From an uncultured Gemmataceae bacterium (GTDB taxonomy: Bacteria; Planctomycetota; Planctomycetia; Gemmatales; Gemmataceae), in NCBI GenBank assembly GCA_963750165.1, contig CAVVPN010000004.1, positions 448,001 to 512,000 of the forward strand: DNA of 64,000 bases. Direction: 5' to 3'. A program made the position numbers and the translations under genes. This document shows, piece after piece, positions 1 to 64,000 of this stretch. Each line of letters starts with the position of its first letter. The first letter of the stretch is position 1. The notes under the pieces were generated by a model, which saw only the letters and a list, made by a program, of their open reading frames with translations, searched no databases and was not told the DNA's origin.

Positions 1-998
1 GGCAGCTTGTCCCAGTCAGTATTGCTTTTCCGGAAACGCCGCAAGAGGTCGGCCAGCGAGCAGGCGACGAGGAAATACTCCTGCACGAAGCGCAGTCCCT
101 GTCCCAGGGTGGTGGAATCGTCGGGATACAGGACGCGCGTCAGGGATTCCGCGGTGAGTGTCTCCGCCACGGCGCCGACGAAATCGCCCTGGCTAAACTC
201 CTGAAAATCGAAGTAGTCGGGTGCGGCGGCAGCCCAGAGCCGCAGCGTGTTGATGGTCTTGCCGCCGAACCCAACCACGGGACGGTCGAACGGAATGCCG
301 AACAGCGTGGAGGTTTTGCCGAGGATGGCTTGCAAGGTTCCGCCCCGCATGTGGAACGAGCAATTCAGTTTCACCTCGACTTTTTCGAGCGGCCGGGCGA
401 TCTCCCAGGGGTCCGGGCGGCGGAGCCAGTTGTCCGGCTGTTCGTGCTGCCAGCCGTCCTGGATGGTCTGGCGGAACATGCCGTATTCGTACCGCAACCC
501 GTAACCCATGCCGGGCAGCTGCAGGGTGGCCATCGAGTCGAGGAAGCAGGCGGCCAGGCGCCCGAGGCCGCCGTTGCCCAGGCCCGCGTCGGGTTCCTGT
601 TCGAGCAGACCGAGCCAGTCCAGGTGCTTCTGCTGGACGACCTGCCGGGCGAGCGGATCGAGCAGCAGGTTCGTGACGTTGTTGGCCAGGGAACGGCCGA
701 TGAGGAATTCCATCGAGAGATAGTAGACGCGTTTGGGGTTCTCGCGTTCGTGGGTGTCCTCGGTATGCACCCAGCGCTGCGAGAGGACGTCGCGCACGGA
801 GCGGGCAACGGCCTCGAAGCGATCGCGCGGGCTGGCGGCAGCCAGGCTGATGATATTGTCGAACAGCAGGTGCCGCTCATAGAGGGCCTCGTCCGTTCCC
901 GCGAATTGCACCGCGCCACACCCGTATTGCTTGCGGAGCTTCTCCAGTTCGTGGTCGCCGGTTGGCGCCGAGGGGGCTGTTTTTTGTCGGGTACTCAT
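1..998 (-). CDS. glgP: Glycogen/starch/alpha-glucan phosphorylase, N-terminal part (runs off left edge)
   Basis: Manual translation (absent from ORF track): MSTRQKT...VYYLSMEFLIGRSL...EPDAGLGNGGLGRLAACFLDSMATL...GYGLRYEYGMFRQ...VLYPDD...LRFVQEYF; GAAAGGG RBS upstream of ATG 998. Confidence 0.95.
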   Translation of the reverse strand, partial: MSTRQKTAPSAPTGDHELEKLRKQYGCGAVQFAGTDEALYERHLLFDNIISLAAASPRDRFEAVARSVRDVLSQRWVHTEDTHERENPKRVYYLSMEFLIGRSLANNVTNLLLDPLARQVVQQKHLDWLGLLEQEPDAGLGNGGLGRLAACFLDSMATLQLPGMGYGLRYEYGMFRQTIQDGWQHEQPDNWLRRPDPWEIARPLEKVEVKLNCSFHMRGGTLQAILGKTSTLFGIPFDRPVVGFGGKTINTLRLWAAAAPDYFDFQEFSQGDFVGAVAETLTAESLTRVLYPDDSTTLGQGLRFVQEYFLVACSLADLLRRFRKSNTDWDKL

Positions 999-1012
999 TG
1001 TTTTTCCCTTTC

Positions 1013-1252
1013 TCACCGGATCACGGTGCGAGCACTGCCGATGGTTTTACGCTGCTTCCGAGTGGCTCGTCGTGCGAGGTACGTGTGGATGAGGCCGCGC
1101 AGCAGTTGCCCGACCGTCACCCGCTGGGCGGCCGCCACGGCCATCAGTTGCGCAGCCTGCCAGCCGGGCATCAACAACGAACATTCCGCGATCTCCTCGT
1201 TTGTCCAGCACACCTGACCGACTTCCGGCCGGTCGGAAAAACCCTGGTACAT
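1013..1252 (-). CDS. Small hypothetical protein (79 aa)
   Basis: Fills the gap between HdeD and glgP in a co-oriented operon; GAAAGGGG RBS. Confidence 0.55.
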   Translation of the reverse strand: MYQGFSDRPEVGQVCWTNEEIAECSLLMPGWQAAQLMAVAAAQRVTVGQLLRGLIHTYLARRATRKQRKTIGSARTVIR

Positions 1253-1268
1253 GGTGATCCCCTTTCTA

Positions 1269-1850
1269 TCAATCGTGCTGCGTCGTCTCCGGAAGAAGCT
1301 TTCGCTCCGTCAGGGCAATGGCGGACCAGCTGGCTCCGTGACAGAGTATATCGACAGCCAGGCACAGCCCAACAAGCCATAGACCGGCGCCCAGGTGCCA
1401 GCCGATCCACGCGCCGACGCCCAGGAGCAAGGCAATCACACCTGTCAGGACGGTCCAACGCCGGCCGCGTGGCCGCGCCAGCAGCGACCGGGTCAGGCGA
1501 ATCAACCCACCGGCCACCAGGAGGATCGCGACCCAGGCGACCAGGCTGACCACCCCCTGAATGGGATCTGTCATGATGAGGATGCCGAGTACCAGTTCCT
1601 GCACGGCCGCGACGAAATGCAGGATCGCCTCCTTGCCCTGCGCCTTGTACTCGAACAGGGCCCGCAACAGCTGCATGAGACTGCTGACTAGCAACAGCGG
1701 CCCGAACACCAGGAGACTCGTCAGCTGCAAAAGTGTCGCCATGCTGACACCGGAGATGCCGAGAATCAGGAGGAGCCCGCCGAACGCCAGCAACCATTTC
1801 CAGCGGCCGCGGTGTTTCGTCGTCTGCGCTGGGGCCAGGAGTTCTGTCAT
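1269..1850 (-). CDS. HdeD/DUF308-family membrane protein
   Basis: About six hydrophobic segments, W-x-W-LL-x-FG-x-LL N-terminus; 4-nt overlap with upstream gene. Confidence 0.75.
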   Translation of the reverse strand: MTELLAPAQTTKHRGRWKWLLAFGGLLLILGISGVSMATLLQLTSLLVFGPLLLVSSLMQLLRALFEYKAQGKEAILHFVAAVQELVLGILIMTDPIQGVVSLVAWVAILLVAGGLIRLTRSLLARPRGRRWTVLTGVIALLLGVGAWIGWHLGAGLWLVGLCLAVDILCHGASWSAIALTERKLLPETTQHD

Positions 1851-2383
1851 GGGGAGGTCCTCTCGTTGGAATCGGCGGCCAGGGTCGCCTGAATCAATCG
1901 GGCCTGCTCCAGGTCCACGTTGGTCTTGAGCACCGTCCCGCCCAGCCCCTGGATCGCGTGCAGGATCACCTCCATGTCGCCTGCGTCGTCCAGGACGAAC
2001 AGGGCGGAAGTCCCTGGCTTCATCAGTTCCTTCACCTCTCGGACGAAGTCGTCGCCGATGCCGGCGGCCACGGCCGAGGCGGCGGTGCCGGCGCTACCGA
2101 CCAGGGCGCCGACCGCCGCGCCGGTGAGTGGAGCAGCCAGCACCAGGCCCGCGAGGAAGCCCACGGCCGTGCAGGCCAGGATGTTGGCGATCCCCGGGAA
2201 CTGCTTGCGGTCGAGCGTGAACGACCCATCGGGATGCCGCACGACCACCGCGATTTCCAGGAGAATGAGGTACTTGCCGGCCTGGCCGCTGTCCCACCCG
2301 AGCCTGGCGATCACGTCGCGGACCTGATCGGCCTGCTTCATGTCGTCGTAGCCGATGGCCCACAGGTGCGCTTTCGTAGCCAT
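1847..2383 (-). CDS. DUF1269-family membrane protein
   Basis: MATKAHLWAIGYDD, Gly/Ala-rich TM hairpin, GIGDDFVREVKELMKPGTSALFVL; GGAGG RBS before ATG 2383. Confidence 0.8.
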   Translation of the reverse strand: MATKAHLWAIGYDDMKQADQVRDVIARLGWDSGQAGKYLILLEIAVVVRHPDGSFTLDRKQFPGIANILACTAVGFLAGLVLAAPLTGAAVGALVGSAGTAASAVAAGIGDDFVREVKELMKPGTSALFVLDDAGDMEVILHAIQGLGGTVLKTNVDLEQARLIQATLAADSNERTSP

Positions 2384-3333
2384 TGTCGGTCCTCCAATGG
2401 GACAGCCGTTGCTGTCCCCAGTCCTTGTTTCGCGTTCTCGAATAGGTCTACCCACGCGCGGTAGGACGCGGCGATCTGCGCCACCGCGGTGTCGCGCGTA
2501 ATTTTATTGGCGCGGTAGTCAATCAGCGAATCCCAGAAGGTGGACCGGCCAACCGCGAAGCCGATGAAACCGGGAACGCTGGCGGCGGTCGTCAGCCACT
2601 GCCGCACCTGCTGGTCGTCCTCACCGTGGTCCAGAATCATGCAGCCGACCTGATCCCGGCCGCCGCGGCGGCCCGCCGTCACAACCTTGCGACAATCCTC
2701 CTGCCGGTCGATGCCTTCGATCATCCAGACATCCGGCTCGACCCCCGAGTCCTGCAACTCGTGGATGGCCTGGACCATCAGGGTGGGGCGCAATTGCAGG
2801 TCGTAGGCCCTCCTGTCGTTGCCGAGACGCTGCAGTTGGGCCGGCTCCGGAGGCACGAGCAGCTCGAACAGGTACAGTCGGCCGTGCGCGTGCAGGCCGT
2901 CCGACAGCCGCCTCAGACGGGCCGCCTGCCGCCGGTTGCGGGCCCGGTCGCCGCCGGGGTTGTAGCGCACGCGTACCTTGCAGAAGGTCGGATCGAACTG
3001 TTCGAGATGGCGGGTGAAGTCCGAGCTGTACTCGAAGTCAAACTCGTCCTGGCCGCTCTCGTCCGCGGGGCAGGCGGTGATGAATCCCTGTTTCCGGGCG
3101 TCGCGCAGAATGGCCACACCGAACGGCTCGTCCACGAGGACGCCGGCGCGATCCTTTGGCACTCCGCCCGTCACTGCGGCCTTGAACGCATCAAAATTCA
3201 CTTGTTTCAGAGCGATAATATCCTCAGTCTGTTCAGGGCTTAACGGTCCCTGCCAACCGCACAGATTTTTCGAGAATGTGGCCCGGTGGTCAAAGGACAA
3301 CACGTACAGGGGCCGGTCGTAACCGATCGTCAT
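2338..3333 (-). CDS. DUF2090-domain aldolase-like TIM-barrel protein (IolC C-terminal-like)
   Basis: LYVLSFDHR, GVLVDE, KVRVRYNP, LFELLVPP, GVEPDVW, GFAVGRSTFW; C-terminus overlaps next gene by 46 nt. Confidence 0.8.
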   Translation of the reverse strand: MTIGYDRPLYVLSFDHRATFSKNLCGWQGPLSPEQTEDIIALKQVNFDAFKAAVTGGVPKDRAGVLVDEPFGVAILRDARKQGFITACPADESGQDEFDFEYSSDFTRHLEQFDPTFCKVRVRYNPGGDRARNRRQAARLRRLSDGLHAHGRLYLFELLVPPEPAQLQRLGNDRRAYDLQLRPTLMVQAIHELQDSGVEPDVWMIEGIDRQEDCRKVVTAGRRGGRDQVGCMILDHGEDDQQVRQWLTTAASVPGFIGFAVGRSTFWDSLIDYRANKITRDTAVAQIAASYRAWVDLFENAKQGLGTATAVPLEDRQWLRKRTCGPSATTT

Positions 3334-3359
3334 GGCAGCTAACTCCTGACTTGATGATT

Positions 3360-5366
3360 TCAAGATTCATCTGCTTCTTTTCTTTCGAGTGGCCAGCTGT
3401 GCGGCGCGGACGGCTGCCACGGTTGCAGGTCCGGGGGCGGGCTGGGGCCCAGACGATCCAGGCCGGGGGCCGCCTGGTAGATCGCGAAGCCGGCCGGCGG
3501 CAGGGTCATCCGAACGGCAAGCGGCCCGTTCTTGCGCTCCACAGTCAAGGTGGACGGCGGTGGATCAACACGTTTCGGGGCGTACCAGAAGATCAAGTGA
3601 TACTGGTCTCCCTCGACCCGGAAGGTCGGCGCGACCGTCGAGTAGGTGGTGATGGGCTGCGCCTCGTCGGTGTTGACCGCGATCAGGCAGTCCTGATCGC
3701 TAAAGAGGCGTGACCAGGACACGAGCGAGCGCATCCGTTTGCCCAGGCGGTGCGGCAGGCCGAAGGTGACGCCGTCCCCAGAGATGTGATGCAGTGTCTG
3801 CCGGCCGCGTCGCAGCGGCAGCAACTTCTCGCGCAGTTCGATGAGCGCGGCCAGGGCTCGGTACAGGTCGCCGTCCTCGTTGAAGAAGTGGCGGCCCTGC
3901 GTACACAGGCCGCCAAACTGGCCGCCGAACATGCTCTCCCGGAGGACCAGGTCCGAGCCGTTGGGACGGCCGCCGCTGTCGAAGCCCTGTTCCGACCCGT
4001 AGTAGATGCAGGGAATGCCCGCCGTGGTCAACTGCACGGCCATCACGTTGAACGCCAGGTCGCGGAACCGGCTGTCGCCGCAGAAGCGCCACTTGGCGCT
4101 GCCCTTGCGAACCTGATCGTGGTCGTCCACAAGGGTAACTACCTGGTTGCGATACCAGCGGTGCCCGGTCGGATCGTCCAAAACCCAGTTGCGGAACAGC
4201 GAGAAATAATCCACCGGGTCGGTGTAACCCGTGACCATCCGCTCCAGCTTGCCCGGAACGTCGTCGATACCCAGGGCGGCGTCCAGCCCGGTGTTGTGGA
4301 CCACTTCCCAGGCAAGATCGCGGCCGCCCCCCACTTCCCCAACCAGGAGGAAGCGATCCTTGCCGATGCTCTGGGCAAACTCCCGGATCATGTCACAGAA
4401 GGTCCGCAGCGCCTCTGCGCCCATGTGCTTGGCCGCGTCGATGCGGAAACCGTCGAGATCGGCGTAGGCGATCCAGAAGCAGTAGGCGAGTGTCAGGCAG
4501 GCCAGGGCCGAGGAAGCGTGGCGGTACTGCCCTTCCCGCCGCACCCAGAGGTCGAGGGTCTTCAGGCCGAACATGTCCCCCTCGGCGTACTCCGGGTAGA
4601 AGTCCCAGTTCGTGATGTGTCCCTTGCGGAGGAACATGTTTGCTTGCTGGAACTCGCGCGGCCAGATGGCGCCGTCCGGCCAGGCTGCCTCCATTCGGTT
4701 CGGATCAGTGGGATCGAACGGCAAGGTGGGACGGCCCTCGCGATCGTTGAAGCCCTGGACGGCGTAGGGCCTGCCGTCCCAGCGCGGGTCGTTGTACCAC
4801 TGGCCCGTAGCCGGGTCGTGCGTCGTGTAACGATCCGGGTTGTAGCTGAAGACGTTGCCGGTGTGATGGGCGACGATGTCGAGGATGATGTAGATTCCCT
4901 GTGCGTGTGCGGCCTTGACAAAATCGCGGAACTCCGCGCGTGTCCCGAAATGCGGATCCACATCGAGGAAATTCTGAATGCCGTAGCCGTGGTAGCTCGG
5001 CTCAAACGCGACCTGCCGAAAGATGGGGCTGACCCACAGGGCAGTGATGCCGAGTCGCCGCAGGTAGCCGAGTTTGCTCTTCAGCCCTTTGAGTGTCCCG
5101 CCCTGCCAGCCACCACCGGCGCGGAACCAGACCTCGTAATCGACCCGTCCCGGGTTCTCCGGCGTGTACAGGGGAGTGGTTCCCGAGGTCACCGGGCGAC
5201 CCTCACTGTCCCGATAACCGCCGCACTCGTTTCCGTTGGAGAAGCGGTCCAGGAGCAGAAAATAGAAAACCTGATCCTCCCAGGCGGCCGGCGACGGCGT
5301 AAACGACCGCCGGGTCAACCCAGCGAAGTCAATGTCCAGGAGGCTCTTCTCGATCTCGTTGGTCAC
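3360..5366 (-). CDS. GH13 alpha-amylase-family glycoside hydrolase
   Basis: YFLLLDRFSNG, GGTLKG, YHGYGI, LDIVAHH, DGFRIDAAKH, LVGEV, DDHD motifs. Confidence 0.9.
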   Translation of the reverse strand: MTNEIEKSLLDIDFAGLTRRSFTPSPAAWEDQVFYFLLLDRFSNGNECGGYRDSEGRPVTSGTTPLYTPENPGRVDYEVWFRAGGGWQGGTLKGLKSKLGYLRRLGITALWVSPIFRQVAFEPSYHGYGIQNFLDVDPHFGTRAEFRDFVKAAHAQGIYIILDIVAHHTGNVFSYNPDRYTTHDPATGQWYNDPRWDGRPYAVQGFNDREGRPTLPFDPTDPNRMEAAWPDGAIWPREFQQANMFLRKGHITNWDFYPEYAEGDMFGLKTLDLWVRREGQYRHASSALACLTLAYCFWIAYADLDGFRIDAAKHMGAEALRTFCDMIREFAQSIGKDRFLLVGEVGGGRDLAWEVVHNTGLDAALGIDDVPGKLERMVTGYTDPVDYFSLFRNWVLDDPTGHRWYRNQVVTLVDDHDQVRKGSAKWRFCGDSRFRDLAFNVMAVQLTTAGIPCIYYGSEQGFDSGGRPNGSDLVLRESMFGGQFGGLCTQGRHFFNEDGDLYRALAALIELREKLLPLRRGRQTLHHISGDGVTFGLPHRLGKRMRSLVSWSRLFSDQDCLIAVNTDEAQPITTYSTVAPTFRVEGDQYHLIFWYAPKRVDPPPSTLTVERKNGPLAVRMTLPPAGFAIYQAAPGLDRLGPSPPPDLQPWQPSAPHSWPLERKEADES

Positions 5367-6082
5367 GGGAGTGTGTCCTTGGAGTCTGAGGTCTCCAGCT
5401 GTTCAGCGGCCGCGCGGTCGGCGATCACCAGGGCCTGGTCTCGCCGAACCCGCCCGGCCGGAATGGACAGATCGCCGTCGCGCAGGCGTCCGAGCATGTC
5501 AACCTTTTCGCTCCCGGTCACCAGCCACAAAATGCGCCGCGACCGATTGATGATGGGGTACGTCAACGTCATCCGATGTCTCCCCTGATAGACTCCGGTC
5601 AGCGCCACGTCTGCGTCGGTGACATCGAGCACGGGATCACCGGGCACCAGCGAGGCAGTGTGGCCGTCTGGGCCGAGCCCCAGATGAACGAGGTCGAGAA
5701 CTGGCGGCGAGCCGGCAATCTCCTGAAGCGTGAGGGCGTAGCGCGCTGCCGCGGCTTGCAGGTCGGGGTTTTCCACCGACATGGCATGGAGTTGCTCAGG
5801 GCGCAGCGGGACATGCTCCAACAGGCTTTCGCGCACGTGAGTGAGATTTCGATCCGGGTGTCCCTCGGGGGCCACCCGTTCGTCCACCTGGACCACGTGA
5901 ACGTGAGCCCACGGGACATCTTCACCGGCCAGAGCCTGGAGCATGAGCCAGGGCGTGTGGCCGCCGCTGACGGCCAGGATGAAGCGGCCGCGCGCGGCCA
6001 CGGCCGCCCGAGCTTCCGCGGTGATGATCGCCGCTCCCCGACGGGCGACCGCATCGGCATCGGCGAGGACTTCAATGTTCAC
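5363..6082 (-). CDS. pgl: 6-phosphogluconolactonase
   Basis: AVSGGHTP, VDERVAP, LGLGPDGHTASL, RMTLTYP; GTG start at 6082 with AGGAG RBS. Confidence 0.9.
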   Translation of the reverse strand: MNIEVLADADAVARRGAAIITAEARAAVAARGRFILAVSGGHTPWLMLQALAGEDVPWAHVHVVQVDERVAPEGHPDRNLTHVRESLLEHVPLRPEQLHAMSVENPDLQAAAARYALTLQEIAGSPPVLDLVHLGLGPDGHTASLVPGDPVLDVTDADVALTGVYQGRHRMTLTYPIINRSRRILWLVTGSEKVDMLGRLRDGDLSIPAGRVRRDQALVIADRAAAEQLETSDSKDTLP

Positions 6083-6177
6083 TGGAGCGTCTCCTGTCCC
6101 GATTGGGCTGTCACGGTCAGTTTCAGCCTGCGGCAGATGAGGTTTTCTGGACTCCAACAATACGGGACGGCGTTCAT
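6079..6177 (-). pseudogene. 32-codon ORF between gnd and pgl; possible deletion remnant of glucose-6-phosphate dehydrogenase (zwf)
   Basis: AAGGAG RBS, ATG, MNAVPYCWSPENLICRRLKLTVTAQSGQETLQ*; its TGA overlaps the pgl GTG (GTGA); occupies the usual zwf slot. Confidence 0.4.
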
Positions 6178-6198
6178 CGTGCTCTCTCCTTCTCGCCG

Positions 6199-7217
6199 TT
6201 ATTTCCCGGATGGTTTCTCGAGGTGTCCGCCGAACTGGAAGCGCATGGCCGACAGCAGTTTGTCCTGGAAATCCGCTTCGCCGCGCGAGGTGAAGCGTTC
6301 GTACAGCGCCGTGGTGAGCACCGGCACCGGCACCGCCTCGTCGATTGCTGCCTTGATCGTCCAGCGGCCCTCGCCCGAGTCCGACACTCGGCCGGCAAAC
6401 TGGGCGAGTGTGGGATCTTCGACCAGGGCCGTCGCGGTCAGGTCCAGCAGCCACGAGGCGATCACACTGCCGCGCCGCCACACCTCTGCGATGTCACGCA
6501 GGTTGAGGTCGTACTGGTAGTGCTCGGGGTCGCGCAGAGGGGTCGTCTCGGCGTCGATCTCGTGTTGCTGCTTGCCGATGTTGGCGCTCCGCAAGACGGC
6601 CAACCCCTCGGCATAAGCGGCCATGACGCCATATTCGATGCCGTTATGCACCATCTTGACGAAGTGGCCGGCGCCCGAAGGCCCGCAGTGCAGGTAGCCG
6701 CGCTCAGCCGTGCCGCCGATCTTTTCGCGTCTGGGAGTGCGCGGATGTCGCCCGAACCGGGGGCCAGCGTCTGGAAGATCGGATCGAGGCGCTGCACGGC
6801 CTGGTCCGGGCCGCCGATCATCATGCAGTAGCCGCGCTCCAGACCCCAGACGCCGCCGCTCGTCCCCACATCCACGTAGTGAATCCGCTTCGGCGCAAGT
6901 TCCCCGGCCCGGCGGATGTCATCCACGTAGTAGGAATTGCCTCCATCGATGAGCGTGTCCCCTTCCTCAAGATGAGGCAGGAGGTCGGCGATGGTCTGAT
7001 CCACTGCTGCCGCCGGGACCATCAGCCAGATGGCGCGCGGCTTCTCCAATTGCTTCACGAGGTCCGTGAGCGAAGTGGCCCCAACCGCTTTCTCCTCGGC
7101 CAACTCCTTGACTGCCTTCGGTGACCTGTCGAAGACGACGCATTGATGGCCTCCTTTGAGAAGCCGCCGCACCATGTTGGCCCCCATCCGGCCGAGTCCA
7201 ATCATTCCGAGTTGCAT
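6199..7217 (-). CDS. gnd: Decarboxylating 6-phosphogluconate dehydrogenase (short type); 1-nt frameshift near 6743
   Basis: [25 protein letters not shown]; second frame [14 protein letters not shown]...MRFQFGGH; one extra C restores DIPRTP. Confidence 0.92.
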
Positions 7218-7240
7218 GGCTGACTCCTTTTCTCTGCACA

Positions 7241-7839
7241 TCATTCCCACGGTTCATTGACGTAGTTCCACAGACGGATGACTGGTTGGTCGCGGTTGTC
7301 GTGCTCGAAACCGAGCACGCCCACACTGGCGGGACGGCAGAAGAACACCCGTCCGTCGGCCGGCGTCAGACCGTGCCAGCGGGCCGCGATCATGCGGATG
7401 ATGTGGCCGCTGGAGAACGCCAGCACGTCACCGTTGATACTGTGTACCCGGGCGATGAAGCGGTCGGCCCGCGTGGCCAGGTCTTCGGGCGATTCGCCGC
7501 CGGGGCAGCCATCGCGATAGAGTTCCCAGCCGGGCCACTCCTTCAGAACATCATTCGTCCGCTGGCCCTCGAAGCGACCGTAGTCCCACTCGATCAGGTC
7601 GGGATCGACTTCCGCGCCGGCCCCGAAGCCGGCCAACTCGCAGGTCTTCACGGCACGTTGCAAGGGACTGGTGAACACGCGGACAAAGGAGAACTCCCGC
7701 AGTCGCTCCCCCAGCTGCGCGCGTGCTCCTCCCCGCGTTCATTCAGCGGCAGGTCGGTCCGACCCGTGTGCTGATGGGAGTCGGTCCAGGCAGTGTCGCC
7801 GTGCCGGGCGAGATAGAGCTTTGGCAAAGCGGTTGACAT
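7241..7839 (-). CDS. Histidine phosphatase (phosphoglycerate mutase family); 1-nt frameshift near 7718
   Basis: LYLARHGDTAW...HTGRTDLPL, continuing as FTSPLQRA...EWDYG in another frame. Confidence 0.85.
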
Positions 7840-7960
7840 CGATTATCTCCTGTTTCCCACCGCTTGCGGCTGAGCGAAGATGTCTCGCCAATCCGCAACA
7901 TGCTCGTTAAAGGGACAGGGTGAGGTTCGGCCTGTCCCACTCACTCTCGAGATCACTCGG

Positions 7961-8557
7961 TCAAATATCCAGGTGACGAGTATCGTCCCAGAATCGAATC
8001 ACCGGCTGAGAGCGGTTGTCCTCATACCCCAGAGCACTCAGGCTGGCCGGGCACAGGAAATAGAACTTCCCGGCCTCCGGGTCGAGGCCGAGCCAGCGGG
8101 CAGCCAGCACCCGCAGGAAATGCCCGTGCGAGAACAGCAGCACGTTCCCCGCGATGGCCCGCACCTTGCTCACTACCCGGTCGGCCCGGGCGCCGACCTG
8201 TGCCACCGATTCGCCGCCAGGGTAGCCGTCGCGGAACATCTGCCAGTCAGGCCGCTCCTTGAGGATCTCCTTCGTCGTCTTGCCCTCATAGTCGCCGTAG
8301 TCCCACTCAAGCAGGTCTGGATCGACCAGGGCGGCGGTCTTGAAGCCGGCCAGCTCACATGTCCGGGAGGCGCGCTGCAGTGGACTGGTGAAGACCTTGT
8401 CGAAGGTCAGCCCCCGCAGCGGCTGACCGAGCCGGCGCGCGTTGCGCTCGCCGCGCTCGGTCAGCGGCAAATCGATCAATCCCATGTGCTGGCCCGTCAG
8501 GTTCCAGGCCGTCTCACCATGACGCGCCAGGTAAAGAACAGGAAACGTCTCGCTCAC
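7961..8557 (-). CDS. Histidine phosphatase (phosphoglycerate mutase family), paralog 2
   Basis: LYLARHGETAW, FTSPLQRA, EWDYGDYEG, FSHGH; GGAGG RBS before GTG. Confidence 0.9.
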   Translation of the reverse strand: MSETFPVLYLARHGETAWNLTGQHMGLIDLPLTERGERNARRLGQPLRGLTFDKVFTSPLQRASRTCELAGFKTAALVDPDLLEWDYGDYEGKTTKEILKERPDWQMFRDGYPGGESVAQVGARADRVVSKVRAIAGNVLLFSHGHFLRVLAARWLGLDPEAGKFYFLCPASLSALGYEDNRSQPVIRFWDDTRHLDI

Positions 8558-8573
8558 GACCTTCCTCCCTGTG

Positions 8574-11081
8574 TTAGAACGGCCACTTCCAGACCGCAAT
8601 GTCGGGCCGGTCAATGCCGAACCGATAAGCATACTGTTCGCACGCGATCTGCTCATTGGCCAGTTCATCGCGGACGCCGGCCGCGGTGTCGCGCAGACGG
8701 GGGATGCGGTCGATGGCGTCCATGGCCAGGGTGAAGCGGTCGGTCTCGTTGCGGATGGCCAGCTCCAGCGGCGTGTTGATATTGCCGTGCTCCTTGTAGC
8801 CGCGCACGTGGATGTGGTGCTGGTTCGGCCGGCGGTAGGTGAGTCGGTGGATCAGCCCGGGGTAGCCGTGGAAGGTGAAGACCACCGGCCTGTCCGCCGT
8901 GAAGACGGCCTCGAAATCGCGGTCCGTCAGGCCGTGGGGGTGCTCGCTGCTCGGCAGCAGTTTGAACAGGTCCACGACGTTCACGACCCGGACCTTGATG
9001 TCGGGGATGTGCTGCCGCAGCAGGGCGGCGGCGGCCAGACACTCCACCGTCGGCACGTCGCCACAGCTCGCCAGCACCACGTCGGGCTCGACGCCCTGGT
9101 CGTTGCTGGCCCAGTTCCAGATGCCCAGGCCCTTGGTGCAGTGGGCGATCGCCGCCTCCATGTCCAGGAACTGCATGTCTTGCGGCTGCTTGTCCGCGAC
9201 GATGACGTTGATGTAGTTCAGGCTGCGGAAACAGTGGTCACCGACCGAGAGCAGGCAGTTGGCGTCAGGCGGCAGGTAGATGCGCACCACGCTGGGGCTC
9301 TTGTTCGCCACCACGTCGAGGAAGCCGGGATCCTGGTGCGTGAACCCGTTGTGGTCCTGCCGCCAGACCAGGCCGCTGACCAGGATGTTGAGCGAGGAAA
9401 CCTTCTGTCGCCACGGCAACTCGTTGCACTTCTCCAGCCACTTGGCGTGCTGGTTGACCATCGAGTCGATGAGGTGGACGAACGACTCGTAGCTGTTAAT
9501 CAGGCCGTGCCGGCCGCTCAGGAGGTAGCCCTCCAGCCACCCTTCCAGGGTGTGCTCGCTAAGCATCTCCATGACGCGCCCGTCCGGGGCCAGGTGGCCG
9601 CCGTCGGCGTCCTCCGGGAAGTACTCGCCGAGCCACGCCTTCGGGGTGACCTCGTACACGTCATCGAGCTTGTTGGACTGCGACTCGTCCGGCCCGAAGA
9701 GCCGGAAGTTGTCCTGGTTCAGCCGCATGATCTCCCGCATCAGAATGCCGAGGAAGCGGGTGTTGCCGACCTGAGTCGTTCCTGGCTTCTTGACCTCGAC
9801 GCCGAGGGCGCGAAAGTCCGGCATGTCCAGGGATTTGCGGAGCAGACCGCCGTTGGCGACGGGGTTGGCACTCATCCGTCGGATCCCCTTCGGCGGCAGC
9901 GCCCGCAGTTCCGGGATGAGCCGGCCCGCCTGGTCGAAACGCTTTTCCGGCTCGTAGCTGCGCAGCCATTTTTCCAGCAGCTGCAGGTGAGCGGGGTTGG
10001 AGTGGACGTCCGGCAGCGGAATCTGGTGGGCGCGCCAGAAGCCTTCCAGGTAGTGCCCGTCCACCTGCCGCGGAGCCGTCCAGCCCTTGGGACTGCGAAG
10101 GATAATCATGGGCCACCGCGGCCGCTCTGCCTTGCCGCTGCTCCGCGCCCGTTGCTGGATTTTGCGGATCTCCAGAACGGCATGTTCCAGCGTGGCGGCC
10201 ATGGCCTGGTGCATGGTGCGCGGGTCGCTCCCCTCGACGAACAGCGGCGTATACCCGTAGCCGACGAACAGTGCCTCCAGCTCCTCGTGGCTGATGCGGG
10301 CCAGCAGCGTGGGGTTGTTGATCTTGTAGCCGTTGAGGTGCAGCACCGGCAGCACCGCCCCGTCCCGGATCGGGTTGAGCCACTTGTTGCTGTGCCAGCT
10401 CGTGGCCAGGGGGCCAGTCTCGGCCTCGCCGTCGCCCACCACGGTCAGGGCGATCAGGTTCGGGTGGTCGAACACTGCCCCGTAGGCGTGCGAGATGGAG
10501 TAGCCCAGCTCGCCGCCCTCGTGAATGCTGCCGGGCGTTTCGGGGGTGCAGTGGCTGCCGATGCCGCCGGGGAACGAGAACTGCCTGAAGAAACGCTGCA
10601 ATCCGGCCACGTCTTCACTCTTGTCCGGGTAGACCTCGGAGTACGTCCCCTCGAGGTAGGCCTGGGACAGGACCGCGGGTGCCCCGTGCCCGGGCCCAGA
10701 GATGTAGATCGCGTCCAGGTCGTACTTGTTGATCAGCCGGTTGAAGTGGATGTACGTGAACGCCTGGCCGGCGTCCGAGCCCCAGTGGCCCAGCATGCGC
10801 GGCTTGACGTGCTCGATCTTGAGCGGCTCGCGGAGCAGGGGGTTTTCCTGGAGGTACAGCATCCCCAGACACAGGTAGAGGCTGGTCTGCCAGTAGGCGT
10901 CGATCTTTTCCAGTTCCTCGGGGCTGAGCGGAGTGCCTTTGATCGTCGAGCGGGCCGGGCCGTACGCGGAAATCTTCCCGTCAGCGGCCGTGCGAGATTC
11001 CTCAGCGGTACTCGGTGCTGCCGCCGCGGCCTTGCCAGCCTCTCCGGGCTTCCGTTTCACTTCGGTGCTTGCGGGTGTCAT
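8574..11081 (-). CDS. xfp: Xylulose-5-P/fructose-6-P phosphoketolase
   Basis: [55 protein letters not shown]. Confidence 0.96.
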
Positions 11082-11198
11082 GGGTCATTCCTCCTGTGGT
11101 CGGCAGCAGGGTCGGTAAGTAATGAGGCCCGGGTCGTGAGTGATGAGCGCTGCCAGCTCTATCAGCCACCACTCGACCGCTCCTCAGCCCGTGTCCTA

Positions 11199-12173
11199 TC
11201 AACCGGCCGTCTTCTGAGTCACCCGTGCCTGGGCGTACTGCTCCAGCTTGCGGGCGTCGGCGTAGAACTTGCGGATGCCCTCGGCCAGCTTCTCGGTGGC
11301 CATGGCGTCCTCGTTGTGCATCCAGCGAAACGTCTTCTCGTCCAGGTGGATCTTCTGGGCGTCGGATGCTCTGGCGGTTTCCACGCTCAGCCGGCGCTTG
11401 ACACCGCCCTCGGTTTTCTCCATTTGCGCCAACAGGTCGGGGCTGATGGTCAGCAGGTCACAACCGACGAGGCGAACAATCTGGTCCACCTTGCGGAAGC
11501 TGGCGCCCATGATCTGAGTCTTGTAATCGAACTTCTTGAAGTAGTCGTAAATCCGCGCGACGGACGCAACTCCCGGATCCTCGTCGGCGGGAATGTCCTT
11601 GACCCCGCGCTCCTTGCAGTACCAGTCATAGATCCGCCCGACGAACGGCGAGATCAACGTCACGCCAGCCTCGGCACAGGCGACGGCCTGGGCGAAGCTG
11701 AACAGCAGAGTCAGGTTGCAGTGAATCCCTTCGCGTTCCAGTTGCTCGGCGGCCCGGATGCCTTCCCAGGTGCTGGCGATCTTGATGAGCACCCGGTCGC
11801 GCTCAATACCCGCCTGCTTGTACATGTCGATCAGCTTGCGAGCCTTGGCCAGCGTTCCCTCGGTGTCGAAGCTGAGCCCGGCATCGACCTCGGTGGAGAC
11901 ACGACCGGGAACGATCTTGAGAATCTCGCAGCCGAAGTCGATGAAGAGCTTGTCCATGAACGCCACGCTGCGGGCGGCCCGGCCGCCGCCGGCGCGGACA
12001 GCGAAGTTCAGTGCGTCGTCCACCAGGTTCTGATACCGCGGCAGCTGGGCCGCATGCAACAGGAGGGACGGATTGGTGGTCGCGTCCTGGGGTTTGTGTG
12101 CGGCGATGGCGTCGATGTCGCCCGTGTCGGCCACCACCGTCGTGAAGCGTTTCAACGATTCGAGAAGGTTCAT
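11199..12173 (-). CDS. tal: Transaldolase
   Basis: [54 protein letters not shown]. Confidence 0.96.
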
Positions 12174-12244
12174 CGTGTCACCTCATGTGGGTCAAGGTTT
12201 GCAGAAGGTCATCACTGATGTCGGAACCGAGATTCCTCGGGGTC

Positions 12245-12402
12245 CTATCGCACCCGTTCCTTGCGGTCAGCGCGGCCAAGTTGTTCCCGAGTCGCCTGGA
12301 CAACCACATCCGAGGTGAAGCCCAATTTCTTCTCACGGCGTCCATCGACAGCGTGCGGATCGTGTTGATACACGTCTGGTCGAGATTGTTTTTACCCGGC
12401 AT
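12245..12402 (-). pseudogene. tkt: Transketolase remnant: first 23 codons joined to the last ~29 codons
   Basis: MPGKNNLDQTCINTIRTLSMDAV (Tkt N-terminus) abuts KKLGFTSDVVVQATREQLGR (Tkt C-terminus) at 12334/12333. Confidence 0.8.
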
Positions 12403-12904
12403 GTCCACCCCCCGCCTTCGTGGTGACGGGCGAGCCGACAGCGTGAGCGACCGGAAGCGCCGCCTGGTGGGCCGGGGACTTCACGACCATCACGGGACAG
12501 CGCGCCTGCCGCACCACCTCCTCGGTCACGCTGCCGAATAACAGGGCCCTCAACCAGGAGTGCCCGTGCGCCCCCATCACGATCAGGTCGCACCCGAGCC
12601 TGTCCAGAATCCCAAGGATGTGTGCGGCGTTGGCCCGGTCGGCCACGATCACCTCATGCGACACGCGAACCTTGGGGTCACTCGATTGCAGGTTGTGAAA
12701 GCGATCCCACAGGTTAATTCCTTTCCCCTTGCCCGGATCGACCAGGACCCAGCCGTCCTCCAACACCACGGCCGGGGGCTGGGCGATGTGGAAGAGGATC
12801 ACTTCGGCCCCAACCGCCCGGGCCAGCGTGTGGGCCACGCGGAACGCCTCGTCAGCGTGCGCGGAAAAATCGGTGGGCACGAGAATCTTGCGAATTGCGT
12901 CCAT
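12392..12904 (-). CDS. Universal stress protein
   Basis: IRKILVPTDFS, DLIVMGAHG, LFGSVTEEVVRQARCPVMVV. Confidence 0.93.
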   Translation of the reverse strand: MDAIRKILVPTDFSAHADEAFRVAHTLARAVGAEVILFHIAQPPAVVLEDGWVLVDPGKGKGINLWDRFHNLQSSDPKVRVSHEVIVADRANAAHILGILDRLGCDLIVMGAHGHSWLRALLFGSVTEEVVRQARCPVMVVKSPAHQAALPVAHAVGSPVTTKAGGGHAG

Positions 12905-12965
12905 GAATGTCTTTCTCCCCTGGTTGCTTTGCCTCTGGATGCCGCTAGCTTTGTGAAGGGGAGAA

Positions 12966-12981
12966 AGCAACCGCCGTGCCA
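12966..12981 (-). promoter_or_regulatory. Sigma-54 (-24/-12) promoter
   Basis: Minus strand TGGCACG-GCGG-TTGCT is an exact match to TGGCACG-N4-TTGCW, about 60 nt upstream of the USP ATG. Confidence 0.8.
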
Positions 12982-13259
12982 GGAGGCAATGTCCGAGTAT
13001 TCGGCGGTCAGGACGGGGCGAAAAACGGGCTTGAGGGAGACTTTGGTACAGTGCATTCCCGTGCCCCCCGCTGTCGAGTGTTGCCTATCCGCACATAGAA
13101 TGAGCGGAAATGTCGCAACGGGAGTCCCGGGGCAGCAACTTCTCTGCGATAGTCTCGTTGTTGAGGCGGTTTTTCACCTGGAAGTGGCAGTTGTTTGGCC
13201 GGGCGGGTTGGAACATCTACCAGGCGGTGAACGCCGAGCGGATCGGCGGACAGTGCGTG

Positions 13260-13823
13260 CTACCGCGACACGCACTGGCCCAGCGACTGCGGCGGCGGAA
13301 ACCTGCCGGCATAGGCGTGCTGATGGAGTTCGGCAACCGACATCCCCGCTGCGCGCGCCGCGATCATCATCTCGGGATCGACGCGCATGCCCAACGGGGA
13401 CGCCCCCGTGCCGAGGATATCCAGTTTCAACTCGACAACGTTCTGATCGGGATCTTCATAATAGAATGCGGCTCCAGCACCGTGGTGTGCCGTGAGCACC
13501 GGTTCAATGCCAAGGCCCTTCAGCCGCACATAGGCAGCCAGCAGGTCGTCGAGCGTCGCGCACTCGAACGGGACGTGTTGCGGCGGCGGCCGGTGAAGCG
13601 GTGGCGGTCCGACCGTCTGGCCCGACAGCGACAGGATGGTGATGCGCGGATTGACCAGGTCGTTGCTGCTCCACGCGGCGACCAAACGCGAGGTGGCTTG
13701 GGCGCCTGCCGGCGGCGGCGAGGAGTGCGTCGGCGCCATGCCGAACACTCGCGCGTACCAACCGACCATCGCCGACAGGTTCGTGGTCGTCAACCGGAAA
13801 TGTCGCACCGTCGAGCGGATCAT
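13260..13823 (-). CDS. VOC/glyoxalase-family protein
   Basis: HFRLTTTNLSAMVGWYARVFG, QHVPFECATLDDLL, FYYEDPDQNVVEL; AAGGAG RBS. Confidence 0.8.
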   Translation of the reverse strand: MIRSTVRHFRLTTTNLSAMVGWYARVFGMAPTHSSPPPAGAQATSRLVAAWSSNDLVNPRITILSLSGQTVGPPPLHRPPPQHVPFECATLDDLLAAYVRLKGLGIEPVLTAHHGAGAAFYYEDPDQNVVELKLDILGTGASPLGMRVDPEMMIAARAAGMSVAELHQHAYAGRFPPPQSLGQCVSR

Positions 13824-13947
13824 CTGGCGGCTCCTTGTTTAGCTCGGTCAGCCCTGCCTGACTTTCCTGCCATAGTGAGCGTGGGAGGTGGACAGGGGGG
13901 TTGGTACAATCGACGGTGAAATCACCACTCTCGTATGGTGCTGGATC

Positions 13948-14544
13948 ATGGTCGAAGAACACACCACCGCCGTCGTGCAGCGCTACCTGGACGCACTGGC
14001 CGGGGATGCGCCTGCCGAAGCGATTGTCCGCGACCTCGTGGCCCGGGCCGCCCTCCGGCTGCGCCTGTTGTGTACAAACCTTCTGTACCGCAGTTATCCG
14101 CGTTTGACTCAGCCGCCGTTGAACTTGCAGTCCGACGACATGCTCGGGGCCGTGGTGGAACGGCTGCTCAAGGCGCTGCGCGAGGTCCGGCCCCAGACGG
14201 TGCGCCAGTTCTTCGCCCTGGCCAACCAGCACATGCGCTGGGAGCTGAATGACCTGGCCCGCCGCTTAGATGAACGGCCCGCCGCCGTGGAACTGCGCGA
14301 AGGGTTCGTGCCGGCGGCGGCCAGCAGCGACTCCGACCTGACCCCGAACGCGCGGCGCATGCTGGCGGCGATCGATGCGTTGCCGGAAGACCTGAGCGAG
14401 GTCTTCAACCTGGTGCGCGTCCAGGGGCTGACGTATCCCGAGGCCGCCGAGGTGGTGGGCGTCTCGGTCAAGACGGTGCAGCGACGCTTGACGCGGGGTC
14501 TCCTGCTGCTGACGGAACAGCTGGACGATCTGCGCCCAACCTGA
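13948..14544 (+). CDS. ECF sigma-70 factor, kinase-associated planctomycete type
   Basis: Region 2 (FFALANQHMRWELNDLARR) and region 4 (IDALPEDLSEVFNLVRVQGLTYPEAAEVVGVSVKTVQRR). Confidence 0.88.
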   Translation: MVEEHTTAVVQRYLDALAGDAPAEAIVRDLVARAALRLRLLCTNLLYRSYPRLTQPPLNLQSDDMLGAVVERLLKALREVRPQTVRQFFALANQHMRWELNDLARRLDERPAAVELREGFVPAAASSDSDLTPNARRMLAAIDALPEDLSEVFNLVRVQGLTYPEAAEVVGVSVKTVQRRLTRGLLLLTEQLDDLRPT

Positions 14545-14561
14545 ACGCAGGAGGCCTGGCG

Positions 14562-17500
14562 ATGCCCAGCGATCCACGCGTGCTGGAACTGGTCGAAGAA
14601 ATCCTCGACTCCGGACGCAGCCCGGAAGACGTGTGCCGCGACTGTCCCGAGTTGCTGCCCCAGGTGCGGGAGTTCTGGCAGCGCCATCGCGCCGTCCAGG
14701 CCCAACTCAGCGCCTTGTTTCCGGAGACGGATCCGGCCCCGGAGGACAGTGTCCCGCCGCTCGTGCAGGTGCCCGAGGACCTGGGGCCGTTGCCGCACAT
14801 CCCCGGCTACGCGGTGCAGGCGGTGCTGGGGCACGGCGGCATGGGTGTCGTCTACAAGGCGTGGCACCTGCGTTTGCAGCGACCCGTCGCCCTCAAAATG
14901 GTGCTGGCCGGCGCCTTCGCCCGCCCCGCGGAGCGGGAGCGCCTGTTGCGCGAAGCGGCGGCGGTGGCGGGCCTGCAGCACGCGAACATCGTGCAGGTTC
15001 ACGATGTCGGCGACCACGACGGCCGACCGTATTTCACCATGGAGTTCATTGAGGGCGGCAGCCTGGCCCAGCAACTGACGGGCACCCCGCAGCCGGCCGA
15101 CCAGGCCGCCGCCCTGGTGGCCACGCTCGCCGAGGCCGTCCAGGTCGCGCACCAGGGCGGGATCGTTCACCGCGATCTGAAGCCGGCCAACATCCTGCTC
15201 ACTGCCGACGGCACGCCCAAGGTGTCGGACTTCGGCCTGGCCCGCCGACTGGAAGACGACAGCGGGCTGACCCAGAGCGGCGCTCCGCTGGGCACGCCAA
15301 GCTACATGGCTCCCGAGCAAGCCCAGGGCCAACGGGACGCCGTGGGGCCTGCCGCGGATGTGTACGCGCTGGGAGCGATCCTGTACGAGTTGCTGACAGG
15401 CCGGCCGCCCTTCCGGGCCGAGACCGCGGCGGCGACGCTGCAACAGGTGCTGACTGCGGAGCCGGTGCCGCCGGCGCGGTTGAACCCCCGCGTGCCGCGC
15501 GACCTGGATACCATCTGCCTGAAATGCCTGCAAAAAGAGCCGCGCCGCCGCTACGCCAGTGCGGCGGCGCTGGCGGAGGACCTGCGCCGCTTCGAGCGCG
15601 GCGAGCCGATCACTGCCCGACCGCTGGGGCGGCTGGGGCGGCTGGCCCGCTGGGCGCGCCGCCGTCCGACCACGGCGGCGCTCACCGGCACCCTGCTGGC
15701 GGTGGCGCTGCTGACGTTGGCCCTGGTCGGCAGTTGGCTGTGGGTGAACGGGCAACGGACGGCGAACCTGCAGGCGGTGGAGGAGGACTTGCGGGAAGTG
15801 ACCCGGCTACTGCAAACCTCGGACCCGGCGGGCGCGCGCGCCGCCCTGGAGCGGGCCAGGGGCCGGCTGGGCGCGGACGGGACTGTCGAACTGCAAGCGC
15901 GCGTCGATCAGGCTAATCGCCACCTGGAACTGGTGGCAAAGTTGGAGGCCATCCGCCTGAAACGGGCGGTTGTCCGGGCCGGGCGCTTCAACCGGGCGCA
16001 AGCGGATCGGGACTACGCGGCGGCGTTCGCCACGGCAGGGTTGGGGACGGATGACGACGACCCGGAAGCGCTGGCGGCCCGCGTGGCGGCATCACCCGTG
16101 CGGGCGGCGCTGGTGGCGGCGCTCGACGACTGGGCCGTCTGCGCCGACCAGAAACGGCGCGAGTGGCTGCTGGCGGTAGCCAGGCAGGCGGATCCAGACC
16201 CCTGGCGCAACCGCGTCCGCGATCCGAGGACGTGGGCGGATCGCAAGCAGCTGACCGAGTTGGCCAGGACGGCACCGGTGAAGGAGCAGTCGTTGCAAAT
16301 CCTGGTGGCGGTGGGGGAGCGGTTGCAGGCTGACCACGGCGACGCGACCGCGTTCCTGCGGCGCGTGCAGAAGGAGCATCCCACTGATTTCTACGCCAAC
16401 TTCATGCTCGCCAACGCCCTGGCGAACCAGGGGGCGGACGGCGACGCGATCGGCTTTTACCGGGCCGCGCTGGCCGTCCGCCCGAACACGGTCGTCGCCC
16501 GGTACAACCTCGGCCTGGCCCTGCACCACCTGGGCCAACTGGATGAGGCCATCGATCACTTCGAGCGCGCGCTCGACATCGATCCCACGTTCGGCTGGAC
16601 CCACGCGGCCCTCGCCCTCGCCCTGGAAGCGAACTGGCGCCTGGACGAGGCCATCGACCATTACCGCGCGGCGCTCCGCCTCAACCCCTTTCGGGCCGCG
16701 GTCCACTACAACCTGGGCAGGGCCTTGATTGTCCGGAAGCGGTTTGACGAGGCCATCCACCACCTCCGGCAGGCCGCCACCCTCGAACCCAGGGTGATCC
16801 GGCACCACCTCGTCCTCGCTGAACTCCTGAACGACCGGGGCCGGCTGGACGACGCCGGCGGCCACTTCCGCCAGGCGATTGCGCTGGATCCGAAACGCAC
16901 GGATGCCCAAAAAGGGTTGCGCGGCATCCTGATTCGTCAGGGGAAACTGGAAGCGGCGCGGGCCGCCTGGCGCAAGGCGCTCGACGCCGGCCCGCCCGAG
17001 CACGACGCCTGGTTCGGCTACGCCGAGCTGTGTCTGTTTCTCGGCCAGGAGGACGAGTACCGCCGCGCGCGGCGGGTCCTGCTCGACCGCTTCGGCGCCA
17101 GCACCGATCCGCAGGTCGCCGAACGAACCGGCCGGGCCTGTCTGCTCTTGCCCGCCACCAACGACGAACTGGAGGACGCGGCCGCCCTGGTCGAGCGCGC
17201 GCTGGCCGCCGGGCGTTCGGGACGCGAGTGGGCGTACCCTTACTTCCTGTTCGCCCGGGGGCTGGCAGAGTACCGGCGCGGCCGGTTCGACAGCGCCATC
17301 GCTGTGATGGAAGGTGAGGCGTCCGGGGTGATGGGCCCCGCTCCCCGGCTGATCGTGGCCATGGCGCAGCACCGGCTCGGTAAGGGGGAGGAAGCGCGCA
17401 AGACGCTGGCGGCGGCCATCGGCGACTACGACTGGCGCGCGGATCGGCGCAGGACCATGACAGCTGGATCATCCACATACTCCGGCGCGAGGCTGAGGCC

Positions 17501-17563
17501 CTGATCCGGCCGGAGGCTCAGCCAGCGGCGCTGAACAAGGGGAAAGGGTCGGGAGTTGATTGA
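14562..17563 (+). CDS. Ser/Thr protein kinase with TM segment and TPR repeats; probable 1-nt frameshift near 17447
   Basis: LGHGGMGVVYKA, VALKM, HRDLKPANIL, DFGLA, GTPSYMAPE; TPRs (ARYNLGLAL, VHYNLGRAL); shifted tail WIIHILRREAEALI ends ~17563. Confidence 0.92.
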
Positions 17564-17598
17564 CACAGCCGTGTCAATCGACTCCCGACCCCTTTCCC
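17540..17598. repeat. Palindromic intergenic repeat (GGGTCGGGAGT...ACTCCCGACCC)
   Basis: About 27-bp inverted arms around a 4-nt loop. Confidence 0.75.
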
Positions 17599-18099
17599 TG
17601 ACTTTCCCTGACGCCAGGCAGGCGAGACACCTGCACCACGTGAAAATCACCACCAGACTGGGGTTTCTGCTGAGCGAATTCCGACTCCGTTTTCGACACT
17701 CTAGCACCAGAGGTGAGCAAAATGCGGTCGGCGGCGCCGTAAAGCCCTTCGTTGTTGTCATTTGCATCAGCGGTCTCGTGCGCCCCGTTCAGCAACATTG
17801 ACCGGATGGTTCGCTATCGCAGTAGTTGCAGTCGAAAGTGCTTGTCAGCACATGACTTATCCGGCTCGGACGCCAATTCGGTCACCCATGGTGCTAGAGT
17901 GTCCCGTTTTCTTTCCTTTCTCTTCAGGTTCTCAAGGTCGTGAAGTTGGGAATTGGGGAGGCGCAAACCCTGCCACTCCGGGGCATGGGAGGCGCGCCAT
18001 GTGGCCATGTGGCCAGATGACTCCTCTCTCCGGCGTGCCTGCCACCTCGCTATAATACCGCCCAGGCAACCGCCACCCGGGCCACGCCATCCGGAGAGT

Positions 18100-19320
18100 A
18101 TGCCAATGCCCGCAGACCCCGAGATCATCCTGACCGTCAGCGCCGGCCCGCACGCCGGCGCCACCTTCACCTTCAGCGGCCGCGACAACTTTGTCGTCGG
18201 CCGCGAACCGCCGGCGCACTTCATCCTGCCCGACAAGGACGCGACCATCTCGCGCGTCCACTTCCTGATCGAACTCAATCCGCCGCTGTGCCGCCTGACC
18301 GACCTGGCCAGCAGCAACGGCACCTTCCTGAACGGCCGCCGCCTCGCCGCGCCGGCCAACCTCTGCGACGGCGACGAAATTCGCGCCGGCCAGACCGTCC
18401 TGCGCGTCGCCATCCGCTGGCCGCTGGAGCCGACCGTGGCCCTGGGCGAACCACTACCGGAGACCCAGACGCCGCCGCGGCCGCCGGATTTTTTGCCGCC
18501 GGGCTACGAGTGGGTGCGCGAACTGGGCCGCGGCGCGATGGGGGCGGTCCACCTGACGCGGGCGCTGAACAACGGCCGGCTGTTCGCCGTCAAGACCGTG
18601 CGGCCGGCGGTCAACGCCACGCGCCGCGATGTGGACCGCTTCCTGCGCGAGATTCGCGTCCTCAGCGAATTGAGCCATCCGCACATCGTCGCCTTCCGCG
18701 AATTTGAAGTGCTGCGCGGTCACTTCTTTCTGGTGATGGAATACGTCGAGGGCACCGACGCCTACCAGGTGTTGCAGGCCGAGGGGCCGCTGCGGTTGCC
18801 GCGGGCGGTCGCCTGGGTGTGCCAGCTGCTCGACGCCCTGGACCACGCCCACAACCGCGGTTTCGTCCATCGTGATGTGAAGCCGGCCAATCTGCTGATC
18901 CAGCGACAGGACGGCCGCGAACTGGTCAAGGTGGCGGACTTCGGGCTGGCGCGGAGTTACGAGGCGTCGCGGCTGAGCGGCCTGACACGCGCGGGCCAGG
19001 CCGCCGGCACACCGGGCTTCATGCCGCCGGAGCAGATCATCGCCTACCGCCAGACGGGACCCGCCGCCGACCAGTACGCCGCGGCGGCGACGCTGTACAA
19101 CCTGTTGACCAATCAGTATCTGTTCGACTTCCCGGCGAGCACCAGTGCCCGGCTGCGGATGATTTTGGAGGAGGAGCCGGTGCCATTGCGGACGCGCCGG
19201 CCGGAACTGCCGGAGGAACTGGCGGTGGTCGTCCACCGGGCGCTGGCCCGTGACCCGAAGCAGCGCTTCGGCAGCGCGGCGGACCTGCGGCGCGAGTTGC
19301 TGCGGTTCGTGGTCGGCTGA
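18100..19320 (+). CDS. FHA-domain Ser/Thr protein kinase
   Basis: FHA: VVGRE, ISRVH, DLASSNGTFLNG; kinase: LGRGAMGAV, HRDVKPAN, DFGLA; TATAAT at ~18051. Confidence 0.92.
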   Translation: MPMPADPEIILTVSAGPHAGATFTFSGRDNFVVGREPPAHFILPDKDATISRVHFLIELNPPLCRLTDLASSNGTFLNGRRLAAPANLCDGDEIRAGQTVLRVAIRWPLEPTVALGEPLPETQTPPRPPDFLPPGYEWVRELGRGAMGAVHLTRALNNGRLFAVKTVRPAVNATRRDVDRFLREIRVLSELSHPHIVAFREFEVLRGHFFLVMEYVEGTDAYQVLQAEGPLRLPRAVAWVCQLLDALDHAHNRGFVHRDVKPANLLIQRQDGRELVKVADFGLARSYEASRLSGLTRAGQAAGTPGFMPPEQIIAYRQTGPAADQYAAAATLYNLLTNQYLFDFPASTSARLRMILEEEPVPLRTRRPELPEELAVVVHRALARDPKQRFGSAADLRRELLRFVVG

Positions 19321-19336
19321 TGGTTCTGCCGGCGGG

Positions 19337-20797
<1,461 letters not shown>

Positions 20798-20819
20798 CGG
20801 TGCTCCCCTGCGTTGGTTT

Positions 20820-20876
20820 GTAGTACCGCCTTCACGCGGAATCAAAGTCTCCGATTCCGCCTGAAGGCGGAACTAC
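20820..20876. repeat. GTAG-type REP doublet
   Basis: GTAGTACCGCCTTCACGCGGAATC...GATTCCGCCTGAAGGCGGAACTAC. Confidence 0.75.
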
Positions 20877-20888
20877 GAGCGAAGACCG

Positions 20889-21633
20889 TCAATCCTTACG
20901 AACTGGATGGTTGGCGACGTACCAGCGAATCTGCCGGGCCAGACCGAGGAGCACATCGACTTCCATCGCGCTCGGCTGGGCCCGGCCGAGCAGGTGCCGC
21001 AGCGCGTGCATCAGCGCGTCGGCCTTGTCACCATACAGGAAATGGATTTCCTCCAGGGCGGTGCGCACCTGAGCGAACATCTGTTCCTGGACCGCGAACG
21101 GCGCGGGCGGCGCGGGCGGCGCGGGCGGGCTCGTCTGTTGCAGCCAGCTCCGGCGCAGCTCGTACAGACACACGGCCACCGCCTGGGCCAGGTTCAGCGC
21201 CGGCGCCGCCGGTTCGGTCGGGATGTGGATGAGGAAGTGACAGCGCGTGATTTCCGCGTTGGTCAAACCGCTGGGCTCCGGGCCGAACACCAGCGCACAC
21301 GGCCCCTGCGCCAGCGCCGGCAGCAACCGCGGCAAAATGTCCTCAGGCGGCCCCACCGTTTGCCGGCGGTACAGCCCGCCGGTGCGCCGACGTGCCGACC
21401 ACCAGCAGACAGTCCGCCACGGCGTCGCCCAGTTCCGGCACCACCCGTGCCGCTTGCAGAATGTCCTCGGCGTGCGTCGCCAGCAGCCGGGCACGCTCGT
21501 CGGTGGGGCTCGCCGCCGGCGCGACCAGCACCAGCTCGGCGAAGCCCAGGTTGCGCATGACGCGGGCGGCGGCGCCGACGTTGGCGGCGGTGTACGGCCG
21601 CACCAGCACCACCCGACACGCCGCCAAGGTCAT
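20889..21633 (-). CDS. SPOUT RNA methyltransferase (TrmJ/LasT-like); frameshift near 21385
   Basis: RVVLVRP..AANVGAAARVMRNLG, ALVFGPEPSGLTN, ALNLAQAV. Confidence 0.88.
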
Positions 21634-21634
21634 G

Positions 21635-23935
21635 TCACCCTCGCGCCCGCTCCAGCGCCAGTTCCTTGACGCGCTTCAGGTCCACCTTGCCGCTGCCCAG
21701 CAGTGGCAGCTCCGCAATCTGGTAAAAGTCGCGCTCACGCGGAATCCACAGGTTCGGCAACCCCGTGCCCAGCATTTGCTGCCAGATTTGATGCACGTTC
21801 AGCCCGTTCAGGCCCAGGTGCAGCACCACCAGCCGCTCGCCCCTGGTCTCGTCCGGCACCGCGGTCACCACGCAGGCGCGCTCCGTCGTGCCCAGGATCG
21901 CGTGCAACTGGTCCTCCACCTTCTGGTGCGGCACCATCTCGCCGCCGATCTTGCTGAAGCGCGACAGCCGATCCGTGATTGTCAAAAACCCGTCCTCGTC
22001 GATGCGGGCGATGTCGCCGGTCACATACCAGCCGTCACGCAGCACCGCTGCGGTCGCCTCCGGCCGGTCCAGGTAGCCCTTCATCACGTTCGGGCCGTGG
22101 ACCAGCAGGAGCCCTTCCTGATCCGGCGGCCGCGGCGTGAACGTCTCCGGGTCCACCACCCGCACCGCCACGCCGGGGATCGGCTGGCCAATCGTGCCCG
22201 CCTTGCTGCCGATGATCTGGACGCCGCCCTCCTCACGGTTCGGCAGGTTCGCCGTCGCCGCCGGCGATAGCTCCGTGCAGCCATACGCCTCCAGCGGTTC
22301 GACGCCGAATTGCTCCCGGAACTCCTGCGCCAGCGCCGACGGCAGTTTCTCCGCACCGACCGCCAGCAGCCGCAGCGACCGGAAAGCGTCCGGCTCACAG
22401 CGGCGCAGGCTCATGCGCAGGAACGTTGGCGTCGTCAGGTAGATGGTACACTGGTGCTTCTTGATGAGTTCGCCGATCTCGCGGGCCTGGCGCGGGTCGG
22501 GGTAGTAGAGGACCGACGCGCCCACCTGCAACGGCACCCACATCGTCACCGTGAAGCCGAAACTGTGGAAGAACGGCAGCACGCCCATCGCCCGGTCGTC
22601 CGTCCGCAGCCGAATCGCCTCGATCATGGAGTCGGCGTTGGCCGCGATGTTGCCATGCGTCAGCATCACCCCCTTTGGCTCGCCCGTGCTGCCGCTGGAG
22701 AAAATCACCGCCGCCAGGTCGTCCGCCGTGTGCCCGCCCAGGCCCAGTTGCCAGTATTCCTGCACCCAGCCCGGCAACAGCAGCACAGCCAGATACGCCC
22801 GCAGCCGCTGCCCGCGCGTCACGTCCTTGCGGAAGTCCTCCAGGTAGATCAGCTCCACGCCTGGCCCGGCGTCCAGCGCCAGCTTGCGCGTGAACAGCCG
22901 CGAGGTCAGCACGTGCCGCAATTTGCACTGGCGGATCGCCGACTGCACGCCCTCCGGCGCGGCGGTGTAGTTCAGGTTCACCGCCGTCTTGCCGAGCAGC
23001 GCGACGGCGATGTTGGCGATGGCGCCGCCGACGGCCGCCGGCAGCCACAGCCCGACCATCGAGGCGTCGCCCAGCAACGGCCGCAGTTTGGCCGCGAGAA
23101 TCTTGGCGCCCGCCAGTACCTCGCCATAGCGGTACAGCGGCTTCTGGGCGTTGTTCGGGTCGATCAGGCACGGCCGGAACGGATGGCGGGCGGCGGTGCG
23201 GACGAACTGGCGGTGGACCGGGCGGCGCTGCGACCGCCGACGCAGGGCGCCGTCGGCGCTGAGCACCTGGATGGCCTGGCGCACCGCCGCGGCGGAGGTG
23301 CCCGGCGGCAGCGGCGGGCCGAGTTCCACGTCCACCGTCAACGGCAGCGGCAGTCCGCGGAGGTAGCGCACGGCGAAGTAGTTGAACGGACTGCCCCACA
23401 GCCGGCGGACGTGCAGCGGCAGCACCGGCGCCGGGCAGCGTCGGGCCACCTGCTCGAAACTGCGCTGGAACGGCAGCCGAAAGCCGGCGCCGGTGCTGCC
23501 GACCTCCGCGAGCAGGCACACGACCTGGCCGGCCTCCAGAGCGTCGCCGGCGGCGCGCAGCGAGTGCATCAGGCCGCGCGGCCCCTCGTTGTTCTCCGCG
23601 GGAATCACTCCGGCCAGGCGCATGAGCCAGCGCCGCCCCGGCAGGCGCGACTGCGGCGACCAGAGCACGAAGCGGACGCGGCGCGGCAGCACCGCCAGCA
23701 GCAGACAGGCGTCGAGCAGGCCGAGCGGGTTGGCCACCAGGAGGGCGCCGCCGCTGGCCGGTAGGTGGGCGGCGCCGTGCAGGCGAACGCGGTAGATCGT
23801 GTGCGCCAGCAGCCAGAACGGCAGCCGGACCAGGAAAAAGAAGCGCCGCCAGCACACCAGCAGCCCCACCAGGACCGCGGCGAGGCACACCAGGCCCCAG
23901 AACGCCAATGGGTCGAGTGGCGTCGGCGGCTGCAT
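21635..23935 (-). CDS. Aas-like bifunctional acyltransferase / acyl-ACP synthetase
   Basis: N-terminal TM and degenerate PlsC domain; IFSSGSTGEPKGVMLTH, YGCTE, YVTGDIA, DRLSRFSKIGGE, LGSGK. Confidence 0.88.
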   Translation of the reverse strand: MQPPTPLDPLAFWGLVCLAAVLVGLLVCWRRFFFLVRLPFWLLAHTIYRVRLHGAAHLPASGGALLVANPLGLLDACLLLAVLPRRVRFVLWSPQSRLPGRRWLMRLAGVIPAENNEGPRGLMHSLRAAGDALEAGQVVCLLAEVGSTGAGFRLPFQRSFEQVARRCPAPVLPLHVRRLWGSPFNYFAVRYLRGLPLPLTVDVELGPPLPPGTSAAAVRQAIQVLSADGALRRRSQRRPVHRQFVRTAARHPFRPCLIDPNNAQKPLYRYGEVLAGAKILAAKLRPLLGDASMVGLWLPAAVGGAIANIAVALLGKTAVNLNYTAAPEGVQSAIRQCKLRHVLTSRLFTRKLALDAGPGVELIYLEDFRKDVTRGQRLRAYLAVLLLPGWVQEYWQLGLGGHTADDLAAVIFSSGSTGEPKGVMLTHGNIAANADSMIEAIRLRTDDRAMGVLPFFHSFGFTVTMWVPLQVGASVLYYPDPRQAREIGELIKKHQCTIYLTTPTFLRMSLRRCEPDAFRSLRLLAVGAEKLPSALAQEFREQFGVEPLEAYGCTELSPAATANLPNREEGGVQIIGSKAGTIGQPIPGVAVRVVDPETFTPRPPDQEGLLLVHGPNVMKGYLDRPEATAAVLRDGWYVTGDIARIDEDGFLTITDRLSRFSKIGGEMVPHQKVEDQLHAILGTTERACVVTAVPDETRGERLVVLHLGLNGLNVHQIWQQMLGTGLPNLWIPRERDFYQIAELPLLGSGKVDLKRVKELALERARG

Positions 23936-24070
23936 GGCGAAGCAGGTTCCGGCCCCTGGCAATCGTGGCACGTCCATTCCCCCTCGCAGGCCGTTGCAGC
24001 CCCCCAACTTACCGACCTCTTCCCGACAGCGTACCCCGGGCGGCCGTGCGGGGCCAGAGCAAGATGCCGG

Positions 24071-24153
24071 CGAGCGGGGTCGCGTCAGCGCCCCGTGTCC
24101 GCGCCCCGTGTCCCAGTGGACGCAGGCACGGGGCGCTGACGCGACCCCGCTCG
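24071..24153. repeat. Palindromic repeat, CGAGCGG family (related copies at 38025, 38988, 56479)
   Basis: Perfect 27-bp arms CGAGCGGGGTCGCGTCAGCGCCCCGTG. Confidence 0.8.
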
Positions 24154-24287
24154 TCCGGGTCTTGATTTGCCGTTGCCCCCGGCGCCACTTGCCGCTATAA
24201 ACCCGCCCTCCCGTCCACCACCCACACTGTCCGTCCCGCAGTCCAGGGCGAGAGCGCTGCGCGATCTCCTTAATTTAGGAAGTTCCG

Positions 24288-24641
24288 ATGGCTCCGAAAC
24301 CTCTCCTGCATCCTATACTGGTAAATGAGGCCCTGACACGCGGACTCGCGGACCCCGAAGCACGCCTGCTCGTGGAGTGGCTGGTCGATCAGGTGGAACT
24401 ATTGTCCAGTCAGGAACCCTCGCAATTCGTCCTGAACGCCCAGGTGCACCAGTTGTGCCACCGAGCCCGCTCCGTCAGTCGTTTTGTTCAATTGTGGTGC
24501 CACCTGAACGCCCGTGGGGCTGCCTGCCAGCTGGCCGCCACGGAGCGCTTCGCCTGGCCGCTGCCGACCGAAGCAGTGGACCCGTATGAGCTTATGCGCG
24601 ACATCCTCGACTGGGAGGCCGAGCAGACCGGCGCCGACTGA
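24288..24641 (+). CDS. Hypothetical protein (117 aa)
   Basis: AGGAAG RBS, protein-like helical composition, fills an intergenic gap. Confidence 0.7.
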   Translation: MAPKPLLHPILVNEALTRGLADPEARLLVEWLVDQVELLSSQEPSQFVLNAQVHQLCHRARSVSRFVQLWCHLNARGAACQLAATERFAWPLPTEAVDPYELMRDILDWEAEQTGAD

Positions 24642-24727
24642 ACGCCCGGCACCCGCGGCACCAACGCCGCAGTCGCTGCCGCCGTTGATGAAGGTTCTGA
24701 AAAATCAATTTTCGCCCCGGTAATAAC

Positions 24728-24756
24728 TTGTCTCGGTTCTCTCTATTGGGTACGAT
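24728..24756 (+). promoter_or_regulatory. Putative sigma-70 promoter of the HlyD/M50 operon
   Basis: TTGTCT-N17-TACGAT, about 100 nt upstream of GTG 24856. Confidence 0.45.
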
Positions 24757-24855
24757 CTAACAAGCTTGCCGAATCCTTAACTCCACCGGCAAGCTTCCTA
24801 CTGTCCCGGCCGTTCGCCAACTGCCACCCCCTTCTCTCAGCCACGAGGTTTTTCC

Positions 24856-26979
24856 GTGAGTGTGGGCCCCGAACCGAACGACGTTAACTTGCTGGAACAG
24901 GCGCGCCGCCAGATCAATCGCCTGGCCGAAGAAATCGCCAAGCTGTCGGAGATGGACCTGGCGCCGGCGGACTACTATGGCGAATTCCTGCAGCGCGTGT
25001 TAACCGCCCTGGCAGCCCCCGCCGGTGCCATCTGGCTGCGGACGCAGCAGGGCAACTTGCAGTTGCAGTACCAGATCAATATGCGGCAGGTCGGCCTCGA
25101 CCGCGACCAGGAGGGCCGCGCCGGTCATGACGAACTGCTGCGCCAGGCTCTGCAAAAGGGCCAGCCCGCCCTGCTGGCGCCGCACAGCGGTCTCGGCCAG
25201 GCCGAGGGCAGCAAGGGGCCGGCCGCCAGCAACCCCACCGACTTCGTGACCCTGCTGGCGCCGATCATGGTGGACAAAAACGTCGCCGGCCTGGTGGAAG
25301 TCTGGCAGGACCCCGGCCGCGGCCCCGAGGCGCAGCGCGGCTTCCTGCAATTCATCATCCGCATGGCCGGCCTGGCGTCCGGCTACACCCGCAACCACCA
25401 GCTGCGGCAGATGACCGGCCAGCAGCAGGTCTGGACCCAACTCGAAACCTTTTCGCGGCAGATCCACAACAGCCTGAACCCGACCGAGGTGGCCTACATG
25501 GTCGCCAACGAGGGCCGTCGGCTGCTGGAGTGCGACCGCCTCAGCGTTGGCCTGCGCGAGGGCCACGCCGTCCGCGTCGAGTCCATCAGCGGCGCCGACG
25601 TGGTCGAGCGCCGCTCCAACCTCGTCCAGCTGATGAAGGTGCTGATGTGGGAGGTGCTGCGCTGGGGCGAGAAGCTCATCTACAGCGGCACCCGCGACGA
25701 GACGCTGCCGCCAGAAGTCAACCATGCGCTCGACGCCTACCTGGCCGAGAGCAATAGCAAACTGCTCGTGGTGCAGCCGCTGCGCGACGACCGCGAAGCC
25801 GGGAGTAAACGGCCCGGCCGGTCAGTGCTGCTCCTGGAATCGTTCGACCCGTCGAACACGGTCGAGCAGACTGTGGCCAAGCTGGAGGTGATCGGCAAGC
25901 ACGTCACGCCGGCGCTGTACAACGCCTGGGAGCACCGCCGCATTCCGATGCGCTTCCTGTGGGTGCCGCTGGCGCACGTGCAGGAGGGCCTGGGCGGCAA
26001 GACCAAGGCCATTATCACGCTGGTGCTGATGGGCCTGGTCGTGCTGATCGAGGCGCTGGTGGCGGTGCCGTACCCGCTGCGCATGGAGGCCAACGGCGAA
26101 ATCCTGCCGATCCAGCGGGCGTACGTCTTCACGCCGGGGCCGGGCCTGGTCAAGGGCTTCCCCAGCAAGATCAAGCCCGGCGCCAAGGTCTTCAAGGGCG
26201 ATCCGGTGGTGCTGATGTATTCGCCGGAACTGGCCAAGGAAATCGTGGAGATGCGCAGCACCATCGCCAACGCCGAGCGGCAGGCGGCCATGTTCAAGGT
26301 CGTGCCGCGCGACGAGATGCCCAACGCCAAGGTCGCCCGTGAGAAACAACTCATCGACGCCGAGATCACCCTCAGTTTCGAGCGGAAAAAGCTGGAAGAC
26401 AAGCGGGTGCTGTTCAACGCCGACCTTGACCGGCCCGGCGAATATGCGCTGCTGGCGCCGATGACCGGCATCGTGTTGAGTTCCGACTTCAACGAGAAGC
26501 TCAAGGGCACCACCGTCAGCCCCTCGCAGCCGCTACTGCGCATCGGCCAGGTCAGCCACAACAAGAAGATCCGCGACGAGTGGGAGGTCGAGTTGAAGAT
26601 TCCCCAGAAGCACCTCGGCCAGGTGCTACTGGCCTTCAAGGACGGCAAAACCGAACTGGATGTCGATCTCCTGCTGACGACCAACCCGACCGCCACCTAC
26701 AAGGGCAAGCTATTGCGCCACCGCCTCGCCTCCGAGGCGACGCCGAACCGCGACAACAACAACGAGGCCGAGCCGATGGCCCTGGCCTGGGTGCGGATCA
26801 GCCCAAAGAAGGTGGACGGCAAGTGGGACATTCCGGAGGACCAGCAGGTGCCGCTTGACCTGCTCGTGACCGGCACCGAGGTCCACAGCCGTATCCGCTG
26901 CGGCAACCGGCCGATGGGCTACTCGCTGTTCTACGGCGTCTGGGAGTTCTTCTACGAGAAGGTCGTGTTCTTCTTCTAG
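24856..26979 (+). CDS. GAF-like domains + TM + membrane-fusion (HlyD/biotin-lipoyl) protein
   Basis: Two GAF-like regions, TM IITLVLMGLVVLIEALVAVPYP, lipoyl halves (VFTPGPGLVK, LLAPMTGIV), coiled coil, C-terminal IRCGNRPMGY. Confidence 0.75.
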   Translation: MSVGPEPNDVNLLEQARRQINRLAEEIAKLSEMDLAPADYYGEFLQRVLTALAAPAGAIWLRTQQGNLQLQYQINMRQVGLDRDQEGRAGHDELLRQALQKGQPALLAPHSGLGQAEGSKGPAASNPTDFVTLLAPIMVDKNVAGLVEVWQDPGRGPEAQRGFLQFIIRMAGLASGYTRNHQLRQMTGQQQVWTQLETFSRQIHNSLNPTEVAYMVANEGRRLLECDRLSVGLREGHAVRVESISGADVVERRSNLVQLMKVLMWEVLRWGEKLIYSGTRDETLPPEVNHALDAYLAESNSKLLVVQPLRDDREAGSKRPGRSVLLLESFDPSNTVEQTVAKLEVIGKHVTPALYNAWEHRRIPMRFLWVPLAHVQEGLGGKTKAIITLVLMGLVVLIEALVAVPYPLRMEANGEILPIQRAYVFTPGPGLVKGFPSKIKPGAKVFKGDPVVLMYSPELAKEIVEMRSTIANAERQAAMFKVVPRDEMPNAKVAREKQLIDAEITLSFERKKLEDKRVLFNADLDRPGEYALLAPMTGIVLSSDFNEKLKGTTVSPSQPLLRIGQVSHNKKIRDEWEVELKIPQKHLGQVLLAFKDGKTELDVDLLLTTNPTATYKGKLLRHRLASEATPNRDNNNEAEPMALAWVRISPKKVDGKWDIPEDQQVPLDLLVTGTEVHSRIRCGNRPMGYSLFYGVWEFFYEKVVFFF

Positions 26980-26986
26980 CAATGCG

Positions 26987-27064
26987 TCGCACCTGGGGTA
27001 GCGGAAGTCGCCAGACTTCCGAGCGCCGACGGAAGTCTGGCGACTTCCGCTACCCCAGGTGCGA
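26987..27064. repeat. GTAG-type REP doublet
   Basis: Perfect 35-bp arms containing GTAGCGGAAGTCGCCAGACTTCC. Confidence 0.85.
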
Positions 27065-27143
27065 TCGGATTAGGCGGCCCGCCGTCGCACCCACGTCACC
27101 GCGTTAAAACATTCCCATGCCCTGTTAGCCCGGAGATCAAGCC

Positions 27144-29273
27144 ATGTTTCGTTGGTTCATGGTGTTTTTGGTGGCCTTCCTCATCGTCGGCGGAGTGGCC
27201 TGGCATCAGGGGTTGTTGCCCGGCGGCCCCTTCAGCGGCGATTCTGGCCGAGAAGGTGGCCAATCGACCGAGGGCCCCAGGGTGGACCTGGGCGGTCCGC
27301 TGTACCCGGCGGCGCCGGTGAACACGCCAGCGTGGCTGCTGCAAGAAATGGACAAGAAGCGCACCGACCGCCTGGTGCTGTCCGACTTCCAGTTCGAGGT
27401 GATGGACAAGCAAGACGTGATCAGCATGGCCGGCACGGGCAACAAGGAGGGCCAGATCCTGTTCATCGGCCAGGAAGTGTTCAAGGAGAACCTGCTGGGC
27501 AATGACGAGGGCCTGCTGAAAAAGAAATTTATGTGCGGGGACCGGCCGGTGTGGAAAGTCTACCGCCCCTTGAAGGAAGGCAACATCGTCAAGGAGGGCG
27601 ACATGCTCGCCCTGATTGAGCCGTCGGTCGCCGAGACGGACCGCATGATGAAAAAGGCCAAGTACCTCGCCGCCCAGGCTGACCAGAAGGCCTCGGAAGA
27701 GATTCTGAGCGCGACCACCAAGCGCCTGGTCATTTACCATCAGACGAACCACGGCAACAAGAAGGTCATCTCCCCGGAGGAAATGACCAACCTGGAGTTG
27801 ACCCAGGCCAAGTACGCGCAGGAAGTGGTGCAGAAGATTCAGGCCGTCAACCTCGCGATCAACGAGATGCAGGCGTCCGAACTCAATTACCTGTATCACG
27901 AGATCCGCTGCAAGATCCCCGGCGAGAGCGCCATCAAGGTCATCTACAAGAACCCCGGCGACGGCGTCAAGAGCCTGGAGCCGATCATGCAATTGCAGAG
28001 CGTCAGCCGGCTGCGAGCGATCGGCTCGGCGGAGGGCCAGTTCCTCGGCCTGCTGCACGAGGGCCAGCGTGTGGTGCTGGAGCCGAGTGTGGAGGTCGGC
28101 ACCCGGCCGCTGATCAAGGCCCACCGCGGCGAGATCACCGCAGTCGCCACCTGCGCCGACAACCAGCACTTCGTCACCGGCAGTGAGGACGGCACGGTCT
28201 GCGTCTGGCAGCACGGCAAGGACCGGCCCGTCGCCTGGCTGACTCATTCCGCGGCCGTGCGCTCCGTCGCCTGCTCGCCGGAAGGCGCGGAAAAGTCCTG
28301 GTGCCTGGTCGGTTGCGCCGACGGCAGCATTTACCTGTGGGACCTCAAAAAGACCGACGCGCCGGTCTACACCCTGCACGAGAAGCACCGCGACGCCGTG
28401 TCCGCGGTGGCGTTCAGCCCGAAGAACACCAAGGGGGCCTGGTTCGCCACCGGCGGCGTGGACGGCCAGATCAACCTGTGGTCCACCGCGGACGGCCAGC
28501 TGGTCTATCCCTTTGACGCCGAGCACGGCGCCGACAACGGCCACCAGGGGCCGATCACGTCGCTGCACTTCACGCCGCAGACCCGGCTGGTCTCGGCCGG
28601 CCGCGACCAGTCGTTGCGCGTCTGGGAACTGCACGAGAAGGGCGCCCGGCTGCACATCGACCCGATCACCGGCCGCGGTGGTTCCGTCAACCAGCTGGGC
28701 GTGAGCCAGGACGGCCAGTGGATGCTGTTCGACAAGGGCAAGTCGTTGACCATCCGCACAGTGGACAAGGGCCACACGGCCAGCGAGTTGACCAACGCGA
28801 TCACGGCGCCGGCGTTCGAGACGTTGGCCCTGTTCTCGCCGGACGATTCACTGCTGTTGACGGCCGGCGCCGCCGAGGGCCGGGTGCAGTTGTGGCGGAC
28901 GCCGACGCCGTGGGTCCGCGGTTTCGAGGCGCGGCAGTTCGTGACGACGGAGCGCTCGCCGGTGACCTGCGCCGCCTTTTCGCCGAAGGCTGGCCTGGCG
29001 AAGGACGGCTTCGTGGTCACGGGAACCAAGGACGGCTCCGTCTACGTCTGGGACAATGACCTGGCCGTGTGTGTGCCGACGCACGAGGACCTGCGGCAGC
29101 ACTGCCTGACGACGGACCTCAAGGGCCAGCCGATCCAGCTGACGCTGGTGGATCGGACGATGGACTCGGGCAAGGGCCGCATCGGCGTGGACATCAACAA
29201 CCCGCTGTTGAACGGCTCGACGCAGCGCCGCTTTCAGCCCGGCCAGCGCTTGACTGTCGTGGTGGTGGACTAA
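27144..29273 (+). CDS. Membrane-fusion (HlyD-like) protein with inserted WD40 beta-propeller
   Basis: N-terminal signal/TM, LKEGNIVKEGDMLA lipoyl motif, coiled coil, WD40 repeats (HRGEITAV..TGSEDGTVCVW; GHQGPITSL..SAGRDQSLRVW). Confidence 0.8.
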   Translation: MFRWFMVFLVAFLIVGGVAWHQGLLPGGPFSGDSGREGGQSTEGPRVDLGGPLYPAAPVNTPAWLLQEMDKKRTDRLVLSDFQFEVMDKQDVISMAGTGNKEGQILFIGQEVFKENLLGNDEGLLKKKFMCGDRPVWKVYRPLKEGNIVKEGDMLALIEPSVAETDRMMKKAKYLAAQADQKASEEILSATTKRLVIYHQTNHGNKKVISPEEMTNLELTQAKYAQEVVQKIQAVNLAINEMQASELNYLYHEIRCKIPGESAIKVIYKNPGDGVKSLEPIMQLQSVSRLRAIGSAEGQFLGLLHEGQRVVLEPSVEVGTRPLIKAHRGEITAVATCADNQHFVTGSEDGTVCVWQHGKDRPVAWLTHSAAVRSVACSPEGAEKSWCLVGCADGSIYLWDLKKTDAPVYTLHEKHRDAVSAVAFSPKNTKGAWFATGGVDGQINLWSTADGQLVYPFDAEHGADNGHQGPITSLHFTPQTRLVSAGRDQSLRVWELHEKGARLHIDPITGRGGSVNQLGVSQDGQWMLFDKGKSLTIRTVDKGHTASELTNAITAPAFETLALFSPDDSLLLTAGAAEGRVQLWRTPTPWVRGFEARQFVTTERSPVTCAAFSPKAGLAKDGFVVTGTKDGSVYVWDNDLAVCVPTHEDLRQHCLTTDLKGQPIQLTLVDRTMDSGKGRIGVDINNPLLNGSTQRRFQPGQRLTVVVVD

Positions 29274-29274
29274 G

Positions 29275-29375
29275 TAGTCATTAGCCATTAGTTATCCGGA
29301 CCCCGTTCGGGCAATAACTTGGTTCTGAACTGCGACCCGGATAACTAATGACTAATGACTAATGACTAATGACTA
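29275..29375. repeat. Inverted repeat with (CTAATGA)x4 heptamer tract
   Basis: TAGTCATTAGCCATTAGTTATCCGG...CCGGATAA(CTAATGA)4. Confidence 0.8.
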
Positions 29376-29383
29376 TGTGAGCA

Positions 29384-31654
29384 ATGAAGACCGACACCCC
29401 CGCGAATGAACTGGAACGCCGCAAATATGTGCGGCTGCGCATCCGCGCCGACCTGGAGATCGCGCCTCAAAAATATGAGGGCCGCACCTACTATGTCGTC
29501 AAGGACCCGGTGAGCCTGCGCTACTACCGGTTCAAGGAACAGGAACACTTCCTGATCCGCTACATGGACGGCACCCACACCCTGGACGACGCGCAAAAGG
29601 AATTTGAGAAGCGCTTCCGTCCGGATCGGCTGACGCTCGAGGACCTGGAGCAGTTCGGCCAGCAGTTGCTGACGGCCGGCCTCGCGCAGAACGAGGCGCC
29701 CAACGCCGGCAAACAGCTCTACGACCGCCGCAAGAAGCGCGTCCGCTCCGAATGGATGCAGACGCTCACCAACATCCTCTACATCAAGATTCCTGTCTTC
29801 GACCCGGACAAGATTCTGAAGCGGATGGTGCCGTGGACGTGGTGGATGTTCACGACCACGTTCCTGTTTCTGTCGCTGGGTGTGATGCTGTCGGCAGTGC
29901 TGCTGGTGCTGACGCACTTCCAGACGTTCCAGTCGCGGCTACCGTCCTACCACGAGTTCTTCAGCTTCAAGACGGTCGCCTACCTGTGGGTCGCCCTCGG
30001 CGCGGTCAAGGTGATCCACGAGTTCGGCCACGGCCTGAGTTGTAAATCCTTCGGCGGCGAAGTTCACGAAATGGGCTTTCTGTTTCTGTGTTTTTCGCCG
30101 TGCATGTATTGCAACGTTTCCGACGCCTGGACGCTGCCGAGCAAGTGGAAGCGCATCATCATCAGCGGTGCCGGCATCTACGTGGAACTAATGATCGCGG
30201 CCATCGCCACGTTCGTGTGGTGGAACACGCCGCACCACCCGTTTATCAACTACATGAGCCTGGCGCTCATGGTGGTGTGCAGCGTCAGCACGGTGATGTT
30301 CAACGGCAACCCGCTGATGCGCTACGACGGCTATTACGTGCTGGCCGACTGGATCGAAATCCCCAACCTCCGCGACCGGGCCAACCGCTACCTGAGCCGG
30401 CTGTTCCAGGAATACTGCCTGGGCATCGAAACACAGCCGGAACCGTACATGGCGCTGGGGCGACGCATTCTGTTCGTGGTGTTCGCCATCGTCAGCTACG
30501 TGTATCGCTGGATCATCACCTTCGTCATCCTGAAATTCATGGCCACCTTCCTGAAGCCGTACAAGCTGGAGGTGGTCAGTAACATGTTGGCCGTGGCGGC
30601 GCTGGCCTCGATGGTTGGCTGGCCGCTGTACCGCCTGGGCCAGAACCTGAACAAGCGTGGGAGACTGCCTGACATGAAACCTGTGCGCGTGGCCCTGACC
30701 GCGGCGGCCGCCGCCGCGCTGTTGCTGGTGTTCTTCTTCCTGCCGCTGCCCGTCAGCCGGGTGCGCGAGACCGGTATCGTCCAGGTGCAGCCGGCCTACC
30801 TTGAAAAGGTGCCCGTGCTGGTGCCGGGCCGGTTGGAGAAAATGCCCGTCAAGGAGGGCCAGTTCGTCAAGAAGGGCGACGTGCTCGCCGAGTTCAGCAG
30901 CCGCCAGCTGGCCGAGGAGAAGATCAAGCTGGTCATGGAACTGGAGCGCAGCGCCCAGCAGATCGCGGCGTACAAGGCGCTGCGGTCCAAGTTGAACGCC
31001 AACGCGCCGGAGGACCGCAAGGACCTCGACGACAAGAAGGCCCGGGCTGAGCAGGAGCACGCCGCCGCCCAGAAAAAACTGCAACTCAACGAGTTCCACC
31101 ACAGCAAACTGGTGCTGGTGGCGCCGCGCGACGGTGTGGTCATGGGTCTGCCGACTGTGGACGAGGTGTTCAAAACATGGTCGGAGCAGGACGTGCAACA
31201 GAAGCCGTTCTGCAGCGTCGGCGATCCGAGCAAACTGCGTGTACTGGTGCCGGTGCAGTCCGCCGATTTCGAGCTGATCCGCGACGACCTGCGCAAGAAG
31301 AAGCAGCGCGGCGAAGCGCTGGAGGTGACCATCCGCGTGCAGGGCTTTGACGCCAACACCTGGCGCGGCCACGTCTCGCACCTGCCGGAGGCGATTGACA
31401 AGAAGGTGCCGCTGGCACTGACGAACAAGGGCGGCGGTCCCCTGGCGGTCAAGCCGGGCGCCAGTCCGAACCAGGATCCCAGCCAGATGGAGCCGCAGGT
31501 GCCGGTGTACCTGGTCGGCATCGACATCGTGAGCCCGGGCCGCGCCATGCGGCCGGGCACCATCGGCCAGGTCAAGATTCACTGCGAGTACCGCACCTGC
31601 GCCTGGTGGGCGTGGCGGGCGATTTCGCAGACGTTCGACCTGAGCCTGCTGTAA
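29384..31654 (+). CDS. PqqD/RRE-like + M50 (site-2) metallopeptidase + HlyD-like fusion protein
   Basis: N-term YYVVKDP..YYRF..MDGTHTL..GQQLLTAGL; HEFGH and NPLMRYDG; C-terminal lipoyl/coiled-coil adaptor. Confidence 0.85.
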   Translation: MKTDTPANELERRKYVRLRIRADLEIAPQKYEGRTYYVVKDPVSLRYYRFKEQEHFLIRYMDGTHTLDDAQKEFEKRFRPDRLTLEDLEQFGQQLLTAGLAQNEAPNAGKQLYDRRKKRVRSEWMQTLTNILYIKIPVFDPDKILKRMVPWTWWMFTTTFLFLSLGVMLSAVLLVLTHFQTFQSRLPSYHEFFSFKTVAYLWVALGAVKVIHEFGHGLSCKSFGGEVHEMGFLFLCFSPCMYCNVSDAWTLPSKWKRIIISGAGIYVELMIAAIATFVWWNTPHHPFINYMSLALMVVCSVSTVMFNGNPLMRYDGYYVLADWIEIPNLRDRANRYLSRLFQEYCLGIETQPEPYMALGRRILFVVFAIVSYVYRWIITFVILKFMATFLKPYKLEVVSNMLAVAALASMVGWPLYRLGQNLNKRGRLPDMKPVRVALTAAAAAALLLVFFFLPLPVSRVRETGIVQVQPAYLEKVPVLVPGRLEKMPVKEGQFVKKGDVLAEFSSRQLAEEKIKLVMELERSAQQIAAYKALRSKLNANAPEDRKDLDDKKARAEQEHAAAQKKLQLNEFHHSKLVLVAPRDGVVMGLPTVDEVFKTWSEQDVQQKPFCSVGDPSKLRVLVPVQSADFELIRDDLRKKKQRGEALEVTIRVQGFDANTWRGHVSHLPEAIDKKVPLALTNKGGGPLAVKPGASPNQDPSQMEPQVPVYLVGIDIVSPGRAMRPGTIGQVKIHCEYRTCAWWAWRAISQTFDLSLL

Positions 31655-31668
31655 TCGATCCAGACAAG

Positions 31669-31720
31669 GAGACCGGGAGACAAGGAGACAATCCGGTCTC
31701 CTTGTCTCCCGGTCTCTTTT
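31669..31720 (+). terminator. GAGACAAG-type hairpin followed by T-run (probable terminator/repeat)
   Basis: 21-bp arms GAGACCGGGAGACAAGGAGAC / GTCTCCTTGTCTCCCGGTCTC then TTTT. Confidence 0.6.
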
Positions 31721-31732
31721 TGAAGGACACCC

Positions 31733-32617
31733 ATGAAACTCCGTGGCATCATCCCGCCCGTGGCGACGCCGATGCAGGCCAACGAGGACCTCGACCTGCC
31801 GCGTCTGCAATGGTTCCTGGACCACCTCATCGGCGAGGGCGTTCACGGCGTCTTCGTGCTCGGCACCAACAGCGAGTTCTACGCTCTGGACGAGCGCGAG
31901 AAACAGGAGGTGATCGCCACCGCCGTGGCGCACGTGCGCGGCCGGGTGCCGGTGCTCGCCGGCACCGGAGCGGAGTCCACACGTGAGGCGGTGCGGCTCA
32001 CGAAGATGGCCGAGCGCGAGGGAGCCAACGGGGTTTCCGTCATCACACCGTATTTCGTCAACCCGTCGCAGCAGGAGATCGCGGACCACTATCGCCGCAT
32101 CGCCGAGAGCACGTCGCTGCCGGTCATCCTCTACAACAACCCGGCCACCTGCGGCGGCGTCAAGATCGACGTGGACACCGTCGCCCGACTAGCGGAAATC
32201 CCGAACATCCTTGGCATCAAGGATTCGAGCGGCGACCTGACGAACACCAACGAGTATCTGCGGGTGGTGCCGGATCGCTTCAGTGTGTTGCAGGGGCGCG
32301 ACACGCTGATTTATCAATCGATGCTGTTCGGGGCGCGCGGGGCGGTGCCGGCGACGGCGAACGTGGCGCCGCGGTTGGTCGTGGAGATTTACGAGGCGGC
32401 GCAGCGCGGCGACCATGCGGCGGCCAGGGCGGCGCAGGTGAAGCTGAACCCGGTGCGGTTGAGCCTGACGCTGGGCACGGCGCCCGGCGGCGTCAAGGCG
32501 GCGCTGGCGCTGCTGGGCCGCTCGATTGGCCCGAGCCGGGCGCCCGTGGGGCCGCTGTCGCCGGAGAAGCAGCAGAAGATGCGGGCCTCGCTGGAATCGG
32601 CCGGCCTGCTGCGGTAA
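31733..32617 (+). CDS. DapA/NanA-family (dihydrodipicolinate synthase-like) aldolase
   Basis: GIIPPVATP, LGTNSE, ILYNNP, GIKDSSGD; GTNSE replaces GTTGE, so substrate uncertain. Confidence 0.85.
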   Translation: MKLRGIIPPVATPMQANEDLDLPRLQWFLDHLIGEGVHGVFVLGTNSEFYALDEREKQEVIATAVAHVRGRVPVLAGTGAESTREAVRLTKMAEREGANGVSVITPYFVNPSQQEIADHYRRIAESTSLPVILYNNPATCGGVKIDVDTVARLAEIPNILGIKDSSGDLTNTNEYLRVVPDRFSVLQGRDTLIYQSMLFGARGAVPATANVAPRLVVEIYEAAQRGDHAAARAAQVKLNPVRLSLTLGTAPGGVKAALALLGRSIGPSRAPVGPLSPEKQQKMRASLESAGLLR

Positions 32618-32650
32618 ACTGGAGCAAGATGTTCCAGGTTAAGAAGTCCC

Positions 32651-32771
32651 GTTGTGGCTTGGTCTCCGGACCAAGCCACGGGCTGTGACCGAAGGTCTCC
32701 ACAGGTGCCAGGCGCTTGAAGGGGAGACCTTCGGTCGCAGCGGTGGCCCGGTCCGGAGACCGGGCCACAAC
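32651..32771. repeat. Compound palindromic repeat (MITE/REPIN-like)
   Basis: GTTGTGGC..GGTCTCCGGACC..GACCGAAGGTCTCC / GGAGACCTTCGGTC..GGTCCGGAGACC..GCCACAAC. Confidence 0.75.
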
Positions 32772-32797
32772 AGGGATTGAAGTAAAGGGGTTCGTTT

Positions 32798-33289
32798 ATG
32801 AGTTACGGCGGCGACGAGGGAGCGGGCGTCGGTTTCTCGACGGCGCGCGGCAGGGATTGGCCGAGCGTCCGTCAGTTCAACGTCTTCGTGGAGAACCGGC
32901 TGGGCGGCCTGCTCAACGTGGTGCGGCGCTTCGAGACGAGCGACAATCGCATTGTGTCGTTGACGGTGGTGGATTCCGCGGACTGTGCCATCATCCGGTT
33001 GGTGGTGCGCGACCCGGAGCGCGCCCTGGAGGTGCTGCAACAGGCGGGGCTGCCGGTCGCGGAGAGCAACCTGCTGGTGGTCGGGTTGCCGGAGGGACCG
33101 CAACCACTGCTGCAAATCTGCAAGGCGCTGCTCGGCGTCGAGATCAACATCAACTATGCGTATCCGCTGCTGATTGGGCCGCACGGCCAGGCGGCGCTGG
33201 CGCTGCATGTCGAGGACCACGAGACCGCCGCCGCCACACTGCAACAGGCCGGCTTCACGCTGTTCACCGAAGGCGATCTTGAAGAGTAG
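32798..33289 (+). CDS. Tandem ACT-domain protein
   Basis: QFNVFVENRLGGL, IRLVVRDPERALEVL, INYAYP. Confidence 0.8.
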   Translation: MSYGGDEGAGVGFSTARGRDWPSVRQFNVFVENRLGGLLNVVRRFETSDNRIVSLTVVDSADCAIIRLVVRDPERALEVLQQAGLPVAESNLLVVGLPEGPQPLLQICKALLGVEININYAYPLLIGPHGQAALALHVEDHETAAATLQQAGFTLFTEGDLEE

Positions 33290-33365
33290 TCAGTAGGCAT
33301 TAGTTCACTGGGTTTCTTCCGACGCCTGAACCCAGTGAACTAATGACTAATGACTAATGACTAAT
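33287..33365. repeat. Inverted repeat with (CTAATGA)x3 tract between convergent genes
   Basis: CATTAGTTCACTGGGTT...AACCCAGTGAA(CTAATGA)3. Confidence 0.8.
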
Positions 33366-34210
33366 CAGGCAATTTTGCGCCGGCCAATCGTGGCGATTTC
33401 CAGGTTGATTAACTGCCGCACTACTGCCGCCGCGTTCGGCCGGTCGTCCGGCCTGCGCGCCAGCAGACGCTCGACCAGCCGCACCAGCCCCGGCGGCAGC
33501 GGATCGGCCAACGTGCGGAGGTCCGCCGGCGGGTCCGCCTCATGACGGCGAAAGGTCTGGTCGATGGTGCCGGGCGGATAGGGCAACTGGCCGGCCAACA
33601 TCTCGAACAGCATCACCCCCAGACTGAACAGGTCGCTCGCCAGCAGGTCCGCCGGCTCGGGACTGCATAACTCCGGCGCCAGATAGTTCACCGTGCCCAG
33701 GACGTAACCCTGCCGCAACAGCGCCTCGTTCTCGCCGGGCCGGTGCGCGAAACCCAGGTCGAGCAGGACGGCGCGGCCATCGCCAAGCAGACGCACGTTG
33801 TCGGGCTTCACGTCGCCGTGCGCGAAGCCGGCCCGGTGCAGCGCCACCAACGCCTCGGCCACCTGCCGCGTGATCCACAACGCCGTCGGCACGTCGAGCC
33901 GATAGTCGCGCCGCAGGCGCCGCCGCAGCACCTCGCCGGTCAACAACTCCAGCACCAGGAAATACGGCGAGCGCGTGACATGGGCGTCGAGCAGACGGAC
34001 CAGGTGGCGGTGGCGCACGGCCAGGCAGGCGCGGGCCTCACGCTGCAAAAGTTTGATGCCGGTCGGCTGATCCTCCCAGTCGGGCCGCAGCACCTTGACG
34101 GCGCAGGGCTGATCGCTGTCGAGCTGCCGGGCAGCGTAGACGGCGGTCAGGTGACTGCCGCCCAGCAGCGACAGCAACTCGTAGCCCGGTAGTTTCGGCA
34201 GTCCGTGCAT
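33365..34210 (-). CDS. Stand-alone Ser/Thr protein kinase
   Basis: AVKVL, HGDVKPDN, DLGFA, GTVNYLAPE, DLFSLG; Gly-rich loop atypical (LGGSHLTAV). Confidence 0.88.
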   Translation of the reverse strand: MHGLPKLPGYELLSLLGGSHLTAVYAARQLDSDQPCAVKVLRPDWEDQPTGIKLLQREARACLAVRHRHLVRLLDAHVTRSPYFLVLELLTGEVLRRRLRRDYRLDVPTALWITRQVAEALVALHRAGFAHGDVKPDNVRLLGDGRAVLLDLGFAHRPGENEALLRQGYVLGTVNYLAPELCSPEPADLLASDLFSLGVMLFEMLAGQLPYPPGTIDQTFRRHEADPPADLRTLADPLPPGLVRLVERLLARRPDDRPNAAAVVRQLINLEIATIGRRKIA

Positions 34211-34425
34211 GGCAGGAACGTTCGCGGCGACCCGGAAAACGGCGCACGGTAGCAAACCGTGCCTGGGAGGTGTTATCGGCCCGCGCAACAAGGGAAGTGA
34301 ACAAAAAGCGGCTGGGATCCTGCTGGCCTTTTCCTTTCGCAGCTTCCCTGGTATACCCCCACACCTGGAAAAGCACCAAGCGGCCAGGTCGTCGGCCGTA
34401 CCACCGCGGGAGACGGTTGCCAGTG

Positions 34426-35721
34426 ATGTTCGCCACGCTCCCCGCTCCGTTCCAGCGCTTGCGGGCCGCTCCCTGGTGGGCCGTCGGCCTGGCCTGCGCC
34501 CTCGCCGTCGGGGCGGCGCTGCGCCTGGCCTGGGGCCTGGACATCGAATACAAGGCCGACGAGGCCTGGACCTTTGAGCACGCGCTCCGGCTGCTGCACG
34601 GGGCGCCGTGGCCGTCGCTCGGGATGCCGAGCAGCGTCGGCCTGCCCAACCCGGGCCTGAGTTTGTGGGTCTTCGCCGTCCTGGACGCGCTCTTCGCGGT
34701 GCAATCGCCGCCGGACCTGGCGCGGGCGGTCCAGCTGCTGAACGTCGTGGCCCTGGTGCTGCTCTGCGCCGTCGTGCTGCGGTGGCTGCCGGCGGCGGAG
34801 CGCGAGCCGTGGCTGTGGGCGGCGGCCCTGGCGGCGGTCAACCCGATGGCGGTGCTGTTTCAGCGGAAAATCTGGCCGCCCTCGGTGCTGCCGTTGTTCC
34901 TGGTCCTGCTGCTGGCTGGCTGGTGGCGGCGCGAGCGCCGCGGCGGGGCGCTGCTCTGGGGCCTGTGCGGAGCGCTGATCGGCCAGATTCACCTGTCCGG
35001 CTTTTTCTTCGCCGCAGCGCTGGCCGGCGGGACGTTGCTGCGGCGGCGGACGGGCGTGGTCTGGTCCCGCTGGTGGGCCGGCACCCTACTCGGAGCCGTG
35101 CCGCTGATGCCGTGGCTGGCGGATGTGGGCGGCGCACTGCGCGACGGCACCTTCGGCTGGTGGCGGGCGATGGAGGGCAAGTTCTGGCTGCAATGGGCCA
35201 CCGAACCGCTCGGCTTCGGCCTGTGCTACTCCCTCGGCGACCAGTACCAGGAGTTCTTGACCTGGCCCGAGGTGGCGGGACAGCCGTTGTACCTGGTGGC
35301 CCTGCTGCACGCGGTCGTGATCGGCACGGGCGTCGTCCTGCTGCTGCGGGCGCTGCGCCGCGGGTGGCGCGGCGCGGGCGGCGGAGACACCGGTTTCTGC
35401 GTCAACTGGGCCTTCTGGGGCTACGGACTGCTGTTGACGGTCATGGGCCTGCGCTTCTACCGCCATTACCTGATCGTGGCGTTTCCGCTGACGTTCGTCT
35501 GGCTGGCGCAACTGGCGCTGGGCGGCCGGGACCAGGGGCCGGCGGCGCGGGCGGGGGGGCGGAGGCTGCTGGTGGTGCTGTGCGTGGCCCAGGCGCTGTT
35601 GTCGGCCTGCTTTTTGCACTACCTTCATGAGCGCGGCACGGGGCCCGAGTCCGAGTTCGGCGTGCCCTACTCCGGGCAGTGGTCGGTGATTACCGTCGAG
35701 TGGTTCATGGGCGACGAATAA
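34426..35721 (+). CDS. Multi-TM GT-C-type glycosyltransferase (ArnT/PMT-like)
   Basis: First TM followed by IEYKADEA acidic loop, ~10 TMs, QIH motif. Confidence 0.65.
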   Translation: MFATLPAPFQRLRAAPWWAVGLACALAVGAALRLAWGLDIEYKADEAWTFEHALRLLHGAPWPSLGMPSSVGLPNPGLSLWVFAVLDALFAVQSPPDLARAVQLLNVVALVLLCAVVLRWLPAAEREPWLWAAALAAVNPMAVLFQRKIWPPSVLPLFLVLLLAGWWRRERRGGALLWGLCGALIGQIHLSGFFFAAALAGGTLLRRRTGVVWSRWWAGTLLGAVPLMPWLADVGGALRDGTFGWWRAMEGKFWLQWATEPLGFGLCYSLGDQYQEFLTWPEVAGQPLYLVALLHAVVIGTGVVLLLRALRRGWRGAGGGDTGFCVNWAFWGYGLLLTVMGLRFYRHYLIVAFPLTFVWLAQLALGGRDQGPAARAGGRRLLVVLCVAQALLSACFLHYLHERGTGPESEFGVPYSGQWSVITVEWFMGDE

Positions 35722-35850
35722 TGAGGTGGCGGGAATCTGCTTGAGGCGAGGGCGCTCTTTCAGCTCTTCCCTGACCCGGGTGTGCCCCGCCTGGTATAAT
35801 GGAGATAGTGCCAGGGAGGGCTTTCATCTCGTTTCATTTCACAGACCCCC

Positions 35851-37968
35851 TTGACTGCCCCAGGGGCCGCGCCCATTCCCTATCCTCTCCGGTTGACCCA
35901 CCACGCCGCGCCGTCTAGAGTGAAGAGACGGAACCCGCTGAACATTTCTACCGTGGAGGCCGCACCGGTGCAGAAGAAAGTTAAAGACCGACTTCGTCCC
36001 TGGCTCATCGGTGCCCTGTGGGTCGTGCTCTCCGTGGGCGTCGGAGCCCTGCTGGTGTGGTTCTTCAACCGCGAGTCGAGCCCCATCACGCTCAAATACG
36101 GCGAACTGATGCAGATTCTACAAACGCCGGAGTCCTCCGTGCGCCTGCAGAACGTGCGCGTCGGCCAGACGGAGATTCGCGGCGAAATCGTCACCACCGA
36201 TCCCGTCTCCGAGGGCGCCGCCAGTCCCGGCCGCTTCACCCAGGTCAAGGCGTTCCGCACACCGCGGCGCGGCGTCGAGGCGGACGCCGGCTTGCTCAAG
36301 CGCCTCAACGAGCGCGTCGGCGCCGGCTATCAGGGCGAGGAAGAGGAGTCCGCCCTGCGCAGTTTGTACTCGATGCTGCTGTCGTTCCTGATGATTTTCC
36401 TGGTGGTGGTCGCCGGCTTCTTCGTGTTCCGCTGGGTCGCGGGCGGCAGTTCGCCGCTGACCTTCGGCCGCAGCCGCCACAAGGTTTATGCTCAGAAAGA
36501 CCTGCACGTCACTTTCCAGGATGTGGCCGGCATCGACGAGGCCGTCGCCGAGTTGCGCGAGATCGTCGATTTCCTCAAGAACCCCGCCAAGTACCAGCTG
36601 CTGGGCGGTCGCATCCCCAAGGGCGTGCTGCTGGTCGGGCCGCCCGGCACCGGCAAGACGCTGCTGGCCAAGGCTGTCGCCGGTGAGGCCGACGTGCCGT
36701 TCTTCAGCCTCAGCGGCTCCGACTTCGTGGAGATGTTCGTCGGCGTCGGCGCCAGCCGGGTGCGCGATCTGTTCGCACAAGCAGAGACAAAAGCGCCCTG
36801 TATTATCTTTATTGATGAGCTCGACGCCCTGGGCAAGACGCGCGGCGGCAGCGTGGTCGGCGGCCACGACGAGCGCGAGCAGACGCTCAACCAGCTGCTG
36901 GTGGAGATGGACGGCTTCGACAGCAACCGCGGCGTCATCCTGATGGCGGCGACCAACCGGCCCGAGACGCTGGACGCGGCGCTGCTGCGGCCGGGCCGCT
37001 TCGACCGCCAGGTGGTTGTGGATCGTCCCGACATCAACGGCCGCGAGGCCATCCTCAAGGTCCACATCCGTCACGTCAAGCTGGCCGACGACGTGGACCT
37101 GCGGCACGTGGCGGCGTTGACGCCGGGCTCGGTCGGTGCCGACCTGGCCAACCTGGTCAACGAGGCGGCGCTGATCGCGGCCCGTCGCGGCAAGGACAAG
37201 GTCAACATGGCCGAACTCAACGAGGCCATCGAGCGCGGCTCCATCGGCCTGGAGCGGCGCAGCCGCATCATGCGCGCCGACGAGAAGCAGCGCGTCGCCT
37301 ACCACGAGGCCGGCCACGCCCTGGTCAGCTGCGCCCTGCCCAACACGCACACCGTCCACAAGGTAACGATCATCCCGCGCGGCGTCGGCGCGCTCGGCTA
37401 TGTCTGGAGCCGGCCCGAGGAAGACCGCTACCTGGTCACACAGTCCGAGCTGGAAAGCAAGATCAAGGAGGCGCTGGCCGGCACGCTGGCGGAGGAGTTG
37501 ATCTACCGCGAAATCTCCAACGGCGCCACCAGCGACCTGGAGAAGGCCAACGAAATTGCCCGCAAGATGGTGATGGAGTTCGGCATGAGCCGGCTGGGCC
37601 GCGTCAGCTTCCGCGACCAGGGCGGCCCCGGCTTCCTGTCCGGCATCCGCGGCGACGGCGAGCGCGCCTACAGCGAGGAGACGGCCCGCGAGATCGACGT
37701 GGAGGTGCGCAAGATCATCGACGACGCCACCGAGGAGGTGCGCAGCATCCTGCGCGAGCGGCGGCCGGCACTGGAGGCGGTGGCGCAGATGCTGATGGAG
37801 CGCGAGACCATTGACGGCAGCGAACTGCGCAGCCTGATCGAACAGCACTCACCGGGGCCGCGCCTGGTGCCGGGCACCCTGCCCACCGGCGACCGCGCCG
37901 CGCAGGGGAGTGGCGCCGGCGTCGTCAGCGCCGACCCACGGCCCGCCGCCGGTTTGAGTGAAAGTTGA
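35851..37968 (+). CDS. ftsH: ATP-dependent zinc metalloprotease FtsH (true start probably GTG ~35968)
   Basis: Two TMs, [44 protein letters not shown] upstream at ~35792. Confidence 0.96.
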
Positions 37969-38024
37969 GCGGAGCAGGTCGCCGACGTGTATCACATGCC
38001 GTTGTCGGGCATGGGAAAAACCGT

Positions 38025-38092
38025 GGCGAGCGGCGCGGCGTCAGCCCGCCGGTACTTTGCGCTACCGGCGGGCTGACGCCGCGCCGCTCGCC
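38025..38092. repeat. 68-bp palindrome, copy 1
   Basis: GGCGAGCGGCGCGGCGTCAGCCCGCCGGTA...TACCGGCGGGCTGACGCCGCGCCGCTCGCC. Confidence 0.85.
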
Positions 38093-38156
38093 TTTGGACG
38101 AATGCCCGCCAGTTCCAAATCGCTGCAAGCACCCGGCTTCACGACAGGAGGTGAAG

Positions 38157-38969
38157 ATGGACTTTCCTCGGAGGGCGAACCCGACCGTCGCCCGGAGCAC
38201 GTTTTTCCAGACCGTCGCCCGCTTCCTTCCCTTTAGCCGCCAGACCGAAGCCCCCGCCGTGTTCCACGTCACCCACGCCAAGGCGGGGTCGCAGTGGATT
38301 TACAAAATCCTGCTCGCCTGCGTTCCCGAGCGGATCGTCACGCCGCTGACCTTCCAGGAACAGTTCCTCGAACAAGCCCCGGAACCGGGCAAGGTGTACC
38401 CCACCCTGTACGTCACGAAACAGCAGTTCGAGGCTCGGCCCCTGCCGCGCTCGCGGTGCCGGTTCGTCGTCATTCGCGACCTGCGCGACACCCTGGTGTC
38501 GGCGTACTTCAGCATCAAGTTCAGCCACCCGGACATCGGCAATCCTCTCCTGGGAGAGATGCGCGCGACGCTGGAGCAGCGGAGCGTGGAGGACGGCTTC
38601 CTGTTCTTGCTCGACTGCTGGCTGCCGGAGAGTGCCGCCATTCAGTCGTCCTGGTGCGCGGCGGGCGAACCGCTGATCCGCTATGAAGAGCTGCTGAGCG
38701 CGGACCTGTCGATCCTGAGCCGCGTGCTGTTGCGGCGGTGTCGGCTGGAGGTGCCGGCCAGGCAGTTTGCGGAAATCGTCCAGGCCAACCGCTTCGAGCA
38801 GGTGACCGGCGGCCGGCGCCGCGGCCGGGAAGACCTCGCGGCTCACGAGCGCAAGGGCATCGCCGGCGACTGGCGCAACCACTTCACGCCGCGCGTCGTC
38901 CGCGCGTTCAAGGATCGCTACAGTCGCCTGCTGATTGACACCGGCTACGAGCGCAACCGCGACTGGTGA
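38157..38969 (+). CDS. Sulfotransferase-domain protein 1
   Basis: THAKAGSQW (5'-PSB), IRDLRDTLVSAY (3'-PB), RYEEL, RKGIAGDWRNHF; AGGAGGTG RBS. Confidence 0.9.
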   Translation: MDFPRRANPTVARSTFFQTVARFLPFSRQTEAPAVFHVTHAKAGSQWIYKILLACVPERIVTPLTFQEQFLEQAPEPGKVYPTLYVTKQQFEARPLPRSRCRFVVIRDLRDTLVSAYFSIKFSHPDIGNPLLGEMRATLEQRSVEDGFLFLLDCWLPESAAIQSSWCAAGEPLIRYEELLSADLSILSRVLLRRCRLEVPARQFAEIVQANRFEQVTGGRRRGREDLAAHERKGIAGDWRNHFTPRVVRAFKDRYSRLLIDTGYERNRDW

Positions 38970-38987
38970 GGCCCTGCCCTGGGTTTT

Positions 38988-39055
38988 GGCGAGCGGCGCG
39001 GCGTCAGCCCGCCGGTACTTTGCGTTACCGGCGGGCTGACGCCGCGCCGCTCGCC
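38988..39055. repeat. 68-bp palindrome, copy 2
   Basis: Identical to 38025-38092 except one loop base. Confidence 0.85.
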
Positions 39056-39168
39056 ACGGTTTTCTTCAGATCTCGGGCAAACCTGGATAGCGTCCGGAGC
39101 GCTTCAACGGTATGATCCTCCCACTTTGAAATACTGCTCGCCCGGGGTTTCTCGACAGGGAGGTCGAA

Positions 39169-39963
39169 ATGGGCAAGGTGCGTGACGCCGGCCGTGGAAG
39201 GCTGTTCCAGTCTCAACCCGAGTTGGCTCCTGCCGTCAGTCGCGGCGAACCGCCGACAGTGTTCCACATCACCCACCCCAAGGCGGGGTCGCAGTGGATT
39301 CACCGCATCCTGCGCGAGTGCATGGGGCCGCGCGTCGTCGTGCCGGAAGAGTTCGGCGAACAATTCCTGGAGCGGCCCCTGCTGCCGCATCAGGTCTATC
39401 CCACGCTCTATCTGACCAAACAGCAGTTTGACAGCGTTCCCCTGCCGACCGACTGGCGCCGCTTCGTGGTCATCCGCGATCTGCGCGACACACTCGTGTC
39501 GGTCTATTTCAGCCTCAAGGTCAGCCACGTCGTCATCTCTGACACCATTCAGGGGTGGCGCGAGCGGCTGCCCCATGTGAGTCAGGAGGAAGGGCTGTTG
39601 CTCATCCTGGAGGAGTGGCTGCACTTCGCAGCCGCCATTCAGTGGTCCTGGTGGGAGGCGGACGAACCGCTCATCCGCTATGAGGATTTGCTCAACAACG
39701 ACCTGGAAATCCTGCGGCGGGTGCTGCTGAAGGAATGTGAGCTGGGCGTACCACGGCAGCGCTTCGAGGAAGTGATTTATGCCTGTCGGTTTGAGCAGGT
39801 CACCGGCCGCCGGCTCGGGCAGGAAGATCGCTCCGCCCATGAGCGCAAGGGCGTCGCCGGCGACTGGCGCAACCACTTCACGCCGCGCGTCGTCCGCGCG
39901 TTCAAGGACCGCTTCGGCGGCCTGTTGATGGACCTGGGCTACGAGCGCGACCTGGATTGGTGA
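39169..39963 (+). CDS. Sulfotransferase-domain protein 2
   Basis: THPKAGSQW, IRDLRDTLVSVY, RYEDL, RKGVAGDWRNHF; GGAGG RBS. Confidence 0.9.
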   Translation: MGKVRDAGRGRLFQSQPELAPAVSRGEPPTVFHITHPKAGSQWIHRILRECMGPRVVVPEEFGEQFLERPLLPHQVYPTLYLTKQQFDSVPLPTDWRRFVVIRDLRDTLVSVYFSLKVSHVVISDTIQGWRERLPHVSQEEGLLLILEEWLHFAAAIQWSWWEADEPLIRYEDLLNNDLEILRRVLLKECELGVPRQRFEEVIYACRFEQVTGRRLGQEDRSAHERKGVAGDWRNHFTPRVVRAFKDRFGGLLMDLGYERDLDW

Positions 39964-39973
39964 CGCGCACCAG

Positions 39974-40460
39974 GAACAACAGCGACCGGAGGGTGCCTCA
40001 GCCAGCTGGCTGAGGCACCCTCCGGTCGCTGTTGTTCGTGGGACGGCTCTGCAGAGCCGTCTCTTTGGCAGCGACGGCTCTGGAGAGCCGTCCTACGGTT
40101 GCACAGCAGGTCCCTTGCAACCTGAGGCACCCTCCGGTCGCTGTTGTTCGTGGGACGGCTCTCCAGAGCCGTCTCTTTGGCAGCGACGGCTCTGGAGAGC
40201 CGTCCTACGGTTGCACAGCAGGTCCCTTGCAACCTGAGGCACCCTCCGGTCGCTGTTGTTCGTGGGACGGCTCTCCAGAGCCGTCTCTTTGGCAGCGACG
40301 GCTCTGCAGAGCCGTCCCACGGTTGCACAGCAGGTCCCTTGCAACCTGAGGCACCCTCCGGTCGCTGTTGTTCGTGGGACGGCTCTCCAGAGCCGTCTCT
40401 TTGGCAGCGACGGCTCTGCAGAGCCGTCCCACGGTTGCACAGCAGGTCCCTTGCAACCTG
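39974..40460. repeat. BIME-like array: perfect 64-bp palindrome plus four 112-bp tandem units, each with a REP doublet
   Basis: Units start 40010, 40122, 40234, 40346; each has GTGGGACGGCTCT(C/G)CAGAGCCGTC...GACGGCTCTG(G/C)AGAGCCGTCC(T/C)AC. Confidence 0.92.
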
Positions 40461-40495
40461 CACCACGATAAATTAGACAAATTCCGAGTTTTTGC

Positions 40496-40523
40496 TTGAC
40501 AGAGCCAAAAGCGCGTTTATCAT
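40496..40523 (+). promoter_or_regulatory. Putative sigma-70 promoter
   Basis: TTGACA-N16-TATCAT in an AT-rich patch, ~260 nt upstream of ATG 40786. Confidence 0.55.
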
Positions 40524-40785
40524 TCCCCTTTATGGAAGTGGGTTGAACAAGCAGGACAGCTAATTCCTGAAAAGGAATCGCGCAGGGACGCCCGTGCGAA
40601 TCGATCTGCCGCTTCTGACCACCGGCTCGGCCCGGTGGTGACCTGTCTCCGATCGTCGCACTTCTTCCGCCGCGCTTCATCCTGACTCACCCGCGCGCCC
40701 GCTCTCCAGGCGTCATCCAGCGTTCGTCCCCCGGCGACCCGGCCACAGGGGCACGGCAGCCATTCTTTACAGGAGGTGTTTCAAC

Positions 40786-42091
40786 ATGGATCGGAATCAA
40801 CAAGTCGTTGAGCGGACGCGAGCCATCTTCGCCGAGCGCCTGGACGATGTGCTGCACATGGTGCGGCAGGATCGCCAGGACCTGCGCGGCTGGGAGGAAC
40901 CCGCTCACCTGCGCGCCGTCGTTCGCCGCGCCGTCCGTGAAGGCGGCGAGGGCTACGAAGCCACTGCGGTCAGCGTGGCCGAGCCGGAGTGCGGCCGCTC
41001 CGCCGGCGAGCCCGACCGCGGGCAGCAGCGCGAGGGCATCGGTCAACTCCTCGAGGCCGGCGCCCAGGCCCTGGAGCGCATCAGCCAGGATCGGCAGCCG
41101 CAGCTCACTCCCGCTGAGCGCCTCGGGCTGGAGTGTGTACTGCTCATCTACGGCCGGCCGGCGGTGCTGGTCGCCGGTGATCGCCTGGCCAGCGTGCCGG
41201 CGCTCTGGAACCAGCTGGAAGACCAGCGCGAGGACATCGAGCTGGTGCAGCGCGGCGTCGGCCGCATCGAGCTGTTCGGCCATCCCGAGTACGACTGGGC
41301 CGGCACCGCCTGCCTGGTCAGCGACACGGTGCTGATGACGACGCGGCGCACCGCCGAATTGTTCGTGGAGCAGTTCAACCAGCAATGGCAGTTCCGCCCC
41401 GGCATCACCGCCTGGATGGACTACCGCTCCGAGTACCAGCAGACAGCCAGCGCCGGCTACCGCGTCCGCAACATCATCGGCATGCACCCGGTTTACGACC
41501 TGGCGCTGCTGGAGGTCGAGCCGCCGCAGAGCCAGGACGCCTGCCCGCCGGCGCCGCTGAGCCTGGCCGCCGCGCCGCCGATGCCGATCGAGGGCCGGCC
41601 GGTGTACCTGGTCGGCTACCCGGTGCGCGACGCCCGCCGCAACGAGCCGGAGACGCTGACGCGCGTCTTCCGTGACCTGTACAATGTCAAGCGCGTGCAG
41701 CCGGGCCAGCTGCGCGGCACCTTCGCCTTCCGCGACGTGCAGCTGCTGCGCAACGACTGCGGCCTGCTGGGCTCCACCGGCGGCAGACTGCCTGGTGGAC
41801 CTGGAGACGCATCAGGTGCTCGGCCTGCAACTGACCAGCCGTTACCTCGAACAGGGGACCGCCATTCCGCTGTGGACGCTGCGCGACGACCCGATGTTTC
41901 GCCAGGCCGGCGTGACGTTCTCGGACGCCACCCGCTCGGACCTGCAGATGACCCTGAGCCAGTTGGAGCGGCTGGCCCGGAGCCGCTACTGGAACGAGTT
42001 GCGCGGCGCCATCGAGGGCCTGTATCGCCGCGCCTTCGGTTCGGGCAACAACCCCAACCCGCAGCAGCCGCAGCAGCGCAACGGCCGCTGA
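40786..42091 (+). CDS. Trypsin-like (V8-type) protein with degenerate catalytic residues; +1 frameshift near 41787
   Basis: VGRIEL, GTACLV..LMTTRR, HPVYDLALLEV, LVGYP, VKRVQPG, DCGLLGSTGG(S)CLVDLETHQVLGL; AGGAGGT RBS. Confidence 0.75.
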
Positions 42092-42102
42092 CCTGGGCCG
42101 TA

Positions 42103-42187
42103 GAAGCACAGAACCGCCAGGACGCCAGGATGCCAAGAAAACCATTTTTTCTTTGTCTTTCTTGGCGTCCTGGCGGTTCTGTGCTTC
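42103..42187. repeat. Inverted repeat (AACCGCCAGGACGCCA family)
   Basis: GAAGCACAGAACCGCCAGGACGCCA / TGGCGTCCTGGCGGTTCTGTGCTTC. Confidence 0.75.
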
Positions 42188-42637
42188 CTTTCGCGCCGAC
42201 CGTTCGCTCGTCTTTACTGATTGGACAGTTTAACACCAGGAGGAACAAAAACCCCCCACGTTCCTCCGAACAACGTACTGCCTGGGTGGAAAAAGTTGGC
42301 CACCCCTGACGGAATTACGGTCCCGCAGTCGGTTTTTTCGTTCCAGGATGAGTTTTATCAGTTATACTTTTGCGGTTTTGCCGGGTGACTGCCACCTTTT
42401 ACACCCCGGCGGCACAGACCGGCAGCAAGGCCCGGAACGGGACACCTGGCGAGCGGCGGCAGGGAAGAGATTTTTCTTAAAAACTTCGGACTGAAAGTCA
42501 ACTGTTTCTTGTAGTTAAAGAAAAATCGTGCGAGGCAATTGATTTTTGAAATGATCGGCACCTATATTGCTGTGGGAGAAAGAAGTTTTAACCAATCCTC
42601 CAGGATGGATAGCGAACATAGCGAAAGGTTGAGAGTC

Positions 42638-43114
42638 ATGGCACGACGTGATGCTCTGCTTCGCCTGCACAGATCCCTCATGGCGCGCCGCGACGAACTG
42701 CGTAAGCGTCTGGGTGGAGAAATCAAAGACCTACGCAATCAGCAGCACGACAACAACTCCGGCGACAGCGCCGACCTGGCGTTCGACACCGCCGGTGAGG
42801 AGGTTGCTTCGCACCTGGCTGAACTGGAATCGCGCGAGTTGGCCCAGATTGAACGGGCTTTATTTAAGCTCCGGCACGGCAGTTATGGCGTCTGCGAGGG
42901 CTGCGAGAAGCGCATCCCGGTGGCCCGGCTGAACGCCCTGCCGTTCAGTACCACCTGCATCCAGTGCCAGCGCGAAATGGAGCGGACGGGCAGTTTCGGC
43001 GACGGCCGCACCGGCGGCAACTGGGAGAAGGTCCACGACGCCGAGAGTCCGATGGAAGATCAGCGCGACATCGACCTGTCCGAGATCGAGATGGACCTGT
43101 CCGGCAACCGCTGA
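42638..43114 (+). CDS. dksA: TraR/DksA-family C4 zinc-finger transcription factor
   Basis: Coiled coil with DSADLA tip, YGVCEGC..IPVARLNALP..TCIQCQ. Confidence 0.9.
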   Translation: MARRDALLRLHRSLMARRDELRKRLGGEIKDLRNQQHDNNSGDSADLAFDTAGEEVASHLAELESRELAQIERALFKLRHGSYGVCEGCEKRIPVARLNALPFSTTCIQCQREMERTGSFGDGRTGGNWEKVHDAESPMEDQRDIDLSEIEMDLSGNR

Positions 43115-43125
43115 CCCATTCACCC

Positions 43126-43170
43126 ACGCAAAAAGCCCGCGTCCTGGCGACTGCGGGCTTTTTGCGTTTT
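43126..43170 (+). terminator. Rho-independent terminator after dksA
   Basis: ACGCAAAAAGCCCGC...GCGGGCTTTTTGCGTTTT. Confidence 0.85.
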
Positions 43171-43313
43171 CTGCGGTCCCCTTCCCGCCATTTCCTGTGC
43201 GAATCGGTGCCATTTCCTGAGCGCGTGTGCCGGCCGCCGCCTAAAATTGGGACGCGCCCTTCTCCGCCCGCGCATCTCTCGTCCGAACCTCCATCCGGCT
43301 CCGGAGCGATTTT

Positions 43314-44504
43314 ATGTTCAAACGTGCGCTGTTCGTGCTGTTCCTTGGCGCCTGCGCCACCGTCGGCGGCTCCCTGGTGGCGACCCTTGGTCCCCGACTC
43401 GTCATCCCCGCCGGCGCCCAGGTGCCGGCCACCCCGGCCGTTGTGCCTGTGCCGAGCCCCCAGCCGGCCCCCGCCGAGTTGACCGCCCTCAGCGACCGAT
43501 TCGAGGCGATCACCCGCAAGGTGCTGCCCGCCGTTGTGGCAGTGGAAGCCCGCCGCGTCACCAAGTCGTCTTTCCAGGGCGGCAAGGATCGCGTGGTCGA
43601 TGAATCCGGCTCCGGCGTGCTCGTCAAGCTGGCCGGCTGGACGGGCACCCTGGTGCTGACCAATAACCACGTTGTCACGGGAGCGCGGCCGGACCAGATC
43701 ACGGTTCACCTGGCGGACGGCCGGGTGCTGATCCCCGCCAAGGTGTGGACGGACCCGGAATCGGACGTGGCGGTGCTCGGCCTGAACCCGCCGGGGGCGG
43801 TGCCGGTGGCGTCGCTGGGCGACAGCGACCAGATGCGCGTCGGCCAATGGGTGCTGGCGATGGGCAGTCCGTTTGGCCTGAACCAGACGGTGACGCACGG
43901 CATCCTCAGCGCCCGCGAGCGCGGCCAGGTGAGCCTGGGCAGCGGCATCCGCATCAAGGACTTTTTGCAGACCGACGCGGCCATCAACCCCGGCAGCAGC
44001 GGCGGCCCGCTCGTGAGCCTGAAGGGCGAGGTGATCGGCATCAACACAGCCATCGCGTCGCTGAGCGGCAGCAACAGCGGCGTGGGCTTCAGCATCCCCA
44101 TCAACCAGGTGCAGCGGGTGGCCAAGTACCTGCTGGAGCGCGGCAGCGTGCCGCGCGGCTACCTGGGGATGCAGCTGGCGGCAGCGTTCGAGCCGACGGA
44201 CGCGCTGCGGCTGGGCATGGACAAGGTGCGCGGCGCCTGGGTGGAGCGCGTGTACGCGAACACGCCGGCCGCCGCCGCGGGGCTGCGCGACAATGACGTG
44301 GTGTTGCAGGTCGAGAACGTCGCCATCCGCAGTGACACGCACCTGATTAACCTGATTAGCACGTTGACCGCCGGGCAGCGGGTGCAGTTACAGGTGTGGC
44401 GCGCGGGCAAGCAGCTCACGCTGGAGGCGCAAGTCGGCGACTGGTCCCGGGACAGAGTGCGGTTCGGCGCGCTGAGGAGAGAGGGCGCGGCAGCGTATCG
44501 GTGA
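43314..44504 (+). CDS. HtrA/DegQ-family serine protease with one PDZ domain
   Basis: Signal peptide, GSGV, LTNNHVV, DVAVL, QTDAAINPGSSGGPL, PDZ RGYLGM. Confidence 0.93.
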   Translation: MFKRALFVLFLGACATVGGSLVATLGPRLVIPAGAQVPATPAVVPVPSPQPAPAELTALSDRFEAITRKVLPAVVAVEARRVTKSSFQGGKDRVVDESGSGVLVKLAGWTGTLVLTNNHVVTGARPDQITVHLADGRVLIPAKVWTDPESDVAVLGLNPPGAVPVASLGDSDQMRVGQWVLAMGSPFGLNQTVTHGILSARERGQVSLGSGIRIKDFLQTDAAINPGSSGGPLVSLKGEVIGINTAIASLSGSNSGVGFSIPINQVQRVAKYLLERGSVPRGYLGMQLAAAFEPTDALRLGMDKVRGAWVERVYANTPAAAAGLRDNDVVLQVENVAIRSDTHLINLISTLTAGQRVQLQVWRAGKQLTLEAQVGDWSRDRVRFGALRREGAAAYR

Positions 44505-44534
44505 CCGCCCGGCGGTGTTCACCGCCGGGCGGTC
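44503..44534. terminator. Hairpin between convergent genes
   Basis: GACCGCCCGGCGGTG-TT-CACCGCCGGGCGGTC. Confidence 0.6.
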
Positions 44535-44563
44535 GTTGTCATTTCGTCCGCCGAAAGAGGGCG

Positions 44564-44704
44564 TTAATCCTCTTCTTTCTTGTTGCGGATCATGAAGAAC
44601 ACGATGACCAGGGCGACGAGGATGACGCCGCCGATGATGAAGAACAACGGGGAGCCGATAAAGTCCTCTTGCGCGAACAACAGCGAGCCGATCGAGTGAT
44701 GCAC
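44564..44704 (-). CDS. 46-aa single-TM small protein
   Basis: GAAAGGA RBS, GTG; MHHSIGSLLFAQEDFIGSPLFFIIGGVILVALVIVFFMIRNKKEED. Confidence 0.7.
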   Translation of the reverse strand: MHHSIGSLLFAQEDFIGSPLFFIIGGVILVALVIVFFMIRNKKEED

Positions 44705-44994
44705 AGCAGAACTTCCTTTCTTGGCGACTACCACGGGGGGGACCGGAATGACATTGCACCTGCTCACGGACCACGGTGCGAGTTTCTCTCAGAATGCGCC
44801 GACGCGCGTGAGCGGTTTGGATGAGTGTTCTACACCGAGTCGGGCCGCGTTGCAAGCGCCTGCTGATGAAAATTTGGATTTCCGACGGCGGGTCTGGCGC
44901 AGTGTTCGGCCGGCGGTGTCTTTTCGGTCGCGGTTGCATTTCCATTTTTCCCGAACCCGCGCGCAAGTTTCCTCGCCGCCGGCGTTCACCCGGT

Positions 44995-45117
44995 AAGCAC
45001 GCGACGCCCAGCGTCCTCCTGCACGGCCCCGGCGACAGCCCCGGCCGACTCCCACTGGCACCAACTCTTCCCCAAGAGTGAAGACGCCCGGCGGCGTTCG
45101 CCGGGCGTTCTTCTTTT
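44995..45117 (+). ncRNA. Putative sRNA A (~120 nt); ends approximate
   Basis: Upstream motif CGCGCAAGTTT-N11-GCGTTC; 22-nt block and terminator shared with sRNA B. Confidence 0.5.
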
Positions 45118-45196
45118 CCCGGCCCGTCGCCAGGCTCCGCCGAAAAAAATTCCGACAAGCACGCGCAAGTTTGCCGCGGTGGCGCGTTCCTCGTGC

Positions 45197-45434
45197 GAGC
45201 CCAGGAACAGCATTGAGGACTTTCCTTCGGGATGGCCGGACACGCGGTTCAGGCGCGGCGGCGTCGGCTGGTGGGATTCACCACGCGGGTGTGGTGTATG
45301 GCCCTGCCTCGGACGCCATCTTACCGCCGGAGTCGCCGCGCCTGAACCGCGTGCTCTGGCTACCCCGTTCCAGCAGGCACCAACTCTTCCCCAAGAGAAG
45401 ACGCCCGGCGGCGGTCGCCGGGCGTCCTTTTTTT
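45197..45434 (+). ncRNA. Putative sRNA B (~240 nt) with long rod hairpin; ends approximate
   Basis: Same upstream motif and spacing; 20-bp perfect stem 45241-45260/45334-45353; shared 22-mer; terminator with T7. Confidence 0.55.
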
Positions 45435-45463
45435 CATGCAGAGACGGTGAGCGGAAGCGGGAC

Positions 45464-45667
45464 TTACGAGTTCAGGTTGAAAACGTCCTCGCACTTGAAG
45501 TCGTGCAGATCGTAAGCGGGGCTGAAGTACACCCCCGCGCCGGCGAACGCCACCGTCGGCTCATCCACCGCGATCTTTCGGCCGTCCCGCAATTCCACGA
45601 CGAACGGAAGAAACGGCTCGCGCTGCAAGAAACTCCGCAGCGTTTGCTGAAACAGTTCCTGCTTCAT
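45464..45667 (-). CDS. Small hypothetical protein (67 aa)
   Basis: GGAGG RBS; LQREPFLPFVVELRDGRKIAV, resembling a small-protein family common in planctomycetes. Confidence 0.75.
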   Translation of the reverse strand: MKQELFQQTLRSFLQREPFLPFVVELRDGRKIAVDEPTVAFAGAGVYFSPAYDLHDFKCEDVFNLNS

Positions 45668-45691
45668 GGCGCCTCCGCGAAAACATCCCCC

Positions 45692-46459
45692 TCACAGCTC
45701 CCACTTCCACGGCTTCATCTTCTCCAGCAGCGCCGCGTGGGTCAAGTTAAACTGCAGCGGCGTAACGGTGATGAAGCCCTCGCCCAGGGCGGTGACGTCG
45801 GTGTCGGGGTGCGGCTCGGGGCAGGTGAAGTCGGGATTGCTCCAGAAGTAGACGCGCCCGCGCGGGTCGGTACGGCGGTCGAACGTCTCCAGGTACGGCG
45901 CCACGTTCTGCGGCACCGTGCGGATGCCGCGGATTGGTCCCTTCTCGAAGCTCGGGATGTTGACATTGAACAAACTGCCGGTTGGCGGCGCCTGAGCGAC
46001 GATCTGCTCGACGACACGGCGGGCCAGTTCGGCGGCGCGCGGGAAGTCGAGCGGCTTGGGTTTGCTGTACTCCAGCGACACGGCGATGCTGGTGCGCTGG
46101 AAGAACGCGCCCTCGATGGCCGCGGCCACGGTGCCGGAGTAGAGCACGTTGATGCCCGCGTTGGAGCCGGCGTTCAGGCCACTGACGATCAGGTCCGGCG
46201 GCTCCGGCAGCAGTTCCATCAGCGCCAGCTTGACGCAGTCGGCCGGCCGGCCCTCGACCGCCCAGCCCATCGGCTGATTCTGCTCGTCGAGCACCTCCTG
46301 CACCAGCAGCGGCGTCAGCAGCGTGATCGAGTGGCCGACGGCGCTCTGCTCGCCCGCCGGCGCCACCACGGTCACCTGGCCCAGCTTCTTCAACTCGGCC
46401 CGCAGCGCCCGCAGGCCAGGGGCGTAAACGCCATCGTCGTTCGTCAGCAGAATCCGCAT
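45692..46459 (-). CDS. surE: 5'/3'-nucleotidase SurE
   Basis: MRILLTNDDGVYAPG, QSAVGHSIT, GRPADCV, SGLNAGSN, YSGTVAAA. Confidence 0.96.
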   Translation of the reverse strand: MRILLTNDDGVYAPGLRALRAELKKLGQVTVVAPAGEQSAVGHSITLLTPLLVQEVLDEQNQPMGWAVEGRPADCVKLALMELLPEPPDLIVSGLNAGSNAGINVLYSGTVAAAIEGAFFQRTSIAVSLEYSKPKPLDFPRAAELARRVVEQIVAQAPPTGSLFNVNIPSFEKGPIRGIRTVPQNVAPYLETFDRRTDPRGRVYFWSNPDFTCPEPHPDTDVTALGEGFITVTPLQFNLTHAALLEKMKPWKWEL

Positions 46460-46478
46460 GAACAACTCCAACAAAGTT

Positions 46479-46553
46479 ATCCACAGATGACACAGATAAC
46501 ACAGATGAAAACCAGCTCTGTTTTCATCTGCGTTATCTGTGTCATCTGTGGAT
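46479..46553. repeat. Inverted repeat (ACACAGAT family)
   Basis: ATCCACAGATGACACAGATAACACAGATGAAAAC and its near-perfect complement. Confidence 0.8.
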
Positions 46554-47908
46554 TTACTCCTGGGTGAATTTTTTCTTCCGCAACAGGTGATGATAATGTT
46601 GCGCGAAGCGATGGGCCTCGTCGCGCACCGACTGCAGCAGCCGCAGCGCCGCCGCGTGCCGGCTCAGCCGCAGCGGCTCCGTCTCGCCGGGTCGGAACAC
46701 TTCCTCCTCGCGCTTGGCCAGCGATAGCAGCACCGGCGGCTCGACGCCCAGGATGCGGAAGGCGTCCAGCGCCGCGTTGAGCTGGCCCTTGCCGCCATCG
46801 ATCAGCAGCACGTCCGGGAAGACCTGCTCCTCCTGTGTCAGCCGCTTGAAGCGCCGCGTCACCACCTCGCGGATGGACGCGAAATCGTCGATGCCCTGCA
46901 CCGACTTGATGCGGTAACGGCGGTAGCCCGGCTTGAACGGCAGGCCGTCGATGAACGACACCAGCGACGCCACCATCTCGTCGCCGCCGAGGTGGGCCAC
47001 ATCGATGCCCTCGATGGTCCGCGGCGTCTGCGCAGGCCGAGCACCTTGCGCAGGCCCGCCAACCCCTTCTTCGGGTCGATGCGGAACACCTCCGGCTGCA
47101 CATCGCGGTCCACATCGCCGCGCAGCGACAGCTTCTGCAGGGCCGCGATCTCGTCGCGCAGCCGGGCCGCCTTCTCGAACTGCATGGCGGCGCTGGCCTC
47201 CAGCATCTGCTGCTCCAGCTCGCGGAACAGCCGGTCCTTCTTGCCCTCCAGCACCAGCCGCAGCGACCGGATCTGGCGGCGGTACTCCTCCCGACTGACG
47301 CGGAAGTTGCACGGCGCTGTACACTGGCGGATGCTGTGCAGGATGCACGGCCGGAACCAGCGCCAGCGCGGGTCCTCCTCGCGGATGTCCAGCGAACAGG
47401 TGCGGAACTGAAAGATGCGCTGCAGCACCTGAATGACGGCCCGCAAACTTTTGGCGCTGGTGAACGGCCCGTAAAGCTTGACGCCACGGCGCCGCGGCGT
47501 GCGCGTGAACTCGACGCGCGGGAACTGTTCACGAGTGCGAATCTGTAAATATGGGAATGATTTGTCGTCCTTGAGCAGCATGTTGAAGCGCGGTTGCGTG
47601 TCCTTGACAAGGCGCGCCTCCAGCAAGAGGGCGTCCACCTCGGTGGGCGCTTCAAGGAAGTCGATGTCGGCGATGACCTTGACGAGGTCGGCGGTGCGCT
47701 GGTCCTCGGTGGCGGCTTTCGTGAAGTAATGGCCGGCGCGGTTGCGGAGGTTCTTGGCCTTGCCGACGTAGACGACGCGGCCCTGCTCGTCCTTCATGAG
47801 ATAGACGCCGGGGCCGGTCGGGAACTGCTTGACCTTGTCCGCGGGGCTGAGCTTGTCGGCGACGGGCGGGGTGGCCTCCGGCGGAATGGGGGGCTCGGCG
47901 CTGGACAT
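46554..47908 (-). CDS. uvrC: Excinuclease ABC subunit C (short form, no C-terminal HhH); 1-nt frameshift near 47033
   Basis: GIY-YIG (PGVYLMKD..YVGKAKNLR), UVR domain (FEKAARLRD), RNase H-like (IEGIDVAH, LIDGGKGQL, RDEAHRFA). Confidence 0.9.
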
Positions 47909-48026
47909 GGGACACCTTTCCTGCGGGCGGTCACTCGTCGGCGGGCCAGGGCGCAGGCGGCCGGTCGTCGGTCGGGCGCAGGTTGGGGCGCGGCTTCGGC
48001 GTGCCGGACCGGCACGAGGTCGGCCC

Positions 48027-48119
48027 TCAGCCGCGGTCGCCGCTGTAGCGGATCGCCAGCCAGGCCGCCACGACGGTCAGGCTGCCCACCAGCCAGGGGC
48101 CGAACGTTTCCCAGAGCAT
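48027..48119 (-). CDS. 30-aa single-TM small protein (not in ORF track)
   Basis: GAGGTG RBS, ATG; MLWETFGPWLVGSLTVVAAWLAIRYSGDRG*; GC-rich third positions. Confidence 0.6.
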   Translation of the reverse strand: MLWETFGPWLVGSLTVVAAWLAIRYSGDRG

Positions 48120-48155
48120 AAGCGCACCTCGGCGGACCGATGTTCACTACCCGTT

Positions 48156-48185
48156 ATCGTAGCGGTTGTGGCGCGGTAAAGGCAA
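48156..48185 (-). promoter_or_regulatory. Putative sigma-70 promoter for small ORF-uvrC-surE
   Basis: TTGCCT-N18-TACGAT on the minus strand. Confidence 0.5.
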
Positions 48186-48227
48186 GGACGCGGCCGGTTG
48201 ACATGGGTATGTCAACCGGCCGCGTCC
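48186..48227. terminator. Hairpin downstream of TIGR03118 gene
   Basis: 19-bp perfect arms GGACGCGGCCGGTTGACAT / ATGTCAACCGGCCGCGTCC. Confidence 0.65.
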
Positions 48228-48252
48228 GCTCCGTTCCCCGGTCGCTCCTCCA

Positions 48253-49803
48253 TTAACCCAGGTCGCAGCCACCGCCGTGTCGCTGGAGTTGGGCGAGCTG
48301 TTCAAAGAAGGTATCGATGGACTGCAGCGTCGCCCCGCCCTGGTCGCTGCTGCCCTGGTAGAAGGTGTGGGTGTCTCGGAAGAACGCGAGTTCGGCGACT
48401 GCCAGGTCGCCGATGGCCGTGTTCAAGGTCTGGCTGTCCAGCCGCAGCGTGGACGACGGCGCGCGGCTCGTGACATCGCTGATGACGGTCAGCACGTCGA
48501 GCTGGACCACGTCGAGATCTGCCTGCACCGCCTGCGCCGGGGCGGAACCTATCGGGGTGCCGGCGGCCACGGCCGTCAGCGAACCGAACAGGCCGTGGCT
48601 CTCGTGGTCGAGCCCGGCGGTGAAGTACACGGTCTGGCTGTCGCCGCCGTTGCCGCCGTTGCCCACCTTCAGCCCCCACAGCCCGTCGATCTGCAGGGGG
48701 TGGCCGCTGGGGTCCGTCAACTGCCCCATCGGGGCGCCCGTGGTGGCGTTGTAGGCGTTGATGTGCCCGTCGCCGAAGTTGCCCACGAGCAGCGTGCCGG
48801 CGAGACTGCCGAAGCTCGACGGCGCGATGGCCAGTCCCCACGGCGAATCGAGCGCGCCGCCCGAGACCAGGCGCTGCCCCCCCGATCCGTCCAGGTTGTA
48901 CACGTCCACGAAGCCGCGGCCCGGCCCGGCCGCGTCGTCGTGTTTGGCGGCATCCTGCTTGGCGTAGGTGACATAGACCTTGCCGTTCAGGACTTGAACG
49001 TTGAAGGGGGCGTAGCCGTGGGGGAGGTTCGGGTCGGTGAACGCGCCGCTGGGCAGCGTGACCTTGGTAAAGTTCGGGTCGTACACCTCGATCTTGCCGG
49101 AGCGGAAGTTGGAGACGTACAGCACGGTCGTACTGCTGGGGTCGGCCGCGAAGATCGGCGTGGCGTTGCTGGCGATGCTCAGGCCCTTGTAGACTGCGCC
49201 CGTTTGCCGGTCGGGATTCGGCTGGGTGAAGTTGTTGCCCGAGTTGTCCACGGCGATGATGCCGTAGGTGCCGGCATTGGCCGGGTTGAACCCCTGCGGG
49301 TTCACGCCGGGGTTCCAGCCGACGATGGTGCCGTCCTCGGTGGCGAACAGGAAGACCGACGCGGCCGAGGTCGGGGCCGGGGCTCCCGTCGTCGGGTTGG
49401 TGAATCCGGAAACCTTGAACCCGCCCATCGCGCCGCCGTCGATGTTGAAGACGGTGCCGCTGGGGGTGCCGCTGGACCCGAACGGGTCGCCGGGCGTCGG
49501 GATGCTGACGACCAGGCTGCTGATCGATAGCGCGATCGGCGGCGTCTGGCCCGGGTTGGCGCTGTAGAGCGTGGACTTGCCCGAGCCGTTATCGGAGAGC
49601 CAGAACGGGCTGCCGCCGCTTTCAGAGATGCCCCAGGGATTTACCAGGTTGGGGTCCTGAAGTTGGGCCACGCCGGGCAGATCGGACACCAAATTCGTTT
49701 GCAGCACGTTGGCGTCCAGCAGGCTGCGCGCTTCCAGCAACTCCAGGGCCGGGCAGAACGACGGGGCGGGGCGGCGGCGCAGGCGCACCGGCGCTTGAAC
49801 CAT
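48253..49803 (-). CDS. TIGR03118-family secreted protein with planctomycete export signal
   Basis: RRR..LELLEARSLL signal; QTNLVSD, DPNLVNPWG, FATEDGTI, YKGL, YAPFNV, LLVGNFGDG, IDGLWGL, HGLFG. Confidence 0.9.
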   Translation of the reverse strand: MVQAPVRLRRRPAPSFCPALELLEARSLLDANVLQTNLVSDLPGVAQLQDPNLVNPWGISESGGSPFWLSDNGSGKSTLYSANPGQTPPIALSISSLVVSIPTPGDPFGSSGTPSGTVFNIDGGAMGGFKVSGFTNPTTGAPAPTSAASVFLFATEDGTIVGWNPGVNPQGFNPANAGTYGIIAVDNSGNNFTQPNPDRQTGAVYKGLSIASNATPIFAADPSSTTVLYVSNFRSGKIEVYDPNFTKVTLPSGAFTDPNLPHGYAPFNVQVLNGKVYVTYAKQDAAKHDDAAGPGRGFVDVYNLDGSGGQRLVSGGALDSPWGLAIAPSSFGSLAGTLLVGNFGDGHINAYNATTGAPMGQLTDPSGHPLQIDGLWGLKVGNGGNGGDSQTVYFTAGLDHESHGLFGSLTAVAAGTPIGSAPAQAVQADLDVVQLDVLTVISDVTSRAPSSTLRLDSQTLNTAIGDLAVAELAFFRDTHTFYQGSSDQGGATLQSIDTFFEQLAQLQRHGGGCDLG

Positions 49804-50024
49804 TTCATCATCGGTCTCTCCTTGAAACGGGGTCATGAGTGGCCCACGACAGAGGGCTGCCCGGGGCGCGCGGGCTCCCAGGGCTGCGGGAGTTCGCCGC
49901 CGGTCAACACCGTCCTTGTGGGCAGAAAGAGTTCCTACACCGCCACGGTGTAGAAAAGGGGCCGTACACAACGAGGAAGGAAAAGGTCAACGCGCATGAG
50001 CCGCAATGGCACGCTGCGTCGGTC

Positions 50025-50957
50025 TTAATGGCACTTGCTTCCACCCGAAAAGGGAGGCGTCCAGCCCGCCGGCGCGGTCAAGGAGGGCCAGCCGGCTCCC
50101 CAGACGTGGTACGCGAGCAGGGCGCTGGCCAGCAGGGCCAGGAGGGCGGCCAACCCGAAGCCCCACGCCCGGCGCGTCCAGGTTCTCTGGGCGAGCGCCC
50201 GCAGGATTTCGTCCGCCACTTCCGCGACGGGGGCGGAGACGGCCGCGGCGCCGTCCGCCGCATAACGGACCGCGGCCCGGGTGGTGGCCTCTGCCAGTCG
50301 GCCCGGCAGGGCCGGCCGCGCGAAGAACAGCAGGGCGGGCAAGCCGCAGGCCAGGGTTAGCCCGCGGTGCGCCAGACGCTTCCGGAGGAGGCCCCGGGCC
50401 CGGTCCAGCCGCCAGGCCATCGACCCCCGTGGGCAACCGACGATGCCGGCGGCCTCCTCGTGCGTCCGGCCTTCGAGGTAACAGAGCACTAACAGAATCC
50501 GATACCGCTCCGGGAGTTGGTTCAGCTCCTCGTTGAGGATCGCCAGAACTTCCCGGTTGTCTTGCTCGTCTCTGGCCTCGAGGTTTGGCATACTCGCGAC
50601 CTGTTGTTCTCGTGCTTTGCGGCTCGCCGCCCGGCCCCGAACGCGCAGAGCCGCCCGGTGCGCCACCCCGTAAAGCCAGTTCCCAAGTAGCTCGGGCCGG
50701 TCGAGCGATCCGGCCTTGCGGGCGAGGACGAGGAACGTGATCTGGAAGGCGTCCTCAGCGTCGTTCAGATCGCCGAGCACCCGGCGGCACACGCCGAGGA
50801 CCATCGGGCCGTGCCGCGCCACCAGGGCCCCGAAGGCGTCCTCGTCCCGGCTCGCGGTGAAGCGTTGCAGGAGTTCGCAGTCGCCCGGCTCCTCGCCCGC
50901 TGCCCGGCAATCTGCCCGGCGCGGCTTCCCGATTGAGCGATGGGTTCCGTTCATCAT
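50025..50957 (-). CDS. ECF sigma-70 factor with C-terminal TM extension
   Basis: ELLQRF..DEDAFGALVARHGPMVLGVCRRVL..DAEDAFQITFLVL; LPERYR..CYLEGRTHEEAA; hydrophobic tail. Confidence 0.9.
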   Translation of the reverse strand: MMNGTHRSIGKPRRADCRAAGEEPGDCELLQRFTASRDEDAFGALVARHGPMVLGVCRRVLGDLNDAEDAFQITFLVLARKAGSLDRPELLGNWLYGVAHRAALRVRGRAASRKAREQQVASMPNLEARDEQDNREVLAILNEELNQLPERYRILLVLCYLEGRTHEEAAGIVGCPRGSMAWRLDRARGLLRKRLAHRGLTLACGLPALLFFARPALPGRLAEATTRAAVRYAADGAAAVSAPVAEVADEILRALAQRTWTRRAWGFGLAALLALLASALLAYHVWGAGWPSLTAPAGWTPPFSGGSKCH

Positions 50958-51035
50958 GTTCCAGCCTCCGAACTTGTCCCAACCCTCGCCCTAATACTCC
51001 CGCGCCAGGGCCGCCCAACTAAGGTTTTTTTCCAG

Positions 51036-51323
51036 GACGGCAACGCTGGCTGGACAGTGACGCGCCAGCACATCTATACAAGGAATCGCCGCGAGCATCA
51101 ACAGGTGCAGGCATTCCGGGCCGCCGTCAAGCGTCACTACAGCGCGGAGCCCGACAAGGTGGCTTGCAACGACCTCATCACTTCGGAGCAGAACCTGGTC
51201 ACGGTCGTGGGCGCTTACCTCACCGTGCGCGGGCTGCAGTGGCAGGCGGTCGTGGACATGGCCGGCCTGCTGCAAACCGATGAGCTGTTCCAGGGAGCGG
51301 AGCGCTTCCAGAAGGCTGAGTGA
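51036..51323 (+). pseudogene. Probable 3' fragment of an unidentified gene
   Basis: Coding-like codon pattern (GNAGWTVTRQHIY...AERFQKAE*) without a clear RBS/start; 5' side abuts the ECF upstream region. Confidence 0.35.
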
Positions 51324-51380
51324 GGGCTATGGGATCGCAATGGAATTTGGAAGGTGTAACGGCAACAAGTCGCATCGTAG

Positions 51381-51451
51381 TTCGGGGAGAAGGAGTCGAA
51401 CCTTCACGCGCAGATTCAAAGTCTGCGAGCCTACCATTAGCCGATCCCCGA
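51381..51451 (-). tRNA. tRNA-Gln(TTG), no encoded CCA
   Basis: Cloverleaf TCGGGGA / GGCT-AATGGTA-GGCT / GCAGA-CTTTGAA-TCTGC / GAAGG-TTCGACT-CCTTC / TCCCCGA-A. Confidence 0.9.
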
Positions 51452-51464
51452 ATTGTTGTTCCAG

Positions 51465-51536
51465 CTGCGGTGGTAGGAGTCGAACCTACACTCATCTCCT
51501 TAACAGGGAGCCGCCTTACCGTTAGGCCACACCGCA
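51465..51536 (-). tRNA. tRNA-Asn(GTT), no encoded CCA
   Basis: TGCGGTG / GCCT-AACGGTA-AGGC / CTCC-CTGTTAA-GGAG / GTAGG-TTCGACT-CCTAC / CACCGCA-G. Confidence 0.9.
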
Positions 51537-51571
51537 ATAGCTATAGCACATCAGCGAACCAACCGCGAAGT

Positions 51572-51613
51572 AATAAAAAGAGCCAGGCGTCTGGGGTCGA
51601 TGACGCCTGGCTC
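51572..51613 (-). terminator. Intrinsic terminator/attenuator 35 nt upstream of tRNA-Asn
   Basis: GAGCCAGGCGTC-N10-GACGCCTGGCTC-TTTTTATT. Confidence 0.85.
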
Positions 51614-51644
51614 CGGGAAACACTTCCGGGGGAAGGAAGTGGGG

Positions 51645-51692
51645 TCACCACCGCTCGGGGTTCATCAGGGGTTGATTTTGATTACCGAACAT
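51645..51692 (-). CDS. Putative leader peptide MFGNQNQPLMNPERW
   Basis: ATG TTC GGT AAT CAA AAT CAA CCC CTG ATG AAC CCC GAG CGG TGG TGA; stop 31 nt before the terminator; weak RBS. Confidence 0.55.
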   Translation of the reverse strand: MFGNQNQPLMNPERW

Positions 51693-51761
51693 AATCTTCG
51701 CCCACTGGTCCGCTGTCGTTTTCGTCTCACCCTTTCAGGACGCGCGGCGTCCACACCAGGT

Positions 51762-53258
51762 TCACGCGAAAAACGCGCTGGCTTGCGCTGCATTTTTCGC
51801 GGCCTCCTCCGTGCGCTGCGCCAGCGCCCGCAGGCACTGCTCCTCTAACAGATGTCGGCTGCCGCGCAGCACCGGATGCTTCGCCACCACCGCGGCCCGG
51901 AGCGCCTCACGCTCGTCCTCGGTCAGCGCCAGCCAGGGCGGCTCCCAGGCGGCGCGGAACTGCTGCTCCTCCGCCTTCTCGCGCGCGAACGCCTCTTGCT
52001 CGCGCCGCTGCCGCTCCTGCTCCTGCTCCTTGCGCTGCTGCCGGCCCTGCTGCGCTGCCGCCGCCTTCAGCGCGTCGGCCCAGTATTTTTGCACCGCGCC
52101 GCTGAACGACCGACACTCCGGCCACTCCTTGCGCAGCACCTGCACCAGCAATGGCAGCAGCGCCTGTAATGGCTCGGCGGTCTGCGTCCGCAGCAGCGCC
52201 TGCGCCTGCTCCAGGTCGCGCGGTCCCGGTTGCGCGACCACGCTGTCCGTCCACAGTTTGTAGAAGCAGCGCACCAGGTCGTGCGCCGCCTCGGTGAACT
52301 CGGGCGGCGCCGGTGGCGGAGCGTCAGGCGGCAAGCCGCAGACAGCGGGCTCGCTCGGTTCGGCAATTTTTTCCGCCGGCGCTTGTTGAACGGCCTGGAA
52401 GTGGACGCGCCAAACGCCCGCCTGCACCTTCTGGAAGCGCTCCGACAACGGCGCCTTTGCCAGAAAGCCGACCTCCTCCAGTTCCAGGATCGCCGGCAGC
52501 AACCGCCGCTTCAGGATCGCAACGTTGTCGCTCTCCGTCAGCCCGACGTGGCCACAGGCGAACTCGATCAGGTCCATCGACAATCGCGGCGTGTTGTAGA
52601 AGCGCTTGTCCAGAAAACGGTACATGCGCTGGGCAGTCGGCGTCCGCAGCGCGAAAAACAACTCCAGGTTCAGCCGTTTGATGTTGCCGTTCTTCAGACT
52701 CTCGTGAAACTGCGGCGTCCAGGTCACCCAGCTCAACGGCGTCGCGCCCGCCTTCTTCGGGCCGCTCACCTGCCGGGCGATCTTGTACGCGCTGATGACG
52801 CCGGTTGCCAGTTCCTCCTCGTAACTGCGGCCGGCGGCATCCCACCAGGCGTTCTCATAACGGATGTTCAACGACTTCAGCCGCCGCAGCACACCGCGCA
52901 GCCGTTCGTAACTGCGGCCGTTCGGCGCCCAGTGCATGATGTCGAACAGCTGGCTCGGACAATAATGCACCACAGGATCGACGAAGTTGGTGCTGTGCTT
53001 GGCGACCCACAGCAGCGCCAGGATCACATGCTCGTCGGCGGGCGTCGGCAGGCCATCCTGCGCCTGCGTCGTCAGCGTGACGCGCTGCGTGACGCGCTGC
53101 CGCGTCTTCGCGTCCAGCCGGCTTGACTCGTAGACGATGCTGTCGAGCTTGCGGCCGGCCGCGTCGCTTGGCTGCTGTCGCTGCAGGATCGAAATCGGAA
53201 AATCCGCCAAATTCATTTCATCGCGACCGTCCTGGTACGTGCGCTTCAGATTCGGCAT
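51762..53258 (-). CDS. Plasmid-type replication initiator protein (RepA/RPA-like)
   Basis: GRDEMNLADFP, GLPTPADEHVILAL, NGRSYERLR..LRRL, YENAWWD, PTAQRMYRFLDKRF, LKRRL.PAILELEEVGFL. Confidence 0.8.
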   Translation of the reverse strand: MPNLKRTYQDGRDEMNLADFPISILQRQQPSDAAGRKLDSIVYESSRLDAKTRQRVTQRVTLTTQAQDGLPTPADEHVILALLWVAKHSTNFVDPVVHYCPSQLFDIMHWAPNGRSYERLRGVLRRLKSLNIRYENAWWDAAGRSYEEELATGVISAYKIARQVSGPKKAGATPLSWVTWTPQFHESLKNGNIKRLNLELFFALRTPTAQRMYRFLDKRFYNTPRLSMDLIEFACGHVGLTESDNVAILKRRLLPAILELEEVGFLAKAPLSERFQKVQAGVWRVHFQAVQQAPAEKIAEPSEPAVCGLPPDAPPPAPPEFTEAAHDLVRCFYKLWTDSVVAQPGPRDLEQAQALLRTQTAEPLQALLPLLVQVLRKEWPECRSFSGAVQKYWADALKAAAAQQGRQQRKEQEQERQRREQEAFAREKAEEQQFRAAWEPPWLALTEDEREALRAAVVAKHPVLRGSRHLLEEQCLRALAQRTEEAAKNAAQASAFFA

Positions 53259-53269
53259 CGCTTGATGGT

Positions 53270-53801
53270 GGGTGAGAATTTTCGATAAGTCAAAAACACA
53301 CTGACTCACTATTCCAACGTCGGCAGCGCTTCGCAAGAGAGTTTGCGGTTTTGGTGTGGGTTTTCTTCTTTCCGTTTTGGTTCTGGTTTACGCACGGCGC
53401 TTGCACGCCGTAAAGTCTGAAATAAGTGGGACTTGTTAAGATTGGTCCGAGCTGAACTGTGCGCGGTCGCACGGGGATCGGGTGCGCCGCCGCACGCGGA
53501 CGGGCCGGAAAACGTGCCGCCGCCGCACGGCGACGGAATGCGCGACTGCACGGGAACAGCCGCTAAAAGGTGCGCCGCCGCACGGGGATTCGGCTGCGTT
53601 TTTCCTGCGCGGCGAAATCAGACATGATTTCGGGGCTGCGCAGCTGCAGCGCAGCTGTAAACGAGCCCGATGCGCAGCTGCGCCGGCCGCCAACCATCAG
53701 CCGGGGCGGCTCATCGACAAAGATCCACGATCATCCGCGCACATTTTCCGGGGACGGGCAGACGCCGCTCAACGCAAGTTCACGATCCACCGCGCACATT
53801 T
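53270..53801. other. Putative iteron-type replication origin / Rep operator region
   Basis: AT-richer tract 53270-53450; five TGCGC-N4-GCACG(G/C)(G/C)(G/A)A-like repeats 53459-53588; two 21-mers at 53726 and 53781. Confidence 0.6.
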
Positions 53802-53803
53802 CA

Positions 53804-53897
53804 GGAGGCGCCGAACAACAACTTCGTAGGACGGCTCTCCAGAGCCGTCGGGACGGCTCTGGAGAGCCGTCCTACGAAGTTGTTGTTCGGCGCCTCC
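53804..53897. repeat. REPIN-like perfect palindrome (same REP as the 40-kb array)
   Basis: 46-bp perfect arms, 2-nt loop, containing GTAGGACGGCTCTCCAGAGCCGTC. Confidence 0.9.
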
Positions 53898-53904
53898 ATA
53901 GCGA

Positions 53905-54678
53905 TCAGCGGCGCGACAACATCGAGCCGAAGATGATCGCCCCCAGTGCCAGGAAAATCAGCAGAAAGATACTGGTCGAAATGCTCAGGAACCACGTCGC
54001 GGTGTTGTTCTCCGGCGTCTCCAGCTTCGCCAGCGCCCGGCCCAGCTCGCGCTCCACCTCGGCACGCAGCGCCGGCGCGAAGACACGCCAGTGCAATGTT
54101 ACGTGGAACAGCGCCGGGAAGGCGTCCAGCTCCACGACGGCCGGCTCGCTCAATCCGAGCGTGGTAGCCGGGCGCGGCGGCGTGGCGGTGATGGCGGTGT
54201 CGTCGGCACCGACGGCCGCCGCCGCCGGGCTGGCGACCTGGATGGTGTAGCGGTCGCCGACCCGGCTGGCGCTCAGGCCGAGGTGCTCCAGCGTCTCCAG
54301 GAAGGTGCGTTCGAGTTCCTCCGGCTCGACGTTGTAGACGACGGTGCTGCGGCCGCGCCACCAGAGCAGAAACGCGCCGCCACCCAGCACCACCAGGAAG
54401 TAGAACAGCCAGATGCCCCACCACAGCGACCAGATGTCGTGCAGCGTCTGGCCCGGCGACGGCCGGCCGAAGGAGAACTCGAACAGGTTGCGATGATACT
54501 GGCCGCTGAGGACCGCCGGGCCGACCACCAGCAGGAAGCCGGACGACGCGAACAGCAGACCGACGAAGTCCCACGCACCGTTGACCATGAGCGGCCGCAG
54601 TCGGCGGTTAATCAGGCCGAGCACGCCACAGTAGACGCCGATGGGGAACAGGAAGACCGCGAGCAATAGGAGAAACAA
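53905..54678 (-). CDS. Hypothetical membrane protein
   Basis: Three N-terminal TMs, a soluble domain and a C-terminal TM. Confidence 0.75.
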   Translation of the reverse strand: MFLLLLAVFLFPIGVYCGVLGLINRRLRPLMVNGAWDFVGLLFASSGFLLVVGPAVLSGQYHRNLFEFSFGRPSPGQTLHDIWSLWWGIWLFYFLVVLGGGAFLLWWRGRSTVVYNVEPEELERTFLETLEHLGLSASRVGDRYTIQVASPAAAAVGADDTAITATPPRPATTLGLSEPAVVELDAFPALFHVTLHWRVFAPALRAEVERELGRALAKLETPENNTATWFLSISTSIFLLIFLALGAIIFGSMLSRR

Positions 54679-54829
54679 CGGCGGCTCCTCGACAGGGGAG
54701 GTTCGACCCGGCCGACCGGGTAAGACACGTATTCTATGCGGCGGTGCGGGTTAGGGTCAATCAGCGGTCACAAGCGCGCTTGACGGGGCGCCCGACGACG
54801 GCTACAAGGCGCGGCCTGATTTTCCGTGA

Positions 54830-54887
54830 GGCAGACAGGAATGTCTGCCCCACGGAAGAACGGCAGACAGGAATGTCTGCCCCACGG
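54830..54887. repeat. Direct pair of GTGG-type REPs
   Basis: GGCAGACAGGAATGTCTGCCCCACGG at 54830 and 54862. Confidence 0.8.
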
Positions 54888-54918
54888 CAAGCAACCCCCA
54901 GCCGCAAGGAGGAACGCG

Positions 54919-55746
54919 ATGACCCATTGCCTGAAACGCTCCCGCTGGTTGGCCTCGCTGGGCGTGGCCTGCTGCACGTTGTTGTTCCCTTACGGGTCGG
55001 CGGTCACCACCGCCCAGGACAAGGCGCCGCCCGGCGACCGCCTGCACCAGCCTTTCACGGTGGCGACCATCGACGAGGCCCCGGAGGGCCAGCGCCTGCT
55101 GGAGCGCACCAAAACCAACCTGAGCGTCGGCAAACTGTACGAGCAGGTCGTTGGCAACGATGGCGTCGGCGGCCTGTGGGAGCAGGTGAAGTTCGTGTCG
55201 CCGGCCGGCAAACGCCTGGCGTACACTGCGACCATCAAGACGGCGCTGGGCGATGTTGTGCTCGAACTGTGGCCGGACGTGGCCCCGAACCACGTGCGCA
55301 ACTTCGTGGCCCTGGCGCGCGCCGGCTATTACAATGGCCTGGGCTTCGACCGCACCGAGTTGACGCAGGTCGAGGGTCAGCCGCTGGAGTGTCTGTACGC
55401 CGGCTGTCCGGAGGGCACGGGCGACGCGGGCCTGGGCAGCATCGGCTACTGGATGAAGCCGGAACTGAGCAAGGCGGTCAAGCACGAGCCCGGCACGGTC
55501 GGCGCCTACCACGAGGAGGAGGTGGAAACGGCGGCCTGCAAGTTCTACATTACCCTGAGCACGGCCCCGTACAAGGATGGCGAGTTTTCGGTGTTCGGCA
55601 AGGTCACGCAGGGGCTGGACGTGCTGCGTGCCATTCGGGGCCGACCCGTACACCAGGACGACCTCAAGGATCGGCCCGTGGAGCCGGTCGTCATGCAGTC
55701 CGTGACGATCGACTGCCGCGAGGTCGAGGCGGCACCGCCGCGGTAA
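54919..55746 (+). CDS. Exported cyclophilin-type peptidyl-prolyl isomerase
   Basis: AAGGAGG RBS, signal peptide, LELWPDVAPNHVRNF, GYYNGLGFDR, FSVFGKV. Confidence 0.85.
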   Translation: MTHCLKRSRWLASLGVACCTLLFPYGSAVTTAQDKAPPGDRLHQPFTVATIDEAPEGQRLLERTKTNLSVGKLYEQVVGNDGVGGLWEQVKFVSPAGKRLAYTATIKTALGDVVLELWPDVAPNHVRNFVALARAGYYNGLGFDRTELTQVEGQPLECLYAGCPEGTGDAGLGSIGYWMKPELSKAVKHEPGTVGAYHEEEVETAACKFYITLSTAPYKDGEFSVFGKVTQGLDVLRAIRGRPVHQDDLKDRPVEPVVMQSVTIDCREVEAAPPR

Positions 55747-55762
55747 CGAAGGGAAGTGTCCG

Positions 55763-56308
55763 ATGGCCGGCAACGTGACCAAGCAGCAGATCGACGACGC
55801 CCAGAAGGACATCGACCTCGCCAGCAAGACGTACACCGTCGAGCTGACGACGAGCATGGGGCCGATTCGCCTGCAGTTCTACCCGGACGTGGCGCCCGGC
55901 CACGTCAAGAATTTCATCGCGCTGGCACAGACGGGCTTCTATAATGGAGTGACATTCCACCGGGTCATCAAGGGATTCATGAACCAGAGTGGCTGTCCGC
56001 ACGGCACCGGCATGGGCGACGCGGGCTACAAGCTGAAGGCCGAGTTCAACAAGATGCCGCACGAGGACGGCACGCTGTCGATGGCACGCGGTCCGAGTCA
56101 CGATTCAGCCGGTTCGCAGTTCTTCATCTGCGCCGGCCGGCAACGAGGTCTGGACAACGAGTACACCGTTTTCGGCAAGACGGCGGACGCGGAATCGCTG
56201 GAGACCGTCCACAAGATTAACAACGTCAAGACCAGTGGCTCCCCCAATGACCGGCCGCTGCAGCCGGTGGTCATCGAGAAGGCGACGGTGACGGAGCAGG
56301 CGAAGTAA
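55763..56308 (+). CDS. Cytoplasmic cyclophilin-type peptidyl-prolyl isomerase
   Basis: APGHVKNF, FHRVIKGFM.Q.G.P.G.G, LSMAR, SAGSQFFI, YTVFG. Confidence 0.95.
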   Translation: MAGNVTKQQIDDAQKDIDLASKTYTVELTTSMGPIRLQFYPDVAPGHVKNFIALAQTGFYNGVTFHRVIKGFMNQSGCPHGTGMGDAGYKLKAEFNKMPHEDGTLSMARGPSHDSAGSQFFICAGRQRGLDNEYTVFGKTADAESLETVHKINNVKTSGSPNDRPLQPVVIEKATVTEQAK

Positions 56309-56324
56309 ACCATGTGCGAATCAC

Positions 56325-56466
56325 ACACGGCCCGCGTCGCGAGGCTGGGAGGGGACCCACGCAAAGGGAAGTTGTGAACCTGGTCAGGCCGGAAGGTGCA
56401 GCCATAAGCAGCGGACCCTTGTGCAGTGGATCAGCCTCTCTCAGCCATCCCGGTGCGGGCTCGTGT
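56325..56466 (+). ncRNA. ffs: Signal recognition particle RNA (4.5S-type); ends approximate
   Basis: GTGAACCTGGTCAGGCCGGAAGGTGCAGCCATAAG domain-IV motif inside a long hairpin; usual position upstream of dnaX. Confidence 0.88.
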
Positions 56467-56478
56467 ATTTCTTCTGCC

Positions 56479-56545
56479 GGCGAGCGGGGTCGCGTCAGCG
56501 ACCCGTGTTTCCAATTCACGGGGCGCTGACGCAACCGCGCTCGCC
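56479..56545. repeat. Palindromic repeat, CGAGCGG family
   Basis: GGCGAGCGGGGTCGCGTCAGCGACCCGTG...CACGGGGCGCTGACGCAACCGCGCTCGCC. Confidence 0.75.
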
Positions 56546-56582
56546 TCACACAGCGGAGCCCGCCACGTGAGGACCACGCATC

Positions 56583-58370
56583 ATGGCAAAACGGAAGCCC
56601 ACCTCCGACAACGGCGAGGAATCCCCGGTTGAGTCCCCCGGCTACACCGTCCTGGCCCGCCGCTACCGCCCGCAGCTGTTCGGCGATCTCGTCGGCCAGG
56701 AAGCGGTCGCCCAGGCCCTGAGCAACGCCATCACCAGCGACCGCGTCGCCCACGCCTACCTCTTCACCGGCGCCCGCGGTGTCGGCAAAACGAGCACCGC
56801 CCGCATCCTCGCCAAGGCGCTCAACTGCGAACAGGGCCCGACCGTCACGCCCTGCGGTGTCTGCGACAGCTGCCGCCGCATCGCCGCCGGTGAGGACGTG
56901 GACGTGCTCGAGATCGACGGCGCCAGCAACCGCGGCATTGACGAGGTGCGCGAAATTCGTCAGAACGTCCAGTACCTGCCGCAACATTCACGATACAAAA
57001 TATTTATCATTGATGAAGTGCATATGTTGACGGCCCCGGCGTTCAACGCCCTGTTGAAAACGCTGGAGGAGCCGCCGTCGCACGTCAAATTCATCTTCGC
57101 GACCACCGAGGCGCAGAAAATCCCCGTCACGATCCTGTCGCGCTGCCAGCGCTTCGACTTCGCCGGCATCAGCACGCCACGCATCGTCGCACGGCTGCGC
57201 GACATCGTGCGCAGCGAACAGATGAACGCCGACGACGAGGCGCTGGAACTGGTCGCGCACCGCGCCGGCGGCTCCATGCGCGACGCTCAGTCGCTGCTCG
57301 ATCAACTTTTAGCGTTCAGCAAGGACAGGCTGACGGCGGCCCGCGTCCACCAGCTGCTCGGCACCGCCAACGAGGAGCGCGTCGCCAGCCTGGCCGCCGC
57401 GGTCCTGGCGCACGACGGCAAACAGGCCCTGGAACAGCTCGCCCAGGCCGCCGACCAGGGGCTGCAACTCGGCGAACTGCTCGACCAGCTCATCGAATAC
57501 TGGCGCGACCTCATGGTGGTCAACTGCTCCGGCGGTGAGGTGCAGCCGCTGAGCGTCACCGGCGCCCAGCGCGACGCCCTGAAACAGCAGGCGAAAGCGC
57601 TGTCGCTGGACACCATCCTGGCCGGCCTGGACGTGTTGGTCAGCAGCAAGAATCGGCTGCGCTCCAGTCAGCACAGCCGCGTCCTCGTCGAGATGGCACT
57701 GGTGCGGCTCAGCCGGCTGCTCGACCTGGTGCCGCTCGGCCAGCTGGCGCAGTGGCTGACGCAGGGTGGCACGCCGCGCCCGGCCGCTGCCCCGGCCCCA
57801 ATCGCGCCCCGCCCCGCCAGCCCGACGGCGGACAGCGGGGTAAAAAAAAAGCCGCTGAACGGCACAGGTGAGCCCGCCTCAACCACTGCCGCTGTGCTAC
57901 CGTTAACGCGGGAGACGTTGGGGCTGGTGTGGAGCGAAACCTTGGCGAAAATCGGGCCTACGCTGGCCCATGAACTGAAGAATAAGGCAGAGCCTGCAAT
58001 TTTCGGGCCAAACACTCTGGTAATTCGCTTTCCGAGCCGCTATAATCCCCAAAGAGATCGCTGTCAGGAGTCGGCGAACACTGCCAGGCTGGAAAAAGCG
58101 CTCCGCGAGATCACGGGGCAGCCTTGCACCCTGCGGTTCGACACTCTGACGGAGACCTCGACAACCAGCGCCGGCCCCGCGGCTGCGGGTGCGGACTCGG
58201 AAACCGCACAGGCGCGCTCTCGACGTCACAAACAACAGGCGGAGCAGCTGCCGCTGCTGAAGAGCGCCCTGGAGGTGCTGGGCGCCCAGGTCGTCAGCAT
58301 GGATGACGACTTCGGCGCCGCGCCGCCCCCTGCGGACAAACCCCCTGGGCCCGACCCGGGGCAACCTTGA
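56583..58370 (+). CDS. dnaX: DNA polymerase III subunit gamma/tau
   Basis: LARRYRP, HAYLFTGARGVGKT, CGVCDSC, EIDGASNRG, IIDEVHML, SRC; A9 run at 57842-57850. Confidence 0.97.
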   Translation: MAKRKPTSDNGEESPVESPGYTVLARRYRPQLFGDLVGQEAVAQALSNAITSDRVAHAYLFTGARGVGKTSTARILAKALNCEQGPTVTPCGVCDSCRRIAAGEDVDVLEIDGASNRGIDEVREIRQNVQYLPQHSRYKIFIIDEVHMLTAPAFNALLKTLEEPPSHVKFIFATTEAQKIPVTILSRCQRFDFAGISTPRIVARLRDIVRSEQMNADDEALELVAHRAGGSMRDAQSLLDQLLAFSKDRLTAARVHQLLGTANEERVASLAAAVLAHDGKQALEQLAQAADQGLQLGELLDQLIEYWRDLMVVNCSGGEVQPLSVTGAQRDALKQQAKALSLDTILAGLDVLVSSKNRLRSSQHSRVLVEMALVRLSRLLDLVPLGQLAQWLTQGGTPRPAAAPAPIAPRPASPTADSGVKKKPLNGTGEPASTTAAVLPLTRETLGLVWSETLAKIGPTLAHELKNKAEPAIFGPNTLVIRFPSRYNPQRDRCQESANTARLEKALREITGQPCTLRFDTLTETSTTSAGPAAAGADSETAQARSRRHKQQAEQLPLLKSALEVLGAQVVSMDDDFGAAPPPADKPPGPDPGQP

Positions 58371-58382
58371 GGAGGCCTGACC

Positions 58383-58724
58383 ATGTTCAAAGAGATCGGC
58401 CAGCTCGCCAGCCTGATGCGCAACCTGCCGAAGATCCGCGAGGAGGTCGGCCAGATGCAGGAGCGCCTGGGCAAGATCGTCGTGGACGGCGACGCCGGCG
58501 CCGGCATGGTCAAGACCCGGGTCAACGGCAAGATCGAGTTGATCGCCTGCACCATCAGCGAGGAAGCGCTGCAGCTGAACGACCGCGAGATGCTCGAAGG
58601 GCTCATCAAGGCGGCGGTCAACCAGGCCATCCAGAAGGCCCGCGAACAGGTCGCCGAGGAGACCGGCAAGATGGCGTCCAACCTCGGTCTGCCGCCGGGC
58701 ATGAACTTGCCTGGGATGGCGTGA
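58383..58724 (+). CDS. ybaB: YbaB/EbfC nucleoid-associated protein
   Basis: GDAGAGMVK, DREMLEGLIKAAVNQA; located between dnaX and recR. Confidence 0.92.
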   Translation: MFKEIGQLASLMRNLPKIREEVGQMQERLGKIVVDGDAGAGMVKTRVNGKIELIACTISEEALQLNDREMLEGLIKAAVNQAIQKAREQVAEETGKMASNLGLPPGMNLPGMA

Positions 58725-58736
58725 GGTGACGTGTCG

Positions 58737-58789
58737 GAGCCCGAGCGCCAGCGCGGTGGCCGCACTGCCCCGCGCTGGCGCTCGGGCTC
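58737..58789. repeat. Palindromic repeat
   Basis: 20-bp perfect arms GAGCCCGAGCGCCAGCGCGG. Confidence 0.75.
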
Positions 58790-58813
58790 GGACGAAGAGC
58801 GGTTCGCCCGGGG

Positions 58814-59425
58814 GTGGTGGTCGTGGTCACGGAGCCGTTGGACGCGATTGCCCGTCTGGTCCAGGAATTGACGCGGCTGCCCGGCATCGGGCCCAAGACG
58901 GCGGAGCGGTTGACGCACCATCTGCTGCTCGCCGAGCGCCAGCAGGTGCTGGACCTGGCGGACGCCCTGCGCGGCATCAAGGATCACGTCCACGCCTGCA
59001 AGGAGTGCCACAATCTCACGGAACAGGAACTGTGTAACCTGTGCCGGGACGAACGCCGCGACCGTGGTCTGCTGTGTGTTGTCGAACAGGCACGGGACTT
59101 GACAGCCCTGGAGCGCACGGGTACATACCGCGGCCTCTACCACGTGCTCGGCGGCCGGCTGGCGCCGCTGGAGAACATCGGCCCGGAGCAATTGACCATC
59201 GATTCGCTGCTGCGGCGCGTGCAAAAGGGACAGGTACGCGAGATCATCATGGCGACCAACCCAACACTCGAAGGCGACGGCACGGCGCTGTATCTGTCAA
59301 ACGTGCTGGCGGGAACGGGTGTGAAGATCACGCGATTGGCACGAGGTTTGCCCTCCGGGTCGGTACTTGAGTTCGCCAACAGTCAGATGCTCGCCGATGC
59401 GTTGGAAGGGCGGCGGACGTTTTAA
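58814..59425 (+). CDS. recR: Recombination mediator RecR (exact GTG start uncertain)
   Basis: LPGIGPKTAERL, C4 zinc finger, CVVE, YHVLGG, ATNPTLEGDGTA. Confidence 0.96.
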   Translation: MVVVVTEPLDAIARLVQELTRLPGIGPKTAERLTHHLLLAERQQVLDLADALRGIKDHVHACKECHNLTEQELCNLCRDERRDRGLLCVVEQARDLTALERTGTYRGLYHVLGGRLAPLENIGPEQLTIDSLLRRVQKGQVREIIMATNPTLEGDGTALYLSNVLAGTGVKITRLARGLPSGSVLEFANSQMLADALEGRRTF

Positions 59426-59426
59426 C

Positions 59427-59483
59427 GTGGGGCAGGCTTTCCAGCCTGCCATGCGAGAGGGCAGGCTGGAAAGCCTGCCCCAC
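59427..59483. repeat. GTGG-type REP doublet
   Basis: GTGGGGCAGGCTTTCCAGCCTGCC...GGCAGGCTGGAAAGCCTGCCCCAC. Confidence 0.85.
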
Positions 59484-59528
59484 AGGAAGACAGAAATGGC
59501 CTTCATCCTAACTGGGAGTGCTTGAACC

Positions 59529-61049
59529 ATGGGACCGGGCATGGGCATGGGGATGCAGATGCGGCCGGAGCAGCGCCAGATGATGATTCTGGCCCCCCGC
59601 ATGATCCAGTCGATGGAGATTTTGCAACTCCCCATCATGGCGCTGCAAGAGCGCATTCAGCAGGAACTCCAGGAGAACCCCGTGCTGGAGCTGAAGGAGA
59701 CGCCGGTCGAGGATGCGCCCAACGGCGAGTTCGACGACTTCTCCGCCGACGCGGTGGCGCCGGATCGCAAGGACGTGGCCGACCCGCGCAGCGAACTGGT
59801 CATCGACGGCCAGAACGGCAACCAGGAAGACTTTGACCGGCTCGACCGCCTGCTGGAGATCAACAAGGACTGGGCGGATCACTTCAACGAGGAGCGCCGG
59901 CCGAGCAGCAACCGCATCGACGAGGAAGGCGACAAGAAGCACGACTTTGAGCAAAACATGGCCTCACGGCCCCAGTCGCTGCACGACTACCTCGGCGAAC
60001 AGCTCGCCTACCTGGACGCGACGCCGCGGCAGATGGAGCTGGCGCGGTTCCTGCTGACGCACCTGGACGAGAACGGCTACCTGTCCACGCCGCTGGAAGA
60101 GGTGGCCCTCGGCTGGTCCGAGCCGTTGACGACGGCGGACCTGGAGGACGCGCTGCACCTGATTCAGAAGCTGGACCCGCCCGGCGTCGGCGCCCGCAAG
60201 CTGGAGGAGTGCCTGCTGCTGCAGCTGACGCCGGAGACGCCGTTCCGCGACGTGCTCCGCACCCTCGTCGAGCACCACCTCGACGACATTCGCTACAATC
60301 GGCTGCCGATCATCCAGAAGCGCACCGGCTTCGACCTGGACCTGATCCAGGAGGCGATCGCGGCGCTGAAGCGGCTCAACCCGCGGCCGGGCGCACAGTT
60401 CCTGTCCAACAGCACGCAATACGTGGTGCCGGACATCCTCGTCGAGCAGGACGAGCACGGCGAGTACAAGGTCAAGCTGATGGACGACTGGACGCCGAAC
60501 ATTTACATCAGCAAGCGCTACATCGAACTGTACCGCGACAAGGCGGCCGACCCCAAGGCGAAGGAATATTTGAAGCGGAAGATTCAGGCGGCGCAGTGGC
60601 TGATGGAGTCCATCGAGCAGCGGCGGAGCACGCTGGAGAAGGTGACCCGGGCGATTATCCAGCACCAGCGGGCGTTCCTGGACAACGGGCCGGAGCACAT
60701 CGAGCCGCTGAAAATGCAGCAGATCGCCGACCAGGTGAAGGTCCATGTGACGACGGTGAGCCGGGCGGTGGACGACAAGTGGGTGCAGACGCCGCGCGGC
60801 GTCTTCCCGCTGAAGCGTTTCTTCGGCGGCGGCAAGATGACGGCCAGTGGCGAGGTCGCATGGGAGACGATCAAGCAGAAATTGCTGGAGATCATCGGCA
60901 ACGAGGACAAGTCGGAGCCGCTGTCCGACGAGGACCTGGTGAACAAGCTGATGGAGTCCGGCTTCCCGGTGGCGCGGCGGACGGTGACGAAGTATCGCAA
61001 GATGCTCAAGATTCCGTCGTCGCGGCAGCGGAAGGTGTGGACGAAGTAG
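59529..61049 (+). CDS. rpoN: RNA polymerase sigma-54 factor
   Basis: QSMEILQL..ELQENPVLE, DPPGVGAR.LEECL, VHVTTVSRA, RpoN box ARRTVTKYR. Confidence 0.97.
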   Translation: MGPGMGMGMQMRPEQRQMMILAPRMIQSMEILQLPIMALQERIQQELQENPVLELKETPVEDAPNGEFDDFSADAVAPDRKDVADPRSELVIDGQNGNQEDFDRLDRLLEINKDWADHFNEERRPSSNRIDEEGDKKHDFEQNMASRPQSLHDYLGEQLAYLDATPRQMELARFLLTHLDENGYLSTPLEEVALGWSEPLTTADLEDALHLIQKLDPPGVGARKLEECLLLQLTPETPFRDVLRTLVEHHLDDIRYNRLPIIQKRTGFDLDLIQEAIAALKRLNPRPGAQFLSNSTQYVVPDILVEQDEHGEYKVKLMDDWTPNIYISKRYIELYRDKAADPKAKEYLKRKIQAAQWLMESIEQRRSTLEKVTRAIIQHQRAFLDNGPEHIEPLKMQQIADQVKVHVTTVSRAVDDKWVQTPRGVFPLKRFFGGGKMTASGEVAWETIKQKLLEIIGNEDKSEPLSDEDLVNKLMESGFPVARRTVTKYRKMLKIPSSRQRKVWTK

Positions 61050-61117
61050 GTTGGAAGTTGGGCGCAGAATCTGTTGAGGCTGCGCCCTATCTTTTTCCCG
61101 GATGATGGGGCAAAAGC

Positions 61118-61408
61118 ATGGTTGTTGAGATCGTATTCCGGAACCGGAATGGGATCTATGACAACCCCCAACCACCTATCCAAGATGGTGCCCCAATAAT
61201 CCTGGTGCAAAGAGGGGTAGCTCTCGTTGGGCAATGGTGTGCTGAGGTTGGGGGATTCATCCACCCGAGCAACCAACGCGAACTTGAGAAAGAAGCCTTG
61301 CGTGCGATCCTGACCGCGTACCCCGAAGTGGATCTCACTGCCAATGAGATTCAAACCTTCACCTGTCCTGACTCGATTTCCGGTCGGTTCAACTGGAACT
61401 GGGATTGA
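61118..61408 (+). CDS. Hypothetical protein (96 aa), lower GC, upstream of vapD
   Basis: ATG-start ORF with atypical codon usage, ending 17 nt before vapD. Confidence 0.55.
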   Translation: MVVEIVFRNRNGIYDNPQPPIQDGAPIILVQRGVALVGQWCAEVGGFIHPSNQRELEKEALRAILTAYPEVDLTANEIQTFTCPDSISGRFNWNWD

Positions 61409-61425
61409 AACAGGAGTCTACCTCC

Positions 61426-61803
61426 ATGACAGTCGCGGCCATACCGGCACCACAGTCCCAGATCCGCCAGGGATTGCCCGCTGACGTTCGGAGGGCCGGC
61501 CGCGTGTACGCCATCGCGTTCGACATGGACATTGACGCGCTCCGCACCAACTACGGCGACCCGTACAACAACGCCTATCTCGAAATCCGCCGCGTTCTGC
61601 AGCGGCACGGTTTCGCCTGGCAGCAGGGCAGTGTTTACTTCGGCGGTGAGGCCGTGACGGCGGTTACCTGCGTGCTGGCCGCCCAGGATCTCGCCCGGTC
61701 GCTGCCGTGGTTCGCGGCGTCGGTGCGGGACATTCGCATGCTGCGGATCGAAGAATTGAATGATCTGATGCCGGCCGTGCAGCAGGTCAGCGGGCAGCCC
61801 TGA
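61426..61803 (+). CDS. vapD: Virulence-associated protein D (Cas2-like nuclease)
   Basis: YAIAFDMD, YNNAY.EIR..L...GF..QQGSVYFG, WFAASVRDIRMLRIEE.NDL; AGGAG RBS. Confidence 0.88.
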   Translation: MTVAAIPAPQSQIRQGLPADVRRAGRVYAIAFDMDIDALRTNYGDPYNNAYLEIRRVLQRHGFAWQQGSVYFGGEAVTAVTCVLAAQDLARSLPWFAASVRDIRMLRIEELNDLMPAVQQVSGQP

Positions 61804-61812
61804 ATACTATTG

Positions 61813-61898
61813 AGCGGTCGGCCCCCGCTAACCCGTTTACGTTTCGCGCGGATTGAAAGTCACGCGAAACGTAAACGGGTCAGCGGGGGCCGGCCGCT
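61813..61898. repeat. Long inverted repeat between convergent genes
   Basis: AGCGGTCGGCCCCCGCTAACCCGTTTACGTTTCGCG / CGCGAAACGTAAACGGGTCAGCGGGGGCCGGCCGCT. Confidence 0.8.
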
Positions 61899-61908
61899 TG
61901 AATCAACC

Positions 61909-62910
61909 TCACTTCTTCTCCACCACCCAGATGTTGCGGTAGTACACCGGGTTGCCGTGGTTCTGCAACTGGATCGGCCCCGGCGTGTTCGCCTCCTTCT
62001 GGCCGCCGGCCGTCGGCCCTTGCAACTCGAAGTCCTTGTGGATCACCCCACCGTTGTGCAGCACCGTCACCCTGGCCCGCTGTGCCCGCTTGCCGTCGCT
62101 GTCGAAGCTCGCCGCGGTGAAGTCGATGTCATACGTCTGCCACTGCAACGGCGGCAGGCACATGTTCACCATCGGCCCCGCCTGCTGGTAGAAGCCGCCG
62201 CACTCATTGTTCGCGCCGCGCAGGCCGAAGCTGTCCAGCACCTGCAATTCGTAGCGGTCCTGCAGATACACGCCGCTGTTGCCGCGGTCCTGGCCGCGGG
62301 CGTACGGCATGAACGGCGTGCGGAACTCCAGGTGCATCCGGAAGCTCCTGAACTTCTTCTTGCTGACAATGTTGCCCGGCGCCAGCGGACTGAGCAGGTT
62401 GCCCTCCACCACCTTGCCGCGCAGCCACTCGTCCGCGTTTTTGCCGTCGAACAGCACCACGGCATCCTGCGGCGGCTTCTGGCCCAGCGTCGGACTCTTG
62501 CGCTCGGTGCGGTTCAGGTCGAATTCCGTCGTGCCGCCGCCGCCGGTCAGCCGGCCGTTCGCGATCTTGCCCGTGAACCCCTTGCCCTTGACCACCACCT
62601 GGGCGCCGTCCGTGCTCGCCTGGCCGCCGAAGCGGTGGGTGCCGTCCCAGCCGGCGCCCGGCAAACCGCCCTGGAAAATCACCACGTCGAATTTGCCGCC
62701 GCCCAGCGCCACCACCTGGGCGCCGCACTTCTCCACCACATCCTTGATCTTGAGCTTGCCCGTGTACTCGCCCTGGATGCGGTAGTCCGGCCCTGCCTTG
62801 GCCGGGTCGGTGAACGTCCGACTCTCTTGCTTCGGCTGCTTCTGGCCGCCCTCCGAGGACAGCCCCGCCAGCGCCAGCACCGCCGCTGTTCCCAGTAACC
62901 ATCGGCTCAT
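61909..62910 (-). CDS. DUF1080 (3-keto-disaccharide hydrolase-like) exported protein
   Basis: Signal peptide, AVVLFDG, LEFRTP, RGNSGVY, YELQVLDS, WQTYDI, LQNHGNPVYYRNIW; AGGGAGG RBS. Confidence 0.9.
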   Translation of the reverse strand: MSRWLLGTAAVLALAGLSSEGGQKQPKQESRTFTDPAKAGPDYRIQGEYTGKLKIKDVVEKCGAQVVALGGGKFDVVIFQGGLPGAGWDGTHRFGGQASTDGAQVVVKGKGFTGKIANGRLTGGGGTTEFDLNRTERKSPTLGQKPPQDAVVLFDGKNADEWLRGKVVEGNLLSPLAPGNIVSKKKFRSFRMHLEFRTPFMPYARGQDRGNSGVYLQDRYELQVLDSFGLRGANNECGGFYQQAGPMVNMCLPPLQWQTYDIDFTAASFDSDGKRAQRARVTVLHNGGVIHKDFELQGPTAGGQKEANTPGPIQLQNHGNPVYYRNIWVVEKK

Positions 62911-63039
62911 GATGCGCCTCCCTTGATGTTTCGGCCGGGCCGCCTCTTGACGACGCCGACTCTGTCCGTCATTCTCATATTGTCCCCGACTGGGCCTACC
63001 TAACATCCTACCAACGCTCCGCCCCGTGAGGAACCTGCC

Positions 63040-64000
63040 TTGAACCGCTGCCGTATCGCACTGTTGAGCCTGTTGTTCGTGCCCCTGCTGCCGGCCGTCG
63101 CCACCGCTGAGGACTGGCCCGGCTGGCGCGGCCCCCGTCTCGACGGCACCTCCGCCGAGAAAAATCTGCCGCTGCGCTGGAGCGCCACCGAGAACGTCGC
63201 CTGGAAAACGCCACTGCCCGGCGTCGGCCACTCCTCGCCCGCCATTCAGGGCGACCGCGTCTTTATCACCACCTGCATCCTCGACAAGCTGCAGCGCGTG
63301 CTGCTCTGCCTCGACCGCCGCGACGGCAAAATCCTCTGGCAGCGCGTCGTCGTCACGGCGCCGCTGGAGCGCAAACACAAGCTCAACAGCTTCGCCAGTT
63401 CGACGCCGGCCGCCGACGGCAGGCACGTCTACGTCACCTTCCTGAACAAGACGGACGCGGTCGTCGCCTGTTACGACTACAACGGCGACCTGGTGTGGAG
63501 CAAATCGCCCGGCCAGTTTTTCTCGCCGCACGGCTTCTGCAGCTCGCCGATTCTTTACAAGGACAAGGTGATCGTTAATCTCGACCAGGATCCGATGCCG
63601 GGCAAGAAGAAGCAGAACGAGGTTGGCTACATCGTGGCGCTGGACCGCGCGACCGGCGCGGAACGCTGGCGCATCGACCGGCCGCACCGCACGCGCTCGT
63701 ACTGCGCCCCGCTGATCGTCGCGGCGGCCGGGCGGAGGCAGCTGGTGCTGTCGGGCAGCAAGTGCTTCGCCAGCTACGACCCGGACACGGGCAAACTGCT
63801 CTGGATCATGGACGGGCCGACGGAGCAGTTCGTCGCATCGCCGGTCTACGGCAACGGCCTGATCTTCCTGACGGCCGGCTTTCCGACCTTCCACAACCTG
63901 GCGGTGCGGCCGGACGGCAGCGGCAACATCACGAAGACGCACGTCGCCTGGCACGAGAGCAAGGTGCGCAAGGAGTGGGCGTCGTATGTGCCGTCGCCGA
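63040..64000 (+). CDS. PQQ-binding-like beta-propeller protein (BamB-like), runs off right edge
   Basis: Manual translation MNRCRIALLSLL...AEDWPGWRGP..DG...LRWS..ENVAWK..LPG.GHSSP; GAGGA RBS, TTG start. Confidence 0.88.
   Translation, partial: MNRCRIALLSLLFVPLLPAVATAEDWPGWRGPRLDGTSAEKNLPLRWSATENVAWKTPLPGVGHSSPAIQGDRVFITTCILDKLQRVLLCLDRRDGKILWQRVVVTAPLERKHKLNSFASSTPAADGRHVYVTFLNKTDAVVACYDYNGDLVWSKSPGQFFSPHGFCSSPILYKDKVIVNLDQDPMPGKKKQNEVGYIVALDRATGAERWRIDRPHRTRSYCAPLIVAAAGRRQLVLSGSKCFASYDPDTGKLLWIMDGPTEQFVASPVYGNGLIFLTAGFPTFHNLAVRPDGSGNITKTHVAWHESKVRKEWASYVPSP

What the first reader, a model, noticed from the sequence alone, without database searches (positions are those of the whole stretch)
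51381..51692. Asn/Gln-codon leader peptide and attenuator upstream of a tRNA-Asn/tRNA-Gln pair
Seen (minus strand): a 15-aa ORF MFGNQNQPLMNPERW, then a 12-bp GC hairpin with TTTTTATT, then 35 nt later tRNA-Asn(GTT) and tRNA-Gln(TTG). The ORF carries AAT-CAA-AAT-CAA plus AAC, exactly the codons these two tRNAs read. The GGTGACCCC..TTCC segment over the stop codon can pair imperfectly with the terminator 5' arm (GGAG..GGCGTCATC). Established: this is the geometry of ribosome-mediated attenuation, and U1-A72, present in both tRNAs, is the bacterial GatCAB determinant. Inference: stalling on N/Q codons frees the antiterminator and induces spare tRNAs, a feedback sensor of amide nitrogen or Asn/Gln-tRNA supply. 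I know of no described leader-peptide attenuator controlling its own cognate tRNA genes.
Basis: partly seen in the sequence, partly recalled or inferred. Interest (0 to 1): 0.88.

Follow-up and report, generated by a model that had tools for sequence, protein, structure and literature searches.

The report
Leader-peptide attenuator gating spare tRNA genes
A tiny translated gene rich in Asn and Gln codons, wired to a stop/go RNA hairpin, sits in front of two spare tRNA genes for Asn and Gln, and it is a short member of a conserved switch found in front of many tRNA gene arrays in related bacteria, whose mini-genes are spelled in the amino acids of the tRNAs behind them.

Summary
In detail: on the minus strand lie a 15-codon ORF (MFGNQNQPLMNPERW), a 7-bp hairpin, a 12-13-bp G+C hairpin with a U-tract, then tRNA-Asn(GTT) and tRNA-Gln(TTG). 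Related genomes were decisive. The same layout precedes tRNA arrays at 73 places in 58 genomes of 38 genera. It runs: promoter-like motif, ORF of about 32 codons, UGA-C stop codon inside an antiterminator strand, small hairpin, terminator, tRNAs.

- ORF: present in the right frame in 70 of 73 places, against 1-2 of 73 in the other frames.
- Pairing: both the terminator and the antiterminator pairings covary.
- Promoter room: 42 of 73 arrays start within 20 nt of the hairpin, which leaves no room for a separate promoter.
- Leader composition: leaders mirror the tRNA set of their own array (0.636 against 0.477 when permuted; 0 of 20000 permutations reach it).

The window copy is homologous, but it has the shortest leader and one of the weakest antiterminators, so it may be partly decayed. 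My six literature searches found no published leader-peptide attenuator of tRNA genes. This scan has noted the same principle before on other DNA, mostly phages. No RNA data exist, and the mechanism is inferred.

The parts
51739..51763 (-). Promoter-like bipartite motif: GAACC (51763-51759), 16 nt, CGTC (51742-51739). The first half overlaps the stop codon of the RepA-like gene (51764-51762).
   Evidence: GAACY-N15/16-CGTC lies upstream of 60 of 70 leaders and in 0 of 70 reversed controls. The likeness to ECF-sigma promoters is recalled, not tested.
51645..51692 (-). Leader ORF of 15 codons plus TGA: MFGNQNQPLMNPERW. Codons 4-7 are AAT CAA AAT CAA and codon 11 is AAC.
   Evidence: Homologous ORFs end at the same UGA-C in 70 of 73 elements, against 1 and 2 of 73 in the other frames. 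L154 has an in-frame ATG 32 codons before its stop, and the ORF read from that ATG also begins MFGN. One search's own start choice for L154 was a later ATG, giving MLQFF...
51641..51649 (-). Antiterminator strand (region 2), GGTGACCCC, containing the stop codon.
   Evidence: It pairs with 51607-51599. The family pairing is 91.3% of cells, against 21-50% in slid registers. In the window 8 of 9 positions pair, with one internal C-C mismatch.
51621..51641 (-). Small hairpin P1 (CACTTCC, 7-nt loop, GGAAGTG) between the antiterminator strand and the terminator.
   Evidence: -8.4 kcal/mol. A hairpin of at least 4 bp is predicted in this spacer in 68 of 73 elements. Its sequence is not conserved.
51572..51614 (-). 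Intrinsic terminator: 12-13-bp stem (5' arm 51614-51602, loop, 3' arm 51591-51580) plus TTTTTATT (51579-51572). Bases 51607-51599 are the alternative partner of region 2.
   Evidence: The family core stem is 98.9% paired with compensatory changes.
51464..51536 (-). tRNA-Asn(GTT), a supernumerary copy.
   Evidence: It is unlike the other tRNA-Asn of the genome (C11), and its nearest relatives sit in tRNA arrays.
51380..51451 (-). tRNA-Gln(TTG), a supernumerary copy.
   Evidence: It resembles the tRNA-Gln of the 16-tRNA array on contig C10 of the same genome.

Best explanation
The element is a short member of a conserved class of ribosome-mediated (leader-peptide) transcription attenuators. These stand in front of horizontally spread, supernumerary tRNA gene arrays in this planctomycete family.

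Proposed working (inferred):
- Transcription starts at the GAACC...CGTC promoter-like motif, about 45 nt before the leader ATG.
- A ribosome translates the leader.
- If decoding is fast, the ribosome reaches the UGA-C stop and sits on the antiterminator strand, which contains the stop codon. The 5' arm of the hairpin then pairs with its 3' arm, and RNA polymerase terminates at the U-tract before the tRNAs.
- If the ribosome stalls earlier for want of the tRNAs that the leader's codons call for (here AAT/CAA/AAC, codons 4-7 and 11), the antiterminator strand stays free. It pairs with the 5' arm before the 3' arm is made, and polymerase reads on into tRNA-Asn and tRNA-Gln.

The circuit would be a supply-on-demand loop for spare tRNAs.

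Shown here: the anatomy, its conservation, the covariation of both pairings, and the match between leaders and arrays. Inferred: translation of the leader, the direction of the switch, and the physiological signal. The window copy is the shortest and among the weakest of the class, so its switching range may be small.
For: Anatomy in the window.

Homologous elements
- The hairpin pattern occurs in 74 of 252 genomes of the family. The reversed control pattern occurs in 3.
- Of the 99 hairpin places that I fetched, 75 have a same-strand tRNA within 150 nt downstream.
- After extension this gives 73 distinct elements with arrays of 1-33 tRNAs, median 10.

Leader ORF
- 73 of 73 elements have a stop codon 27-46 nt before the hairpin (mode 33), and 70 of 73 read TGAC.
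- An ATG giving 26-50 codons is present in that frame in 70 of 73, against 1 and 2 of 73 in the other two frames. The length peaks at 32-33 codons.
- An SD-like GGAG/GAGG/AGGA lies before 32 of 71 starts, against 3 of 71 at a control place.

Structures
- Terminator: 98.9% of cells paired, against 30-44% when slid.
- Antiterminator: 91.3% paired, against 21-50% when slid. The key pair reads A-U 37, G-C 26, G-U 4, other 6.
- In 69 of 73 elements the minimum-energy fold of the nascent RNA holds at least 5 of the 6 core antiterminator pairs. Its median is -23.5 kcal/mol, against -27.3 for the terminator.

No room for a second promoter: 42 of 73 arrays begin within 20 nt of the hairpin core.

Leaders mirror arrays
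- 27 representatives were used, with leaders under 35% identical and complete arrays only.
- The share of leader residues served by the own array is 0.636, against 0.477 +/- 0.019 when permuted (0 of 20000 permutations reach it).
- At codon level the shares are 0.518 against 0.332 +/- 0.019 (0 of 20000).
- Synonymous choice fits the anticodons in 43 of 57 leaders.

Window copy
- The promoter motif, the ATG at a typical distance, the TGAC stop, P1, the hairpin and the U-tract are all in register with the family.
- 5 of 14 leader residues are N/Q, against 11% pooled.
- Asn-Gln is also the head of about a dozen arrays with N/Q/F/G/P/R-rich leaders.
Against: - No RNA evidence: no RNA run was listed for this DNA. 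Translation, termination and readthrough are therefore all unobserved.
- The window leader has 15 codons. It is the shortest of 71, the rest having 26-50.
- The window antiterminator has an internal C-C mismatch. Its nascent-RNA fold of -17.1 kcal/mol is weaker than 69 of 72 others and holds only 3 of the 6 core pairs.
- At equilibrium the terminator forms with P about 0.999 whatever ribosome mask is applied.
- The -10-like half reads CGTCCTG rather than the common CGTCTAT.
- The window has 35-44 nt between the U-tract and tRNA-Asn, so a private promoter there cannot be excluded. The consensus promoter scan found none.
- N/Q richness may simply be inherited from Asn-first array leaders, which have 14-28% N+Q, rather than tuned to this pair.
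- A related leader kept its composition after its array shrank (L152 against L147), so leaders can outlive their arrays.
- No copy of this exact short leader was found elsewhere.
- Relatedness among the 73 elements inflates the statistics. The representatives reduce this but do not remove it.
- An anti-antiterminator (1:2) pairing and a pause site were not examined.
Confidence: 0.6

Rival explanations
1. The class is real, but the window copy is a decayed relic. It would be a truncated array (two tRNAs left) with a leader shortened by deletion and a weakened antiterminator. It would then either terminate constitutively, leaving the tRNAs nearly silent, or the tRNAs would be fed by another promoter.
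For: - The leader is the shortest of 71.
- The antiterminator is weaker than 69 of 72 others and has a core mismatch.
- The terminator forms with P about 0.999 under every mask at equilibrium.
- The spacer to the tRNA is longer than the family median: 44 nt against 17, measured from the hairpin core.
- The -10-like motif deviates.
- Leaders can persist after arrays shrink (L152 against L147).
Against: - Every part is intact and in register: ATG, open frame, TGAC stop, perfect P1, perfect 12-bp terminator and high-scoring tRNAs.
- The mismatch TGACCCC is shared with the 16-tRNA array of the same genome (L150), so it is a lineage variant, not private damage.
- The N/Q codons sit 20-30 nt before the antiterminator strand, where a stalled ribosome would leave it free (coordinates).
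- A second Asn+Gln-only array with a full-length leader exists (L153).
Confidence: 0.28
2. The small ORF is a conserved gene for a micropeptide or has some other role. The hairpin is simply its terminator, read through at a constant low rate to feed the tRNAs, and codons are not sensed.
For: - The C-terminal residues (x-P-L-R-L) and the UGA-C context are conserved in many leaders. This could reflect a peptide function.
- There are no expression data.
Against: - Leader sequences are otherwise very divergent, while their length and position are kept.
- Their composition tracks the tRNA set of the array behind them at amino-acid, codon and synonymous level.
- The conserved 3' end of the ORF is exactly the strand that pairs with the terminator arm, and it covaries with that arm. 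This explains its conservation at the RNA level.
Confidence: 0.08
3. Chance: the uORF is a random short frame in the 3' untranslated region of the RepA-like gene. The hairpin only ends the repA transcript, and the tRNAs are an unrelated neighbouring unit with their own promoter.
For: - The hairpin lies about 150 nt after the repA stop, on the same strand.
- For this window alone the N/Q excess is only P = 0.003-0.015.
- NQNQ arises from a tandem AATCAA hexamer.
Against: - None of the 18 repA orthologue loci from other genomes with downstream sequence has this leader or hairpin or a co-directional tRNA. One of them held only 70 nt.
- The whole unit, from promoter motif to U-tract, aligns with 72 elements that precede tRNA arrays and have no repA beside them.
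Confidence: 0.04

Closest known systems
Leader-peptide transcription attenuators of amino-acid operons (trp, his, leu, thr, pheA; the multivalent ilvGMEDA and thr leaders) and of pheST
   Same: A short translated leader carries codons cognate to the controlled product. An intrinsic terminator is followed by the regulated genes. A mutually exclusive antiterminator exists whose upstream strand is covered by a ribosome that reaches the end of the leader. Multivalent leaders sense several amino acids. (Recalled textbook knowledge. PMC1183508 and PMC2965389 were seen as search listing and abstract only.)
   Different: - The regulated genes are tRNA genes, not enzymes or synthetases, so the loop would act on tRNA supply rather than on amino-acid synthesis.
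- The leaders are 'lists' of up to a dozen or more amino acids matching a whole array, not runs of one codon.
- The stop codon itself (UGA-C, 70 of 73) lies inside the antiterminator strand.
- A region 1 / anti-antiterminator was not identified.
Long tRNA arrays (L-arrays) and the Anabaena PCC 7120 trn operon, induced under translational stress through promoter repeats and the repressor TrcR (PMC8421152, PMC10272220)
   Same: Both concern supernumerary, horizontally spread tRNA arrays that are silent by default and are wanted when translation falters. Planctomycetes are listed among the phyla with such arrays (PMC8421152, passages read).
   Different: Control in Anabaena is at the promoter, by a DNA-binding repressor. 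The words attenuat*, leader and terminator occur 0 times in the main text of both papers. Here the control element is a leader ORF with a terminator/antiterminator switch.
T-box riboswitches
   Same: They are cis-acting leader RNAs that respond to the state of a specific tRNA through codon-anticodon recognition, and they switch between terminator and antiterminator.
   Different: T-boxes bind uncharged tRNA directly, without a ribosome, and they control synthetase and amino-acid genes. No T-box or other Rfam family matched here, apart from tRNA and a sub-threshold sRNA hit of 28.7 against 52 bits. Here an ATG-to-stop frame of conserved length is the sensor.
Earlier notes of this scan: codon-matched leader-peptide attenuators before tRNA arrays, mostly in phages (for example e1-2978539, e1-5943215, e1-5886956)
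   Same: The principle is the same: a mini-gene of about 29-43 codons spelled in the amino acids of the array behind it, plus a switchable terminator. One note reports 32 codons, the modal length found here.
   Different: Those are other organisms with unrelated sequences, and they are unchecked AI notes (one is marked as checked later). Here the elements are chromosomal or on mobile elements in a planctomycete family. They have a defined sequence family, a covarying antiterminator and a shared promoter-like motif.

Membership tests
Ribosome-mediated leader-peptide transcription attenuator | A short ORF with a start codon lies between the promoter and the regulated genes. | tested here: met
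   The window has ATG 51692 to TGA 51645. In the family an ORF of 26-50 codons is present in 70 of 73 elements, against 1 and 2 of 73 in the other frames. The SD-like motif is present in only 32 of 71. The window has a weak GAAG.
Ribosome-mediated leader-peptide transcription attenuator | The regulatory codons are cognate to what the controlled genes supply. | tested here: met
   In the window 5 of 14 residues are N/Q and the tRNAs are Asn and Gln. In the family the own-array match is 0.636 against 0.477 permuted, with 0 of 20000 permutations reaching it. The codon-level shares are 0.518 against 0.332.
Ribosome-mediated leader-peptide transcription attenuator | An intrinsic terminator lies between the leader and the regulated genes. 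| tested here: met
   The window has a 12-13-bp stem of -25.7 kcal/mol plus TTTTTATT. The family stem is 98.9% paired. A run of at least 4 T lies within 20 nt in 59 of 73.
Ribosome-mediated leader-peptide transcription attenuator | A mutually exclusive antiterminator exists whose upstream strand a terminating ribosome would cover. | tested here: met
   In the family 9 pairs are 91.3% paired with covariation, and the stop codon lies inside the strand. It is predicted in the nascent RNA of 69 of 73 elements. In the window 8 of 9 positions pair but the fold is weak: -17.1 kcal/mol with 3 of the 6 core pairs in the minimum-energy structure.
Ribosome-mediated leader-peptide transcription attenuator | Readthrough depends on translation of the leader and on the supply of cognate charged tRNA. 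| not testable with these tools
   No RNA run was listed. Reporters, Term-seq or Ribo-seq are needed.
Ribosome-mediated leader-peptide transcription attenuator | A pause or anti-antiterminator (1:2) structure couples the ribosome to the polymerase. | not tested
   A hairpin inside the window's ORF appears in the minimum-energy fold, but I did not test it for conservation.
Long tRNA array (L-array) of horizontal origin | Many tightly spaced tRNA genes that are supernumerary to the housekeeping set. | tested here: not met
   The window has only two tRNAs. They are supernumerary, and their nearest relatives are members of 10-29-tRNA arrays. This is therefore a remnant or mini-array, not a long array.
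T-box riboswitch | Specifier loop, T-box sequence and stem I, as in the Rfam T-box model. | tested here: not met
   There was no match at E <= 1 in 49000-54000.

The most novel reading that the evidence does not exclude
A whole planctomycete family gates its horizontally acquired tRNA arrays with 'roll-call' leader peptides. Each mini-gene of about 32 codons lists the amino acids, and largely the codons, of the tRNAs behind it. Its weak UGA-C stop lies inside the antiterminator strand. The array would then be transcribed only when ribosomes read those codons slowly, which makes the unit a built-in sensor of tRNA shortage or damage and a homeostat for spare tRNAs. The window's Asn/Gln unit would be the minimal two-tRNA version. 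It would show that the switch still makes sense, or at least survives, when an array shrinks.
Probability: 0.6. Interest if true: 0.92.

Novelty: new variant of a known kind. Interest (0 to 1): 0.85.

Why it matters
How bacteria and their mobile elements decide when to express spare tRNA arrays is largely open. The one studied case, in Anabaena, uses a repressor at the promoter.

A leader-peptide attenuator written in the array's own codons would be a direct, self-contained measure of decoding capacity. It would extend a textbook mechanism from amino-acid supply to tRNA supply.

It would also give a testable handle on tRNA depletion stress, such as anticodon nucleases, mismatched codon usage of foreign DNA, and translation inhibitors. 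And it would provide a compact, programmable part: change the leader's codons and you change what is sensed.

The family alignment, with 73 elements, two covarying alternative helices and a shared promoter-like motif, makes the hypothesis testable with simple reporters.

Tried and rejected
- Expression data. One sequencing-run search listed no RNA holder, only one soil-metagenome DNA run with 5% of the words.
- Rfam. Only the two tRNAs passed. A sub-threshold Scr3202 hit (28.7 against 52 bits) covers the hairpins and is taken as terminator likeness. The MIR4374 and mir-9236 hits at 53800-53900 are a palindromic repeat.
- Copies of the leader. None was found elsewhere in the own genome (blastn), among 40 relatives by DNA (where hits cover only the tRNAs), or in the phage collection.
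- Pattern for the leader's N-terminus. Metagenome contigs gave 7 hits and genome contigs 2. All are unrelated, with no tRNA within 700 nt.
- RepA route. In the 18 orthologue loci with downstream sequence, the DNA after repA is unrelated to the window's leader.
- Equilibrium folding with ribosome masks. The terminator always wins. I set this aside as a test, because the same holds for classical attenuators, which work kinetically. Nascent-RNA folds were used instead.
- Link to the neighbouring sigma-factor gene. tblastn found no homologue in the other 72 array loci.
- Phylum-wide pattern TGACRCC...GGYGTC...RAYRYCNGGC. It matched 12 of 400 other genomes, and most matches look like coding sequence. 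The own genome has 0 matches, since its copies read TGACCCC or TGACATT. This sequence family therefore seems largely confined to the family and order searched. I did not build a covariance model.
- Single-linkage clustering of leaders at 40% identity. It chained 51 of 71 leaders into one cluster, and 15 of the 18 clusters still had observed above expected. I replaced it with greedy representatives.
- A recalled possibility that the E. coli tRNA-Phe genes pheU/pheV have an attenuator-like leader. Nothing supporting it appeared in the library, and I make no claim about it.
Full report
WHAT IS THERE. A 15-codon ORF runs from ATG 51692 to TGA 51645 and encodes MFGNQNQPLMNPERW; codons 4-7 are AAT CAA AAT CAA and codon 11 is AAC. 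A 7-bp hairpin, CACTTCC/GGAAGTG, follows at 51641-51621. Then comes a perfect 12-bp G+C hairpin (13 bp with a G-U pair) at 51614-51580, with an energy of -25.7 kcal/mol, followed by TTTTTATT. Thirty-five nt later lie tRNA-Asn(GTT) at 51536-51464 and tRNA-Gln(TTG) at 51451-51380. Upstream is a 524-aa ORF with a weak match to Replication initiator protein A (PF10134, E 2e-7). Downstream are a sigma-70-family gene and a GIY-YIG/UVR gene. The leader region as a whole folds better than its shuffles (z = -4.6).

THE tRNAs ARE SPARE AND COME FROM ARRAYS. The genome has 9.6 Mb, 66% G+C and 97 tRNA genes. It has another tRNA-Asn(GTT) and another tRNA-Gln(TTG) with quite different sequences. It also has a 16-tRNA array on contig C10 whose tRNA-Gln resembles the window's. 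In a DNA search of 40 relatives, the matches to the window covered only the tRNAs. They lay in arrays of up to 29 tRNAs, and Asn is followed directly by Gln in several of them.

THE repA ROUTE LEADS NOWHERE. Orthologues of the RepA-like protein occur in 56 of 266 other genomes of the order. Of the 19 other-genome loci fetched, one has no stop codon within the locus. In the 18 with downstream sequence (one holds only 70 nt), the DNA after repA is unrelated to the window's leader, and no co-directional tRNA follows. Four of them have convergent tRNA arrays. The leader does not belong to repA.

THE TURN. I printed the DNA upstream of the first tRNA of the arrays found, and of the array on C10. 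This showed the same hairpin (GGCCNGGYGTC, loop, GAYRCCNGGCC, then a T-run) right before the arrays. About 33 nt further upstream lies a conserved ...CTTGTGACGCC. A pattern for the hairpin matched 74 of 252 genomes of the family; the reversed control pattern matched 3. I fetched 99 hairpin places. Of these, 75 have a same-strand tRNA within 150 nt downstream. Of the other 24, four carry the upstream motif with tRNAs 220-295 nt away, two sit next to arrays in the other orientation, and the rest look like ordinary terminators. After extending truncated loci the set is 73 distinct elements including the window. The arrays have 1-33 tRNAs (median 10), and 62 of them are complete. By the handle tables, the elements come from 58 genomes of 38 genera. 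The own genome holds three: the window, C10 (16 tRNAs) and C11 (5 tRNAs).

A REAL SMALL ORF. All 73 elements have a stop codon 27-46 nt before the hairpin (mode 33), and 70 of 73 read TGA followed by C. An ATG giving an ORF of 26-50 codons, open to that stop, is present in 70 of 73, against 1 and 2 of 73 in the two other frames. The lengths peak sharply at 32-33 codons although the peptides are very divergent. Many of them end in x-P-L-R-L, and these codons vary synonymously: CCA/CCG/CCT for Pro, TTG/CTG/CTT for Leu, CGC/CGT/CGG for Arg. An SD-like GGAG/GAGG/AGGA precedes 32 of 71 chosen starts, and 23 of the 49 that have a single candidate ATG, against 3 of 71 at a control place. This support is moderate.

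TWO ALTERNATIVE HELICES. On the MAFFT alignment A1 (73 rows), the terminator core of 11 pairs is 98.9% paired, against 30-44% in slid registers, and three pairs change on both sides. The strand that contains the stop codon (columns 13-21, consensus TTGTGACRCC) pairs with the 3' half of the terminator's 5' arm and the first loop bases (columns 66-74). That pairing holds in 91.3% of cells, against 21-50% when slid. The informative pair reads A-U 37, G-C 26, G-U 4, other 6 (the anchored count agrees). In 69 of 73 elements the minimum-energy fold of the nascent RNA, taken up to the loop, holds at least 5 of the 6 core antiterminator pairs. Its median energy is -23.5 kcal/mol, against -27.3 for the finished terminator. 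A small hairpin of variable sequence sits between the two strands in 68 of 73.

NO SEPARATE PROMOTER, AND A SHARED ONE UPSTREAM. In 42 of 73 elements the first tRNA starts within 20 nt of the hairpin core (median 17), and that stretch includes the T-run. Transcription of the array must therefore pass the hairpin. Upstream of the leader, GAACY-N15/16-CGTC occurs in 60 of 70 elements and in 0 of 70 reversed controls. It lies a median of 55 nt before the ATG. From memory this resembles ECF-sigma promoters (AAC at -35, CGT at -10); I did not test that. The window has it: GAACC at 51763-51759 and CGTC at 51742-51739. The first half overlaps the repA stop codon.

LEADERS SPELL THEIR ARRAYS.
- The 14-tRNA array G Q L Y E L Q R T C N S I V (L147) has a leader that, after Met1, uses exactly those 12 amino acids.
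- A Ser-Leu-Ser array (L063) has a leader with 14 Ser and 7 Leu in 34 residues.
- Arrays P S G E H T C S W G I V (L141, L122) have leaders rich in S, T, G, C, H and I.
- Arrays that start Asn-Gln-Gln-Lys-Phe-Gly/Pro-Arg have leaders such as MTGFIKQPRNPQRPQPQGCGFGFGRFNRPGQFPNRFRNQIRIQTG.
- In L156 the single Arg codon is AGA, and the array carries tRNA-Arg(TCT).

The test used 27 representatives, with leaders under 35% identical to each other and complete arrays only. That leaves out 44 of the 71 leaders. The share of leader residues whose amino acid is served by the own array is 0.636, against 0.477 +/- 0.019 when arrays are permuted (0 of 20000 permutations reach it). The share of codons readable by the own array's anticodons is 0.518, against 0.332 +/- 0.019 (0 of 20000). 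With 19 representatives under 30% identical the result is the same. Among amino acids only partly covered by an array, codon choice fits the array's anticodons in 43 of 57 leaders (0.642 against 0.565; Wilcoxon p = 6e-6, rows not independent). In the coarse clustering, 15 of 18 clusters lie above expectation. Exceptions exist: L094, L052, L033 and L066 show no excess.

THE WINDOW COPY. It aligns with the family part by part: promoter motif, ATG 47 nt after CGTC, TGAC stop, stop-to-hairpin distance of 35 nt, P1, hairpin and U-tract. Its leader starts MFGN. So does the ORF read from the in-frame ATG 32 codons before the stop of L154, which heads an Asn-Gly-Gln-Gln-Lys-Phe-Pro array; one search's own SD-guided start choice for L154 was a later ATG (MLQFF...). 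Ten of the window leader's 14 residues are F, G, N, Q, P or R, the alphabet of the Asn-first leaders. A second Asn(GTT)+Gln(TTG)-only unit exists (L153), with a 30-codon leader holding 4 Gln and 2 Asn.

The window copy is atypical in four ways.
- It has 15 codons against 26-50 elsewhere.
- It has a C-C mismatch in the antiterminator core, shared with the C10 unit of the same genome.
- Its nascent fold of -17.1 kcal/mol is weaker than 69 of 72 others.
- The distance from hairpin core to tRNA is 44 nt against a median of 17.

Its N/Q share of 36% is the highest among the Asn-first leaders (14-28%), but with 14 residues this is not significant. It may be inherited rather than tuned. On geometry, a ribosome stalled with codons 4-7 in its A site would end about 10 nt before the antiterminator strand (51649-51641). 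A ribosome at the stop codon would cover it.

MECHANISM, AND WHAT IS INFERRED. Fast decoding brings the ribosome to UGA-C, where it sits on the antiterminator strand; the terminator then forms and the tRNAs are not made. Slow decoding of array-cognate codons, or poor translation in general, leaves the strand free; the antiterminator forms and polymerase reads into the tRNAs. The anatomy, conservation, covariation and leader/array match are shown. Translation, the direction of the switch, the role of the weak stop context and the physiological trigger are inferences. The 'amide nitrogen' idea is not supported, because leaders elsewhere list whatever tRNAs follow.

KNOWN OR NEW.
- PMC8421152 (passages read) defines long tRNA arrays, lists Planctomycetes among the phyla that have them, and shows that the Anabaena array is induced under translational stress through promoter repeats.
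- PMC10272220 names the repressor TrcR.
- The words attenuat*, leader and terminator occur 0 times in the main text of both papers.
- Six full-text searches found no account of a leader-peptide attenuator before tRNA genes. The library lacks most subscription journals and I read no supplements, so this is not proof of absence.
- This scan has noted the same principle before on other DNA: 77 notes in at least 71 genomes, mostly phages, one marked as checked later. I looked these up after my own analysis, and they agree with it.

VERDICT. It is a new variant of a known kind of mechanism. The window holds a short and possibly weak member of a well-supported family.

Noticed in passing
window 53800-53900: A palindromic repeat of about 100 nt is dispersed in dozens of copies over all large contigs of the genome. 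It produces false Rfam microRNA hits on both strands.
   Followed up: partly
window 46479-46553 and 54822-54887: Two further short repeats (about 65-75 nt, partly palindromic) have many copies genome-wide at 75-92% identity.
   Followed up: no
window 51739-51763 and 60 of 70 related loci: A bipartite motif GAACY-N15/16-CGTC lies a median of 55 nt before the leader ATG and is absent from reversed controls. It looks like an ECF-sigma-type promoter (from memory). Which sigma factor reads it is unknown.
   Followed up: partly
window 50025-50957 (-): A sigma-70-family gene (regions 2 and 4; PHROG 'RNA polymerase sigma factor') lies directly downstream of the tRNA pair. No homologue lies in the other 72 array loci, so a link to the leader promoter is unsupported.
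   Followed up: partly
window 46859-53336 (-): A RepA-like replication initiator, a 572-aa unknown ORF, a sigma factor and a GIY-YIG/UVR nuclease-like gene lie in a row next to core genes (cyclophilin, dnaX, rpoN from 55763 on). This is probably an integrated plasmid-like element. RepA orthologues in 4 of 18 other loci have convergent tRNA arrays just downstream.
   Followed up: partly
G000 contig C10:88560-90180 (L150) and C11:2270561-2271120 (L151): The same genome has two more leader-plus-terminator units, before a 16-tRNA array and before a 5-tRNA cluster (Lys, Pro, Ser, Cys, His). The leader of the second is enriched in the rare residues C and H.
   Followed up: partly
alignment A1, columns 1-21 (73 loci): The stop context UGA-C occurs in 70 of 73 leaders, and many end in x-P-L-R-L. 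From memory UGA-C is a weak termination signal, which suggests that the ribosome is meant to linger on the antiterminator strand.
   Followed up: no
window 51100-51309: This stretch, just downstream of tRNA-Gln, is 86% identical to contig C12:856134-856344 of the same genome. The overlapping ORFs (50940-51323 +, 50991-51275 -) have no Pfam or PHROG match.
   Followed up: no
window 51552-51570 with 51700-51719: An imperfect long-range complementarity (about 19 nt) in the minimum-energy fold brackets the whole leader-terminator unit. I did not test it for conservation.
   Followed up: no
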